Positions 1-64,000 are shown, counted from the stretch's first letter. The stretch: DNA of 64,000 bases from Candidatus Dormiibacterota bacterium (GCA_963757475.1 CAVWRW010000014.1:131631-195630), one strand, 5' to 3'. Numbers and translations: made by a program. The notes: generated by a model not told the origin, from the letters alone.

Positions 1-1019
1 CAGAGCTCGAGCGCCTGGAACGAGCCTGGCGTCCTGCCGCCGACGCGATCGCGTTGTGGTTGCCACTCGGGCGCCGGGCCCAGGAAGCCGAGCAGGAAGT
101 CCGGCGGCTCAAGGACGCGGAAGGTTGGTTGAAGGATGCGCATGACGAGCTTCGTGACGAGCGTTTCCGTCCCATCGCCGGCGCGGTGCAGGAGAACTGG
201 ACACAGCTGCGGCAGGACAGCAACGTCTCGCTCGGCGAACTGCGCTTGCTCGGCGCGCAGACGCAGCGCCGCCTCTCGCTCGATGTCAAGGTCGACGGCG
301 AGGACGGATCCGCACTCGGCGTCATGAGCCAGGGTGAGCTGAACTGCCTTGCCCTGTCACTGTTCCTGCCGCGTGCGTCGATGCCGGAATCGCCGTTTCG
401 GTTCGTTGTCATCGACGACCCGGTGCAGGCGATGGACCCGGCCAAGGTCGCGGGCCTCGCGCAGGTGCTGGCGCGTGCCGCGAAGGAGCGCCAGGTGATC
501 GTTCTCACGCACGACACACGCCTCGCGGATGCGATGAGCGCGCTCGACATCCCCGCCACGGTGATCGACGTGGTGCGCCGCGAGCAGTCCGTCGTGGAGT
601 TGCGCCGGATTTCGGATCCGGTGCAGCGCTACATCGAGGACGCCTTCGCTGTTGCAAACAGCAAGGATCTGCCCCCCGAAGCGCTGCGCGTCGTCCCGGG
701 CTTTTGCAGGCTCGCGCTCGAGGCTGCCTCGTCACTTGCGGCGACCCGGCACCTGCTGCACCAGGGCAAGACGTGGGACGAGGTCGACGCGACGCTCAAG
801 AAACCGACGACGCTGAACATGTGGCTGGCGCTCGCGCTGTTGCACGATGCCGACCGCGCCGGTGACGTCACCGGCTACCTTCTGAAGAACTATCCGTGGG
901 CTGTCGACTCCGTCAAGGAGTGCAACCACGGTACCCACAGCGGGAAGGTGTACGGCGACATGCGCGAGTTCATTCGCGGTGTCGAGCAGTTGACGAAAAA
1001 GATGCTCGAGGCGCATTGA
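1..1019 (+). CDS. SMC/Rad50/RecN-type ABC ATPase, C-terminal half (5' end lies outside the window)
   Basis: Frame is open from nt 3 (ELERLERAW...). A charged coiled-coil-like stretch is followed by the signature-like SQGELNCLALSLFLP, Walker B FRFVVIDDPVQAMD and VIVLTHD. A ~130 aa helical C-terminal extension follows; stop at 1017-1019. Confidence 0.75.
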   Translation, partial: ELERLERAWRPAADAIALWLPLGRRAQEAEQEVRRLKDAEGWLKDAHDELRDERFRPIAGAVQENWTQLRQDSNVSLGELRLLGAQTQRRLSLDVKVDGEDGSALGVMSQGELNCLALSLFLPRASMPESPFRFVVIDDPVQAMDPAKVAGLAQVLARAAKERQVIVLTHDTRLADAMSALDIPATVIDVVRREQSVVELRRISDPVQRYIEDAFAVANSKDLPPEALRVVPGFCRLALEAASSLAATRHLLHQGKTWDEVDATLKKPTTLNMWLALALLHDADRAGDVTGYLLKNYPWAVDSVKECNHGTHSGKVYGDMREFIRGVEQLTKKMLEAH

Positions 1020-1020
1020 C

Positions 1021-1413
1021 GTGGCACCGACGCAGGTGGACGCACACACACTCGTGTCGGCGGCGCGCGACCTGATCCGAGATGACGACGCAACGACCGC
1101 GGGGCTGTGGCCTCGTGCGGCAGCGTTGCTCGCGCGCCAGGGGCTCGAGCTTGCGATGGTGCGTCTCTGGCAGGTCACCGCACCCGGCCTGGAACGAACG
1201 CCGACGCGTTGCCAGTTGTTGTGCGTCGGCGACATGCTGAACGATCGAAAGCTGGGAGGGCGCGCGATGTTGACGTGGAACTCCCTGTCCAACGCCTGTC
1301 ACCATCGCGTGTACGAGTTGCCGCCCACAGCGTCGGAGCTGAACCTTGCGCTCGAGAGCGTGTGGGACCTCGCTGAAGCGGTGGAGCGCCTGCGCGGCAA
1401 GATCAAGGCGTAG
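1021..1413 (+). CDS. hypothetical small helical protein, translationally coupled to the upstream ATPase
   Basis: GTG at 1021 lies 1 nt after the ATPase stop. The 130 aa product has protein-like composition. No family recognised. Confidence 0.55.
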   Translation: MAPTQVDAHTLVSAARDLIRDDDATTAGLWPRAAALLARQGLELAMVRLWQVTAPGLERTPTRCQLLCVGDMLNDRKLGGRAMLTWNSLSNACHHRVYELPPTASELNLALESVWDLAEAVERLRGKIKA

Positions 1414-1511
1414 GCCGCGGGCGCTCGAAATCCGCGACAGCCATCTGTCGCGCCCGCACTCGACACTCATCGCTGGAGATCCGTGGCGGGGTAGCGAAGT
1501 GAGGAAAAGCG

Positions 1512-2784
1512 ATGCTCAGGAAGGTGGAACCCATCACCCTCGGCTGCGACGTTCGCATCGAGGGCGACAACATCGCCGTCACGGGTCTCTCTCTACGCGA
1601 CGCCGATCTGGCGTTGTACGTGGGCGAGCATCCGGCGGTTGACCGCCCGGCGGTCGTGGAGCGTGGGCTCAAGGTCGGCCTGATCGCGCTACGCAATGCC
1701 GGCGTGACGATCAACGTGGATTTCGTCGCGCGTGAATTCGACAGGCTCATGCACCGCACCGATGAGTTCCACGATCGGGCGGCGGTCGCGCTCGACTCCG
1801 CGTTGCGTGAGACCTTCGCGGCGAAGGACGGCACGCTCCCGCGCACCCTCGAGCAGTTCCTCGGCAAGGACGGAACGTTGCGCAGGCTCGTCGACGACCT
1901 CTTCGACGAGGAGCGCCGCGACAGCGCGATCGGCCGCATGCGCACGCTGCTCGCCGGCTACTTCGACGGCGACGGAGCCATCATCAGCCGGATGCTCGAT
2001 CCGCGACTCGCAGGCAGTCCGCTGCACGGGTTCCGCACCGAGATGCGCGAGATGTTGAAGGACGTCAGCGATCGACTGATCCGACTCGAGGCCGCTCGTG
2101 ACGCGCGCGCCGATGAGCGCCAGAAGGGCACCGCAAAGGGGCTCGATTTCGAGGACGCGGTGGAGGCGCGTCTCGCTGCGCTGCTGCGGGGTACGGGCGA
2201 TCTCGTGGAGCCCACCGGGACCGCGGTCGGCAACAGCGTGCGCAGCCGCAAGGGTGACTTCCTCATCACGCTGGATCCGTCGTGGACTCGCGGTGTCCCG
2301 GTGTGCGTCGCCGTCGAGGCGAAGAGCGGACGCGTCGGTCTGTCCAAGCTCTGCCGCGACCTGGATGAGAACTCGGCGTAACCGCGGCGCGGCAATCGCC
2401 GTCGCCGTCTACCGGGCGGGCAATGCGCCGTCCGGATGCGCACCCTTCACGCTGCACGGCGAGCACATCATCTGCGAGTTCGATCCGGACGATCCCGACG
2501 ACACCGCGTTCACGGCGGCCGTGCGGCTCGGGCGCGCGCTCGCGCTGTCCGCCGCGCGTGAGCACGCGGACGTCGTTGACGCGGCGGCGGTGCGACGTGA
2601 TCTCGATGGCATCCGCGCGCAGCTCAATGCGATTGCCGGCATGAAGTCGAAGCTCACGTCGATCTCGACCGCGACCGGCGATGTTCGCAATAGTCTCGAC
2701 GCGCTGCGCCAGGGCGTCCTCGATCGGGTCATGTCGATCGAAGGCAACGTGGCCGATGTGACCGGTCACGCGGAGGTAGCCTGA
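1512..2784 (+). CDS. coiled-coil protein with PD-(D/E)xK nuclease-fold core; reading frame switches +1 near 2365-2381
   Basis: GAGGAA Shine-Dalgarno sits before ATG 1512. Motifs KGLDFEDAVEARL, GDFLITLD and VAVEAKSG give a D...ExK arrangement. The ORF stops at 2381, but a protein-like continuation (NRGAAIAVAVY...) runs in the +1 frame from 2365 to 2784. Confidence 0.6.
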
Positions 2785-3464
2785 TGCACGTCGACGACGT
2801 GCGGCGTGCGGTGACGCAGCTCATGCAGTGTTTCCTCGATAGCGCGCTCGAAACGCAGTTCGTCATCCTCGAGAACGTTGATGTGGGCGACGAGTTCGTG
2901 CAGTTCAAGCTGAACCACCGCATCCTCTACGGCGAAGTGGGTTCCCGTGAGTGGGCTGCGCCCGATGAGCGACGTCCGCTCGATGCAGATGCACAAGCGC
3001 GGCTCGCCGCCCTTGGGTTCACCCACGGCGGTCCGGAGCGCAATTTCATCTGCGACAACCTTGCGCAAAGCGCACCGTACCTGGCGGATCTATACCTCCG
3101 ACTGGCGGTTGCGGCCTACGGAGCAGTTCCTGAACGCTTGTCGGTGAGGAGCAACGTCGACGCGGTCCGCCGGCTCGCGGGCCCGCTGGCACGGATGCCG
3201 GGGTTCAGCTGGCCCGCAGCCGACCCCGGCCGGCACGAATTGCTGCGCACGACACCGGTCACGTCATCATCGTCGGGATTGAAATTCCGAGCCGAGCGTG
3301 CGTTGCGCAGCAACTTCGCCGAGATCGGTTCAACGTCCGAGGAGCTCGAGGCGCTGCGTCATGAGGTCGAGGCGGCGGGGTCATTCGACGCGCTCCCCGA
3401 GTGGGCGCAGGACTGGATCCGCAAGGCCGAGGAAGGTCCTCTCTGGGTAGTGCTCGGGCGCTGA
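2784..3464 (+). CDS. hypothetical protein, N-terminal YbjN/TY-Chap-like region suspected
   Basis: ATG overlaps the upstream stop (TGATG at 2782-2786). The segment FVQFKLNHRILYGEVGS...LAALGFTH resembles YbjN-like chaperone/sensor domains as remembered; no search was done. Confidence 0.5.
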   Translation: MHVDDVRRAVTQLMQCFLDSALETQFVILENVDVGDEFVQFKLNHRILYGEVGSREWAAPDERRPLDADAQARLAALGFTHGGPERNFICDNLAQSAPYLADLYLRLAVAAYGAVPERLSVRSNVDAVRRLAGPLARMPGFSWPAADPGRHELLRTTPVTSSSSGLKFRAERALRSNFAEIGSTSEELEALRHEVEAAGSFDALPEWAQDWIRKAEEGPLWVVLGR

Positions 3465-3475
3465 ACTTCGGGACG

Positions 3476-4942
3476 TCAGACGGTCGCCGCGCGCCGGACG
3501 CCGTCGGCGAACGCGGGTGACGGCCGGTGACCGAGCGCGCTTTCCACGGTCGACAGCGCCTCATCAACTGGCATCCCGTGATGGCGAGCGAGAAAGGTCG
3601 CGGCGACGGTCGGCGTGCGGTTTTCGGCAACGACGCAGTGCACGTACACCTTGTGCCCGCCGGCTGCGCGAGCAGCGATGAAGTCCGCCGTGTCGGCGAG
3701 GACGAAGGCGAGGTTCGGATTGTCCTTGGCACCGCTGTCGATGAGGCCGATGACGCGGTGCTCGGTCCGGTCCGGGACGTCCTTGGTCCCCATGCGACAC
3801 AACGACACGACAACATCCGCGCCGCCGTGCAACGCCGCGTCGAGCCCTGCGACACCACCGAACTGGACGCCCCCGAGCTCTACCGTCGCCGGCCGGGCGG
3901 AGAACTGCTCGAGGTAGTGCGGAATCAGATGGACGCGGCCGGGCCAACCGTTCGGATCGGATTTGCCGCCCCTCGCAGCGCGTCGTGCCATGGCGTCGAG
4001 GTCGGCCGCGCGAAGATCGGGCCGCCCGTACAGGCGCTTGCCGCGCAGCATCGTCGTCCATTCGAGCGGCAGAGCGGTCGCCCCCCAGCGCGCACCGAGG
4101 AGCGCGCCCGCGATGGCACCCACGGTGTCGGTGTCGCCGCCCGATCGGACGGCAGCGCCGATGGCACTGACGAGGTGCTCGCAGGGTGCCGCACCGCTCG
4201 GGATCGGCGTCCGAACGATCGCGGACAGCGCAGTCTGGAATGCGTGAATCACCCAGCCGTTGTTCTCATGGAAATCGACGCAGGGACGCTCGCACGCTTC
4301 ATCGATGAGCTGGGTCCACCAGGAACGCCGCGCTTTCGGGACGTGAACGAGCGCGCTGCGTACGGCTTCGGCGAAGTCCCACGGCTCGTCAGAACCAGGC
4401 GCAGCGTGAATCGTGTGGTCGATCGCCACGGCCCAGATGACGCTCGCGTCCAGACAATCGATGTGCGTGTGCGTGAGCTCAGTGGTGGCGCGAGCGTACG
4501 CAGCAATCTGGTCGGGGTGATTCTGATATGAGAGCGCGGCCGGTCCAATACGCATCAACGCGCCGTTCGGCGCGTTGTCTGGCCGCGTGCGCTGAAACGC
4601 CGCCGCCGACTCGCGCAATGGCGATCCAGAACTGAGCACGGCGCTCGTCTGGGTGCCGACATCCTTGGGTCGGCTGGCGAACCACGCGAGGAAGTCTTCT
4701 TCGACAGCCTCGATCCGACGATTCCCGGCGGCGAGCGGCGACAGGATGGCGAGTGCCATCTGGGTGACATCTGTCCACTCGCCGGGCTTCCAGGCGTAGA
4801 TGCCGCCGCCGGTCATGCGCAGTTCGGCGGTTTCAGCAAGGGGTCCGCGGAACTCATGCGGCGCGCCGAGCGCGTCCCCCGCGGCCGAGGCGAGCACGAC
4901 CCCCGCGGAGCGATCGGCGACGACGGGGTCAGTCGGCGTCAT
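3476..4942 (-). CDS. ADP-ribosylglycohydrolase (ARH/DraG family) fused to a CX5R protein-tyrosine/dual-specificity phosphatase-like domain
   Basis: ARH motifs AAGDALGAPHEF, GEWTDVTQMA and SGGDTDTVGAIAGALLGARWG. The C-terminal ~150 aa carry VYVHCVVAENRTP (HCX5R(T) P-loop). The 488 aa ORF is uninterrupted. Confidence 0.8.
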   Translation of the reverse strand: MTPTDPVVADRSAGVVLASAAGDALGAPHEFRGPLAETAELRMTGGGIYAWKPGEWTDVTQMALAILSPLAAGNRRIEAVEEDFLAWFASRPKDVGTQTSAVLSSGSPLRESAAAFQRTRPDNAPNGALMRIGPAALSYQNHPDQIAAYARATTELTHTHIDCLDASVIWAVAIDHTIHAAPGSDEPWDFAEAVRSALVHVPKARRSWWTQLIDEACERPCVDFHENNGWVIHAFQTALSAIVRTPIPSGAAPCEHLVSAIGAAVRSGGDTDTVGAIAGALLGARWGATALPLEWTTMLRGKRLYGRPDLRAADLDAMARRAARGGKSDPNGWPGRVHLIPHYLEQFSARPATVELGGVQFGGVAGLDAALHGGADVVVSLCRMGTKDVPDRTEHRVIGLIDSGAKDNPNLAFVLADTADFIAARAAGGHKVYVHCVVAENRTPTVAATFLARHHGMPVDEALSTVESALGHRPSPAFADGVRRAATV

Positions 4943-5166
4943 GCGGAGACGCGGACGGCAATCACGTGTGTCACTGAGATACGCCGCAGGAGCGACACAT
5001 GGCTGTCGCTCGAAAACCGCGGGAACTCAGCGGGTTCGGCGGAACTCCGCGTGACGTGAAGGTCGGCAAGGGATCGACGTAGTCGAGGTCCATCTGACGT
5101 CGGTCGGAACTATGCCACTCGTTTGTAGGGTCTGTTGGAAGGTGCTGCCGCCCCACCCAGCCGCCT

Positions 5167-5216
5167 TAGCACTCGCCCCGGCCACCCGCTAGCAGTCCAA
5201 CGAGCCGAGTGCTAAA
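5167..5216 (+). promoter_or_regulatory. CIRCE (HrcA operator) arms upstream of groEL, atypical overlapping tandem arrangement
   Basis: Perfect TTAGCACTC at 5167-5175 and perfect GAGTGCTAA at 5208-5216. Degenerate partner arms ACCCGCTAG (5185-5193) and CTAGCAGTC (5190-5198) are each spaced N9 from a perfect arm. Confidence 0.75.
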
Positions 5217-5260
5217 CTGTCCCCTGGAACCCAAGGCTAGAGGACATACCAGGAGGAACC

Positions 5261-6871
<1,611 letters not shown>

Positions 6872-6895
6872 TCAGCAACTGATCGATTTCCGAAA

Positions 6896-6934
6896 GGGCG
6901 GTCCGGGCGAGAGCTCGGGCCGCTCTTTCTTTTT
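6896..6934 (+). terminator. intrinsic terminator after groEL
   Basis: GGGCGGTCC (6896-6904) pairs with GGGCCGCTC (6917-6925), including two G-U pairs. It is followed by TTTCTTTTT. Confidence 0.7.
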
Positions 6935-7022
6935 GCCTTCGCTCGTTCTCAGGCAATGGGCGCCTCGTGTGTGCGACGCTCCGGTTGTCCGCTTGAGGAC
7001 GAAAGAGAAGGGGAAGTAGTTC

Positions 7023-8826
7023 GTGCCAGGGTTTCGGATCGGTGGCATCGTTCGCGGTTCGTCGGTTGGTGCGCTGGTTGCCGTCGCTGCGCTTGGTCTG
7101 GCGCAGCCAGCGGGTGTACAAGCGGGGCATCTGCATGCCTCGGCCAACGGGTGTGCGTCGACTCCGGGAATCAAGCCGCTGATTCGTGGTCATCGTGGAC
7201 CGAAGTGTTGCACCGCCGGCGGCAGGGCTTGACGCCAGCTCGATCAACGTCGACTGGAGCAGCTCGAACGACAACGGGCCAGGCCTTGTTGCCGACAACC
7301 CGATTGATCGGGGCGACGCGGCTTCGGGCTGCACGCCGCTTCGCATTCGGGTGCTCGCCGGCATCGCAACACCCGATTGGGTTACGGCCATGACCGGCTC
7401 GGTAGACGTGACGAACCCATACAGCGATCCACGCCGGGGATTGCCGGTGCAGTTCTGGACCCGGCGTACGAGACGCTTTACGACAAGCTGGAATCCGAAC
7501 TGGCGACTGCGCTACGAGGGAATCCCGAATGTCGTGGAGTTCGTGGTCTCCCGTTGCGCGCTCTTCTACCCGGAGCCGTTCATTCTGGGTACGTCGATCG
7601 CGACCAACGATACGAATCTCCTAGCGGCTGGGTTATACCGAGGACGCTGGTCAGGCGTGCGAGCAGGAAGAGATCGACACTGCGAACGCGGACTGGCCGA
7701 CGACGCGGATCGGCGTGTCATTCAACCCGTACCAGACACTGGTGCCTGCGACGAACAGCAAGGGCTACACGACCGGGACCGACGAGGCCTACACCGAGCA
7801 GATGATGACGTACTGCCGCTCAACGCTCGGACAGCGGTGCGTCCTCGAGAACAACTCAATCCGTGACCCGATCTCTGCGGTCGGCGGGACGCAGCCGTAC
7901 TACGGACGAGATGTACGCGGCGATGAGCGCACTCGGCGCTCCAATCGCGTTCCAGACCGCCACCGCCTCAGGGATCGGTGATTTCTGGGGCACGTTGGAG
8001 TGGGCGGCACAACAGCACGCAGCATCAGTGGAACTGCCGCTTGATGGCACGTATCCGACGGCCGGCGGCACGGGTGCGCCCGCGTGGCAGACGCTCCCCG
8101 AGGTCTCGCAGTGGTTCCAGGGCACTCCAGCCTTCAGCGGCGAACCCAGTCAGCGCAACTCAAGGAACCTCAACCGCTGGTGATGCAGTCGGCACGGTCA
8201 CCCTCAACGAGCTCGCCGCATACGACACACAGGTCCCGTACGGCGACGTCGGATCGGTTCCCTTCGATGCTGTTTCCGCGGTGATCACGTGGCCGAACGG
8301 CGCGGTCCAACCTGGGCTCGTCTCGCTCGGCACCGGTACGCCAGCGTCGTCGGTCATCTGCGGCGACGCCGCCACTTGCACTGTCACGGTCTTCAGCGGC
8401 GGCTACACCTTCCCCGAGCTCCCCGTTTCTGGTGCTGGGTCAGTCGCGATCACGCTCGCGAACAACGGCGTCACCTACACGCCGGCTGACGGCGTGGATA
8501 TCGTCGGGACGTTCCCCGTGACGGTGTCGCCGGCGCCGCTCACCCTGAAGACCTTCGCAGTGACTCCGGCCAAGTCCTCCCCAACCGTCAAGCTCGCGGC
8601 AACGTTCTCAGACGCCGACCCGCTCGGCGTCGCCGCGGATTACACGATCAAGGTGATGTGGGGTGACGGCACATCGTCCACCATCGCGGCCACGGCGGCG
8701 AGCAAGGACTTCTCTGTGTCGGCGACACACCACTACAAGCGCGCCGGCAAGGACATCGTGACGATCACGATCACCGACACCGGCGGTGCGACCGTCTCGG
8801 GAAGCCGGACGATCACCGTCCGCTGA
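7023..8826 (+). pseudogene. secreted protein with C-terminal PKD-like domain, broken by at least five frameshifts
   Basis: N-terminal signal-like VGALVAVAALGLAQPAG. Protein-like segments continue through ORFs 7023, 7186, 7377, 7715, 7863 and 7978 in different frames. The last 90 aa (YTIKVMWGDGTSS...HHYKRAGKDIVTITITDTGGA) look PKD-like. Confidence 0.55.
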
Positions 8827-8939
8827 CGCCCGGCGATATGTGACCGGATCAACGATTCGCAACAACCCAGCGACAGACGAATCGACGCGAGGGTGTGGCG
8901 GGTAGATTCGAGCCGCCCACCCACAGTCGAGGTATTTCC

Positions 8940-9485
8940 ATGAGCGACGTCGCGCCCGACAACTCCTTCGGTGAGTCCATTGGCGAGGGTTTCCTGCATG
9001 TCACAGGGATCGGCAGCCGGCTCGTCAAGCGTGAAGCGGCCGAGGAGCAGCTGGACGCCGTCGATGACAAGATGCTCGGCGACCTGGACCGCGAGTTCCA
9101 CGAGCGGGGCGAGGACGCGGTGCCCGGCCTCGACCTCAGCGCCGTGACCAAGGTCGACCCGGAATTCAGCGCCGACGCCTTCCTGCTGATCGCGCGGGAC
9201 ACCTTCCGGTTCATGCAGGACGCCAAGACCCAGGGCGCTCCTTCGCTCGATGCGGACATCTCGTCCGCTGAGGTGACGGCTGCGACCGTTGTCAACGGAC
9301 TGGAGCATGCCGTCGTCCGTTTCGGGATCATCGGCGACGCTGCGCCCATCACCCAGGACTGGACCTTCGAACGCGATCCGAGTGGCGATACGACCGTTGA
9401 CGACGAGCAGCACGAGGTCGCCGATGGCGGCTGGACGGTTGCGCATCGCGGCTGGCGCCTGACGGGGATTGCAACCGCCGCGTAA
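8940..9485 (+). CDS. hypothetical protein (possible Tim44-like domain)
   Basis: ATG at 8940 within ORF 8895-9485. The EFSADAFLLIARDTFRFMQDA segment resembles Tim44-like domains as remembered. Confidence 0.45.
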   Translation: MSDVAPDNSFGESIGEGFLHVTGIGSRLVKREAAEEQLDAVDDKMLGDLDREFHERGEDAVPGLDLSAVTKVDPEFSADAFLLIARDTFRFMQDAKTQGAPSLDADISSAEVTAATVVNGLEHAVVRFGIIGDAAPITQDWTFERDPSGDTTVDDEQHEVADGGWTVAHRGWRLTGIATAA

Positions 9486-9501
9486 GGCAGCTTCGGGCAT
9501 C

Positions 9502-10701
9502 ATGGGCGGCTTGTTCATGATGGGCAACGTCCGCCTTCCCGGTCCGTTCTCGCGGATCCCTCTCGCCTGGATCATCGCCGTGATCCTGTTCGTCTTCGCC
9601 GGGATTGTTCTGGCCACCCACGGCAAGACCGAGGAGGCTGTGATCCTTGCGGTCATCGGCGTGCTGCTCGTCATTCGCGGGGCCTTCGTGTTCAACGCCA
9701 GACGTGACGACGGTCCTGAAGTTCAGATCACAGCAACACCACTCCCGACCGCTGCGCCCGTCCCACCGGCCAGGCCGGAGGTGCCGACGACCGTCATCGA
9801 GGCCAGGGAACTCTCCAAGCGATACGACTCGATCGTCGCGGTCGACAGCGTCAGCTTCTCAGTCCAGCGCGGCGAGATCTTCGGGCTGCTCGGGCCCAAC
9901 GGTGCCGGCAAGTCCACGACGCTCGAGATGCTCGAGGGCTTGCGCGACATCGACTCGGGGACGGCGCTCGTTCTCGGCACCGACATCCGGCACGATGCGA
10001 CCGCTGTCAAACGGCGTATCGGCGTGCAGTTGCAGGCGACTGCGCTGCCGAGCTTCACCACCGTCGCGGAATCGATCGACCTGTTTCGCGCCTTCTACGA
10101 TCACACACGTGCCACGGCCGAGCTCCTCGAGGAATTCGACCTCGTCGCGCAGGCAAACCAGATCACCACAAAGCTGAGTGGCGGCCAGCAACAACGGTTG
10201 AGCATCGCGCTCGCGATGGTCAACGACCCCGACGTCGTCTTCCTCGACGAGCCGACGACCGGTCTCGATCCGCAGGCTCGGATCTCGCTCTGGGATTTCA
10301 TCGAGCGCTTTCGAGCGCGCGGCAAGACGGTGATGCTCACGACGCACTACATGGAAGAAGCGGAACGCCTCTGCGATCGCGTCGCGGTGATGGACCTGGG
10401 CCACGTGGTTGCGCTGGACACACCCGACGGCCTTGTCGCGCAGTACGGGCCTGGCACCACGATCACCTTCTCCAGCAACAGCGCCGATGTGAACGGGATG
10501 CGCGCGCTCAAGGGCGTCGACTTTGCCGACGTCGATGGCGTCTTCGTTCGCATCGGCACCCATGCACCGGAGTCCGTCCTCGCGCAGTTGCTCCGTCCTG
10601 ACGACGGTGGCGGCGCCGCCGACGTGACCAACCTCAGGGTCGAGCGCGGCACGCTCGAAGACGTGTTCCTCGCGATCACCGGGCGGGCGTTGCGCGAATG
10701 A
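9502..10701 (+). CDS. ABC transporter ATP-binding protein with N-terminal two-TM extension
   Basis: Walker A GPNGAGKST, signature LSGGQQQRL, Walker B VVFLDEPTTGLD. Start at ATG 9502 chosen over the TTG at 9469. Confidence 0.85.
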   Translation: MGGLFMMGNVRLPGPFSRIPLAWIIAVILFVFAGIVLATHGKTEEAVILAVIGVLLVIRGAFVFNARRDDGPEVQITATPLPTAAPVPPARPEVPTTVIEARELSKRYDSIVAVDSVSFSVQRGEIFGLLGPNGAGKSTTLEMLEGLRDIDSGTALVLGTDIRHDATAVKRRIGVQLQATALPSFTTVAESIDLFRAFYDHTRATAELLEEFDLVAQANQITTKLSGGQQQRLSIALAMVNDPDVVFLDEPTTGLDPQARISLWDFIERFRARGKTVMLTTHYMEEAERLCDRVAVMDLGHVVALDTPDGLVAQYGPGTTITFSSNSADVNGMRALKGVDFADVDGVFVRIGTHAPESVLAQLLRPDDGGGAADVTNLRVERGTLEDVFLAITGRALRE

Positions 10702-11793
10702 GAGGGTTTCTCGCGCTCGTCACGACCACCGTGCGAAGCAGCTTCCGGAACCGCGCCGCGCTCATCTTCACGTTGCTCATCCCCATCTTCCTCATGGTGC
10801 TGCTCGGCAACGTGCTCGGTGGCGGCAATGCATCGGTCAATATCGGCGTCGTCGACGAGGCCGGCACAACGCTCAGCCATCAGTACGTTGCGACCCTCAA
10901 GCACGAGAAGAACCTGGTGGTGGAAGAGGGGAGTGCATCGCACGAGGCGGACCGCCTGCAACATGACGACGTCGTTGCGGTTGTCATCATCCATCCGGAT
11001 TTCGCGACGCCGTGTCCACCCGATCAGAAGTGCGCGGGGCTGGACACCGGTATCACCCTTGATCTCGACAGCAACGATCCGTCGGACTCTGCAGATCGCG
11101 TCACAGGTGATCAGTGCCATAACGCAGGACTTCTCGGTCGCCGCGCACATCGGTGGTACCCCGGGAATCACCTTGAACACCGCCGAGATCGGGACGCAGA
11201 ATATCACGGCGATCGACTACTTCCTGCCGTCGATGATGACCTACGTCGCCGTGCTTGCCGGCCTCACATATGTGTCGATCACCATCGTCGATCAGCGTGA
11301 GCGAAAGGTCCTGCGCCGTTATCGGGCAACGCCGCTCCACCCGCTGCAGGTGCTGGGTGCGGCAATGACCGGAGGAGCGGTCACCGTCGCGCTCGAGGTT
11401 GTCGTCCTCGCCATCGTTGGCGTCGCGCTCTTCGGCGCGCGCGCGCATGGAAGCTGGTTGCTCGCCGTCGTCGCGCTGGTCGTCGGGATTGCGAGCTTCG
11501 TCAGCATAGGTTTTCTGCTCACGTCCTTCGTGCGGACGAGCGACGCTGCGCGCGGTATCTCATCGCTGATCGGATTTCCGATGCTCTTCCTGAGCGGCAT
11601 CTTCTTCCCGGTCGACGCCTTGCCGCAGTGGATCCAGGACGTTGTGCACGTCCTGCCCGTCTACTACGTCTCGGATGCGCTGCACCAGATCCTCAACTCG
11701 GGCGGCGGCCTGACACTGCTCGATGTCGCCGTGCCGCTCGCGTGGGCGGCTGGTTGCTTCGCGCTTGCGGCGTGGCGGTTCCGCTGGGAGTAG
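10698..11793 (+). CDS. ABC-2 type permease, +1 frameshift near 11091
   Basis: ATGA overlap with the ATPase stop. The N-terminal TM part lies in frame of ORF 10698. The remainder (TLQIASQVISAITQDF...VLPVYYVSDAL) lies in frame of ORF 10819. Confidence 0.75.
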
Positions 11794-11796
11794 CGG

Positions 11797-12198
11797 TCAG
11801 CCGCAGGCGATGGCGCGATAGGACGCGCTGCCCAGGTCCCGTGCCAGCTCGCCGTAGATGGTGATGTTGCTGCCACGCTCGGGTGGCGGACAGTTCTTCG
11901 GGAACACGACGAACACACTTCGCGCGCCCGCTGAGATGTATCCGTCGCAGGACGTGGCGTTGCAGATGTAGGGCTCGAAGGTTCCGGAAAGCGTTGTGAC
12001 GCCGTGGTCGTTCGTCCTTTTCACGGGGTTGGCGAACAACCCGGTGAAGCCGACGACGAAGAGGATGAGGATCGCGACCACAGAGACCACAAGCACCGGG
12101 ATGCTCCACGCCGGACGCTGCTTCCGCACGGGAGCCGCATCGTCGTCGCCCTCCTTGTCGAGTGAGGCGTGCTCGGGGGTTGTCTGCGGAGTCTCCAC
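11797..12198 (-). CDS. small single-pass membrane protein (start uncertain)
   Basis: 3' part of ORF 11797-12906. It has the TM helix WSIPVLVVSVVAILILFVVGF and a Cys-containing C-terminal domain. Possible GTG starts at 12198 or 12129. Confidence 0.45.
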   Translation of the reverse strand: METPQTTPEHASLDKEGDDDAAPVRKQRPAWSIPVLVVSVVAILILFVVGFTGLFANPVKRTNDHGVTTLSGTFEPYICNATSCDGYISAGARSVFVVFPKNCPPPERGSNITIYGELARDLGSASYRAIACG

Positions 12199-12222
12199 GG
12201 CACTGCTACGGTACCGAATGCC

Positions 12223-12990
12223 GTGCGGCAGCCGATCATCTTCGTCACCGACTACGGCCGCGACGACGCCTACGCGGCAGCGCTGACGGGCGCCGCATGG
12301 CGAGTTGATCCCCACGCACTTTGCGTCGACGGCACCCACGGCATTCCTGCCGGCGACGTGCTTGCCGGCGCATACCAGCTCAAGGCGCTCGCATTGGCGT
12401 TCGCCGATGGCGCGGTCTTCTGTGCAGTGGTCGACCCGGGCGTCGGCACCGACCGACGGGCGATCGCCATCGAGATCGGCAGGATCCGGTGCGTCGCACC
12501 GGACAACGGGCTCGTCTCCTATCTCTGGGACGAGACGGAGTTGTACCGGAGCGCCGTCAGCCTCGACATCCCGCTCGATGCGGCACCCACATTCCACGGC
12601 CGCGACGTCTTCGCACCAGTCGCCGCCCAGCTCGCGGCGGGAGGGCGGCTCGACGCCGCCGGCGAGCCCATCGACGATCCGATCGTCCTCGCCGAGGCCT
12701 TCGCGGAACGAATCGGGACAGGGTTGCAGGGCCGCGTCTGCGTGGTTGACCACTTCGGCAACGCCATCACGACGATCCGGAATGCCGACATCGGTCCCTC
12801 GACGGTGCGCTCGGTGAGCTGGCAGGGCGGCGCGAGCGCTGGTCTCGTCACCACCTATGCGGATATCGAGCAGGGCCCAGCAGCGCTCATCGGCAGCGCC
12901 GGCCACCTCGAGGTCGCAGCACGCGGGGTTCCGGTAGGCGCCGTCGGCGGTCCCAAACTCGGCGATGCCGTCTTCGTGGAATTGGCATGA
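12223..12990 (+). CDS. SAM hydroxide adenosyltransferase family protein (DUF62)
   Basis: IIFVTDYGRDDAYAAALTG, VVDPGVGT and TFHGRDVFAPVAA are typical of the family. GTG 12223 chosen as start. Confidence 0.8.
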   Translation: MRQPIIFVTDYGRDDAYAAALTGAAWRVDPHALCVDGTHGIPAGDVLAGAYQLKALALAFADGAVFCAVVDPGVGTDRRAIAIEIGRIRCVAPDNGLVSYLWDETELYRSAVSLDIPLDAAPTFHGRDVFAPVAAQLAAGGRLDAAGEPIDDPIVLAEAFAERIGTGLQGRVCVVDHFGNAITTIRNADIGPSTVRSVSWQGGASAGLVTTYADIEQGPAALIGSAGHLEVAARGVPVGAVGGPKLGDAVFVELA

Positions 12991-13727
12991 GTGGCCCCCT
13001 CGACAGCTCCGACGGGCTAGGGGATCTCACGTCTGAACAAGTTGCCCAGCTCGACGCCGCGGCGCTCGAATGCGGTGTCAGCACGCTGCAGCTCATGGAG
13101 GTCGCGGGCTGGCAGGTCGCGCGCTGCGCGTGGCAGCACCTCGGCAATCGCCCAGCCGATATCGGGGTTGTCGCCGGGTATGGCAACAACGGCGGGGATG
13201 GCCTCGTCGCCGCGCGACACCTCGCGACGTGGGGCTGCGACGTGCGAGCCATCGTCGTAGCCGACGACTCACGTGTGCGTGGTGTGGTCCTCGATCATGT
13301 CGTCGCGGCGCGCGCGTGTGGCATCGATGTGCGCATCGACGCGGACCCCGCGGCGACGGTCGACCTGGCTGCGGGTGCCGCGCTGCTCGTCGACGCGCTC
13401 CTCGGCACCGGTCTTCGCAGCGCGCCTCGGGATCCCCAGGCAAGCGCGATCCGGGCGATCAACAGCGCTGGCCGTCCGGTCCTGAGCGTCGATGTCCCGA
13501 GCGGCCTCGACGCCACGCGCGGCGACGCGTTTGATCCGTGCGTGCGCGCCACCCTGACGTGCACGCTGACAGCGATGAAGCAGGGCCTGCGAAGCGGCGC
13601 CGCCGCCGCGTACGCGGGCGCGGTCTGGGTAGCCGACATCGGGATGCCGGCGGCGGCATGGCGGAAAGCGGGGCTCGTCCAGCCACCGCGTGTCACTGGC
13701 GGTGAGTTGGTGCACACTTCGTCCTGA
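12987..13727 (+). CDS. nnrE: NAD(P)H-hydrate epimerase (YjeF N-terminal domain)
   Basis: ATGA overlap with the upstream gene. Motifs GYGNNGGDGLVAARHL and DALLGTGL. Confidence 0.8.
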   Translation: MSGPLDSSDGLGDLTSEQVAQLDAAALECGVSTLQLMEVAGWQVARCAWQHLGNRPADIGVVAGYGNNGGDGLVAARHLATWGCDVRAIVVADDSRVRGVVLDHVVAARACGIDVRIDADPAATVDLAAGAALLVDALLGTGLRSAPRDPQASAIRAINSAGRPVLSVDVPSGLDATRGDAFDPCVRATLTCTLTAMKQGLRSGAAAAYAGAVWVADIGMPAAAWRKAGLVQPPRVTGGELVHTSS

Positions 13728-13800
13728 TCTCCCGCTTGACCGCGGGCCGGACTCCACAGTATTCTTCGACCGTCTTACTCGCGCCGTCAGCGCAAACGTC

Positions 13801-14322
13801 ATGATCAACGTCTCAGCACACATCGCTCCCGAGGCGCGCGAGCTTGCCGCAACCGTACGCGAGCAGCTCGATGATCTAGTCACGTATGCCACGCATCTGG
13901 TCAATCACCAGGCTGATGCGGTGGCGTTCGTCGCTGGGGGCATCCACCACGCGAGCCGTTATCCACCCACGCGCCTTCGCGTCGACGGACGAGCCGCCCT
14001 CTACCGGGCGGTGACGCGCGCCTGCCGGCATGGGCAGCGCTTTCCACCGCGGCCCGCCGGTATCGGCCGGATGTTCCGGCGCAGCGGCACCACCGTGCAG
14101 GTTGAGGTCGACACCGTCGACGCCGGTCGGATCAACACCGTCAAGCGCGCCATGGCGATGCTCGGTTTCGATCGTCGCGCCGCCCTGCTCCTGCGCGACC
14201 TCTGCGGTCTCAACTACAACGAGATGGCCCGTGCACTTGAGTGCTCACCGGAGGCAGCCGCGCGCCTGGTGGCGGCGGCGCGCCGCGAGTTCGGCTCGAT
14301 CTACCGCGAGATCGCGCTGTGA
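13801..14322 (+). CDS. divergent ECF-type sigma factor-like protein
   Basis: C-terminal region-4-like HTH ALLLRDLCGLNYNEMARALECSPEAAARLVAAARREF. The N-terminal region is weakly sigma-2-like. Start at ATG 13801 is uncertain. Confidence 0.55.
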   Translation: MINVSAHIAPEARELAATVREQLDDLVTYATHLVNHQADAVAFVAGGIHHASRYPPTRLRVDGRAALYRAVTRACRHGQRFPPRPAGIGRMFRRSGTTVQVEVDTVDAGRINTVKRAMAMLGFDRRAALLLRDLCGLNYNEMARALECSPEAAARLVAAARREFGSIYREIAL

Positions 14323-16350
14323 GGTGCAGCCTCCTCGCTCTGAGCAGCTATCTCGACGCTGAACTCGAGGTTGCGCAAACGGGCGAGCTCGAGGCGCACC
14401 TCCTCGCCTGCGATCGCTGCCGTACCGCGATCGAGCACCTTCGCGAAGAGTCCGAGCGCATCGGCGCGCTTGCGCGGGTGCACATCCCCGATGGAGCCGT
14501 GCACGAACTCTTCAGCCAGATCGGGTTGATCGAGGAAGGCGACGAACTGCCTGACGCACCGCCGCATCACGATCGGCCGTCGACAGTCGAGGCGCCGCCA
14601 TGGTTCGGCGCCGAGCGCGGACGGGCATTGCCGTGGGCGCCTCGCGGCGGCTACGAGTTCGAACCCCAGCCATCCGCGGGAGCTCATCGGAGAACGAACC
14701 CCGAGCGTCGCCGTCGCCGAGCCGCCCGAGCTCTTCCTCTGGGAAGAGCCGATGGACCAGATCCCGACCTCCACAATGCCGAAGCCTGTGCCCACGCCGC
14801 CCCCGGTTCCGGCGCGCATCCCACCGCCGGTGGTCGACGCGCCGCGCGCGCCCGAAGCACTCGCTGAGGAACCGCAGCCCCCGGAGGTCGGGGTCGCGGA
14901 GCCACAGCCACCGGCAATCGCAGACGCAATCACCGAGCCGCAGCAGCCGTACACCGCTGGAGCCCCGAACGCGTTCCAGCGGGTGCGCGATGCCGTCGCT
15001 GTCCGGTTCGCGCTGTGGCGTGGCGCGAGTTCGCACCTCGAATCCAACGTCGAGATCGTCAGCGGTGCCGGGGCGCCATCGTGGAACAAGCGTGCGCACC
15101 CCAAGGCATGGAGTGACAGTCCGCCGGTCGTGGTCGCGCCCGAGCCTCCTGCCGTCGCACAGCCGGTACCGCCGCCGCTCGTACCGCCGGTGGTGGAGCC
15201 TGAGGTCGAGACGCAGCCAGTCGAGTGGCAGGAACCGGCCGCGACGAAGCCACCTCTTCACGACGTGGCCGCCACCGAGCCGGCCCGCGTCGTGCCCGCT
15301 TCGACGGAGCCGGGCCTGTCCGAACCGCTCAACACCGAGCCGTCAGCCGCCGAGTTGGCGACTCCCGAGCTCGCCGACATTCTCGGCGAGGTCTCGTCGC
15401 TTGCCGCGCCGCTCGGCCGAGGCACGAAATCCGCGCCGGCGCCCGTGAGACCGCACCGAAACGGCCGCATGGGGCCGATGGTCGCTCCGCTCGCCGTTCC
15501 GGAGCAGCTGCCGGAGCTCGTCGACGAGCCGCTGGACCACGACGTTCCCGGCGAGCACCTGTCCGCAGTCGATGCCATCGTCTCCCCCGACGCCTTCCGC
15601 GAGGACACGCAACCCTCGGCGCCGTCTGCGCCATCCGGACCGGGTCGCCACGTTCGCCGTCTGAAGTCGCAAACGTCAGACCGGCGCTCCTGGAATCCGA
15701 CGCAACCGAGAACCGGCCGGCACGTCCTCCCCATCGGTGGACCTGCCGTTGCGGCTGCGGACCGCGATCGCCGCTTGTGGATCTTCGCCGCGGCGACTGT
15801 TGTGGTCCTCGTCTTCGGTCTCCTCATCGGCCGCAGCGTTTCGCAGACCGGGCCACTCGCAGCGCCGCACGTCACGCAGCCGCGGCCGACGGCACACGCC
15901 ACCGCTGCTCCGACAGTCGCGCCGCTGCCGGTCGCAACTCCGGCGACCGCCGCCCCGACAGTTCCGGCCGCGCCGACCCCGGCGCAGCTCACGGGCAGCC
16001 ACACCATCGGCACCGGATCGAGTGGATTCTCGGTTGCCGACGTGCGCATCGGCGAGCACCCGAATGACTTCCGTCTCGTCTTCGATCTCGCATTCCCGGA
16101 CACGGTCAGTGGCGCACCGACGACCGTCATCGGCTACGACGGACCGACGACGCTCTACGTCGAGTTCAGCGGCGTCACGGGCACGTCCCCGATCCAGTCG
16201 ATGCCCGCCGGTCAGGTGGTTGTGTCGGTGACTCCGCTGCCGATGGTGCGCAACACGAACCGGCTGATCTTCAAGATCACGTTGCGCAAGAACGCGCCCT
16301 TCGACGCGTACTACCTCTCCAGCGCCCGCCTCGTCATCGATATCACGTAG
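14319..16350 (+). CDS. zf-HC2 anti-sigma factor with very long Pro-rich linker, TM helix and C-terminal beta-rich domain; probable +1 frameshift near 14685
   Basis: GTGA overlap with the sigma stop. HLLACDRCRTAIEHL is an HxxxCxxC motif. The frame of ORF 14241 joins the frame of ORF 14752 around 14685. TM helix LWIFAAATVVVLVFGLLIG. Confidence 0.6.
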
Positions 16351-16366
16351 CGCGAAGCGCCGCGAG

Positions 16367-17941
<1,575 letters not shown>

Positions 17942-18008
17942 TGCAGTAGCCTCCGAGTCCTCTTCGCCTCATCGCGATTCTCCCATTCGCACAGGGAGAA
18001 CGTTTGCG

Positions 18009-18776
18009 CTACGCCGACCAGCCCCCGTCCACCACCAGCACGGAGCCGGTGACGAACGACGCGGCTTCGGACGCGAGGAAGAGCGCCGCGCCCGCGATTT
18101 CGTCCGGGACGGCGTGGCGGCCGAGCGCAGTCTGACCAATGATGTGCTCGTGGACGTCCGTCGTCTCCACGAGGTAACGCGCGAGCTTCGTCTCGACGAG
18201 ACCCGGCGCAATTGCGTTGACGCGGATGCCGAGCGGACCGAGCTCGCGCGCGAGTGTGCGCGTGAGCGTGATGAGCGCCGCTTTGCTCGCGTTGTATGCG
18301 CCGGTCAGTGGCTCCGGCCGTATCCCCGCGACCGAGGCCATGTTGATGACACTGCCGCCGTGATCGCGCATCCACGCCGCAACCGCGTGGCGGGTGAGAC
18401 GCAGCGGTCCCAGGACGTTGACGTCCCAGATCTTGTTGATGGCGCCCTCGTCAGCGTCGAGGATCGGACCGAACTGCGGATTGGTAGCGGCGTTGTTGAC
18501 AAGGACGTCGAGCCGGCCCGTCTGACGCATCACCTCGGCGACAACGGCCTCACATGCGGCGGCGTCGCCGGCGTGGCCGGGCACCGCAAACGCCGCGCCA
18601 CCCGCGGCGATGATCTCCGCGGCCGCCTCCTCGCAGGGTTCCGCGTGCCGTGCGTTGATCGCGACGGTCGCTCCGGCCTCGGCGAACGCGGTCGCGATCG
18701 CGCGGCCGATACCGCGGCTCCCGCCCGTGACCAGCGCGACCTTTCCGTCGAGCGCGAAACGAGCAGCGACGCTCAA
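18009..18776 (-). CDS. SDR family oxidoreductase (FabG-like)
   Basis: TGGSRGIGRAIA cofactor motif and YNASKAA catalytic motif. Confidence 0.9.
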   Translation of the reverse strand: MSVAARFALDGKVALVTGGSRGIGRAIATAFAEAGATVAINARHAEPCEEAAAEIIAAGGAAFAVPGHAGDAAACEAVVAEVMRQTGRLDVLVNNAATNPQFGPILDADEGAINKIWDVNVLGPLRLTRHAVAAWMRDHGGSVINMASVAGIRPEPLTGAYNASKAALITLTRTLARELGPLGIRVNAIAPGLVETKLARYLVETTDVHEHIIGQTALGRHAVPDEIAGAALFLASEAASFVTGSVLVVDGGWSA

Positions 18777-19427
18777 TTGAGGCCGGAGGTGGCGGCGTGG
18801 TTCTTGGATCGAACCAGCATCCGGTCGAGGAGCGCCGCCTCGCGTCGCAGCAGCCGGAGCACGGCGGACAGGCGCTCGGCGGTGCCGTCGATCTCGAGCA
18901 GACGCTGACGCTGCGCCGTCTCGACCTGCATCGCCGCCGCCACGAGGTACGACAGCAACTCGGGGTCGGACGGCAACCCGAACTCGAGCGGGTCCCCCTG
19001 GCCGACGCCGCGGAGCTGGGTGGCATAGCCGCGGAATGCGGTGGTCACCGCAGTGGCAAGGCGCTCTGTGTCGTCCGCTGGCGCGGGGATGTCCTGCAGG
19101 TAGTGCACGGATCCAACCAGGTATGGGCGGTCACGGGAGAACGAGTCGATGCGGAAGCGCGACGCACCGATGACGCCGAGGTTGTACCGGCCGTCCGGGA
19201 GCTCCTCGATCTCATCGAGCTGCGCGAGCGTCCCGACCTCGTACGGAAGCACCGCGCTCGCGCCGACCTCGGAGCCCTCGCGGATCGCGACGATGCCGAA
19301 CGTTGTCGACGCCCGCCGGCAGTCGCGCATCATCGCCCGGTAGCGCGGCTCGAAGATGTGCAGCGACATCGGCATGTGCGGGAAGAGCACGTGATCCGAG
19401 GGGGAATAAGGGGACCTCGACGGCCAT
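18773..19427 (-). CDS. LON substrate-binding (Lon N-terminal) domain protein, +1 frameshift near 19390
   Basis: MAVEVPLFPLGS (ORF 19212-19427) continues as VLFPHMPMSLHIFEPRYRAMM in ORF 18773-19390. Confidence 0.75.
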
Positions 19428-19452
19428 CAGGCGCGCTCCGATCCGAGCCGCA

Positions 19453-19650
19453 CTAGGCGGCTTTGCAGTTCTTGGTGTGCTTGACGATGCGCTCGCGGCG
19501 GGGCTCGCCGGGGCGGCGGCTGTGCCGGAATGCGATCTCGACGCCGATCTCGTTCTGGCGCATGAGGTTGTTACAGATGGGGCAGCGGACGTGGGTCAGA
19601 ATGTCGCGCTGGGAGGCGACACCCTTGGATTCCTTGATCGTGTTTGCCAT
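19453..19650 (-). CDS. small basic Cys/His-containing protein, unassigned
   Basis: 65 aa ORF with HVRCPIC ... KHTKNCK, placed directly upstream of the Lon-N gene on the same strand. No family recognised. Confidence 0.4.
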   Translation of the reverse strand: MANTIKESKGVASQRDILTHVRCPICNNLMRQNEIGVEIAFRHSRRPGEPRRERIVKHTKNCKAA

Positions 19651-19719
19651 GGCGGCTGGGGCTCCTTAGAACGGTCTCTAGATCGATTGTACGCGGCGTC
19701 GGGGTACGATTCGGCGCCG

Positions 19720-20250
19720 ATGTCATCGCACCTCGGCCTGCTCCGCCCTCGAATCGCCGCGCTGGCCGCCGTCGCGGTCGGGTTTCTGGCCTTGGCCGGG
19801 TGCGGCAGCCTGGTGACCGTGAGCAGCGAGATCACCCCGCCAGCACCTGACTGTGCGACCCCCCGTCCGGTCGCCGCGATCGATTCCTTCACGACGCAGG
19901 TGACCCTCCAGACGGGCACTTCCGGCCTGCAGTTCGGTGATATCACCGTCGGCTGCGGTAAGGCGGCGAGCGCGTCCGCCAACGTGAATGTCCAGTTCAC
20001 CGTGTGGCTGGCGAATGGGACGCAGGTCATCACGACGCGCGGGGCTGGCGCGGCGACCAATCCGTTGCAGCTTGGCGACCCGTCAACGCTGCCGTTCTGG
20101 CGGCTCGGTGTCCCCGGTATGCGCGTCGGCGGAACTCGGAAGCTCGTGGTCCCGCCGGCGCTCGGTTTCGGATCTGCCGGAAACTCCTCAGCGGGCGTCC
20201 CTGCCAACGCCACGCTCATCGTCGACGTGGAGTTGGTCTCGATCGCCTGA
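19720..20250 (+). CDS. FKBP-type peptidyl-prolyl isomerase lipoprotein
   Basis: Lipobox LALAGCG. C-terminal GMRVGGTRKLVVPPALGFG...ATLIVDVELV is typical of FKBP. Confidence 0.8.
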   Translation: MSSHLGLLRPRIAALAAVAVGFLALAGCGSLVTVSSEITPPAPDCATPRPVAAIDSFTTQVTLQTGTSGLQFGDITVGCGKAASASANVNVQFTVWLANGTQVITTRGAGAATNPLQLGDPSTLPFWRLGVPGMRVGGTRKLVVPPALGFGSAGNSSAGVPANATLIVDVELVSIA

Positions 20251-20252
20251 GG

Positions 20253-20372
20253 CTAGGACCTTGCCCGCATCCAGAGGACGTACAGGGCGGTGAATGCGGC
20301 AGCCATCACCACGACGAAGCCCAGCGGGATACCGATCACCTCGAGCAGGCCGGGAGCCGTGGTCGCGAACAT
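20253..20372 (-). CDS. possible 39-aa hydrophobic peptide (not in ORF track)
   Basis: ATG at 20372 to TAG at 20253-20255 encodes MFATTAPGLLEVIGIPLGFVVVMAAAFTALYVLWMRARS, a single TM helix. Confidence 0.25.
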   Translation of the reverse strand: MFATTAPGLLEVIGIPLGFVVVMAAAFTALYVLWMRARS

Positions 20373-20432
20373 GCACCGCGAAGCATACCCAACCGGAGGT
20401 CAGAGAGCCGCGCTGATTCGTCGTTGGGCGCA

Positions 20433-21951
20433 GTGACCGGCACCCGCTCGGCGTCGCTCAATGACGGCAGGCGCAGCGCCGAGATTGACCGCCTCGACAG
20501 TGGCGAAACAGTCGACGTTGTCGTCATCGGCGGAGGCATCACCGGCGCGGGGGTTGCGCTCGACGCAGTGACGCGCGGGTTGCGAAGTCGCGCTCGTCGA
20601 GCGGGGCGATCTTGCGAACGGCACCAGCGGTCTGAGCAGCAAGCTCGCGCACGGCGGGCTCCGCTACCTGCGGCAAGGCGAAGTCGCGGTGGCGTGGGAG
20701 TCGGCGCGCGAGCGCCATATCCTCATGACGCGCACAGCGCCACACCTGGTGCGGTCGATGCCGTTCGTTGCGCCACTCGACGATGCGATGCGGCCGGTAT
20801 ATGGCGCGTTCGCCGAGACGGGCATTCGTGTCGGTGACGTCATGCGTGCGGCTGCCGGGACCCGTCGCAGCACACTCGCCGCGCCGCGTCGCATCGGCGC
20901 TCATGAAGCGCTGCGCTTCATTCCGAGCCTCCGCCGCGATGACCTTCGCGGCGCCATCCTCTTCTGGGACGGGAAGCTCGAGGATGACGTGCGCCTCGTG
21001 ATCGCAGTGGCGCGTACCGCGGCGGCGAACGGCGCGATGATCCTGACGTACTGCGACGCCGTCGACGTGGAATGCGGTCGCGTCGGCGTCCGCGACACCG
21101 TGACCGGGCGCACGTTCGAGATCGCGACAACGCACATCGTCAACGCGACCGGTGTGTGGGCAAACGGTCTCGCTCCCGGTGTGCCTCTCGCCCCGAGCAA
21201 GGGCTCACACGTAATCGTGCGGGCGAGTTCCCTCGGCAACATGCGCGCATCTCTGGTGGTGCCGATCGCCGGGGAATCAGCGCGCTGGGTCGGAGCGACG
21301 CCGGCGGGCGACGGTCACGTGATCGTCGGTGTTACCGACGAGCCGTATCACGGGTCGCCCGGTGAGCAGCCGCAGGTCACGCCTGCCGAGGAGCGCTATC
21401 TCCTCGATGCGCTGTCACGAGCGCTCGAGGGGCCGCTCGACCACGCGGACGTGGTGGGCTCGTACGCCGGGCTGCGGCCGCTGCTCAGCGCAGGCGGGGA
21501 GAGCACCCGCGACCTGAGCCGCCGCCACTCGATCGTCGAGGATCCGCGCACCGGCATGGTCACGGTCGTCGGCGGCAAGCTGACCACGTACCGCCGCATG
21601 GCGCAGGACACGGTCGATCGCATCGCACCCGACCGGCGCAGCACCACTGCTGCTTTGCCGCTGGTCGGAGCGGCGCCGCCGAGAGTCCTCCGGAGCCTCG
21701 ATGTTCCCGAGCGCCTGCTGCGCCGCTACGGCATCGAAGCGCCTGCGGTCATGTCGCTGGCCGATGGGGACCTGTCACTGCTGCGGCCGCTGGCTGACGG
21801 GGTGGCCGCGCTCGGTGTCGAGATCCTCTTCGGTGTCCTCCACGAGGGTGCGCGCACCCTCGACGACCTGCTCGACCGGCGTGTGCGGCTGGGGCTCGTG
21901 CCTGCCGAACGGCGCTCGGCCGAGGAGGCGGCGGCGCGGCTCGTTGCTTAG
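20433..21951 (+). CDS. glpD: glycerol-3-phosphate dehydrogenase (FAD-dependent), +1 frameshift near 20588
   Basis: VDVVVIGGGITGAGVALDAVTRGL lies in the frame of ORF 20004. It continues as VALVERGDLANGTSGLSSKLAHGGLRYL in the frame of ORF 20689. Confidence 0.85.
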
Positions 21952-22649
21952 GAAGCGACTTCCACGCGGGCGCCGAGGAGCCCGAGTTCGATGTCGTGCA
22001 TGATCGTGATGCGGAACGCCTGACGGGCGGCCGCGTCGAGCTCTGGCGCGACGGTCTCATTGCGCGGGCGGCCGATCCAGGGTGGCTGGTGACGGCCCAT
22101 CGGCTCACCGCCGACGCGGACGACGACAGCGCGATCGTCCTCCTCATCGACTTCGATCGAGACGTGCTGGAGCACACCGGTGCTGTCGACGAGTGTCCAT
22201 GAGCGGAGCCAGACGGGCATCGTGCTGCCCGGGACACGGACTGGACGGACCGCGCCGCTCACGACGTAGGCGTCCTTGTGCGGAGCGTCGGCGGTCAGGG
22301 CAATGCGGACGGCAGTGTCGAGTTCGGCGCCGACCCACGTCGCGAGGGATGGAGCGCGATTTTCGACATCCGGGAGCATGTGCGTGAAGAAGCCGTTGGC
22401 GAGTGACGGTGCGACCGTCGCGTGGCGCCGGCAGTACGGGAGGCCGAGGACGATCCGGCTGTGCTCGTCGCACCAGGCGGTGCCGCACTTGACCTGACGA
22501 CGATCAACGTAGGTGCAGCGACAGCTGGCTGGCTTCGAGCAGTCGCCGTCCATGCATTTCTGATCAGGCGCGGGAGCGGACTCGTGGCCCGACGTGCTGT
22601 CGGTCGAGTGCTTGCGGGAGAGCCGCTGCCACGGCTTCATCGTGCCCAC
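21948..22649 (-). CDS. hypothetical Cys-rich protein
   Basis: Intact 233 aa ORF. The N-terminal cluster CMDGDCSKPASCRCTYVDRRQVKCGTAWCDEH suggests metal binding. Confidence 0.5.
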   Translation of the reverse strand: MGTMKPWQRLSRKHSTDSTSGHESAPAPDQKCMDGDCSKPASCRCTYVDRRQVKCGTAWCDEHSRIVLGLPYCRRHATVAPSLANGFFTHMLPDVENRAPSLATWVGAELDTAVRIALTADAPHKDAYVVSGAVRPVRVPGSTMPVWLRSWTLVDSTGVLQHVSIEVDEEDDRAVVVRVGGEPMGRHQPPWIGRPRNETVAPELDAAARQAFRITIMHDIELGLLGARVEVAS

Positions 22650-22820
22650 GAACTAGAGCCTAGTCGCGGTGAGGCGCTGTCCAAGCCAGGCGCATCCATC
22701 TTGTTACGCCATGGGTGCTGGTCGTGACCTGGACTGGCTCGCGCATGGGCGCGCCATTGTTAGGAGTTCGGCGCGGGGGCTGCGACAACTCCCCATGATC
22801 GCTTGGCGTCACTTTGATGC

Positions 22821-22865
22821 CATATGGGCTTGACATGGCATCACTGATGGTGCCATAGTGGCGCC
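22821..22865 (+). promoter_or_regulatory. putative promoter with operator palindromes; leaderless start
   Basis: TTGACA at 22830-22835, an 18-nt spacer, then CATAGT at 22854-22859, with ATG 22866 lying 7 nt downstream. ATGGCA(22836)...TGCCAT(22856) is an inverted repeat in the spacer. A CCATATGG palindrome lies at 22820-22827. Confidence 0.4.
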
Positions 22866-23390
22866 ATGAACCTGCAACCCTACGTGGACAGCATCCAACG
22901 GCAGCTCGAAGTAGCGGCCGAGACCGGGGGTGACGAGGCTCGCGCGCTTGCCGAGCGACTCGCCGCGCCGCTGGACTCGGCGATCCGGCTCGCACTCCAG
23001 GACGCTCTCGCGGCTGCTGCCGAGGAGATCACCCTCGATCTCGCGCCCGGCTCCGTCGAGCTGCGCCTGCACGGTCGTGATCTCGATTTCGTTGTCACCG
23101 CTCCGCCTGCCGACGTCTCCTCCACGAACGCCGGGGGCGCCGACACTGCAACCCGCGCCTGGACCGCCGACGCGGACGACGTGGACGAAGGCGGGATGTC
23201 GCGGATCAACTTCCGCCTGCCTGAGCAGCTGAAGGTTCGGATCGAGCGCGCCGCCGGGAGCGAGGCGCTCTCCGTCAACGCGTGGCTCGTTCGCGTCGTC
23301 GGTGCGCGAGTGGAAGGAACAGACCCCGGATCTCGAAACGAATCGCGCCAGGCGCGGAGCGGCAATCACTACAAGGGATGGGTCCGCTGA
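22866..23390 (+). CDS. ribbon-helix-helix (Arc/HicB-like) domain protein
   Basis: The C-terminal MSRINFRLPEQLKVRIERAAGSEALSVNAWLVRVV is RHH-like. The N-terminal part is helical. Confidence 0.6.
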   Translation: MNLQPYVDSIQRQLEVAAETGGDEARALAERLAAPLDSAIRLALQDALAAAAEEITLDLAPGSVELRLHGRDLDFVVTAPPADVSSTNAGGADTATRAWTADADDVDEGGMSRINFRLPEQLKVRIERAAGSEALSVNAWLVRVVGARVEGTDPGSRNESRQARSGNHYKGWVR

Positions 23391-23428
23391 TTCAGGCGGA
23401 TCCACACATTTGAGGAGCGACGAACGTC

Positions 23429-24304
23429 ATGCCTACCTTTGATACCCCAGGACCAATCTCCGTCAGCGTGGAGTTCGGCGTGGGCGACCTTCGCGTCGCC
23501 GCGGCCGACCGAACCGACACCGTCGTCGAGGTGCGCCCGTCTGATCCGACGCGGAAGGCAGATGTCGAGGCCGCCGAACAAACTCGCGTCGACTATTCGA
23601 ACGGCGCACTGGTCGGTGAAGGCGCCGAAGGGTTGGCGCTATATCGGCCCGCGCAAGGACTTCAGGGTCGGTCAACATCGTCATCGAGTTGCCGGGCGGC
23701 TCGCAGTTGCACGGTTCGGCGGGGATGGGCCCGCTCCACGCGACGGGTCGCCTCGGAGACTGCCGCTACGACACAGGCCTTGGGGACGTTCAAATCGCCG
23801 AGGCGTCGTCGCTCGAGGTCAAGACGGGCTTGGGGGACATCATGGTCGACGGCGTCGCCGGCCCCGCTGATATCAAGACCGGCTCCGGTGCCGTCCGGAT
23901 CGGCACGATCGCCGGCACGGCGGTCATCCGGAATTCCAACGGGGATTCCTGGGTCGGCGCGGTGAGCGGGGACGTGCGAGTGAATGCTGCGAACGGCCGC
24001 ATCACGCTTGACCGCGCTGGAGCCACTGTCACCGCGAAGACCGCCAACGGCGACATCCGGATCGGCGAGGTGGTTGGCGGCGTGACTGTTGCGCACACCG
24101 CGCTCGGTAAGGTCGACATCGGGGTCCGTGACGGCGTCGCCGCCTGGCTCGATCTCAACACCTCGTTCGGCACCGTCGTCAGCGACCTCGATGGGACGTC
24201 CGAACCCGGCCCCGGAGCGAACTGGTGGAAGTCCGCGTGCGCACCTCGTTCGGCGACATCACCATCCATCGCGTCGCGGCGGCTGCCCCCGCGGGAATCG
24301 TTTG
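23429..24304 (+). pseudogene. DUF4097 beta-repeat protein, three successive +1 frameshifts (about 23613, 23668, 24220)
   Basis: MPTFDTPGPISVSVEFGVGDLRV... then VKAPKGWRYIGPRKDF, then SVNIVIELPGGSQL...AWLDLNTSFGTV, then ELVEVRVRTSFGDITIHR. These read in frames 2, 0, 1, 2 (coordinate mod 3). Confidence 0.7.
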
Positions 24305-25087
24305 ATGACAACCGCTCAAGTCCGGGAACCTGCGATCCGCGTGCAGGGACTGGAGAAGGCGTACGAGAAGCTCGAGGTGCTGCGCGGCGTGGACTTCGAC
24401 GTTGCGCGCGGCAGCATCTTCGCGCTGCTCGGCTCGAACGGTGCCGGCAAGACGACGATCATCAAAATCCTGTCCACGCTGCTCAAGTCCGACTCCGGAG
24501 CGGCGATCGTGAACGGCTTCGATGTCGCCACGCAGGCTGCGGATGTGCGTCAGTCCATCAGCCTCACCGGACAGTTCGCGGCCGTCGACGAGATTCTCAG
24601 CGGGCGCGAGAACCTCGTCCTGGTCGCGCGGTTGCGCCACCTCAAGGAGCCGGGCACGATTGCTGATGACCTGCTCAAGCGTTTCTCGCTGACCGACGCG
24701 GGCGCGCGCAGGGTGGCGACCTATTCCGGTGGAATGCGCCGCCGCCTCGACATCGCGATGAGCCTTATCGGGAACCCGCCCGTCATCTTCCTCGACGAGC
24801 CGACGGCCGGGCTCGACCCACAGGGACGCATCGAGGTGTGGGAGGCCGTCAAAGAACTCGCCGCGCTCGGCACGACAGTGCTGCTCACGACGCAGTATCT
24901 CGACGAGGCCGAACAACTGGCCGATCGGATTGCGATCCTCAACGTTGGCCGGATCATCGTGAACGGCACGCTGCCCGAGCTCAAGCAGCTGCTGCCGCCG
25001 GCGAAGGTCGAATACATCGAGAAGCAGCCGACGCTCGAAGACGTCTTCTTCGCCATCGTCGGCGACAGCGGCAAGGAGCAACCATGA
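24305..25087 (+). CDS. ABC transporter ATP-binding protein (DrrA-like)
   Basis: GSNGAGKTT, YSGGMRRRLDIA, VIFLDEPTAGLD. ATG immediately follows the upstream stop. Confidence 0.9.
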   Translation: MTTAQVREPAIRVQGLEKAYEKLEVLRGVDFDVARGSIFALLGSNGAGKTTIIKILSTLLKSDSGAAIVNGFDVATQAADVRQSISLTGQFAAVDEILSGRENLVLVARLRHLKEPGTIADDLLKRFSLTDAGARRVATYSGGMRRRLDIAMSLIGNPPVIFLDEPTAGLDPQGRIEVWEAVKELAALGTTVLLTTQYLDEAEQLADRIAILNVGRIIVNGTLPELKQLLPPAKVEYIEKQPTLEDVFFAIVGDSGKEQP

Positions 25088-25845
25088 CCAGGCATTTCTT
25101 CGGCGACACCGCCGTTCTGACAGGACGATCCCTGCGCCACATCACGCGCAGCCTGGACACGATCATCACAACGACGATCATGCCGATCTTCTTCCTGCTG
25201 CTTTTCGTCTACGTCTTCGGCGGCGCGATCAAGTCGGGTTCGGGGACGTATGTCGACTATCTCCTGCCCGGCATCCTGCTCATCACCATTGCCTCGGGTA
25301 TCTCGTACACCGCCTTCCGCCTCTTCATGGACATACAGAGCGGCATCTTCGAGCGGTTCCAGTCCATGCCGATCGCGCGGTCATCGGTGCTCTGGGCGCA
25401 TGTGCTGACCTCCTTGGTCGCGAATCTCATTTCGCTCGTGGTGGTGGTGCTCGTCGCGCTCCTCATGGGCTTCCGTTCGGGAGCGGGAGTGACGGCATGG
25501 CTCGCGGTTGTCGGCATCCTGGTCGTGTTCACCCTGGCGTTGACGTGGCTTGCGGTCATTCCCGGTCTCTCTGCGAAGTCCGTGGACGGCGCGAGCGTCT
25601 TCTCGTATCCGCTCGTCTTCCTGCCGTTCATCAGCTCTGCATTCGTGCCCACCAACACGATGCCCGGCCCGGTGCGCGCCTTCGCTGATCACCAGCCCGT
25701 GACGTCGATCGTCAACACGATTCGCGAGCTGTATTCACAGCAACCGGTTGGCGCCGACGTCTGGATTGCGCTTGCCTGGTGTGTCGGTATCCTCGTCGTC
25801 GCGTACGGCTTCGCGATGGTCATCTACCGCAGGAAGATCAGCTAG
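25084..25845 (+). CDS. ABC-2 type permease (DrrB-like)
   Basis: ATGA overlap with the upstream gene. Six hydrophobic helices. Confidence 0.85.
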   Translation: MTRHFFGDTAVLTGRSLRHITRSLDTIITTTIMPIFFLLLFVYVFGGAIKSGSGTYVDYLLPGILLITIASGISYTAFRLFMDIQSGIFERFQSMPIARSSVLWAHVLTSLVANLISLVVVVLVALLMGFRSGAGVTAWLAVVGILVVFTLALTWLAVIPGLSAKSVDGASVFSYPLVFLPFISSAFVPTNTMPGPVRAFADHQPVTSIVNTIRELYSQQPVGADVWIALAWCVGILVVAYGFAMVIYRRKIS

Positions 25846-25967
25846 GAGAGCGTCGAACGGGAAGTACCCGTTTCGGTCGGACTCCGGCGATGACCCTCTG
25901 TCACTGATCGGTTCGCGGCCTGTCGCTACCCGAGGAAAGTGCTCCGGCGGTTCGTAGGATCGTCCGG

Positions 25968-26801
25968 ATGGAAATGGGAGATTCGAGGTCTGGACCGGCG
26001 GTGGCGCCGCCGCCACCACCCTATTACGGAACGCCCCCGCCGCCCCCACCGGCGTACCGGGCAACCGGGAGCACCCCATTTCCAGTGCCGAGGCTGGATC
26101 GACCGACGATCCGGCGCGAGCTCATCGTGGTCCTGCTGGTGTTTCCGGCGATGGCAACGATCACCGCGATCATCACCCTGGTCGCGGAGGTGAGCGGCCA
26201 TTCGCGCGGTGGGTCTGTCTTTGGCGAGCTCGATCCCACCGCCGCCACCATCCTGCAGGTGCTCTACACGCTCGCGCTCGCGGCGCCATTAGCACTCGTC
26301 TGGTATCTGCTTGGCCGCTCCGGTCTGTCGTTCAAGTCAATCGGTCTCGACCGATCACACCTGGTTCGCGACATCGTGATGGGCCTGCTGCTGATGCTCG
26401 CGGCGCGGTTCCTGTCGAACTGGATTGGCGAGTTCCTCTTCTACTCCCATGTCCCGGGCGTGTACGGCACACCATTACCTCCGGGCACGTCCAAGTTGCC
26501 GTTCATCATCACGGGCATAGCAACGTCTGTGGTCTCAGGGGTGGTGGAGGAGGTGGTAGTGCTCGGGTACCTCACCAACCGCCTTCGCGGTCTGGGCTGG
26601 GCCATGCCGGCGATCGCGATCGTCTCCCTGATCCTTCGCGGCTCGTATCACGTGGAGTACGGGTTAGGCGTGCTGCAGCCTCTCGTCTTCGGAGCGATGA
26701 TGACCGCGTTCTACCTGCAAACGCGCCGGCTCTTGCCCGTGATAATCGGTCACGTCGGGTACGACATCTGGGTGACACTCCAGGCCGCCACCTATCTCTG
26801 A
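25968..26801 (+). CDS. CPBP family intramembrane glutamic endopeptidase with Pro-rich N-terminus
   Basis: VVEEVVVLGYLTNRL (EExxxR), LRGSYH and IIGHVGYD motifs. Confidence 0.8.
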   Translation: MEMGDSRSGPAVAPPPPPYYGTPPPPPPAYRATGSTPFPVPRLDRPTIRRELIVVLLVFPAMATITAIITLVAEVSGHSRGGSVFGELDPTAATILQVLYTLALAAPLALVWYLLGRSGLSFKSIGLDRSHLVRDIVMGLLLMLAARFLSNWIGEFLFYSHVPGVYGTPLPPGTSKLPFIITGIATSVVSGVVEEVVVLGYLTNRLRGLGWAMPAIAIVSLILRGSYHVEYGLGVLQPLVFGAMMTAFYLQTRRLLPVIIGHVGYDIWVTLQAATYL

Positions 26802-26802
26802 C

Positions 26803-27216
26803 ATGCGGCGGCCTTACCGCCCGATGCGCCTGATTGGCTTCGGCCTGATCAGCTTCGGGATCATCCTGTCGATATGGGTGCCCAGCGCTCGAGGCGCTGC
26901 GCCGTGGCTGGTGGTGGCGATCACGCTCATGGTTCTGGGAAGCGCCATCGTTCTCTTCGCAGACATATCGGCGCGGAGACCACACAAGCAGACCAACGGG
27001 CTGCCAATTGATGCTTTGCTACAACGCCCTGTCACATGGGTGGCTGTGCGCAGTCGTGCGAATCACTACGAAGCTGACGCTGCAGGCAACCGCTGGGAGC
27101 TCGCGGTGGAGACGTCAGCTCACGGGACGCGCTACATCCTCACGATTGACGGACACGCCGTGAATGAAATGGCGTACTGCCCTGCAGGTTGGGTCCTCGA
27201 CGAGGCGAGCGTCTAA
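26803..27216 (+). CDS. hypothetical two-TM protein
   Basis: Starts 1 nt after the CPBP stop. Two hydrophobic helices are followed by a soluble domain. Confidence 0.5.
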   Translation: MRRPYRPMRLIGFGLISFGIILSIWVPSARGAAPWLVVAITLMVLGSAIVLFADISARRPHKQTNGLPIDALLQRPVTWVAVRSRANHYEADAAGNRWELAVETSAHGTRYILTIDGHAVNEMAYCPAGWVLDEASV

Positions 27217-27737
27217 CCCGCGGCGCGGCGGCGGTAGTCAGCGGTTTCAGACGGCTGGGGCGCGAGCAACGACGTCACGTAGTCCTCGACGTTGTCGAAG
27301 CTGGAGAGGAGCCCGTCGTACTTGGACATATGGTCGCGACCGGCCTGGTCGGGGAACGCCAACCGGTACGTCAGCTCTGTCACACCGTCGACTTCCTTGA
27401 GGTCCATCGTCTCGACGGCCTCCACACCCGGCCATCCGTCGAAGATCCACGTCTCAACCGTCCGGGTCGGCGGCTCGACCTCGAGGTAGGTACCCCGAAA
27501 CGAGCACTCAACTCCGTCGGGCGTGACCATGACGATGTGATAGTCGCCGCCGATACGCAGGTCGATCGAGCACACGGTCACTTCCTCCTCAAATGGAGCG
27601 AAGTGTTTCCGTACATGCTCCGGCTTCGTAAACACGTCGAAAACGAGTTGGATCGGAGCGTGGAACTCTCGAGAGATGAGAATCTCGAGATCGCTCGGGA
27701 ATTCGATCGCTGCCGCACCACGCTGCTGAGCTGTCAT
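27213..27737 (-). CDS. SRPBCC (AHSA1/Aha1-like) domain protein
   Basis: ISREFHAPIQLVFDVFTKPEHVRKHFAP...FRGTYLEVEPP pattern. ATGA overlap with the ArsR gene. Confidence 0.8.
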   Translation of the reverse strand: MTAQQRGAAAIEFPSDLEILISREFHAPIQLVFDVFTKPEHVRKHFAPFEEEVTVCSIDLRIGGDYHIVMVTPDGVECSFRGTYLEVEPPTRTVETWIFDGWPGVEAVETMDLKEVDGVTELTYRLAFPDQAGRDHMSKYDGLLSSFDNVEDYVTSLLAPQPSETADYRRRAAG

Positions 27738-28075
27738 TGCCGCTCTCCTTGTTCCTGTAGCTCGTTGAGGTAAACGCCCACCCGATCCATTCGCTCGTTC
27801 ACCTCCTGCTCGTACTGGGCCAACCACTTATGCAGTGGCGCAAGGCGCGCGGATTCGAGGCGGTACAGGCGGCGACGTCCATCAGCACGACACCCCACCA
27901 GTCCCACCGCACGGAGCACCCGCAGGTGTTTGGAAACCTGAGGCTGGGGCATCGAGAGGTGCTTCACGATCGCTCCCACCGCCTTCTCGCCACCGATCAG
28001 CGTGTCCAGCACGTCACGACGACCAGCATCGCCAAGGGCGTTGAAGACGTCGGCTGTGGTGGACGAACGGGCCAT
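27734..28075 (-). CDS. ArsR/SmtB family transcriptional regulator
   Basis: FNALGDAGRRDVLDTL...VGAIVKHLSMPQPQVSKHLRVLRAVGLV is a winged-HTH motif. Confidence 0.85.
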   Translation of the reverse strand: MARSSTTADVFNALGDAGRRDVLDTLIGGEKAVGAIVKHLSMPQPQVSKHLRVLRAVGLVGCRADGRRRLYRLESARLAPLHKWLAQYEQEVNERMDRVGVYLNELQEQGERQ

Positions 28076-28210
28076 TGCGAAGATTATATATGCCGATATG
28101 GACATGTATCAGGCCGCGCTGCATGCGGACAGGCAAGAACGTCTCGTGAAACGTGCTGGGCGACCGAGCCGCGCCGGCGCCGGGCCCTGCCAGCCCGGTC
28201 CGCGGCCCAG

Positions 28211-28287
28211 TGGTACCCCGTATCGGATTCGAACCGATGGTCTCCGCCTTGAGAGGGCGGTGTCCTGGGCCTCTAGACGAACGGGGC
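28211..28287 (-). tRNA. tRNA-Glu (anticodon CUC), CCA encoded
   Basis: GCCCCGTTCGTCTAGAGGCCCAGGACACCGCCCTCTCAAGGCGGAGACCATCGGTTCGAATCCGATACGGGGTACCA folds as a cloverleaf. Anticodon loop is CTCTCAA. Confidence 0.9.
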
Positions 28288-28333
28288 CTGGAGGCTCTGG
28301 ATCATACCAGCGGCCTTCGTCGGCTCCCCGAGG

Positions 28334-30220
28334 TCAGACCTGATCGGGAGCGGCCATCCCAAGCGAATGCAGGGCGTCGGCGAGGGTGGCTCGTGTTGCA
28401 GCGACGAGCGCGCGGCGGAATCCGCGGACGGCCGGGTCCTCCTCTCGGACCATCGCCGGCGTGTGCTCGTAAAAGTCGCTGAACGCCGAGGCAAGGCCAA
28501 AGGCGTACGTCGTGAGGATCGACGGCGACAGGGCGAGCGCGGTTTCCGTGAGCGCTCGCGGATACGCCTCGACGGCGTGCAGGAGCTCGCGCTCGGCCGG
28601 GTGCAACGCTCCGGGTGACGTCGCCGCCTCGGTGCCCGCGTCGACCTTGCGCAGGATGCCCGCGGCGCGCGCATGCGCGTACTGGAGATAGACACCCGTG
28701 TCGCCGGTGACGCGCAGCGCCTCGTCGAAATCGAAGGCGATGATCTGGTTCAGCGAGAACTTCAGCAGGTAATAGCGCACGGCCCCGGCGGCGACGGCCT
28801 TCGCACTCTCCGCGTCCCGCGCGTTCACGCTGAGCCGCGCGATTGCACGATCGAGGAGGTCGTCGGCGCGCACTTCAATGCCGCGCCGGCCGCTGAGCGC
28901 GACGCTAGCGTGGCCCTCCTCAATCTCGACACCGAGCTCCGCTGCCGCGGCGGGAGTCAGCGCCACGACTTCGTAGCTGAGGTGGATCGAGTTGTCGGCC
29001 TCCCGGTCGTGATGCAACCGGCGCAGTGCGCGTTGCACCACGCGCTGTGGATACGCCTGGCGCGCATCGATGACGTTGATCACACGTTGCGCGTTCCCGA
29101 AATGCGCCGCGGGTGCACCCGGCACCGGCTCGGTCGTCGTGCTCATCAGGGACGGATTGCCTTCCCAGGGTCGATAGTAGAAGTCGCGCCCGAGGAGCCC
29201 GAACTTCCAGAGCTGGTAAGCGATATCCTTCGCGGTATACGTTGCGATACCGTCAGATTTGACAAGAACCTTGGTATCGTCGTCCCCTTCCTCGTCATCG
29301 CCCTCAGCGGGCATCACCCAGCAGCCGGCGAGCTTGCCGGATTCTGTGTACACGATCGCACCGGACTCCTTGAGCAGCTCGAACGCCTGCCGCCAGAACC
29401 CCAGCGCGATGATGTCGGACTCCCAGGTCAGCAGGTCGTACGCGATGTCGAACCGATGCATGGTCGCCAGGTGCGCGTTGACGATGCGCCGGGCGATGTC
29501 CTTGACGAACACCGCCGTCTCGTTGCCGCCCTGCTCCACGTCGTGGAGGATCTCCCGACGCCGCTCCAGCAACGCGGGGTCGCGTTCGTAGCGGCCCGAC
29601 ACCTCGACATAGACGCGCGAGCAGTACTGATCGAACGGCTCACCGGGGAGCTGCTCGAAGCCGAGCTCGCGGATGCCGACGACGACATCCGCGACCTGCA
29701 CGCCCGTGTCGTCGATGTAGTTGTTGACCTCGACGGCGTGTCCTGTCCTGCGGAGGACGCGGGCGACGGTGTCGCCGATGCAGGCGTTGCGGAGGTGGCC
29801 GATGTGGGCGGCCTTGTTCGGGTTCGTCGCGGTGTGCTCGACGAGCGTCTTGCCCGACGCGCTGGCCGCCTCCGCTGAAAGTTGCAGCGCCCCGGTGTCT
29901 TCGAGGTCACGCGCCGATGCGAGGACGGCATCGCCCCATGCGGCGTCCGCGAGATGGGCGTTGACGTATCCCGGGGGCGTCACTTCCCAGGTGCGCACCC
30001 GTGGGACCTGCGCGGCATTGAGGTGAGCGGCAAGCTCCGTCGCGATCGCCGTGGGGGCACGTCGAAGGATGCGGGCGAGCCCGAGCGCCGCGGGAGTCGA
30101 CCAGTCGCCGAACTCCGGACGGGCGGACCGCTCGAGGACGAGTTCGAAGCCGGGCTCCACGCCGGCGGCGTCGAGCGCGTCGCGAACGGCCTTGAGCAGC
30201 AACGTTCTCGTGTCAGGCAT
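28334..30220 (-). CDS. argS: arginine--tRNA ligase
   Basis: NPNKAAHIGHLRNACIGD (HIGH region) and a C-terminal anticodon-binding domain. ATG 30220 (MPDTRTLLL) preferred over the longer ORF. Confidence 0.95.
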   Translation of the reverse strand: MPDTRTLLLKAVRDALDAAGVEPGFELVLERSARPEFGDWSTPAALGLARILRRAPTAIATELAAHLNAAQVPRVRTWEVTPPGYVNAHLADAAWGDAVLASARDLEDTGALQLSAEAASASGKTLVEHTATNPNKAAHIGHLRNACIGDTVARVLRRTGHAVEVNNYIDDTGVQVADVVVGIRELGFEQLPGEPFDQYCSRVYVEVSGRYERDPALLERRREILHDVEQGGNETAVFVKDIARRIVNAHLATMHRFDIAYDLLTWESDIIALGFWRQAFELLKESGAIVYTESGKLAGCWVMPAEGDDEEGDDDTKVLVKSDGIATYTAKDIAYQLWKFGLLGRDFYYRPWEGNPSLMSTTTEPVPGAPAAHFGNAQRVINVIDARQAYPQRVVQRALRRLHHDREADNSIHLSYEVVALTPAAAAELGVEIEEGHASVALSGRRGIEVRADDLLDRAIARLSVNARDAESAKAVAAGAVRYYLLKFSLNQIIAFDFDEALRVTGDTGVYLQYAHARAAGILRKVDAGTEAATSPGALHPAERELLHAVEAYPRALTETALALSPSILTTYAFGLASAFSDFYEHTPAMVREEDPAVRGFRRALVAATRATLADALHSLGMAAPDQV

Positions 30221-30276
30221 CCGCGCAAGGGTAACGGGGAGCGCGCGTCCGTCCCGACCGGCGACAATTCGCCGCC

Positions 30277-31140
30277 GTGGACTCGCGACCATGCGTGATT
30301 CCGGCCGCAGGCCTGGGAACGCGCTTTCTTCCCGCCACCAAGGAGCTGCCGAAAGAGCTGCTCCCGGTTCTCGATCGCCCGGTGATCCAGTGGGCGGTCG
30401 AGGAAGCCGTCGCCTCAGGCGCCGATGAGATCGTGCTCGTGCTCGCTGAGGGCAAGGAGGCGCTCGCCGCCCATCTGCGTCCAGATCTCCCGCTCGAGCG
30501 GCTGCTCGAGGAGCGCGGCAAGCTCGCCGAGCTCGAAGCCGTGCGCAAGGCCGGAAACCTCTGCAGGGTCACTGTCGCGCGCCAGACGGCGCCGCGCGGG
30601 CTGGGCGACGCCGTGCTCTGCGCTGCCGACGCTGTCGGCGACCGCACCTTCCTCTGCATGCTGCCCGACGACCTCTCGGTCGCCGACCCGCCGCTGCTAC
30701 GTCAGCTCTGGGACGCCCACGAGCAGCTCGGGACGTCGATCCTCGCGCTGATGCGTGTTCCGGGCGATCAGATTTCCCGGTACGGATGCGCCGAGATCGG
30801 TGAGTCGCGTGGCAAGCTCCACCGTGTGCAAGGTCTTGTGGAGAAGCCGCGCCCTGGCGAGGCCAAGAGCGATCTCGCCGTCATGGGCAGGTACGTCCTG
30901 ACGCCCGCGATCTTCCCGGCGATCCGCGATACCCAGCCGGGTGCCCTCGGCGAGATCCAGCTGACCGACGCCATCGGCAAGCTCCTCGGCTCCGGCGAGG
31001 TCTGGGGTCTGGAGTTCGAAGGTGAGCTGCTCGACGTCGGCACTCCCGCCGGCTGGCTCGCGACGAATCTCCGCCTGGCGCAGCAATACCCGGAGTTCAG
31101 TGGCGTCGTAGCGCAGAGTCAGGGCATGGTCGGCGCATGA
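30277..31140 (+). CDS. galU: UTP--glucose-1-phosphate uridylyltransferase
   Basis: VIPAAGLGTRFLPATKELPKELLPV; 287 aa. Confidence 0.9.
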   Translation: MDSRPCVIPAAGLGTRFLPATKELPKELLPVLDRPVIQWAVEEAVASGADEIVLVLAEGKEALAAHLRPDLPLERLLEERGKLAELEAVRKAGNLCRVTVARQTAPRGLGDAVLCAADAVGDRTFLCMLPDDLSVADPPLLRQLWDAHEQLGTSILALMRVPGDQISRYGCAEIGESRGKLHRVQGLVEKPRPGEAKSDLAVMGRYVLTPAIFPAIRDTQPGALGEIQLTDAIGKLLGSGEVWGLEFEGELLDVGTPAGWLATNLRLAQQYPEFSGVVAQSQGMVGA

Positions 31141-31598
31141 ACGTCTTTCGCAGAGAGTGGGGAGCGATCACCTTCGTGGTGACCATCCTGATCGGCGCCG
31201 TCGCAGTGGCGATCTCGCTCGGCGTCTCCGCGGCGCACGGCTCGCCGCCGACAACGCCCGTTCCCTGTCCCACCTACACCCCGTACGTGGTGACACCGTC
31301 CCCGGTGCCCACCGCGACACCGGCTCCGACCAAGAGTGGCGCACCGACCCCTTCTCCGACTGCTACCGCCGTGCCGACCGTCGCGCCGTCACCCACAGCA
31401 TTCAATCCGGCGCTTGCCAACTGCCCGACACCACCGTTGCCGCCGACGCCGACTCCGAGCCCGACGCCGACGCCAACGGCGGTCGGCGCAACGCCCGCTC
31501 CGACCGTGGCGCCCACACCGACGCCGACTCCGACCGCTCCGCCGAACTCGACGCCGCTGCCGACCGCGACGCCGACACCAGCAGCCGGCTCGGGCTAG
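31137..31598 (+). CDS. membrane-anchored Pro/Thr-rich low-complexity protein
   Basis: ATGA overlap with galU. N-terminal TM helix is followed by ~110 aa of (P/T/A)n repeats. Confidence 0.55.
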   Translation: MNVFRREWGAITFVVTILIGAVAVAISLGVSAAHGSPPTTPVPCPTYTPYVVTPSPVPTATPAPTKSGAPTPSPTATAVPTVAPSPTAFNPALANCPTPPLPPTPTPSPTPTPTAVGATPAPTVAPTPTPTPTAPPNSTPLPTATPTPAAGSG

Positions 31599-31621
31599 CT
31601 TCGGCTATCAGCGCTCGGGGT

Positions 31622-32152
31622 TCAGAGCGCGAAGAGCAACCGGCTGCCGTTCTCGCGCGTGATCGCTGAGCGCTGCAACTCCATATCGACCGAGGGCGGG
31701 TGCCCGGTGTCGATGACCACGGCGATCTGCTCGGACAGGCGGAGCCCGCCGATGCGCACGCAATCCCGCAGGAACGTGAATGCCATCGGCCTGACGAGAT
31801 TCCAGATGTAGCCGCGCACGGCCGACGCCGCCTCGGCGGGCTCGAGCAGCGCATCGGCGCCCCGGATGCTGCGGTCGCGAAACGCGAGGACGCAGACCTC
31901 GTCCGTGAGCTGCACTGGCGCCGTCCACGAGTACTGGTCGTCGTCCGCGAGGGTGCCGACGATGCTGTCCTTGTCGGCGAAGAGCGCAAGTCGCTCGACC
32001 AGCAGTTGCATCGGCCGCGGCGGTCCTTCGACGAAGAGCGGGATGTCGCGGAGTGGCTCGCTACGTTCCTGCGCCGGATACCGCGCGGAGAAGCCGAGGT
32101 CATCGATGCCGCTGAAGGGCGCGGGCACCTTGATGACGAGCTCGTCCATCAC
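31622..32152 (-). CDS. hypothetical protein
   Basis: Intact 176 aa ORF with protein-like composition. No family recognised. Confidence 0.5.
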   Translation of the reverse strand: MMDELVIKVPAPFSGIDDLGFSARYPAQERSEPLRDIPLFVEGPPRPMQLLVERLALFADKDSIVGTLADDDQYSWTAPVQLTDEVCVLAFRDRSIRGADALLEPAEAASAVRGYIWNLVRPMAFTFLRDCVRIGGLRLSEQIAVVIDTGHPPSVDMELQRSAITRENGSRLLFAL

Positions 32153-32265
32153 CGAGCCTCGCGGAACGGGACGATCATCGTGCTCATCACGTCAACCTTT
32201 CATCGAATCTAGCACAGGCATTGCGGCAATCGAGCGAGTTGAACGATTGCTACACTCGCGCGACC

Positions 32266-33432
32266 ATGCCGGCACTGGACGACGTGCGGGTCCTCGACCT
32301 CACCAGGTTGTTGCCGGGCCCGTTCTGCACGATGCTCCTGGCAGACTTCGGCGCGGACGTCATCAAGGTCGAAGACACCACCGGCGGCGACTACATGCGC
32401 TGGATGCCGCCGCTCGTCGGCGAATACTCGGCGATGTTCCATCCCATCAACCGCAACAAGCGGTCGCTCGCAGTCGATCTCAAGAACCCCTTGGGGCACG
32501 AGGCGTTTCTCCGCCTGGTGGAGCGTGCCGATGTCATCGTGGAAAGCTTTCGTCCCGGCGTCATCGACCGGCTCGGGATCGGCTTCGACGCGCTCCAGGA
32601 GCGCAATCCACGGATCGTGCTCTGCAGCATCAGCGGTTACGGACAGGACGGACCATATCGCGACCATGCCGGTCACGACCTCAACTACGCGGCAGTCGCC
32701 GGCGTGTTGCTCCTCGGTGGCGCGGTCGATGCCGCACCGGCGATGCCCGGGCTGCAGGTGGGGGATCTCGGCGGCGGCGCGCTCCACGCGGCGCTCGCGA
32801 TCATGGTTGCGCTGCATCATGCGGCGCGCACCGGCGAGGGTCAGCACTGCGACATCTCAATGGTCGACGGCTTGATCAGCTGGGCGAGCGTGCACGCATC
32901 CCAATTCTTCGCAACGGGTATTGCTCCGGAGCCGGGAAACGGGATGCTCACCGGTCGTTATCCCTGCTACCGGATATACGCGTGCGCGGACGGGTTCCTC
33001 GCGGTCGGCACCCTCGAGCCGAAGTTCTGGCGTGCGTTCGTGGCAGCGATCGGCGTTCCCGAAGTTACCGAAAACGGCTTCGCAGAAGGGGTAGTCGGCG
33101 AGCGCACGATTGCCACGGTCCAGGCAGTGCTCCTCAGCAAGACCCGAGCGCAGTGGAGCGAGGCGCTCGATGGACTCGATGTCTGCGTCGAGCCGGTGCT
33201 CGCGCTGGCCGAGACGTTCGAGCACCCGCAGGTGCGGAGTCGCGAGATGCGCCTCGATGCGGGCGAGGGGAGACCCACCGCGCAGACCGGATTTCCGATC
33301 CGCCTCCTCGGTTCACCGGCGACCTTCCGTCGTGGCGCGCCTGGGTATGGCGAGCACACGGACGAGGTCCTGGCCGGCGCGGGATACGACGCGGGCACCA
33401 TCGCGTCGATGCGCACCGCGGGAGTCGATCCG
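32266..33432 (+). CDS. family III CoA-transferase (CaiB/BaiF-like); no in-frame stop before the next gene
   Basis: VRVLDLTRLLPGPFCTMLLADFGADVIKVE and ISGYGQDGPYRDHAGHDLNY. The ORF reads through into the TetR gene. Confidence 0.85.
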
Positions 33433-34086
33433 ATGAGTCAATCCGCCCAGGCGCGGAGCACGCCGCGGACAAGTCGCAGCGCGCAGACCCGCGAGCGGAT
33501 CATCGCGGCTGCCACCGAGGTCTTCGCGCGATCGGGATTCCACGGGGCCAAGGTGGCCGACATCGCCGAGCGCGCCGGTATCGCGTATGGCCTTGTGTAT
33601 CACTACTTTCACAACAAGGACGACATCCTCGCGGCGATCTTCACCGAGCGCTGGGCGGAGTACGTCAGCTACCTCCATGAGGTGCGGGACATGGAGCTCG
33701 GCTTCCGCGAGCAGATGCGCAGGCTCGTGCATTTCTGGGTCGAGGTGTACCGCCGCGAGCCGGACCTCATGACCGTGATGATCAACGAGGTCACGCGCTC
33801 ATACGAGTTCCTCGAGTCGCACGACATCGGTACGGTGATGGTTGCCTTCGACACCATCGAGGAGATGATCCGCAAGGCGCGCGAACGCGGCGAGATCTCA
33901 CACGACATCGATCCGCAGGTGGCGAGCTACGTCGTCTTCGGCGCCGCGGAGATGGTGCTTACCGGCTACGTGATGGGGACGTTGCGCCGCAGCGATCCGG
34001 CGGCGTTCGCGCACGACGAGGGGCAGTTGCTCGAGGTCCTGCTCAATGGTCTCGCGCCAAGCACCGCACCTACGCCGTCGGACTGA
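33433..34086 (+). CDS. TetR/AcrR family transcriptional regulator
   Basis: RERIIAAATEVFARSGFHGAKVADIAERAGIAYGLVYHYF is the N-terminal HTH. Confidence 0.85.
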   Translation: MSQSAQARSTPRTSRSAQTRERIIAAATEVFARSGFHGAKVADIAERAGIAYGLVYHYFHNKDDILAAIFTERWAEYVSYLHEVRDMELGFREQMRRLVHFWVEVYRREPDLMTVMINEVTRSYEFLESHDIGTVMVAFDTIEEMIRKARERGEISHDIDPQVASYVVFGAAEMVLTGYVMGTLRRSDPAAFAHDEGQLLEVLLNGLAPSTAPTPSD

Positions 34087-34672
34087 CGACGGCGGCCCAC
34101 CAGGCGTCCACCTGGCGCTCGGTCGCATCGAGGTCGCCGCTGTTGTCGATGACCCACGTGGCACGACGCCGTTTCTCCTCGATCGGCAATTGCGCGTCAA
34201 GACGTTGCCGCGCAGCCGCCTCGTCGAGCCCGTTGCGCTGCTGAAGGCGATGGATCTGTACTTCCGGCGGCGCATAGACGACGAGCACACCGGGGAAGGT
34301 CAACTCGCGGTCGCCCTCGTAGAGGAGCGGGATGTCGACGGCCACGAGCGGGGTGTCGCTTGCCAGGCCGGCAGCAATGCGTTGCTGGCTCAACTCGATG
34401 ATGCGTGGATGCGTGATGCGCTCGAGGTCGTGCCGCGCCGTCGCGTCGGCAAAGACGATCTCACCGAGCTGGCGCCGGTCGAGCGTGCCGTCCGGAAGCA
34501 TGACGCCGGTCCCGAAACGCTGGACCACGCGCTCGAGCGTCGGCTCCCCCGGGAGCACTGCCTCGCGAGCGATCGCGTCAGAGTCGATCACCGTTGCGCC
34601 ACGGGCCGCGAGCATCGCGGCGACGCTGCTTTTGCCCGTTGCGATGCCCCCGGTGAGGCCGATGAGCCGCAT
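34070..34672 (-). CDS. coaE: dephospho-CoA kinase
   Basis: MRLIGLTGGIATGKSSV P-loop; 200 aa. Confidence 0.9.
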   Translation of the reverse strand: MRLIGLTGGIATGKSSVAAMLAARGATVIDSDAIAREAVLPGEPTLERVVQRFGTGVMLPDGTLDRRQLGEIVFADATARHDLERITHPRIIELSQQRIAAGLASDTPLVAVDIPLLYEGDRELTFPGVLVVYAPPEVQIHRLQQRNGLDEAAARQRLDAQLPIEEKRRRATWVIDNSGDLDATERQVDAWWAAVVSPTA

Positions 34673-34706
34673 CGGCTGAAAGTACTCCTGCAGCCCTGCG
34701 CTTCGG

Positions 34707-36308
34707 TCAGTCGCTGGGCTTCGGCGGACACGTGTTGGGCGTTGCCCAGCTCGCATCACCCCGCACGTAGAGGAGCGTTCCGTTGTCGTCGGCGACGAGC
34801 GTCCAGCCTGGGGCGTGGTCGAGCTCGGCGGTGAGCGGACCTCGGCCGTACAGCACGGCCGTCGTGTTGCCGGCGGTGAGCAACTGCAGCGCGGTTGGGC
34901 TTGTGGTCGCATCATCCGCGATGCGCAGGTAGTCGTCGAAGACACCGGTGCCAAGCGAGATCGATTCCCCGTACTCGTAGACCGACGCCTTCGGCCACAG
35001 CTGGTCGATGACGAACCCACCGGTCCCGTATGCCGTGAAGACCCGCTGCACTGTCGGGGACTGGGCGAGCACGGCCGTTGCACACGACGGGTAGGCATCG
35101 GCGACGGCCTTCGGTGTCGCGCTGTTGTAGACCCGCGCACCGACGACGCCGACCGCGACAACAGCGGCGGCGAGGAGCGCTACTCCCATCACGGACGCCT
35201 TCGGTTGGGCATGAACCACGGGTCGGCGCGGCGTGCGCCGGGCTTCGATCGATCGCCACCAATCGGCGGCCATCGCCATCCACGGCGGCACCATGACGGC
35301 CATGCACAGCGCCGTGTTGCGCACTGAGGTCAGCGCCAGCGCGGCGCCGACGCCCGCCAAGGCGAAGTCACGAAGCTCAAATCGACTTCGGCGCGATCGG
35401 CGCAGCAACGTCGCCACCATCAGGGCGAGAAAGGTGAGGAGCAGGGCGAGCAACACCCACTCCGCGGGGTCCGCGAAGTTCGGGGACTGCCACTCGATGA
35501 TGCCCTTCGCGCGCTCCGTCGCTCCGGTCGTCGCGGCGAAAACAAACAGCGATGGTCCATACGGATTGATGCAGGCGGCGAGCACGGAGGCGCCGACGGC
35601 GACCGCCAGGCCGATGATCCGCTGCCGCGGAGCGACTGTCCCGAGTGACCAGCGACGCTTGATCACCTCGGCGACCAGCACGATCACGAGAAAGCCGATG
35701 CCTGCGATGAAGCCCGCATGGAGGTTCGCCCAGAGCAGGAAGAGCGGGGGAAGCAACCAGTGGCGCCGTCCTCCGGAGCGCAGATAGGACTCGGCGATCC
35801 AGAGCGTCCAGCACACCAGAGCGAACGTGAAGACCTGCGGGCGGGTCCCGAGCACCGGCTCGGCGACGCGGGCGCCGAGCACGAGGCCGATGGCGAGGAC
35901 CACTGGGCCGGCGCCTCGGATCCGGCCCCGGAGCAGCGTCGCGAGCAGGCCGCTCCACGCGACGGCGCCCATCACGAACGTCACGAGGATGAGCCCGCCG
36001 ACCGAGCTCAGAGCGGCGAAGATCGTCTCCGACAACCACTCGTGCGCGACCAGCGGATTGCCGAACGCCGTATACGCGAACAGCTCGCCGGCCGGAATCT
36101 GGTGGTGGGCGATGATCCAGTCGCCGAGCTTGATGTGCCACCAGACATCGGGATCGCTCAACGCATCGAGCCCGACCGCGGCCACGAGGATCAGGACGGC
36201 GCCCAGAAGTGCCTGGCGCGGCTCCGACAGCCACGTCCTGATGCGGTGGCCGCGTTGGGCGGAATTCGGCGCAGCGACCGGTGGGTCGGCGCGGACAAGG
36301 GTTGCCAT
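34707..36308 (-). CDS. polytopic membrane protein (GT-C-like glycosyltransferase fold suspected)
   Basis: More than 10 hydrophobic helices are followed by a soluble C-terminal domain. Start at ATG 36308 preferred. Confidence 0.6.
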   Translation of the reverse strand: MATLVRADPPVAAPNSAQRGHRIRTWLSEPRQALLGAVLILVAAVGLDALSDPDVWWHIKLGDWIIAHHQIPAGELFAYTAFGNPLVAHEWLSETIFAALSSVGGLILVTFVMGAVAWSGLLATLLRGRIRGAGPVVLAIGLVLGARVAEPVLGTRPQVFTFALVCWTLWIAESYLRSGGRRHWLLPPLFLLWANLHAGFIAGIGFLVIVLVAEVIKRRWSLGTVAPRQRIIGLAVAVGASVLAACINPYGPSLFVFAATTGATERAKGIIEWQSPNFADPAEWVLLALLLTFLALMVATLLRRSRRSRFELRDFALAGVGAALALTSVRNTALCMAVMVPPWMAMAADWWRSIEARRTPRRPVVHAQPKASVMGVALLAAAVVAVGVVGARVYNSATPKAVADAYPSCATAVLAQSPTVQRVFTAYGTGGFVIDQLWPKASVYEYGESISLGTGVFDDYLRIADDATTSPTALQLLTAGNTTAVLYGRGPLTAELDHAPGWTLVADDNGTLLYVRGDASWATPNTCPPKPSD

Positions 36309-36481
36309 TCGACCGCAGGGTAGGTGCCTGCCGCGCTCTGCGACGGGCCGCTGCCGGCTGGCGACAGATTCGTATACTCCACGCGATGGCCACCGGGACC
36401 CGCGCTCCAAAGCGTCGTCAGCCAACTCGCGCGAGCTCCCGCCCCGCCCACGCAGCTCCGGTCGCCGTCAGCGGCCAGCAC

Positions 36482-36895
36482 ATGATCTCGTGGCGGCACT
36501 GCCTGCTCGGGTTGGTCGTCGGCGAGGTAACGCTCCTTGTCCTCAGCAACGCCGGGTTGATTGCCAGCAACGCTGCATTCGGCTCCGCGGGAACGATCGA
36601 CGGTGGGGTCGTCGGCGTCTCGACCCTGCTCGCCGTCATCTTCGGCGGCTACCTCGCCGCGCGCCTCGCCGGACGCGCCGGGATGTATCAGGGCATCGTG
36701 GTCGCTATCGGCTTCATCGCCGTCGGCGCCCTGTATGAATTCCTCCAGGAGTCATCGATCATCGCTGGGGCGCTGGCGGCCAATACCCACCACCTCATCG
36801 ATCTCGGCCCAATGGACATGGGCAGCGTCTTCAGCGGCGACCTGCTCGCACTGTTCGGCGGCACAGTCGGCGGACTGCTCTCCGGCAAACGCTGA
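36482..36895 (+). CDS. small Gly/Ala-rich integral membrane protein
   Basis: Four predicted TM helices. Alternative start at ATG 36386. Confidence 0.5.
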   Translation: MISWRHCLLGLVVGEVTLLVLSNAGLIASNAAFGSAGTIDGGVVGVSTLLAVIFGGYLAARLAGRAGMYQGIVVAIGFIAVGALYEFLQESSIIAGALAANTHHLIDLGPMDMGSVFSGDLLALFGGTVGGLLSGKR

Positions 36896-36938
36896 AGCCC
36901 GCCGGCGCACTCAGCAGCGCGCCAGCAGAACCTCGGTT

Positions 36939-37199
36939 CTAAACTCCGACCGCCCCTGCCTGCGCGGGCTGACCCGAGACGGCAGGAGCCTCGCGGTATG
37001 ACTGCCCGATTAGATCGACCCGGCCGAGCGACTGGGCGAACTCAAGGCACGCGGCGCGTGTAAACCGAAGGTGCTTCCCCGGCGTATGCCAGGCGCGCAA
37101 ATGCCCCTGAGCGACGGCGCGGCGCAGCGTCGAACGGGACACACCGCAGAGTGCCGCCGCTTCGCCAGTTGTGAGGATCTCTTCCTCGCGCTCTGCCAA
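36939..37199 (-). CDS. excisionase/MerR-type helix-turn-helix DNA-binding protein
   Basis: LTTGEAAALCGVSRSTLRRAVAQGHLRAWHTPGKHLRF motif. Confidence 0.65.
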   Translation of the reverse strand: MAEREEEILTTGEAAALCGVSRSTLRRAVAQGHLRAWHTPGKHLRFTRAACLEFAQSLGRVDLIGQSYREAPAVSGQPAQAGAVGV

Positions 37200-37389
37200 T
37201 TCCTCCTCCTCCAGACCGTCAACCAGTGGAGATCCAGACGTGAATCTCGTCAGGTGCAGTTATACAACGCTTTGGGGTACACGTGCGGATCATCCTGCTG
37301 GGTGATGCTGGGAGCGTATCTGGCGAACGTATACTCCAGACGAGGTCAAAGTCACTCACCAGCCCGGTAGAGACAGCGCGAGGATCACC

Positions 37390-38346
37390 ATGAATGTCGA
37401 CGTCCAGGCAATGGCACGGCGTCTGCAGGGGAGCCTCGGGACGGTAATCGTTGGGAAGGAAGCGGAGATCGAGCTCTGCATCGTCGGGCTCCTCTGTCGA
37501 GGCCACCTTCTCATCGAGGATGTCCCGGGAACCGGCAAAACGCTACTCGCCAAGGCACTTGCCCGCAGCAGTGGGTGCAGCTTCGAACGAGTGCAGTTCA
37601 CCCCGGACCTGCTCCCGGGCGACGTGACCGGGGTGAGCGTCTACAACCCCCAGCAGCAGACATTTGAATTCCGCCGCGGGCCGATCTTTGCCCAGGTCCT
37701 GCTTGCTGACGAGATCAACCGTGCGACGCCGAAGACGCAATCGGCGCTGCTCGAGGCGATGGAGGAGTGGCAGGTCACCGTCGACGGCACCAGCCATCCG
37801 CTCCCCGATCCGTTCATGGTGCTCGCCACGCAGAACCCGATCGAGCTGGGCGGCACGTTCCCACTTCCTGAGGCCCAGGTCGACCGCTTCCTCCTCAAGC
37901 TGAAGCTCGGCTACCTGCCCGCGAACGAGGAGGTGGCGATGCTCGACCGCTTCCAGTCCGGGAGCCCGCTCGGGACCCTCGAGGCGGTGACCGACGCGGT
38001 CGAGATCAAGGCCGCACAGGATGTGTGCCGCGGCATCTACTGCGACAACATGCTCAAGGAATACTGCGTTCGCATCGTCCGGCGCACTCGCGAGCACCGC
38101 GACGTCTCGCTGGGCTCGTCGCCGCGCGGCACGCTGGGACTGCTCCACGCCGGCCAGGCGCGGGCGGCACTCGCCGGCCGTGACTTCGTCCTCCCCGACG
38201 ACATCAAGGACATCGCCCCGAACGTGCTCGAGCACCGCGTGGTGCTGCGTCCGAACGCCGAGTTGCGCGGCCTCACCGCCGCCGCCGTGCTCGAGGAGAT
38301 CCTGGCAACCGAGTCAGTGCCGATGACGGGCCGGCGCCTGGCGTGA
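37390..38346 (+). CDS. MoxR family AAA+ ATPase
   Basis: EDVPGTGKT Walker A, LLADEINRA Walker B, ATQNPIE. Confidence 0.92.
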   Translation: MNVDVQAMARRLQGSLGTVIVGKEAEIELCIVGLLCRGHLLIEDVPGTGKTLLAKALARSSGCSFERVQFTPDLLPGDVTGVSVYNPQQQTFEFRRGPIFAQVLLADEINRATPKTQSALLEAMEEWQVTVDGTSHPLPDPFMVLATQNPIELGGTFPLPEAQVDRFLLKLKLGYLPANEEVAMLDRFQSGSPLGTLEAVTDAVEIKAAQDVCRGIYCDNMLKEYCVRIVRRTREHRDVSLGSSPRGTLGLLHAGQARAALAGRDFVLPDDIKDIAPNVLEHRVVLRPNAELRGLTAAAVLEEILATESVPMTGRRLA

Positions 38347-38377
38347 CCGCGACCGCGGTGCGCACGGTGGGCGCGTC

Positions 38378-39571
38378 GTGACTGCGCGGGTACCGCTGAT
38401 CGCGTGTGTCGCGGTCCTGGCGTTCTTCGCCGGGATCACCGGGATCCATCTTGCGTACACGCTTGCGTATGTCCTCATCCTGTTGCTCGCCGTCGCGTAC
38501 ATCTGGTCGCGACTGCTGGCGCGGAAATTGCGGGTCACCCGTGAGTCGCCGCAGGGCTCCTTCATGATGGGCGAGCCGTTTGAGGAGACCTTCACGGTCA
38601 AGAACACGAGCGGCCTCCGGCTCCCGTATTGCGAGGTGCGCGACGGCACGAAGCTCCCCGGCTATGCGCCCGGCCGCGCCTTCTCGCTCGCAGCCGGCGG
38701 CAGTGTCACGTGGACAGCCCGTGGTGCGTTCAACCTGCGCGGCATCCACCACTTCGGACCGCTCGAGGCGCGTCTCGGTGACCCGTTCGGGCTGTTCCCG
38801 AAACGCATCCGGGTGGCTCCCGAGAACGAGGTCATCGTCTATCCCGCGCTCCACGCCCTCCTGCAGGTGGTGCCGCAGTGGAGCGGCAACGGTGTCGCCG
38901 AGGCCCATCGCGGGCAGCCCGTCGACGTCCCGCCCGATGTGTCGACGATCCGCGACTACGCGCCGACCGACGGCCTGAGCAGGATCCACTGGGCGTCGAC
39001 GGCCCGCACCGGACGCCTCATCAGCCGAACGTTCGACACCGGCCAGAGCGCGGACCTGCTCGTCGTCCTCGACCTCCAGCGCGGGATCCACGCCGGCAGC
39101 GGCATCGAGTCGTCGGTCGAGTACGCGGTGTCGATCTGCGCGTCGGTCGTGCACGGAGCGATCCGCCGCGGCCAGGCGGTCGGCATGGTCACCAACGGCA
39201 AGGGTGGCACCGGTTTCGGCGCCGGCCGGGGTGAGGTGCAGCGGCTCCGCATCCTTGACTACCTGGCGCTCGCCACTGACGACGGCGTGCGCAGCCTCGC
39301 CGAGACGATCACCCGCCACGGCGAGGGCTGGCGAGGCCGCGGCGGCATGGTGGTCATCACCGCCAACCGGTCGAGCGAGTGGGTCGAGGCCCTCGTCGAC
39401 ACCGCGACCCGTGGCCAGCGCCACCTCTGCATCTTCATCGAGCCAACGTCGTTCGGCGCCAAGGGGCAGGCGCTCCGCATTCCCGCCGCCTGGCGGCTGG
39501 CGCTCGACTGGTGGGTCGTCCGCCGCGGCGACGTGCTCGGGACCGGCGAGAGCGCGTCGGCAACGGGCTGA
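38378..39571 (+). CDS. DUF58 domain protein
   Basis: Two N-terminal TM helices plus DVSTIRDYAPTDGLSRIHWASTARTGRLISRTF. Confidence 0.85.
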   Translation: MTARVPLIACVAVLAFFAGITGIHLAYTLAYVLILLLAVAYIWSRLLARKLRVTRESPQGSFMMGEPFEETFTVKNTSGLRLPYCEVRDGTKLPGYAPGRAFSLAAGGSVTWTARGAFNLRGIHHFGPLEARLGDPFGLFPKRIRVAPENEVIVYPALHALLQVVPQWSGNGVAEAHRGQPVDVPPDVSTIRDYAPTDGLSRIHWASTARTGRLISRTFDTGQSADLLVVLDLQRGIHAGSGIESSVEYAVSICASVVHGAIRRGQAVGMVTNGKGGTGFGAGRGEVQRLRILDYLALATDDGVRSLAETITRHGEGWRGRGGMVVITANRSSEWVEALVDTATRGQRHLCIFIEPTSFGAKGQALRIPAAWRLALDWWVVRRGDVLGTGESASATG

Positions 39572-39575
39572 TCCG

Positions 39576-41895
39576 ATGGAAGCCTGGGTCGACCGCAGCG
39601 TTCAGCTTCGCGAGCGCGCGCGCCCTAAGGCCGAGCCGGTCAAGAACTACACGTTCGAGATCGGGGCGGCGCTCTGCGTCGCGCTGATTGCCGCGACCGC
39701 CTGGGCAGTGCTCGCGGCGGGTTGGGTGAACGGCGGCGGTGGCGCGGCAGTGGTCGCGGTGACGTCGGTCGTCGAGGCTGCCCTGCTGGCGCAGGCGCGC
39801 GCTCCGCGCATCGCCGCGGCGATCGCGGCACCGTTCCTCGGCCTGGCCGCGATCATCCCCACAACGCTTGCGGCGATGCCACCGGTTGCGGGCCAGACCG
39901 TGGGGTCGATTGCCGGGCACTACCTCCGCGCGCTCTTCACGGGACTTTCGTCGTCGACCGACTGGGACTTCACCGTCGGCCTCTGCGCCATCCTCTTCCT
40001 TTGCGGATACTGGCTCGGCTGGGTGGCATTGCGAGAGCACCGCGGCGTGCTCGCCGTCATCCCGGTCTTCTCAGTTCTGGCCACCAATGTCGTCAACGCG
40101 AAGAATCCGGATCCGATCGCGTTCCCGGAGACGATCGCGGTCGTGCTTGCGCTCGCGGTCATCGCTGCGGCGTACCTCGGCGCGCTCGGCGATCGCTGGG
40201 CGGTCGCGCGGATCACCCCGATCGGCGGGATGCGTGTCCGGTTCGGCAGCAGTGCCGCGGCAGTGGCGGTCGGCCTGACCGTGGTGGCGTTGCTGGTTCC
40301 GCCGCTGACGGATACCGACATCTCGTCGCGGCTGTTCCCCAACGGGCTCGGCATCGGCGCGTCGGGGAAAGGCGGTGGTCAGCCCGGTCTGGGCGGCGTC
40401 GCGACGATTGGCTTCAACCCGTCTGTCGAGCTGGGCGGTCCGCTGGTGAGCAAGCCACGGCTCGAGATGACATACGCGACGGCCAACAACGTGCCGACGT
40501 ACATTCGCGTCGAGGACGACACCCAGTTCGTCGACGGTAGCTGGTTCCCGCAGACGGGCATCCTCGGTCCGACGTCGAACACATGGAACGACGTGCCGTT
40601 CCCGGGTGGCACGCTGCCGCGCGACACCGATCCAACGCACGGCGGGGTCGGCGCGGATCAGGAGCAGGTGCAGGCGACTGTCGTCATGCAGAAGGGCGCA
40701 ACCGGCCAGCAGCCGCTCGTGCCGTTCGTCGGCGATCCCGATGCGGTGAACCTTCCCGGTACGGCGTATGGCGCTGTCGCCGCGACGGCGCCGACGCACG
40801 CTGCTCTCCGTCGACGACGTGCAGCTCGACCAGGACATCGTCAACGGCACGACGGTGCAGTCGACCGCGCTCGTCTCCACGGCAACAGCGGCCCAGCTCG
40901 AGGCTGCCGGCACGAACTACCCATCGTGGACATCGCCCTATACGGAGACCAAGGACGATGGCAGCAAAAGCGTCGAGACCATCGCCAGGCTCGCGAAGGA
41001 GTGGACCGCCGGGACGACCAATCCCTACGACGAGGCGACGGCCATCCAGAACCGCCTCCGCAATCCAGCCTACTTCCAGTACACGCTGGACCCTCCGGCG
41101 GTGCCGAATCCGGCGATCTGGCCGGTCGTGTACTTCCTCACGGTCAGCCACCGCGGGTACTGCCAGTACTTCGCCTCGGCGATGGGCTCGATGCTCCGCA
41201 CGCTCGGTATCCCGACCCGGCTCGTCAGCGGCTACGGGCCGGGCACAACGCGGGCACAGAGCGGACGCCAGGGACAGCGCGAGCAGACGGTGTCGACGAG
41301 CGATGCACACAGCTGGGTCGAGGGGTACTTCCCCGGCTACGGATGGATCCCATTCGAGCCGACGCCGCCCTCCGCACAGGGCAACTACGAGCCACTGCCT
41401 CGTGGCACGCAGGCGGTGACCGGCGTGGTCCTCCCAACATCGACCCCGAGCGTCACCAAAGCGACCCCCACGCCGGTGCGCGGCTTCGGCGGCAATGACC
41501 CCGGCGTCACCAAAGCCAAGCCCACCCATCCCGGGATCCCCGGCTCGGTGATCGGCGCGCTCGCGGTTCTGGGTGGCGCCATCGTTCTGATCATTGCGGC
41601 GGTGCTCTGGTTCGCGCTCCCGAGGTCGCTCAAGGGGGCGTGGCGGCGTGTCGAGACCTTGGGGGTGATATCGGGGATGGACCGGCGACGAGCCGAGACG
41701 CACCGCGCGTACGCAGCACGGCTGGCGAAGGCGAGACCCCGCGCCAAGGACGCGTTGACCGAGCTTGCCGCCGTGACCGCGCGTGCCGAGTTCAGCGCCG
41801 AAGGAGCGTCGGGACGAGAGCGCACGGTCGCGCTCAAGACCTGGCGGCGCGCGCTGTTCGCGGCTAGGCCGCGGCTGGGGAAATCTCCAGGCTGA
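39576..41895 (+). CDS. transglutaminase-domain membrane protein, +1 frameshift near 40800
   Basis: Polytopic N-terminus. Core GYCQYFASAMGSMLRTLGIPTRLVSGY...DAHSWVEGYFPGYGWIPFEPT (Cys-His-Asp). The frame of ORF 39204 joins the frame of ORF 40768. Confidence 0.8.
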
Positions 41896-42601
41896 GCAGG
41901 TCATGGGCGACGAGCGCGCCCGGGAGTTCGAGCCGGGCCGCGAGGTGGCTCAGCAGGAACGTCGTCGCCGGGTTCTCGGTCATGAGCGCCGCCACTTCGT
42001 CGCGCCAGAGGTGCCCGCCCTCGGCAGGTCCTTCCCAGCCGGTGCACTCGCAGACGTAGAGCGTGCACCCCGCGATGGAGCGACGCAGGCCTGCGCAGAG
42101 CGCGCTGTCCCCGGAAAAGCCGATCGTCACGCCGGAGGCATCGCTCAGCTGATACGCGAGCGACGGGCCAATGCTGTGCGTTACCGCATGGGTGCGCACG
42201 CGGTACCCGGCGAGCTCGACGTCGCTGCCGTCCTGAAGCACGACGTATTCGAGGTCCACGTTGGCAGCGACGGTGCCGAGCATGTGCGTGCCGTATCCCG
42301 TGGCAAGCAGCCGTGTGACGTACTCGCGCGTCCCCACCGGGCCGGCGATGACCAGCCGTTCCGGTGATGGCGTGTCGGCGTATGCCCGGGCGCCGAGCAC
42401 CGTCGGCAGCATGAAGGTGTGGTCGGCGTGGAAGTGCGTGAGCAGGATGACCCTGAGTTCGTCGATGGACGCGGACGCTCGCCGGACTACCGCCGGGACA
42501 GGCGCCCCACAGTCGACAAGGACCCGTCCGTCAACGAGGTAGCCGGCGTTGCACCCGCAGTTGCTGAAGGCACTGCCGCTGCCGAGGACGGTGAGGCGCA
42601 T
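41864..42601 (-). CDS. MBL-fold metallo-hydrolase
   Basis: LLTHFHADH motif; 245 aa. Confidence 0.8.
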   Translation of the reverse strand: MRLTVLGSGSAFSNCGCNAGYLVDGRVLVDCGAPVPAVVRRASASIDELRVILLTHFHADHTFMLPTVLGARAYADTPSPERLVIAGPVGTREYVTRLLATGYGTHMLGTVAANVDLEYVVLQDGSDVELAGYRVRTHAVTHSIGPSLAYQLSDASGVTIGFSGDSALCAGLRRSIAGCTLYVCECTGWEGPAEGGHLWRDEVAALMTENPATTFLLSHLAARLELPGALVAHDLLSLEISPAAA

Positions 42602-42644
42602 GGCGCAAGGTTAGCCGCAGGTACGTGGTGGTATTAACAAATCC

Positions 42645-45284
<2,640 letters not shown>

Positions 45285-45289
45285 CCGGC

Positions 45290-46233
45290 TCAGGTCCGCG
45301 CGGGTGCGGTTCTTTCAGGAGCCGCCCTCTCCGGAGCGGCACGCGCGGCGAGCACTGAGCCGGCGAGAATCAGCACGAACCCGACGGCGATCCCGGCGGT
45401 GAGCCGCTCGTGGAGCAGCAGCACGCCGAGGGTCACCGCGACCGCGGGATTGACGTACGTGATGACCGTCGCGCGCACCGGGCCGACCTCGGCGATGAGC
45501 GCGAAGAAGATGAGAAACGCGATCGCCGTGCAGACCACGCCGAGTGCGATGGACGCCGCGATGACCTCGCCCGAGGGCCACGCATGCGGCAGTTGGACCA
45601 GTGCAGCCGGCGCATAGGCGACGGCGGCGAGGAGCAGCGATCCCGCGATGACGCCGAGGGCTGGGAGGTCGCTCAATTTCCGTTGATGATGTACGGCCCG
45701 GTCGCGTAACAGATCGCGACGATGAGCACCTCGCCGATGGCGCCGAAGGTGGAGGAGGACACGTCGAAACCGACGAGCACGCCGACACCCACAAGGCCGA
45801 TGCAGAGGCCGAGGATGCGCCGCCAACCGTGGTGCTCGCCGCTCCGGGTGAGCACGCCGATGACGACGCCGATGAGCGGCACGGTGGACACGAGCAACCC
45901 GGAGAGCGAGCTCGAGATGCGCAGCTCCGCGTCGGAGAGCAGGACCCACGGGACGCCCATCTCGATAATCGTGTAGGCCACGATCCACCCCCAGCGGCGC
46001 AGGATCGGGCGGACCTGCACGCGGGTCAGCGCGATCGGAACCAGCAGCACTGCGCCGAGCAGGAAGCGCACGAAGACCAGGTCGATCGGCCCGAGTCCCT
46101 TGAGCGTCACCTTGATGAGCAGGTACGGAATGCCCCATATCACGCACATGGCCACGAAAAGCACCAGCCCGCGTCTGCTCACGGGGAGATCTTCTACGCT
46201 GTGCGGCTCCCCATGACCGAGGCCACCGCCCAT
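45290..46233 (-). CDS. EamA/DMT family transporter, -1 frameshift near 45680
   Basis: Ten hydrophobic helices are split between ORF 45673-46395 and the 3' part of ORF 45290-46576. Confidence 0.7.
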
Positions 46234-46258
46234 CCGCACGCCGAGCCCGCTGCTGCTC

Positions 46259-46868
46259 ATGGTCTCCGCGCTTTTCGTCGCCTCGCTCGTCGCGTCGAAC
46301 ATCATCGCTGTGAAGATCGCGGCAGTCGGCCCGTTCTCGGTGCCGGCGGCGATCGTCATCTTCCCGCTCGCGTATCTCTTCGGCGACGTGCTCACCGAAG
46401 TGTGGGGCTACCGCGTCGCGCGCACGGTCATCTGGACCGGCTTCCTCGCCAATGTCGTCGTCGTGCTCTTCATCGCCGCGGCGATCGCGATTCCCGCGGA
46501 CCCGCACTACACGGACCAGGCGGCGTATGCACGCGTCCTCGGCTCGAACGCCGCGGCTCGTCGCCGCATCGCTCATCGCCTATCTGCTCGGCGAGTTCCT
46601 CAACGCGTTCGTGCTGGCGCGCCTCAAGGTTGCGACACAAGGCCGGCTGCTCTGGACACGAACCATCGGCTCGACGCTGCTCGGCCAGGGGGTCGACAGC
46701 ATCGTCTTCATCTCGCTCGCCTTCGCAGGGACGCAACCGTGGTCGTTGCTCATCGTCATCATTCGTGACGTGTGGGTCGTGAAGGTGCTGTACGAGATCA
46801 TCGCGACGCCGATGACGTACGCCATCGTCACCGCACTCAAGCGAGATCGAGGGAGTCGACACGTTTGA
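46259..46868 (+). CDS. yhhQ: queuosine precursor transporter (YhhQ/VUT family), +1 frameshift near 46547
   Basis: IFPLAYLFGDVLTEVWGY, then TPRLVAASLIAYLLGEFLNAFV in the frame of ORF 46452. Confidence 0.7.
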
Positions 46869-46933
46869 CCGGGACACGAAGTTCGCGCCGATCCCGCTCG
46901 CCGCGTTGCGCGCACGATGCGCGGGGCGCAGCG

Positions 46934-47374
46934 ATGAGCGAGGAGCTGTACGGCACGCGCGCCATCCGTGAGGCGAAGCTCGTGGCGTTCGACAATCGCA
47001 CGCCAGAGCGGGATTACACGATCCAGTTCACCATCCCGGAATTCACGTGCCTCTGTCCGATCTCCGGGTTTCCCGACTTCGCCACGCTGCACATCCGCTA
47101 CGTGCCCGGGCCGCGGTGCGTCGAGTTGAAGTCGATGAAGCTGTACATCAACGGGTATCGCGATCGAAACGTCTATCACGAGGACGTGGTCAATGTCGTG
47201 CTCGAGGACCTCGTGGCGTTGCTCGATCCTCGCTACTGCGAGGTCGTCGGCGATTTCAACGTTCGAGGCAATATCAAGACGATCGTTCGCGCGCATCATC
47301 GCGACACCGCATGGGCCGGCGAAGTGGACCCATGGTGGGCGGCAGGCGAAGCGGCGACGCGACCGGACTTCTAG
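46934..47374 (+). CDS. queF: NADPH-dependent 7-cyano-7-deazaguanine reductase
   Basis: FTCLCPISGFPDFATLHIRYVP and SMKLYINGYRDRNVYHED. Confidence 0.9.
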   Translation: MSEELYGTRAIREAKLVAFDNRTPERDYTIQFTIPEFTCLCPISGFPDFATLHIRYVPGPRCVELKSMKLYINGYRDRNVYHEDVVNVVLEDLVALLDPRYCEVVGDFNVRGNIKTIVRAHHRDTAWAGEVDPWWAAGEAATRPDF

Positions 47375-47386
47375 CGACAAATGGTC

Positions 47387-47418
47387 AAACGGGGTAAGTC
47401 CGCAGCCGTACCCCGTTT
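47387..47418 (+). terminator. perfect 10-bp hairpin after queF
   Basis: AAACGGGGTA (47387-47396) pairs with TACCCCGTTT (47409-47418) around a 12-nt loop. There is no long U tract. Confidence 0.45.
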
Positions 47419-48799
47419 CCGCCGGATCCAGGGCATACTGCACGCCAAGTCCCCGCGCCGTGCCAGTAACAGCACGACCGTTCTCTCAACGTCCCACCAA
47501 AATTTGGATGGCCACATACAACACTCCCCTCCGGCTGGTCGCTCCTCGCAACTCGTACCCGCGAGGATCTGCATCAGGCCCTCCTCACGTGCACCTGCCA
47601 TCGCGCATTCGGCGATGTGCCCGTCGACTGGTGGGACGATAGCGCGGATGTCTGGCGACCCACCTCGATCATCCGATGTCCTCGGCGAGGTGTGGGACAC
47701 ACGGCGCCATGTCGAGGTACTGTCCCCGCGATCTGGCGGCACGCCCCTGGTCGCGTCAGCATCGCCCACGTCCGCCTGTCCCGCCTGCTCACCGCAGGGG
47801 TGTCGCGGTACTGGGCGCCAGGTACCAGCGCCTCCTCGTGCTTCGGCTCATCGAGCGGGCAACTCCTTGGGGACGAGACGGATTCGCTGCGCCGCCTCGC
47901 CGCGCGCCTTCGCCATGACGAAGCGCTCGGCCACGACGTCTGGGCAACGGCGTTCCTGGCGGGCGCACCGGACGAGTTCGAGTATGCCCCCGAGATGCCG
48001 CCGATCCCGGTGACAGCGGCATGGGAGCCGGCCCAGGACGGTGATCCCGCGATCATCCACGCGGCGCTCGCGTGCTCGCCGGCGACCTCTTCGGATCGAC
48101 GGCTCACTCGAGGAAGCCGGAGCAACGGCAGCCGAACGGCCGGGCACCCTTTCCTCGCTGTGATCACCTCGCTCCTGTTGCGGTCGCCGGCCACGCGACC
48201 GTCAGCCCAGCGGGATCCGATCCTCGCTGGGCCTGAGGAGGACACTGACCGCCGGGTCATCGCGGCATTCCTCGCGGATTCGGAGCCAGAGACGGTCGCC
48301 GTCGATCTCGAACCCCGGCCTGACGCGCGAGCAGAGCACGACCTGAGGATCGATCGCGCCCACGCCATCGAAGACAGGAATCGGGGCGGCAATCTCGAAG
48401 GCAGGACCGAGCTCGGTCATCCGGCGCGTCCATGCGGCGATCGGAACGCGCGGCATCGGCTCGCCGAGCAGAGTGGCGAGCAGGAGCGCAAGGCCGGCGA
48501 TCGTGGACCGCGCCGGCTCTCGGGCTGTGCTGAGAGTGCCCGCTCGTGGATGAGACCCGGTGACGACATCGCGGGCGCGCACCCCGAATCGTCGGGCGGC
48601 ACTGCCACCCACAGGCCGCGTGACCCGAATCTGGCGCTGGAACTGCCGTGCTCGAACGATGGGCCGGGTCCTGTCATCGGCTGCCGCCAGCAGGCCGCCG
48701 AGCTTCGATCCTGGCCGCGGCGGTTGCAGCCGGTCGGGCAACCCGTCTCCTCGTCCCAGGACGCGCGTCGCGCGACGATCTGCCGTCACGCACGGCCGC

Positions 48800-49541
48800 A
48801 AGCGGCAGCGCCAACCGGCGCACGCCGAGCTCGAGGATGGCCGCCACCGAGCCGTCGCCAACCGCGCGCGGGGGGTAGACGGTGCCACCGATCGCGTCCG
48901 CGGCGATGCGAGCGAACCCGAGTCCCCATCGCTCGCGATCTGCCTGGCGCCGGGCCGTCTTGACCGGGCGTATCCCCCAGCGCGCCGCCAGACCACCCGG
49001 AAGGTCGTGCTTGATCGACTTCGAGCCGTACCGATTCGGCGCCGTCGTGGCGTTCCGCATTGACGGCAAGCTGCACGAGCACCAGCGCGGCGGCTTCCGG
49101 GCGCGAGCACCGGCCGCGAACGGGCGCCGGTCATCTCGACAGCGAGCGCGGTTCGTGCGGTGATACCGGCGCGGGCGAGGTCGACGACATCGTCGGTGGT
49201 GCCCCAGCCACCGGCGTCGCGACCGGCGACGAGGCGCAGCGAGCTGGCCAGGATGCGCACGCGCTGCGCCTGCGTGTCGTCAAGGGCGCGCGACCGAGCG
49301 ATCGATGGCGTCGAGGAGACGGCTCAGGACCGCGTCGCAGTGCGATCGACGCCGGACTGGGTGCGGACAACGAGGCGCATGTTGCGAACCGGGTACGCCA
49401 CCGCGCCGGGTCCGGGGCCGTCCCATTCGGGCGTGCGCGCAACACCTCGCCCGCCGAGTCGATCAGGGCCGCCGCGAGCGGCAGCTCCGCGATCTCCGCG
49501 AGGCTGAGGTTCACGCCGTTCCCGTCGGCACTCTGCGTCAC
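48800..49541 (-). pseudogene. sensor-like GHKL (histidine-kinase-type) ATPase, readable only across about five frame changes
   Basis: GTG 49541 overlaps the upstream stop (GTGA). Segments read VTQSADGNGVNLSLAEIAELPLAAALIDSAGEVL, LLDAIDRSVARALDDTQAQRVRILASSL, ALVLVQLAVNAERHDGAESVRLEV (N-box-like) and RWGLGFARIAADAIGGTVY...GSVAAILEL (G-box-like). Confidence 0.4.
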
Positions 49542-50187
49542 CGTCGGTCGCGACCGTAACGCTGAGACGGTACTTGCGATTGCCGTGGCTGACGAGCCGT
49601 ACTGCGGACTGTTGTGCCCGCAACCACTCACCAAATCGCCGCACCGCCTTCGTCGACGTGTCGGAGTGGAAGGTGACGATGTCGGGGTGATGCACGACGA
49701 GACGGATCGCCTCGCGATGATGGTGCTGGTCGAGGCTTGGCAGGTGGACGACGACGGTGCCGTCGTGAATGCGCAGGTCGCCGACGGTGCGGTCGAGCAT
49801 GCGGTCGATGCGCTCGAGGAGCGAGGCGTCGCCGTCGCGCTTGTCATGGAGCAGTGCGCGTGGATGCGAACGTTGGATCTGACTGCGGACGTTGAACGCG
49901 TCGATGTTCTGCGAGTACACGATCACCGGACATTCGCGGAGCTCGCGTGCGAGGCGCGACAGCACATCCCCACTGCTCGCGCTGCGGTCGGGCGCCTTGC
50001 CGAGGTCCCAGTCAATGATCGCGAGGACCGGCCGGCTCGAGTAGAGGTTGTTTCCAGCAGCGACAACGCGCGCGATGCGCTCCGCGCCGCCAGCGGGTGA
50101 AAACGTTTGCGCGTGAAATGACTTTGCGAGCGCGTCCAGAGTCTCGGCGTCGTCCTCGAGGATGAGTACCTCGGGGTTGGCTCTCAT
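49538..50187 (-). CDS. OmpR-like response regulator (receiver + winged helix), divergent; 3' end needs a 1-nt correction
   Basis: The receiver is MRANPEVLILEDDAETL...LAIIDWDL. The C-terminal VGDLRIHDGTVVV...VRLVSHGNRKYRLSV resembles a trans_reg_C domain. Confidence 0.55.
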
Positions 50188-50279
50188 CGCGCGGCGACCG
50201 CCGGCGGTCAGTGTACAAGCCGATCTCTGCGTCGGGCTCGCGCAGCGCGGTCCAGTCGAGCCCTCGCGCGCGAAGCGGG

Positions 50280-50866
50280 CTACTGCAACACTCCGGAACA
50301 TGCGCTGAGGGCACCGCGAACCATGCGGGATATGCGCCGATCGAGCCTCGAGCGCTGCACCGCGCAGCAGCGAGCCGTCGCCAGCTCGACACCGCCGCCC
50401 GGCGCCAGGCGCATGCCGCCGACGTTCGCCGGGCACGCCTCGACGATGGCGGCAAGGAGTGGGGTCGGACGGTCGAAGCAGCGCATGTGGCGAGGAAGCC
50501 GGGCGGCGCGGCGCCCAAGCCAGAGAACCAGGACCGGACGGGTCGCGCAGGACCAGACGAGCCCGGGCGTACGATTGCCCCACAGGCACCGACGACCATC
50601 CAGGGCCATGGGAGGCAGGCCGCTGCAATCTCGGCGGCATCGTCGGGTCGGGCGTCACGGACCACCGCCATCCCCTGCGGGGCGGTGTCGCGGACGGCGA
50701 CCGCGAACTCGCCGTCGTCAGTGACCACGAGGATGCTGCGGCTCCGGTCCGGAGCGAAAACGCCGAGCAGCAGGCGGGGACGTCGGTGTACCCCACGCAG
50801 CAGTCCCTCCCAGCCGATCCCCGCGAAGCGACGGAATGCGCCCGTGTCGCGGCAGGCCTCCTCCAT
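50280..50866 (-). pseudogene. hypothetical protein upstream of the response regulator, multiple frame changes
   Basis: MEEACRDTGAFRRFAGIGWEGLL...ILVVTDDGEFAVAVRDTAPQGMAVV (frame of ORF 50012-50866) is followed by FDRPTPLLAAIVEACPANVGGMRLAPGGGVELA in another frame. Confidence 0.3.
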
Positions 50867-50992
50867 CGTAGAGGCGGCGGCGGGCGCAAGGGGCGGTCAA
50901 GGCGGACACGGGCATACCGCAACCATCGGGTCGGAAGCCGGACATCACACGGACAGACACACCGGCCCGTGACGTGGCAGACTGAGCGCGGT

Positions 50993-52251
50993 ATGTCGAC
51001 CTCAGACGCCGGGCAGCCGGCCGCAACTGCGGGCCGGCTGGCACTGACCGGGATCATCCATAGCCCACTCGTCGATACGGCGGGTGGCAGCTTGGCCGGG
51101 TGGACGACGTGATCGCCCGCTTCGCCGAGGGCGGCTATCCGCCCGTGACAGGTCTGGTCGGACGCATCGCCGGGACGCGGCTGTTCATCCCGCGCGATCG
51201 GATCGCCGAGATGCGATCCGGGGCGCGTACAGCTCGCGGGCGAGGACCTCAACCTCGCGCACTTCGAGCGCCGCCAGGGAGAGGTGCTCCTCGGTGACGA
51301 CGTGCTCGGGCGCCGGCTCATCAGCGTCGAAGCCGGGACGCTCGTCGATCGCGCACGACATCGAGCTTAAGTCAGGGCGATGCCGGATGGGTGGTCGCCG
51401 GCGTCGATACACGACCGCAAGGGGCCTGCTCGGCAGATTCTCGGGCACGCCGCGGCGAAGGACAGGGATTCCTCGACTGGTCGTCGGTCGAGCCCTTCGT
51501 CGGTCACGTGCCGACGTCGCGACTGCTCATGCCGCTGCGCCGCCTGCGCCGCCTCCACCCCGCGCAGATCGCCGACCTCGTCGAGGCGGCGTCGCACGAC
51601 GAGGGCGAGGAGATCATCTCCGCCGTGCACGGGGATCCCGAGCTCGAGGCGGACGTGTTCGAGGAGTTGAACACCGAGCACCAGGTCGAGTTCCTCCGCG
51701 ACAAATCGGACGCGGAGGCCGCAGCGGTCCTTGCGGAGATGGGCCCGGACGATGCGGCAGACCTCGTCACCGAGCTCGACCAGCCGCGCCGCGCGCCGAT
51801 TCTTTCGCTGCTTCCGCCGTCGCAGCAGGCGAAGGTGCGCGCGCTGCTCAGCTACGGGCAGAGCAGTGCGGGCGGACTGATGAGCACCGACTTCGTTTCA
51901 GTGGCGACCGACGCGACGGTTGCGGACGCACTCGCCGCGGTGCGCGCCGCCGACGTCCTGCCGCAGGTCTCCGCCGACGTGTTCCTGCTCGATGACGGCC
52001 GGCTCGCAGGATCCGTCCCGCTCGTCGAGTTGATTCGCGCGGACGGCGCGCGGCGTGTGGCCGAGCTTGTCGAGCACACCAACGCGTCCGTCAACGTGGA
52101 CGATGATTTCCCGGAAGTGGCCCGGCGCATGGCCGATTTCAACCTCACCGTCGTCGCGGTGGTTGAGGACGATGGCCGCGTGATCGGCGTCATCACCGTT
52201 GATGACGTGCTCGAAGGCGATGCTGCCCAACTCGTGGCGACGTCGCGCTGA
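50993..52251 (+). pseudogene. MgtE N-terminal domain + CBS pair protein (no MgtE membrane domain), at least four frameshifts in the first 400 nt
   Basis: ATG 50993. IADLVEAASHDEGEEIISAV...AAAVLAEMGPDDAADLV is MgtE_N-like, and two CBS-like repeats follow. The N-terminal 130 aa can only be read by hopping frames at about 51100, 51225, 51350 and 51390. Confidence 0.7.
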
Positions 52252-52471
52252 AGCAGACGGAGACTGAAGCTCGGACTGACGCGCGGGTTGTACACTCCGA
52301 AGCCGGCAACCACAATCGCGGAGTGTATTCACTAGCATCATGGACGGCGGCGACAGTCCCCAGTCCCGGCAACATCCGGGCACGCCCGCGCAAGAGGTGA
52401 TCACTCAGTCGTGACCTCCTGAGCGGGCGGGCCCGCTCAGTCTTGCCGTCATCGACGGTGGGAGGTCCGAA

Positions 52472-54181
52472 TTGGCCCAGGAGAAGGCTCGCAAGCCAGT
52501 CGCCACCAAGGCGAAAGGCCCGACCGCGGTCCTGGATGACGCACACCATGGCGAGATCCGCGGCGCCTTCGGCACCATCGGCGAGCATGACCACAACGCA
52601 AACGCCAGGCGCCCGTGGCGCCGGAGGCTGCTCGCCCTTGCGGTGATCATGGGGCCTGGCCTCATCGTGATGGTCGGCGACAACGATGCGGGCGGTGTCT
52701 CCACCTACGCAGCGGCCGGACAGGACTACGGCCCGACGTTGCTCTGGACGCTGCTTTTGCTCATCCCCGTGCTCATCGTCAACCAGGAGATGGTGGTGCG
52801 CCTCGGCGCCGTCTCCGGCGTCGGCCACGGACGCCTCATCTTCGAGCGTTTCGGCAACGTCTGGGGACGCTTCGCTGTGGGCGATCTCTTCGTGCTCAAT
52901 TTCTTGACGATTGCAACGGAGTTCATCGGCATCGCGCTCGGCGCGTCGTATTTCGGCGTCCCCGTCGTGGATCGCGGTGCCACTGGCCGGCGTACTGCTC
53001 GTCGGCATCACCGTCAGCGGGCGCTTCGAGACCTGGGAGCGGCTGATGTTCGTGATCCTCTTCGGCAATCTGCTCGTCATCCCGTTGATGTTTCTCTGCC
53101 ATCCGCAACTCGGTAGGCCGCACGCATTTCGTGCTTCCCGGGATCGAGGGTGGCTTCAGTCCAACGGCGTGCTGCTCATCGTCGCGATCGTCGGGACGAC
53201 GGTCACACCGTGGCAGCTGTTCTTTCAGCAGTCGAATGTCGTCGACAAGCGCATCACGCCACGGTGGATCCCATACGAGCGTGCTGATACGGTGATCGGC
53301 GCGATGGTCGTCGTCATCGGCGCGACGGCGATCATGATCGCCACTGCCTATGCATTCGCCGGCACGCCGCTGCACGGACGAGTTCACCAATGCGCTCGCC
53401 CTCGCGAAAGGCTCACGAAGTACGTCGGCCCAGCAGCGGGCGCAGTCTTTGCTGTCCTGCTGATCGACGCATCCATCGTCGGTGCCAGTGCCGTGACACT
53501 CGCGACGTCGTACGCGTTCGGGGACACGTTCGGCATCCGGAATTCACTCCACCGACCGTGGCGCGAGGCCAAGCCTTTCTATGCGATGTTCACGGTGCTG
53601 GTCGTGTTGGCGGCCGCGCTTCGTCCTCATCCCCAACGCGCCGCTCGGCGTGATCACGACGGCAGTGCAGGCGCTAGCAGGCGTGATGCTGCCGAGCGCC
53701 TGTCTCTTTCTCCTCTTCCTCTGCAACGACCGCGATGTTCTCGGCCCGTGGGTGAACCGCCCCTGGCAATGTCCTTGCCACACTGATCCTTGGCGTGCTG
53801 TTGATGCTCTCGGTCATCCTCGTCGTCTCGACGATCGTCCCGAACATCGACGTCCCGCAGCTCTTCATCGTGCTGTCCATCGTGGTGGTCGGTCTCGCGA
53901 TAACGTTCTTCGTCAACGTGCGAGCGCAACGCGGTGCGGCATTCGATCCGCGCGAGAACGAGGATCGCGAAACCTGGCGGATGCCGCCGATCGCCCTGCT
54001 GACTCGTCCGGTCAAATCGCGGACGCGACTGATCATGCTCTGTACGGTGCGCGGCTACGCGATCATCGCCATGGCACTCCTGCTGGTGAAGGCGATCCAG
54101 CTGGCGACGCGGGCCAGGCTAGTCCGGCATCGCACCCGTGTGAACGGGGTGACGCACGGACGTCCGGGCGCATGTTCGTAG
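52472..54181 (+). pseudogene. mntH: NRAMP family divalent metal transporter, at least five frameshifts
   Basis: GGGAGG SD before TTG 52472. GPGLIVMVGDNDAGGVSTYAAAG, TVTPWQLFFQQS, LIDASIVGASAVTLATSYAFGD and VQALAGVMLPSACLFLLFLCND are spread over ORFs 52472, 52911, 53581 and 53795. Confidence 0.75.
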
Positions 54182-54859
54182 GTCACGCCGTGTTCCCTCG
54201 CAACGACGCTCGAGGAAGAGACGGTGCCGTACACATCGCCGTGAATGCATGCGGCGTCGGCCGGTCTGCCCGTCGGCGAGACGTGACTGGCAAGCAGCGC
54301 GCGCATGCGCAGCAGCATCGCGTCCGCGCCGCCACCGACGCGAGGCGCGTCCATCCCCGCTCGGAGCATCGCCACCTTGGGGGCGCGTCGTCGTCGAGGT
54401 CGGCAGTCGTGAGCACGTGCGCGCCGGTTGGAGGTCGATCACCCGCACCGGCCCGGTGTCGTCGATCTCGGCAACGAGCGCGCGGTCGGGCGAGACCCAG
54501 ACGACGTTGACCGGGTTGTAGCGGCCGGGTCCCAGCACCGCCAGCCGAGCGGGGATGTTGTGCGCGCGTCGGCGCCGATGAGCAACGCAACGGGATCTCG
54601 CCGCGCGAACGCCGGTCGGATCCGGGGGTGGGGCTTGCCGGTGGCCGGATGGCGATTGGTCACGGCGCAGACCGTGCCTCCCGCGGCGACCGCCAGCCAG
54701 GTGCCTCCGGCGACGAGATCGCGGCCCCCCATCACCAGCGGGCTCGTGCTCAGGACGCCGGGCGGCGCGCTGGCGCGGGCGATGAGCTCGTCGCGGTTGG
54801 CGGCCAGGATGATCGGCGCGTCCGCGAGAGCAGCGCCAGGCGAGCAGGATCGTGCACAC
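54119..54859 (-). pseudogene. NRDE (TANGO2-like) family protein, several frameshifts; 3' end uncertain
   Basis: GTG-TGC start (VCTILLAW), ILAANRDE, GGRDLVAGGTWLAV and HGDVYGTVSSSSV read in at least four frames. Confidence 0.6.
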
Positions 54860-54985
54860 CGGGCGAATCCTAGGGGGAAGCTCACGCCCATGTGAACTCT
54901 GTGAACACGCCCTCGCGGCCACGTCACACATCGCCGATATCCCTATGCCGGCGAGGGTATTAAGACCAGAGTTTGGATCACGTCA

Positions 54986-55712
54986 ATGAACGCAAACGCC
55001 TTCGGTGGGCTCACCCCCCGCAAGCGCCATCGCGGCCGCGTCGTCGCGGCGCTGCTTCCGGGCGTCTTCGCGTTGCTGTTCGCCGGGGCCTCGGGCGTCG
55101 CCGCATCGTCGACCCCGGCCGCAGCGCCGACCGCGACCCCCGCGCCGACGCCCACCCCGAGGGTCTGCCATCACGGCACCAATCCGGATGGGACCTGCTG
55201 CCCGCGCCGGAACCCCTGCGTCACGCCGCCCCCGACGTTGACGCCCACGCCGACCGCCACGCCCACGCCGACCCCTAAGCCAACGCCGACGCCGAGCGGG
55301 ACGACCAACGGCGGCAACGGCAGCCGACGCCGACCCCGAAGCCCACTGCCACGCCGGCACCAACGTCGAAGCCCTCGGGCTCCTCGGGCAGCACCGGCAG
55401 CGGGCACTCCGGTGGCGGTGCCGGGCCGACTGGCGCGACCGGGGCCTCGGGTCTTCCGGTATCACCAAGGCAACTCGCGTGCAGGTGCCTGCCGATCCAA
55501 CCCCGTTCGGGGCACTCGGGACGGTGGCTGCTCTCAGCCCTGGCGGCCTTGACGCCGCACGGATCCCACCGGTTGAAGCGCTCACGCCGTTGAGCGGGCT
55601 CGACTTCGGCGCCGGTCTCAACCTCGGTCCGTTGCTCCTCCTCATCGACATGATCGGGATCGGCCTGCTCGTCTACCTCGTGCGGACGCGCTGGCTCGCG
55701 CCCGAGGCCTGA
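54986..55712 (+). pseudogene. secreted Pro/Thr-rich protein with C-terminal TM anchor, about two frameshifts
   Basis: Signal-like VVAALLPGVFALLFAGASG, then PT repeats and SGSSGSTGSGHSGGGAGPTGATGASG in a second frame. The C-terminal LLLLIDMIGIGLLVYLV lies in ORF 55479-55712. Confidence 0.5.
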
Positions 55713-56466
55713 GCGACAGCAAGGGGCCCGCGCCGGCTCCGATCCCCTCGAGCCCGCCCCGAATGGCAGCGGCCGTGACCGCCGCTGCGCGCCGGGCAGC
55801 ATCGGGGAGCGGGGCGCCCCAGGCGAGCTCGGCGGCGAGCGTCGCCGAGTGCGTGCAACCCGTTCCGTGCGTGGCTGAACCGTCCACCCAGCGCAATCGG
55901 GACCTCGAGGTGATCGACACCGTCGAAGAGGAGATCGAAGCCGCCTCCGTCACCGCCGGTGATCAGGACGGCGTGCGCGCCGCGTTCCACGATCGCCTGG
56001 CGAGCGTTCGCCGGTCCCCGTCTCTGCCCGCCAGCATGCGAGCCTCGGTGAGATTCGGCGTCACCACGGTCGCCAGCGGCAGCAGCCGCGCGATGAGCAT
56101 CTCAATGCCATCCGGATCGAGCAACGATGCCCCGGTGCTGGCGCCGAGGACGGGATCGATCACGAGCGGCGTCGGGTGGCGCTCGAGAAAGTCGGCGACG
56201 GAGGCGACAATCTCAGCTGAGAGGAGCGCGCCCGTCTTGGCGACGTCGACGCCGATATCGCCGTACACAGCGTCGAGCTGCGTGGTGATGACGCCGACCG
56301 GCAGAGGGTGCACGGCGAGAATCGCTTCGGTGTTCTGCGCTGTCACGCCAACGATTGCCGTCATCCCGTGGCAGCCCGCGGCGGCGAACGCCTTGAGATC
56401 GGCCTGGATGCCGGCACCACCGCCGGAGTCAGACGTGGCGATCGAGAGACAGCGAGGGGGCGTCAC
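55642..56466 (-). CDS. thiD: hydroxymethylpyrimidine/phosphomethylpyrimidine kinase, about two frameshifts; 3' end uncertain
   Basis: CLSIATSDSGGGAGIQADLKAF, VKTGAL, then AVLITGGD and THGTGCTHSATLAAELA in other frames. Confidence 0.8.
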
Positions 56467-56497
56467 CGCTCCATCGTAGATGGACTGACGTGGCGCC

Positions 56498-58351
56498 TCA
56501 GACAGCCGCCCGGTGCAGGACCTCTGGTGTGGTTGCGATCACCGGCGTTCGTGCGCTCTCATCGAAGATGACGAACCGGTTCTTGCCCTGCCGCTTGGCG
56601 AGATACATCGCCATGTCGGCGCGACGCATGAGCTCCTCGGGTTCGGGCGCATCGGCAGGATCGTCGACGACCGCGACGCCGACGCTTGCCCCGATTGTGA
56701 CCATGGCATCGCCCATGGGGATCGGGCGCCGGAGCGTCTCGATGATCCGCTCGGCGACAACGGATGCGTCGGACTTGTGGCGCATGCCGTCGAGCAGCAT
56801 GCCGAACTCGTCGCCGCCGAGGCGTGCGGCCATGTCGAGCTTGCGTACCTGCACCCGCAGGCGCGCGGCGACAGCGCTGAGCACCTGGTCGCCGACTGCG
56901 TGCCCGAAGTTGTCGTTGATCTCCTTGAAGCCATCGAGATCGATGAACATGACGGCAATCGGGCGCCGCGTCGAGTCGAGCTGGGAGAGGGACGTCGTGA
57001 CCGTTTCGATGAAGAGCGAGCGATTCGCAATCTGCGTGAGCGGATCGTAGAAGGCACGCCGTGCGAGCTCGGCCTTCTCGAGCGACATCGCGAGTATCGC
57101 CTCAGCGAGCTGGCCGTTCTCGAGCGCGACGCTGATCAGCCCCGCGACCGTCGTCAGCAGGCTCTGCTCGTGGCGGCCGAGTGTCGCTCCGCCGCGCGTC
57201 GGGTCGAGAAGCAGGAGCATGCCCTGCGGTCCCTCGCGGCCGCGCAGCACCACCACCGTTCCGGCATGCGCGTTGCGCTCGGCAAGCGCCAGGCCGAGGG
57301 ACTGATCGTTCGTGAGCGGCCCGGTGAGGATCGTCTCAGACCGGAGCTCGTTGAGCACCTCCTGTTCGGCGAAGGTCAGCTCGGACGTCGAGACGACCGC
57401 ATGGTCGTCGTCACCGATCGACGTGAAGCGCACAGCCGGGCCGCGAACCTCCGGGATGACAACGAGCTGCGCGCGAGCGACGCCGAACATCTCGGTGATG
57501 CCGTTGAGCAGCTCGCCGGCGCGCTCGCCCATCTGCCGGGTCGAGTGCAGGATCTCGGTCGTGCGATAGAGAAACTCGTTGCGGTCGGCGCGGCGCTGGC
57601 TTTCGCTCGCTGCGATCTGTCCGGCGAGGACGAGGATCGCCGGTGGCACGAGCGCGAACGCGAGCCAGGGCGATGTGGTGAGGATCATGAGCGCGACGAT
57701 CCCGAGGCAGGCGTTCGTGGTGCACGCGGCGACCTGGAAGAGGTACGCGCGGCTCACCTCGCCGAGCCGGATCCGGCCCTGCGCAAGCGTGGTGCCGACA
57801 TTGAGCGCGATCGGATAGACGAACCAACCGGCGACCACCATCGCGACGGCGAACGCGACGATGCTGCGCAACGCGAGCGGGTTGTGCGGATCGGGTCCGA
57901 CGGCGTTGAAGACGAGGACGGTGACGCCGATGTAGAGGACGTCGAGCATCGCGTTGGCGAAGTCCTTCACCAGGTTGATGCGCCGCCGGGTCCAGCTCGC
58001 GAGCAGCACCCCCGCGACGAAGCAGGCGAGCAACTGGTGAGGGTCGATGAGGAAGAGGCCCATCGCCAGCGGAATCTCGGTCAGCGAGAGATACGACGCC
58101 TCGCGGTGCACGCGCACCTGTACGAAGAGGAGGCTCGTGCCGTAGCAGGTCGCGAGCTCGACCCACCAGGGGATGGCGCCTATGAGGCTCGTGCGCTGCA
58201 CGTTGTGCAAGGGGAGGAGCCAGAGCGCGGCGCCGATCAGGCCGAGGAGGACCGAGAACGCCACGAGCCGCTGCGGGCCGTTGAGCCTCCCGATCCGCGC
58301 CCGAGCGCGCGTCACGAAGAGCGGTTGGCGCGCAACAGAGATATCGCTCAT
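56498..58351 (-). CDS. diguanylate cyclase: polytopic membrane N-terminus + GAF-like + GGDEF
   Basis: DPLTQIANRSLF...FIDLDGFKEINDNFGHAVGD...ARLGGDEFGMLL. The 617 aa ORF is intact. Confidence 0.9.
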   Translation of the reverse strand: MSDISVARQPLFVTRARARIGRLNGPQRLVAFSVLLGLIGAALWLLPLHNVQRTSLIGAIPWWVELATCYGTSLLFVQVRVHREASYLSLTEIPLAMGLFLIDPHQLLACFVAGVLLASWTRRRINLVKDFANAMLDVLYIGVTVLVFNAVGPDPHNPLALRSIVAFAVAMVVAGWFVYPIALNVGTTLAQGRIRLGEVSRAYLFQVAACTTNACLGIVALMILTTSPWLAFALVPPAILVLAGQIAASESQRRADRNEFLYRTTEILHSTRQMGERAGELLNGITEMFGVARAQLVVIPEVRGPAVRFTSIGDDDHAVVSTSELTFAEQEVLNELRSETILTGPLTNDQSLGLALAERNAHAGTVVVLRGREGPQGMLLLLDPTRGGATLGRHEQSLLTTVAGLISVALENGQLAEAILAMSLEKAELARRAFYDPLTQIANRSLFIETVTTSLSQLDSTRRPIAVMFIDLDGFKEINDNFGHAVGDQVLSAVAARLRVQVRKLDMAARLGGDEFGMLLDGMRHKSDASVVAERIIETLRRPIPMGDAMVTIGASVGVAVVDDPADAPEPEELMRRADMAMYLAKRQGKNRFVIFDESARTPVIATTPEVLHRAAV

Positions 58352-58566
58352 CTCACGTCACTGCGCCGCGTTCCCCTGATCAATGTCGACCTCCTGTCGA
58401 TCCACATTCAGGCCCCCGCTGAGTGGCGTCTCGATTGTGTCGCGACATCAGGCCTCGCCCGTCCACGCGAGCGTCACAGCGTGGTAACGCGACCGGAACG
58501 GAAATATCAAATGTGAATTTGGCGTTGGTCCGCAAGGTGTCCCGCGCCGTCACATAGCGTCGTGAC

Positions 58567-59037
58567 ATGACCATTTCAGACGACCGTTCCGCCAGCGTCA
58601 CCCCGCCCACACCGCCGCCTTCGTTCGTCCGCCGGCACCCCATCCTTGCCGCGTTCGGCGTGCTCTCCGGCCTCTCGCTGTTCTCGGCACTGTGGCCGGT
58701 CAGCGCGATCGTCGTCAGCGTTGTGATCGCGGCAGATGCGACCGGTCTCGACCGCAAGGCCTGGTCAGTGACCAAGGCTGTTGCCGAGCGCATCGCCACG
58801 GCGGTGCATGCGCGCACGCACGAGGATCCGGCTCCTTCCGCGCCCGCCCCGGTGGCTCCCGCGCCGCCGGCGCCGCAACCGTCACCGCCGCGACGGGACG
58901 TCCACCTGCCGTCGAACGCCGCACGTGTCAGCCGCGAGGCACGGCCTCAGCCAGGGTCGCATCCACCAATTCGGGCGCGTCATCCGCGCAGAGCCGACCA
59001 CCCCGTGGAGACGCGGATCGACGGGCGCGGAATGTGA
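58567..59037 (+). CDS. hypothetical membrane protein with Pro-rich tail
   Basis: One or two TM helices (ILAAFGVLSGLSLFSALWPVSAIVVSVVIAA). The C-terminal half is low complexity, so the model is uncertain. Confidence 0.35.
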   Translation: MTISDDRSASVTPPTPPPSFVRRHPILAAFGVLSGLSLFSALWPVSAIVVSVVIAADATGLDRKAWSVTKAVAERIATAVHARTHEDPAPSAPAPVAPAPPAPQPSPPRRDVHLPSNAARVSREARPQPGSHPPIRARHPRRADHPVETRIDGRGM

Positions 59038-59043
59038 ATGCTG

Positions 59044-60485
<1,442 letters not shown>

Positions 60486-60971
60486 CTAGTGCGGCGCGAA
60501 GAGAACGAGCGTCAGGATCGTCCAGGCAAGCAGGCCGACAATCAGCATCGGCGCGTCCAGGTTGGAGACCACGACGCTCATGACGCGCGGTGAGCCACCA
60601 CCGTGCGCTCCGGCCGTCTCGCTGACGCGCACGACTCCCGGAGGCTTGCCGACGTCGGCCATGCCCCACGGCGGCGGCGGGGCGGGCGGAGTTCCGCGCG
60701 GCGTGATGTGGACTTGCCCATCCTGGCGGCTCAACTTCTCCTCGTAGAGGATGCCGACGATGAGCGCGGTGCCGAGCGCGCCGGTGCCGAGGCCCATCAG
60801 GATCAGGATGATGCCGAGGGCGGCATTGAGGTAGTCGTTGTAGACGTGGCCGCCAAGCAGGTCGAAGATGCCGCCTGCAATCAGCGCCAGTGAGACGAGG
60901 CCGAACCCGAGGACTTTGCCGACGATCTCGCGAACAGGCATGGCGCGAGTATACCGGCGCGCTCCGGTCAC
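60486..60971 (-). CDS. hypothetical integral membrane protein
   Basis: The stop abuts the gltX start. Three or four hydrophobic helices. Confidence 0.55.
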   Translation of the reverse strand: MTGARRYTRAMPVREIVGKVLGFGLVSLALIAGGIFDLLGGHVYNDYLNAALGIILILMGLGTGALGTALIVGILYEEKLSRQDGQVHITPRGTPPAPPPPWGMADVGKPPGVVRVSETAGAHGGGSPRVMSVVVSNLDAPMLIVGLLAWTILTLVLFAPH

Positions 60972-61020
60972 TTCGCAACGCGCGACGGGTTACGCGCCCG
61001 AACCTAAGATTGGCCCTCGC

Positions 61021-61092
61021 GCCCGCATCGTCTAGCGGTTAGGACACCACCCTTTCAAGGTGGTAACCGGGGTTCGACTCCCCGTGCGGGTA
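61021..61092 (+). tRNA. tRNA-Glu (anticodon UUC), CCA not encoded
   Basis: GCCCGCATCGTCTAGCGGTTAGGACACCACCCTTTCAAGGTGGTAACCGGGGTTCGACTCCCCGTGCGGGTA. The anticodon loop is CTTTCAA, with a G1-U72 pair as in the other tRNA-Glu. Confidence 0.9.
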
Positions 61093-61093
61093 G

Positions 61094-61598
61094 CTAGCCG
61101 GCCTCGCGCCGGAGCGAGATCCATAGGTCCGGCTTGACGAATGCCGCCACCAGCAGTGGCCAGACCCTCGGACTGTTGCAAAGGAAGGTGACGACCTCCC
61201 CGGACGCGGCGTCGAACGAACGCTCGGCGCTGCGGTGTCTGCCCGAACTCGAGCCGGAACATGTGGTGCCCCGGCTCCACCGCGACCTCGACGGTCTCCT
61301 TGTCGGCGATCGATCCCACCACGGCGCGGTCGATCACGATGTTCCACTGCTCGCTATGGGCAGCAAGGCCCCAGGTCCGAACCAGCAGCAGCGTCGCGTC
61401 GCTCGTTGCTCGCTCACGCTGATGCTGGCTGACAGCAGCCGCGACAGCACGGGCGTCGCCACCGCCGACTCGACCCCCAAGGCGCAAGAGGAAGTAACCG
61501 ATGAGCGCCACCACGACGACGACGCCGATGACGATCTGGACGACGTGGTTGCCCGAGCCACCCAGGAGGCCTGCCACGATCAGTCTTCCGTCACGCAT
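61094..61598 (-). CDS. hypothetical membrane-anchored protein, frameshift near 61215
   Basis: MRDGRLIVAGLLGGSGNHVVQIVIGVVVVVALIGYFLL... continues as SAERSFDAASGEVVTFLCNSPRVWPLLVAAFVKPDLWISLRREAG in another frame. TAG at 61094-61096. Confidence 0.45.
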
Positions 61599-62412
61599 TG
61601 TCGGTACCTCCAGCGCGGGGTATCCGTCGAATCGCGCCGGCGGGTGGGATCGGACCGCCACCGCTCCGCGTCCGCCGAGCCGACGCGCCCGTGATGAGCC
61701 GCTCGCGGTCGAAGAGAGACGACACGACGCGAAACAGAATGATGTCGGCAACGAGCAGGACGACCGCGAACACCACCGCGAGCGTCACGCTCGGAGTGAA
61801 GACATTGAACGACACCAACGCCACCACGGCGAGCGGTGGAATGCTCGACAGCGTCCCCAACTGTTGCGCGACGCGAACGTCGCTCGCTCGCGTCGATATT
61901 CCGATGCCTACCCAGATCGACCAGCCCGCCAGGAGTGGTGCGAAGAGGATCTCCGCCACGATATGCGGACCTTGCCCCAACGCTGAAATCACAGCCGGGT
62001 TGCTCGCGAAGAGACGAGCGCAGACCTGGATGATGGCAAAGAGCACGTACGCGACCCCCACCGCAGGAACGACAACACCGAGCGCTTTGCCGAGGAGCAG
62101 CTCATCGCGGCGCAGCGGGGTTGTCAGCAGGGGCTCGAGGGTGCCCTGCTCGCGCTCGCCGACGACCGAGTACGCAGCGATGACAGCCGGCAGCAGGGCA
62201 GGCGCGATCAGCAATACGAGAAAGGTGCCGCTGACTGCCGCGTCCACTTTGCTCGCCGGGATCGATGGCCCGAGGCGAAAGATGGTGAGGAGCGGCTCAA
62301 CGAGGAACACGAGCGGGGCCAGCGCCATCGTCCCGATGATGAACGGGCTGCGGCGGTATTCACGGAGCTCCTTGAGCAGCACCGCACCCAAACGTCCGAA
62401 ACTGAACTTCAT
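61591..62412 (-). CDS. ABC-2 type permease
   Basis: LLKELREYRRSPFIIG and EREQGTLEPLLTTPL motifs; six TM helices. Confidence 0.8.
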   Translation of the reverse strand: MKFSFGRLGAVLLKELREYRRSPFIIGTMALAPLVFLVEPLLTIFRLGPSIPASKVDAAVSGTFLVLLIAPALLPAVIAAYSVVGEREQGTLEPLLTTPLRRDELLLGKALGVVVPAVGVAYVLFAIIQVCARLFASNPAVISALGQGPHIVAEILFAPLLAGWSIWVGIGISTRASDVRVAQQLGTLSSIPPLAVVALVSFNVFTPSVTLAVVFAVVLLVADIILFRVVSSLFDRERLITGASARRTRSGGGPIPPAGAIRRIPRAGGTDNA

Positions 62413-63380
62413 CGTTTCACTGCCTCGGTGTCCTCTTCGATCAACTGCAGATAGACGTCCTCGAGGGAATGGCGCAACTCGCTGATCGAGACCACGTCGG
62501 CACGGGCGGCAACGAGGGCCCGGGTCACTTGGGGAGCGACATTTCTCGGATCGGCGACGGTGAGCACGTAGCTGCTCGCGCCGTCGGGCCGCCAGCTTTC
62601 GACGCCGTCGGTGCTGTTGAAAACATCATCCGGCGCAGCGATCGGTGTCAACGTCTCGACGACGAGCGACCGAGTGAAGAGCCGCTCACGGAGCTCGTCG
62701 GGCCGGCCCACCAAGCGGAGCGTGGTGTTGAGGATGGCGACGCGATCGCACAGCCGCTCCGCCTCCTCGAGCCGGTGAGTCGTGAGAAACACAGTGACCC
62801 CGCGCTGGCGCAAACCGTTGATGAGGTCGTTCACCTCGCGCGTTGCCACGGGATCCAGCCCGGACGTCGGCTCATCGAGGAACATGACCGCGGGGTCGTT
62901 GAGCAGTGCGCGTGCCAACCCGACACGCTGCAGGAGCCCCTTCGACAGACTGCCGCAGAGGTCGTGAGCTCGCGCGCTGAGGTTGACCGCCTCGAGCGCC
63001 TCTCCGATGCGAACCGCCGCGTTGTGCTGCTGATAAAGACCTGCGAAGAGCTGCAGGTTCTCGGTCACCGTGAGGCGTCGGTACAGGCCCGGGTTCTCCG
63101 GCATGATCGCGATGCGCTGACGGATTTCCGGGCCGTTATCCGGCGTCAATGGAATGCCGGCGACGCTTGCCGAGCCTGACGTCGGCGCGATGAGGGTCCC
63201 GAGTGTGCGAACCGTGGTCGTCTTCCCCGCGCCATTGGGTCCCAGGAATCCAAACACCTCGCCCTGCGCCACAGAAAACGAGACGTCATCAAAAGCGGTG
63301 CGGTTGCCGAATCGCTTGCCGAGGTGGTCGACGACCAGTGCCGGCGGCTTCGCGGTCGGTTGCGCTTCAGCCGCCATAGC
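62409..63380 (-). CDS. ABC transporter ATP-binding protein
   Basis: GPNGAGKTTT, LSKGLLQRVGLA, VMFLDEPTSGLD. ATGA overlap with the permease gene. Confidence 0.9.
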   Translation of the reverse strand, partial: AMAAEAQPTAKPPALVVDHLGKRFGNRTAFDDVSFSVAQGEVFGFLGPNGAGKTTTVRTLGTLIAPTSGSASVAGIPLTPDNGPEIRQRIAIMPENPGLYRRLTVTENLQLFAGLYQQHNAAVRIGEALEAVNLSARAHDLCGSLSKGLLQRVGLARALLNDPAVMFLDEPTSGLDPVATREVNDLINGLRQRGVTVFLTTHRLEEAERLCDRVAILNTTLRLVGRPDELRERLFTRSLVVETLTPIAAPDDVFNSTDGVESWRPDGASSYVLTVADPRNVAPQVTRALVAARADVVSISELRHSLEDVYLQLIEEDTEAVKR

Positions 63381-63646
63381 GTAGTGATACACCACTCAAG
63401 GATTGACGGCTCCAACTTGCCACTTGAAACCTTTGGCGCGATCGATGATACTGAGGCCCACGGGCGCAGGGCCGCCGGAAGGGATGGGTGCAAGGGGGGT
63501 GTGGATGGCGACGATGCCGAGTCAGGTTCAGCGTCGTCATCGCACGCGTGGTTGGGCAATCCACGGGGTGACCCTGGTGTGCATCGTGCTGGTCATCGTC
63601 GTCGCCCAGGTCGTCGGCCACGAAGCGGGCGACCTCGTCGCAAAGA

Positions 63647-64000
63647 TCAACCAGGGTCTCGCCCGCTAGGCGCGACGTCGCCGCCGCCCTGCTGCCGAAG
63701 TGGCGGCGCAGCGACCTCACTGTGAAACTGGCCTTCGAGCGCTGGGCTCGACGACGGCGGTGTCTTTGGATTGCGGATCGTCGCCGCGGCGAACACACCG
63801 GCCGCGGCGCAGATCACCGCCGCGATCAAGACCGCCCGTTGAAACCCTGATTCGAAAACGGCGGGGTGCAGATAGCTGTCGCCGGTAATCCCGGCGAGCG
63901 CCGGAAGGCACGCCACGGCGAGGAGACTGCCCGTGCGTGCGACCGTATTGTTGACGGCGGACGCCATGCCAGTGCGTTCCGGCGGTGCAGAGGACAGCGC
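63647..64000 (-). CDS. C-terminal end of an MFS-type transporter (5' end beyond window; 3' end uncertain)
   Basis: The frame is open to nt 64000. MASAVNNTVARTGSLLAVACLPALAGI...AVLIAAVICAAAGVFAAATI resembles the last helices of DHA2-type MFS proteins. Confidence 0.45.
   Translation of the reverse strand, partial: ALSSAPPERTGMASAVNNTVARTGSLLAVACLPALAGITGDSYLHPAVFESGFQRAVLIAAVICAAAGVFAAATIRNPKTPPSSSPALEGQFHSEVAAPPLRQQGGGDVAPSGRDPG

What the first reader, a model, noticed from the sequence alone, without database searches (positions are those of the whole stretch)
1..3464. Edge-truncated operon: SMC-like ABC ATPase, small helical protein, coiled-coil PD-(D/E)xK protein and YbjN-like protein - candidate uncharacterised DNA-surveillance or defence module
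Seen in sequence:
- Four same-strand ORFs with coupling-type junctions: stop 1017-1019 then GTG 1021, and TGATG at 2782-2786.
- The first ORF has a coiled-coil plus ABC signature/Walker B/H-loop motifs and an extra ~130 aa tail.
- The third ORF combines a ~230 aa helical N-terminus with GDFLITLD...VAVEAKSG.

Established knowledge: SMC/ABC-type ATPases paired with nucleases form the core of Lamassu, Wadjet, PARIS, Septu, Gabija and OLD-type immunity, and also of SbcCD/RecN repair.

Inference: the gene order, sizes and accessory proteins do not match any named system I can recognise. The module sits beside an ADP-ribosyl-removing enzyme. The ATPase N-terminus and anything further upstream are outside the window.
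Basis: partly seen in the sequence, partly recalled or inferred. Interest (0 to 1): 0.7.

Follow-up and report, generated by a model that had tools for sequence, protein, structure and literature searches.

The report
Two defence-type gene modules, side by side
The four genes are not one new system but two separable defence-type modules sitting side by side: an uncharacterised Rad50-like ATPase with an obligate small partner that resembles the tRNA-cutting enzyme RloC, and a nuclease plus chaperone that belong with the neighbouring ADP-ribose-removing enzyme in a system already predicted by comparative genomics.

Summary
The ORFs, junctions and motifs are real. However, the third ORF is broken in this window by one extra A at 2370; intact relatives are 423 aa. 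The window comes from a Dormibacteria MAG. A 98.5%-identical contig shows the full ATPase: 812 aa, with Walker A, a CPVCG hook and a 135-aa helical tail.

Comparison of about 190 related loci splits the cluster into two modules.
- **Module A, ATPase plus orf2.** This is an obligate pair. It lacks orf3 and orf4 in 89 other loci. It occurs on Streptomyces plasmids, on an integrase island, inside type I R-M loci and next to helicase-nucleases. Both the ATPase tail and orf2 carry a conserved Arg-X3-Glu...His signature like the RloC/PrrC nuclease triad. No HMM-level membership was found.
- **Module B, orf3 plus orf4.** orf3 has a restriction-endonuclease fold, with E/D/ExK invariant in 166-167 of 167 sequences. 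orf4 is a Pfam TY-Chap3 protein. Together with the convergent ADP-ribosylglycohydrolase::phosphatase they match the 'ARG-centric' anti-ADP-ribosylation systems predicted by Iyer et al. 2022. Two independent loci place orf3 inside such operons.

orf3 also occurs alone, next to Ku-LigD in 30 of 58 non-Dormibacteria Chloroflexota loci (mostly Limnocylindrales).

Verdict: a defence-type reading is partly supported, and a single novel four-gene system is not. Module A is a credible uncharacterised RloC-like variant.

The parts
1..1019 (+). C-terminal 338 aa of an 812-aa Rad50/SbcC-like ABC ATPase (module A). It carries the ABC signature (324-341), Walker B (396-422) and H-loop (501-515). A 135-aa all-helical tail starts at about 615, with C-R-x3-E at 705-725 and N-x-G-x-H at 921-938. 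The N-terminal head and the CPVCG hook lie outside the window.
   Evidence: The AF2 model of the tail has pLDDT 93. Its top Foldseek hits are HEPN toxins, but they are not significant.
1021..1413 (+). orf2: a 130-aa helical protein and the obligate partner of the ATPase (module A). Family hallmark residues are W30-P31, R39-x3-E43 (1132-1149) and C93-H94 (1294-1305).
   Evidence: The start lies 1 nt after the ATPase stop. An orf2-family gene follows the ATPase in nearly every locus with room for one. The family has 950 representative clusters and no Pfam, PADLOC or PHROG match. E43 and H94 are invariant and R39 is conserved at >=90%. hhalign against the ATPase tail gives P 0.005.
1512..2784 (+). 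orf3: a restriction-endonuclease-fold protein with a helical N-domain, a PD-(D/E)xK core and a C-terminal helical region (module B). It is interrupted here by a +1 frameshift: an extra A at 2370, with the first frame stopping at 2379-2381. Catalytic residues are E214 (2142-2156), D249 (2250-2276) and E269-x-K271 (2307-2330).
2784..3464 (+). orf4: a TY-Chap3 (YbjN/T3SS-chaperone-like) protein (module B). The domain spans aa 22-107 (2847-3104). The start overlaps the orf3 stop (TGATG).
   Evidence: Pfam PF22552 scores 30.2 bits against a cut-off of 27. The gene is present or absent among close relatives, and the ARG gene is present only where orf4 is. The family is described in PMC9503650.
3476..4942 (-). 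ADP-ribosylglycohydrolase (ARG, aa 14-292) fused to a Cys-phosphatase (DSPc-like, HCVVAENR at 3617-3640). It is convergent with orf4 and is the core enzyme of module B.
   Evidence: Pfam ADP_ribosyl_GH scores 1e-49 and DSPc 2e-7. PHROG ADP-ribosylglycohydrolase scores 7e-36.

Best explanation
Window 1-4942 is the right-hand part of a conflict-type gene island fixed between an HD_4 gene and groEL in a Dormibacteria lineage. It joins two separable modules.

**Module A (1-1413, plus about 1.4 kb upstream of the window)**
- It consists of a Rad50-like ABC ATPase and a small partner, orf2.
- The ATPase has a CPxCG hook in the middle of a ~480-aa insert and a C-terminal helical domain.
- orf2 is probably a free-standing paralogue of that C-terminal domain. 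Both carry a conserved Arg-X3-Glu...His signature.
- I infer that it works like RloC/PrrC. The ATPase and hook sense DNA ends, or failure of DNA-level defence. They then license a HEPN-type RNase formed by the tail and orf2, which shuts down translation.

**Module B (1512-4942, probably with the upstream HD_4)**
- It is an ARG-centric system as predicted by Iyer et al. 2022.
- The glycohydrolase::phosphatase removes and processes ADP-ribose placed on host molecules by invader ADP-ribosyltransferases.
- The TY-Chap3 protein binds the modified targets.
- The REase-fold orf3 is a DNA-cutting second-line effector.

**Shown and inferred**
- Shown: the gene content, the pairings, the folds and the conserved residues.
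- Inferred: every biochemical activity and the triggers.
For: **Separability**
- ATPase+orf2 are adjacent in all 20 distinct Dormibacteria-type loci and in L023.
- They are adjacent in 8 of 9 loci from other lineages; the exception is IS-disrupted.
- In the 80 metagenome loci they are adjacent in all but 2 of those with at least 400 nt of room downstream. None of these carries orf3 or orf4.
- orf3 occurs without the ATPase in L022 and L024-L081.
- Toxin-antitoxin cassettes sit on the opposite strand between orf2 and orf3 in L004, L009, L011, L015 and L020.

**Module A**
- SMC_N, AAA_23 and AAA_21 domains are present.
- CPxC is found in 29 of 32 long homologues.
- In the tail, C31 and R32 are conserved in 103/105 sequences, E36 in 99/105 and H108 in 93/105.
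- In orf2, E43 and H94 are invariant and R39 is conserved at >=90% across 69 diverse members.
- The RloC triad is Arg-X3-Glu-X36-52-His, with Ser often preceding His (PMC2610378).
- hhalign of orf2 against the tail gives P 0.005 over 109 columns, with R and E superposed.
- The tail model has pLDDT 93, and its first eight Foldseek PDB hits are HEPN toxins.
- Its neighbours elsewhere include type I HsdR/HsdM, a PLD-helicase with DUF3427, an RNase_H_2-SF1 helicase, STAND-like ATPases, an integrase, IS elements and plasmids.

**Module B**
- TY-Chap3 and the ARG+DSPc fusion are present.
- The published description of ARG, R-P phosphatase, TY-Chap, HD phosphatase, REase and helicase neighbourhoods fits the locus.
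- L022 reads ARPP-1, orf3, ARG, then HD_4, TY-Chap3 and an RNase_H_2 helicase.
- L095 reads WYL regulator, DSPc, orf3, TY-Chap3, HD_4 and RNase_H_2.
- ARG is present only where orf4 is present.
- orf3 has a REase fold with invariant E, D, ExK and NR residues.
Against: **Module A**
- No HMM links the tail or orf2 to PrrC/RloC or to any HEPN family.
- The AAA_13 and PrrC matches cover only the ATPase core.
- The Foldseek HEPN hits have E 0.3-1 and TM 0.3-0.47.
- The Glu-to-His spacing in the tail is 71 residues, against 36-52 in RloC.
- The canonical HEPN Rx4-6H motif is absent.
- The hhalign probability is only 7%.

**Module B**
- No Nudix or WYL regulator was seen at this locus.
- orf3 matches no Pfam REase family, so it may not be the REase that the 2022 paper describes.
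- orf3 is better conserved than orf4 or ARG. It persists where they are absent, and in the non-Dormibacteria Chloroflexota (mostly Limnocylindrales) it keeps company with Ku-LigD rather than ARG.

**The split itself**
- The modules stay adjacent in three different gene orders (typical Dormibacteria order, L018, L023).
- ARG-system parts recur near ATPase-orf2 elsewhere (L083, L115, L117, L120, L135, L149). So the two modules may cooperate.
Confidence: 0.55

Rival explanations
1. This is one integrated multi-gene DNA-surveillance or defence system. The ATPase senses, orf2 adapts, orf3 cuts DNA, orf4 acts as chaperone, and the ARG enzyme is accessory.
For: - Adjacency is kept in all 20 distinct Dormibacteria-type loci and in two other gene orders: L018 (orf3, ATPase, orf2) and L023.
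- The ATPase/orf2 and orf3/orf4 junctions are of the coupling type.
- ARG, HD_4, ARPP-1 or the RNase_H_2 helicase lie near ATPase-orf2 in L083, L115, L117, L120, L135 and L149.
- In several lineages orf2 is followed by a helicase or nuclease gene, a possible counterpart of orf3.
Against: - 89 loci carry the pair without orf3 or orf4.
- About 60 loci carry orf3 without the pair.
- orf4 and ARG are variable among genomes more than 85% identical in orf3.
- Opposite-strand toxin-antitoxin insertions lie between orf2 and orf3.
- L163 has HD_4, up182, ATPase and orf2, but no orf3 within 3.4 kb.
Confidence: 0.12
2. This is a housekeeping double-strand-break repair locus. An SbcC/Rad50-like hook ATPase works with a structure- or end-specific nuclease (orf3) that cooperates with NHEJ.
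For: - The chromosomal position is fixed (HD_4 ... groEL) across a clade with 59-100% identity.
- The ATPase is under purifying selection: 51 synonymous against 5 non-synonymous differences.
- It has a zinc-hook-like CPxC and an SMC/Rad50-like head.
- Ku lies within 8 kb of orf3 in 30 of 58 non-Dormibacteria Chloroflexota loci (mostly Limnocylindrales). It lies directly downstream, followed by LigD, in about 13 of them. Several distinct arrangements are seen.
- No relatives were found in viral contigs.
Against: - No SbcD/Mre11 partner is present.
- The pair sits on Streptomyces plasmids, on an integrase island and within type I R-M loci. It is IS-disrupted or fragmented in several genomes.
- orf3 relatives lie in ARG operons and next to SRA-HNH, NERD, PLD-helicase and PIN genes.
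- No Ku or LigD is present in the 64-kb window.
Confidence: 0.2
3. At least in this strain the locus is decaying. orf3 is a pseudogene, so module B lacks its effector and the cluster has no current joint function.
For: - A single-base insertion at 2370 truncates orf3 after the ExK motif. It removes the NR motif and 135 C-terminal residues.
- Partial orf4 remnants occur in L012, L014 and L017.
- Fragmented ATPase genes occur in several other genomes.
Against: - It is the only indel in 6.9 kb against the relative.
- It lies in a short A run, as expected for a long-read consensus error.
- The downstream frame is 137/137 aa identical to the intact relative.
Confidence: 0.1

Closest known systems
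RloC / PrrC anticodon nucleases (ABC ATPase fused to a C-terminal HEPN-type RNase; RloC has a Rad50-like coiled-coil and zinc-hook insert)
   Same: - The order of parts is the same in a protein of about 800 aa: Walker A head, long helical insert with a central CxxC, ABC signature, Walker B and H-loop, then a ~135-aa helical C-domain.
- The best-conserved residues of that domain form Arg-X3-Glu...[S/T/A]-His.
- Some loci are linked to type I R-M.
- The start codons are GTG or weak.

   Different: - There is no HMM-level similarity outside the ATPase core.
- The Glu-His spacing is 71 in the tail and 50 in orf2, against 36-52 in RloC.
- An obligate second gene (orf2) repeats the signature, whereas RloC acts alone.
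- The range is Actinomycetota and Chloroflexota.
ARG-centric anti-ADP-ribosylation conflict systems (Iyer, Burroughs, Anantharaman, Aravind 2022, Viruses 14:1977, section 3.8)
   Same: - The ARG enzyme has no linked ADP-ribosyltransferase.
- ARG is fused to a rhodanese-phosphatase-superfamily Cys-phosphatase.
- A TY-Chap3 gene is present.
- An HD_4 phosphatase gene lies nearby (in L001).
- A REase-fold gene is tightly coupled.
- Content varies between close relatives.

   Different: - There is no Nudix or WYL regulator at this locus.
- orf3 matches no Pfam REase model. It carries large conserved helical N- and C-terminal regions that the paper does not describe.
- The paper does not mention an ABC/SMC ATPase partner or Ku.
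- The system is a prediction and has not been tested.
SbcCD / Rad50-Mre11
   Same: An SMC/Rad50-type head (PHROG SbcC-like) and a CxxC hook in a long helical insert.
   Different: - There is no SbcD/Mre11 phosphoesterase gene.
- The protein is shorter (812 aa).
- It has an extra C-terminal domain and the orf2 partner.
- Its contexts are mobile or defence-island-like.
Lamassu (LmuB SMC ATPase with LmuA effector and LmuC)
   Same: Partial LmuB HMM matches (PDLC03859, 4e-23, covering residues 208-653) and the general logic of an SMC-like sensor plus an effector.
   Different: There are no LmuA or LmuC matches. orf2, orf3 and orf4 hit no PADLOC model. The mad3, HEC-01A and PDC-S06 matches are equally good, so the similarity is generic.
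Bacterial NHEJ operons (Ku-LigD)
   Same: orf3 homologues lie directly upstream of Ku-LigD on the same strand in about 13 non-Dormibacteria Chloroflexota species genomes (mostly Limnocylindrales), and within 8 kb of Ku in 30 of 58.
   Different: There is no Ku or LigD in this window or in the Dormibacteria loci. No nuclease of this family is a known NHEJ component (own knowledge).

Membership tests
RloC/PrrC anticodon nuclease | N-terminal ABC ATPase motifs (Walker A, signature, Walker B/D-loop, H-loop) | tested here: met
   GRNGSGKSS in L001. MSQGEL, FRFVVIDDP and VLTHD in the window. SMC_N, AAA_21 and AAA_23 domains.
RloC/PrrC anticodon nuclease | Coiled-coil insert with a central CxxC zinc hook (RloC only) | tested here: inconclusive
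   CPVCG lies at about residue 361, within the ~480-aa insert between Walker A and the signature motif. CPxC is present in 29 of 32 homologues of at least 470 aa. Coiled-coil geometry and zinc binding were not tested.
RloC/PrrC anticodon nuclease | C-terminal ACNase domain with the catalytic triad Arg-X3-Glu-X36-52-His | tested here: inconclusive
   R-x3-E and [S/T/A]-H are the most conserved tail residues, but the spacing is 71. orf2 has R39-x3-E43-x50-H94. HEPN toxins top the fold search, but with E 0.3-1.
RloC/PrrC anticodon nuclease | Profile-level sequence similarity over the whole protein (Pfam AAA_13, PADLOC PrrC) | tested here: not met
   AAA_13 scores 32.4 bits against a cut-off of 36 and covers model positions 492-573 only. 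PrrC scores E 0.0014 over the core only. The tail and orf2 have no hits.
RloC/PrrC anticodon nuclease | tRNA anticodon-loop cleavage | not testable with these tools
   This requires a biochemical assay.
ARG-centric anti-ADPr system (Iyer et al. 2022) | ARG domain gene without a genomically coupled ART or sirtuin | tested here: met
   ADP_ribosyl_GH scores 1e-49. No ART or SIR2 family appears among the Pfam-annotated genes of the 21-kb L001 locus.
ARG-centric anti-ADPr system (Iyer et al. 2022) | Rhodanese-phosphatase-superfamily phosphatase fused or adjacent (about 55% of systems) | tested here: met
   A DSPc-like C-terminal domain with HCVVAENR is fused to the ARG domain. The DSPc score of 31.4 bits is just under the Pfam cut-off of 33.5.
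ARG-centric anti-ADPr system (Iyer et al. 2022) | Peptide-binding chaperone gene (vWA, SseB, or TY-Chap1/2/3) | tested here: met
   orf4 matches TY-Chap3 (PF22552) at 30.2 bits, above the cut-off of 27.
ARG-centric anti-ADPr system (Iyer et al. 2022) | Nudix- or WYL-HTH negative regulator (about 42% of systems) | tested here: not met
   None appears among the genes of L001. A WYL/WCX regulator is present in the related L095 locus.
ARG-centric anti-ADPr system (Iyer et al. 2022) | Variable, tightly coupled REase-fold effector, sometimes with helicases | tested here: met
   orf3 has a REase fold and motifs and overlaps the orf4 start. orf3 lies inside ARG-type operons in L022 and L095. Identity with the paper's own REase family could not be checked because the supplement is not held.
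SbcCD / Rad50-Mre11 | Adjacent SbcD/Mre11 calcineurin-like nuclease partner | tested here: not met
   No such gene is found in L001 or in the other annotated loci.
Lamassu | LmuB SMC together with an LmuA effector (and LmuC) | tested here: not met
   Only partial LmuB hits were found. orf2, orf3 and orf4 have no PADLOC hits.
PD-(D/E)xK (restriction endonuclease-like) superfamily, for orf3 | An alpha-beta-beta-beta-alpha-beta core with conserved E...D...ExK | tested here: met
   The AF2 core (residues 210-350) has pLDDT around 80-87 with that topology. Foldseek hits are RPB5-N, EndoMS/NucS, Cap4, BamHI and SfsA, with best E 0.011. E214 is conserved in 166/167 sequences and D249, E269 and K271 in 167/167. 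Haloarchaeal homologues hit Mrr_cat weakly.

The most novel reading that the evidence does not exclude
ATPase+orf2 is a new, widespread two-component relative of RloC, with about 950 orf2 clusters at 50% identity. In it, a Rad50-like hook ATPase controls a composite HEPN-type RNase built from its own tail and a free paralogous subunit. In Dormibacteria it is wired to an ARG-centric ADP-ribosylation-reversal system. The REase of that system (orf3) is the same family that accompanies Ku-LigD in other Chloroflexota. This would link sensing of DNA breaks, removal of ADP-ribose and end joining.
Probability: 0.3. Interest if true: 0.7.

Novelty: new variant of a known kind. Interest (0 to 1): 0.5.

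Why it matters
- **Module A.** It would add a large, unnamed gene pair from Actinomycetota and Chloroflexota to the small class of ABC-ATPase-governed RNases (PrrC, RloC). The split, paralogous nuclease subunit would give a handle on how such enzymes are kept silent.
- **Module B.** It is a natural example of the ARG-centric systems, which so far exist only as a prediction. The orf3 family is a clean candidate for their DNA-level effector.
- **orf3 and Ku-LigD.** The recurrent linkage in other Chloroflexota is undescribed as far as I could find. It suggests either an accessory NHEJ nuclease or a link between ADP-ribosylation and break repair in bacteria.
- **Caveat.** None of this has been tested experimentally. 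The organisms are uncultured, so heterologous assays would be needed.

Tried and rejected
**Searches that found nothing**
- Pfam, NCBIfam, PADLOC and PHROGs gave nothing for orf2 or orf3. For the ATPase tail, separate Pfam and PADLOC scans also gave nothing.
- A PDB sequence search with orf3 and orf4 found nothing meaningful.
- No intrinsic terminator or promoter was found in 1-5300. The orf2-orf3 hairpin is no better than shuffled sequence, z 0.06.
- orf3 and orf2 have no relatives in IMG/VR viral contigs.

**Comparisons that failed or were weak**
- The first hhalign of orf2 against the ATPase tail, with a shallow alignment, was not significant (E 0.14). With a diverse orf2 profile it improved to 0.005.
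- The 424-aa gene after orf2 in L087 is not an orf3 homologue. It has a weak UvrD_C hit.
- The AAA protein next to the Halobaculum orf3 homologue is an SF1 helicase, not a relative of the ATPase.

**Assignments rejected**
- MADS (best PADLOC hit mad3): the match covers only the ATPase core, and no methyltransferase is present.
- SbcCD and Lamassu: rejected for lack of partner genes.

Full report
**1. What is in the sequence**

The ORFs and junctions are as reported.
- An edge-cut ORF ends at TGA 1017-1019.
- A GTG ORF runs 1021-1413.
- An ATG ORF starts at 1512 behind a GAGGAAAA ribosome-binding site.
- A TGATG junction lies at 2782-2786 and leads into an ORF at 2784-3464.

The ABC motifs and the GDFLITLD...VAVEAKSG motif are present.

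One thing was missed. The frame from 1512 stops at 2379-2381, and the frame that reaches the TGATG junction is a different one.

The window is 98.5% identical over 6,935 bases to a Dormibacteria MAG contig (L001 = CAVWEG010000006). The only indel in that alignment is an extra A at 2370. Intact homologues are 423-424 aa. Only two substitutions, both synonymous, lie downstream of the shift. I therefore cannot say whether it is a recent pseudogene or a consensus error.

**2. What lies upstream**

L001 supplies the missing part.
- The ATPase is 812 aa. It has Walker A GRNGSGKSS near residue 96 and CPVCG near residue 361, in the middle of a ~480-aa insert. The signature, Walker B and H-loop follow, and then a 135-aa tail.
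- A 182-aa membrane protein overlaps the ATPase start. It is specific to Dormibacteria.
- An HD_4 gene lies divergently upstream.
- Downstream of orf4 come a convergent ADP-ribosylglycohydrolase::Cys-phosphatase fusion (Pfam 1e-49; HCVVAENR motif) and groEL.

**3. Family assignments**

| Gene | Result |
|---|---|
| ATPase | SMC_N, AAA_23 and AAA_21 domains. PADLOC hits are generic (mad3 2e-24, LmuB 4e-23, HEC-01A, PDC-S06, AriA, GajA). PDB hits are SMC and Rad50 heads. |
| orf2 | No match in any library. |
| orf3 | No family match. |
| orf4 | Passes the Pfam threshold for TY-Chap3. |

For orf3, an AF2 model (mean pLDDT 68, core around 80-87) has an alpha-beta-beta-beta-alpha-beta core. Weak Foldseek hits go to RPB5-N, EndoMS/NucS, Cap4, BamHI and SfsA. 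E214 is conserved in 166 of 167 sequences. D249, E269, K271, N290 and R291 are conserved in all 167. The set includes haloarchaeal plasmid homologues at 28% identity.

**4. Are the four genes one unit? No.**

- **Dormibacteria-type loci.** A scan of species genomes gave at least 559 orf3 loci, of which the best 80 were analysed. All 20 distinct Dormibacteria-type loci share the order HD_4 | up182 | ATPase | orf2 | orf3 | (orf4) | (ARG) | groEL. orf4 and ARG are variable, and ARG is present only where orf4 is. The orf2-orf3 spacer ranges from 0.1 to 1.7 kb.
- **Spacer content.** The longer spacers hold opposite-strand toxin-antitoxin cassettes (HTH plus nucleotidyltransferase, VapBC and others) or a dehydrogenase gene.
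- **orf3 without the ATPase.** In the 58 non-Dormibacteria Chloroflexota loci (L024-L081, mostly Limnocylindrales), orf3 stands without ATPase, orf2, orf4 or ARG.
- **The pair without orf3.** In 9 annotated loci from other lineages and 80 metagenome loci, the ATPase is followed at once by an orf2-family gene. The exceptions are 2 loci among those with at least 400 nt of room, and one IS-disrupted locus. None of these has orf3 or orf4.

**5. Module A (ATPase + orf2)**

The orf2 family has 950 representative clusters at 50% identity, nearly all of 110-150 aa, and no Pfam hit. Across 69 diverse members E43 and H94 are invariant and R39 is conserved at >=90%, giving R-x3-E-x50-H.

The most conserved residues in the ATPase tail are C31-R32-x3-E36 and G106-x-H108. 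The residue before the His is most often Ala (59/105), then Ser (15), Val (13) and Thr (10).

RloC and PrrC are defined by an ABC ATPase followed by an ACNase domain. That domain has the triad Arg-X3-Glu-X36-52-His, 'Ser often precedes His', and RloC adds a coiled-coil CxxC hook insert (PMC2610378). These domains are HEPN members (PMC3710099).

Three further results bear on this.
- A diverse orf2 profile aligns to the tail over 109 columns with R and E superposed. P is 0.005 for this single planned comparison, but the HH-suite probability is only 7%.
- The tail model is confident (pLDDT 93).
- Its first eight PDB matches are HEPN toxins, but at E 0.3-1.

The architecture and signature therefore resemble RloC. 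Membership is not shown: the HMM-level test fails.

The pair's neighbours elsewhere are as follows.

| Context | Loci |
|---|---|
| Streptomyces plasmids, beside DUF6119, NB-ARC/TPR and a 1,185-aa UvrD-like helicase | L090, L091 |
| Integrase island | L086 |
| IS disruptions | L085, L088 |
| Type I HsdR/HsdM | L085, L132, L138, L146, L165 |
| PLD-ResIII-DUF3427 helicase-nucleases | 3 loci |
| RNase_H_2-SF1 helicases | 7 loci: L117, L119, L120, L132, L087 and two further members of the five-locus ORF cluster |
| STAND-like cyclase-ATPase-TPR genes directly downstream | 8 loci |
| NERD-kinase genes | 6 loci |

This is defence-island company.

**6. Module B (orf3, orf4, ARG::phosphatase)**

TY-Chap3 was defined in the description of 'ARG-centric' systems. 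These are predicted to reverse invader-imposed ADP-ribosylation. Their parts are:
- an ARG enzyme with no linked ADP-ribosyltransferase;
- often a fused rhodanese-phosphatase-superfamily phosphatase;
- a chaperone (vWA, SseB or TY-Chap1-3);
- sometimes an HD phosphatase of the alarmone type;
- Nudix or WYL regulators;
- variable REases, helicases and ARPP (PMC9503650).

The window locus has the ARG::phosphatase fusion, TY-Chap3, a coupled REase-fold gene and, in L001, HD_4.

Two independent loci place orf3 inside such operons.
- L022 reads ARPP-1, orf3 and ARG on one strand, with HD_4 and TY-Chap3 convergent and an RNase_H_2-SF1 helicase next.
- L095 reads WYL/WCX, DSPc, orf3, two unknown genes, TY-Chap3/YbjN, HD_4 and RNase_H_2.

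Other mid-distance orf3 homologues sit beside PIN toxin-antitoxin pairs and SRA-HNH (L094), PLD-ResIII-DUF3427 and a Mu transposase (L096), and NERD and HNH genes (L097).

**7. An unexpected link to NHEJ**

In the non-Dormibacteria Chloroflexota loci (mostly Limnocylindrales), Ku lies within 8 kb of orf3 in 30 of 58 loci.
- In about 13 loci it lies 5-95 nt downstream on the same strand, followed by LigD.
- In others it is separated from orf3 by a subtilase-like gene.
- In others it lies upstream on the other strand.

For a gene present once or twice per genome, chance adjacency would be around 1% (my estimate). These genomes are related, however, so the loci are not independent. The 2022 paper does not mention Ku, LigD or an ABC/SMC partner. 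The window itself has no Ku or LigD.

**8. Mechanism (inferred)**

- **Module A.** The hook ATPase binds DNA ends, or senses failure of DNA-level defence, as shown for RloC (PMC3458546 and PMC3874168). ATP-driven rearrangement then frees a tail/orf2 RNase that stops translation.
- **Module B.** ARG removes ADP-ribose from modified host targets and the phosphatase processes the product. TY-Chap3 holds the modified proteins. orf3 cleaves DNA as a back-up effector.
- **Possible cooperation.** ARG-system parts recur near ATPase-orf2 in other lineages (L083, L115, L117, L120, L135, L149). The two modules also stay adjacent in three gene orders in the Dormibacteria clade. They may therefore cooperate. 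I give the single integrated system 0.12.

**9. Limits**

- There is no context-free statistical test of linkage.
- The denominator of Dormibacteria genomes is unknown.
- The orf3 model has only moderate confidence.
- The HEPN assignment rests on motif pattern, architecture and non-significant fold hits.
- All functions are predictions.

**10. Verdict**

The idea of a defence-type module is partly supported. The claim of one novel four-gene system is not. Part of the cluster is an instance of an already predicted system. The ATPase+orf2 pair is the new element: an RloC-like variant with an obligate small paralogous subunit.

Noticed in passing
Window 1512-2784; related loci L025-L081 (for example L026 7773-12386): orf3 homologues in the non-Dormibacteria Chloroflexota (mostly Limnocylindrales) lie directly upstream of Ku and LigD in about 13 species genomes, and within 8 kb of Ku in 30 of 58. 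Several different arrangements are seen. I found no description of this linkage.
   Followed up: partly
Window 3-1016 versus L001 8492-9505: The ATPase 3' part carries 57 substitutions against the 98.5%-identical relative (51 synonymous, 5 non-synonymous). The adjacent orf2 has 0 in 390 nt, and orf3, orf4, ARG and groEL have about 1% or less. This suggests a recombination tract ending at the ATPase/orf2 boundary.
   Followed up: no
L004 7231-7955, L009 6989-7865, L011 6928-7797, L015 6414-7903, L020 6294-7907: Toxin-antitoxin-like pairs (HTH plus nucleotidyltransferase-like, VapBC/PIN, and a DUF4258-like pair) are inserted on the opposite strand between orf2 and orf3 in close relatives. The spacer behaves as an insertion hot spot.
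   Followed up: partly
Window 6936-9789: The region after groEL has no counterpart in the near-identical relative L001, where about 1 kb stands in its place. It encodes ORFs at 7186-7866 and 7978-8826. The latter has a weak PKD-domain hit. An ABC-2 transporter pair follows at 9469-11793.
   Followed up: partly
L001 6529-7077 (just upstream of the window): A 182-aa predicted membrane protein overlaps the ATPase start codon. It is conserved (70-84% identity) in the Dormibacteria loci and absent from ATPase-orf2 loci of other lineages. Its function is unknown.
   Followed up: partly
Window 1512-2130 (orf3 residues 1-205): The N-terminal helical region of orf3 carries nearly invariant motifs (LPRTLE.FLG, LFDE..RDSAIGR, YFDGD, LDP...SPLH.FR). 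They are partly shared with haloarchaeal homologues and match no known domain. This may be a sensor or partner-binding domain.
   Followed up: no
L083, L085, L086, L087, L088, L089: In many genomes the ATPase gene is called as two ORFs, or is interrupted by IS elements or deletions. These may be long-read indel errors, or frequent inactivation of a costly gene.
   Followed up: no
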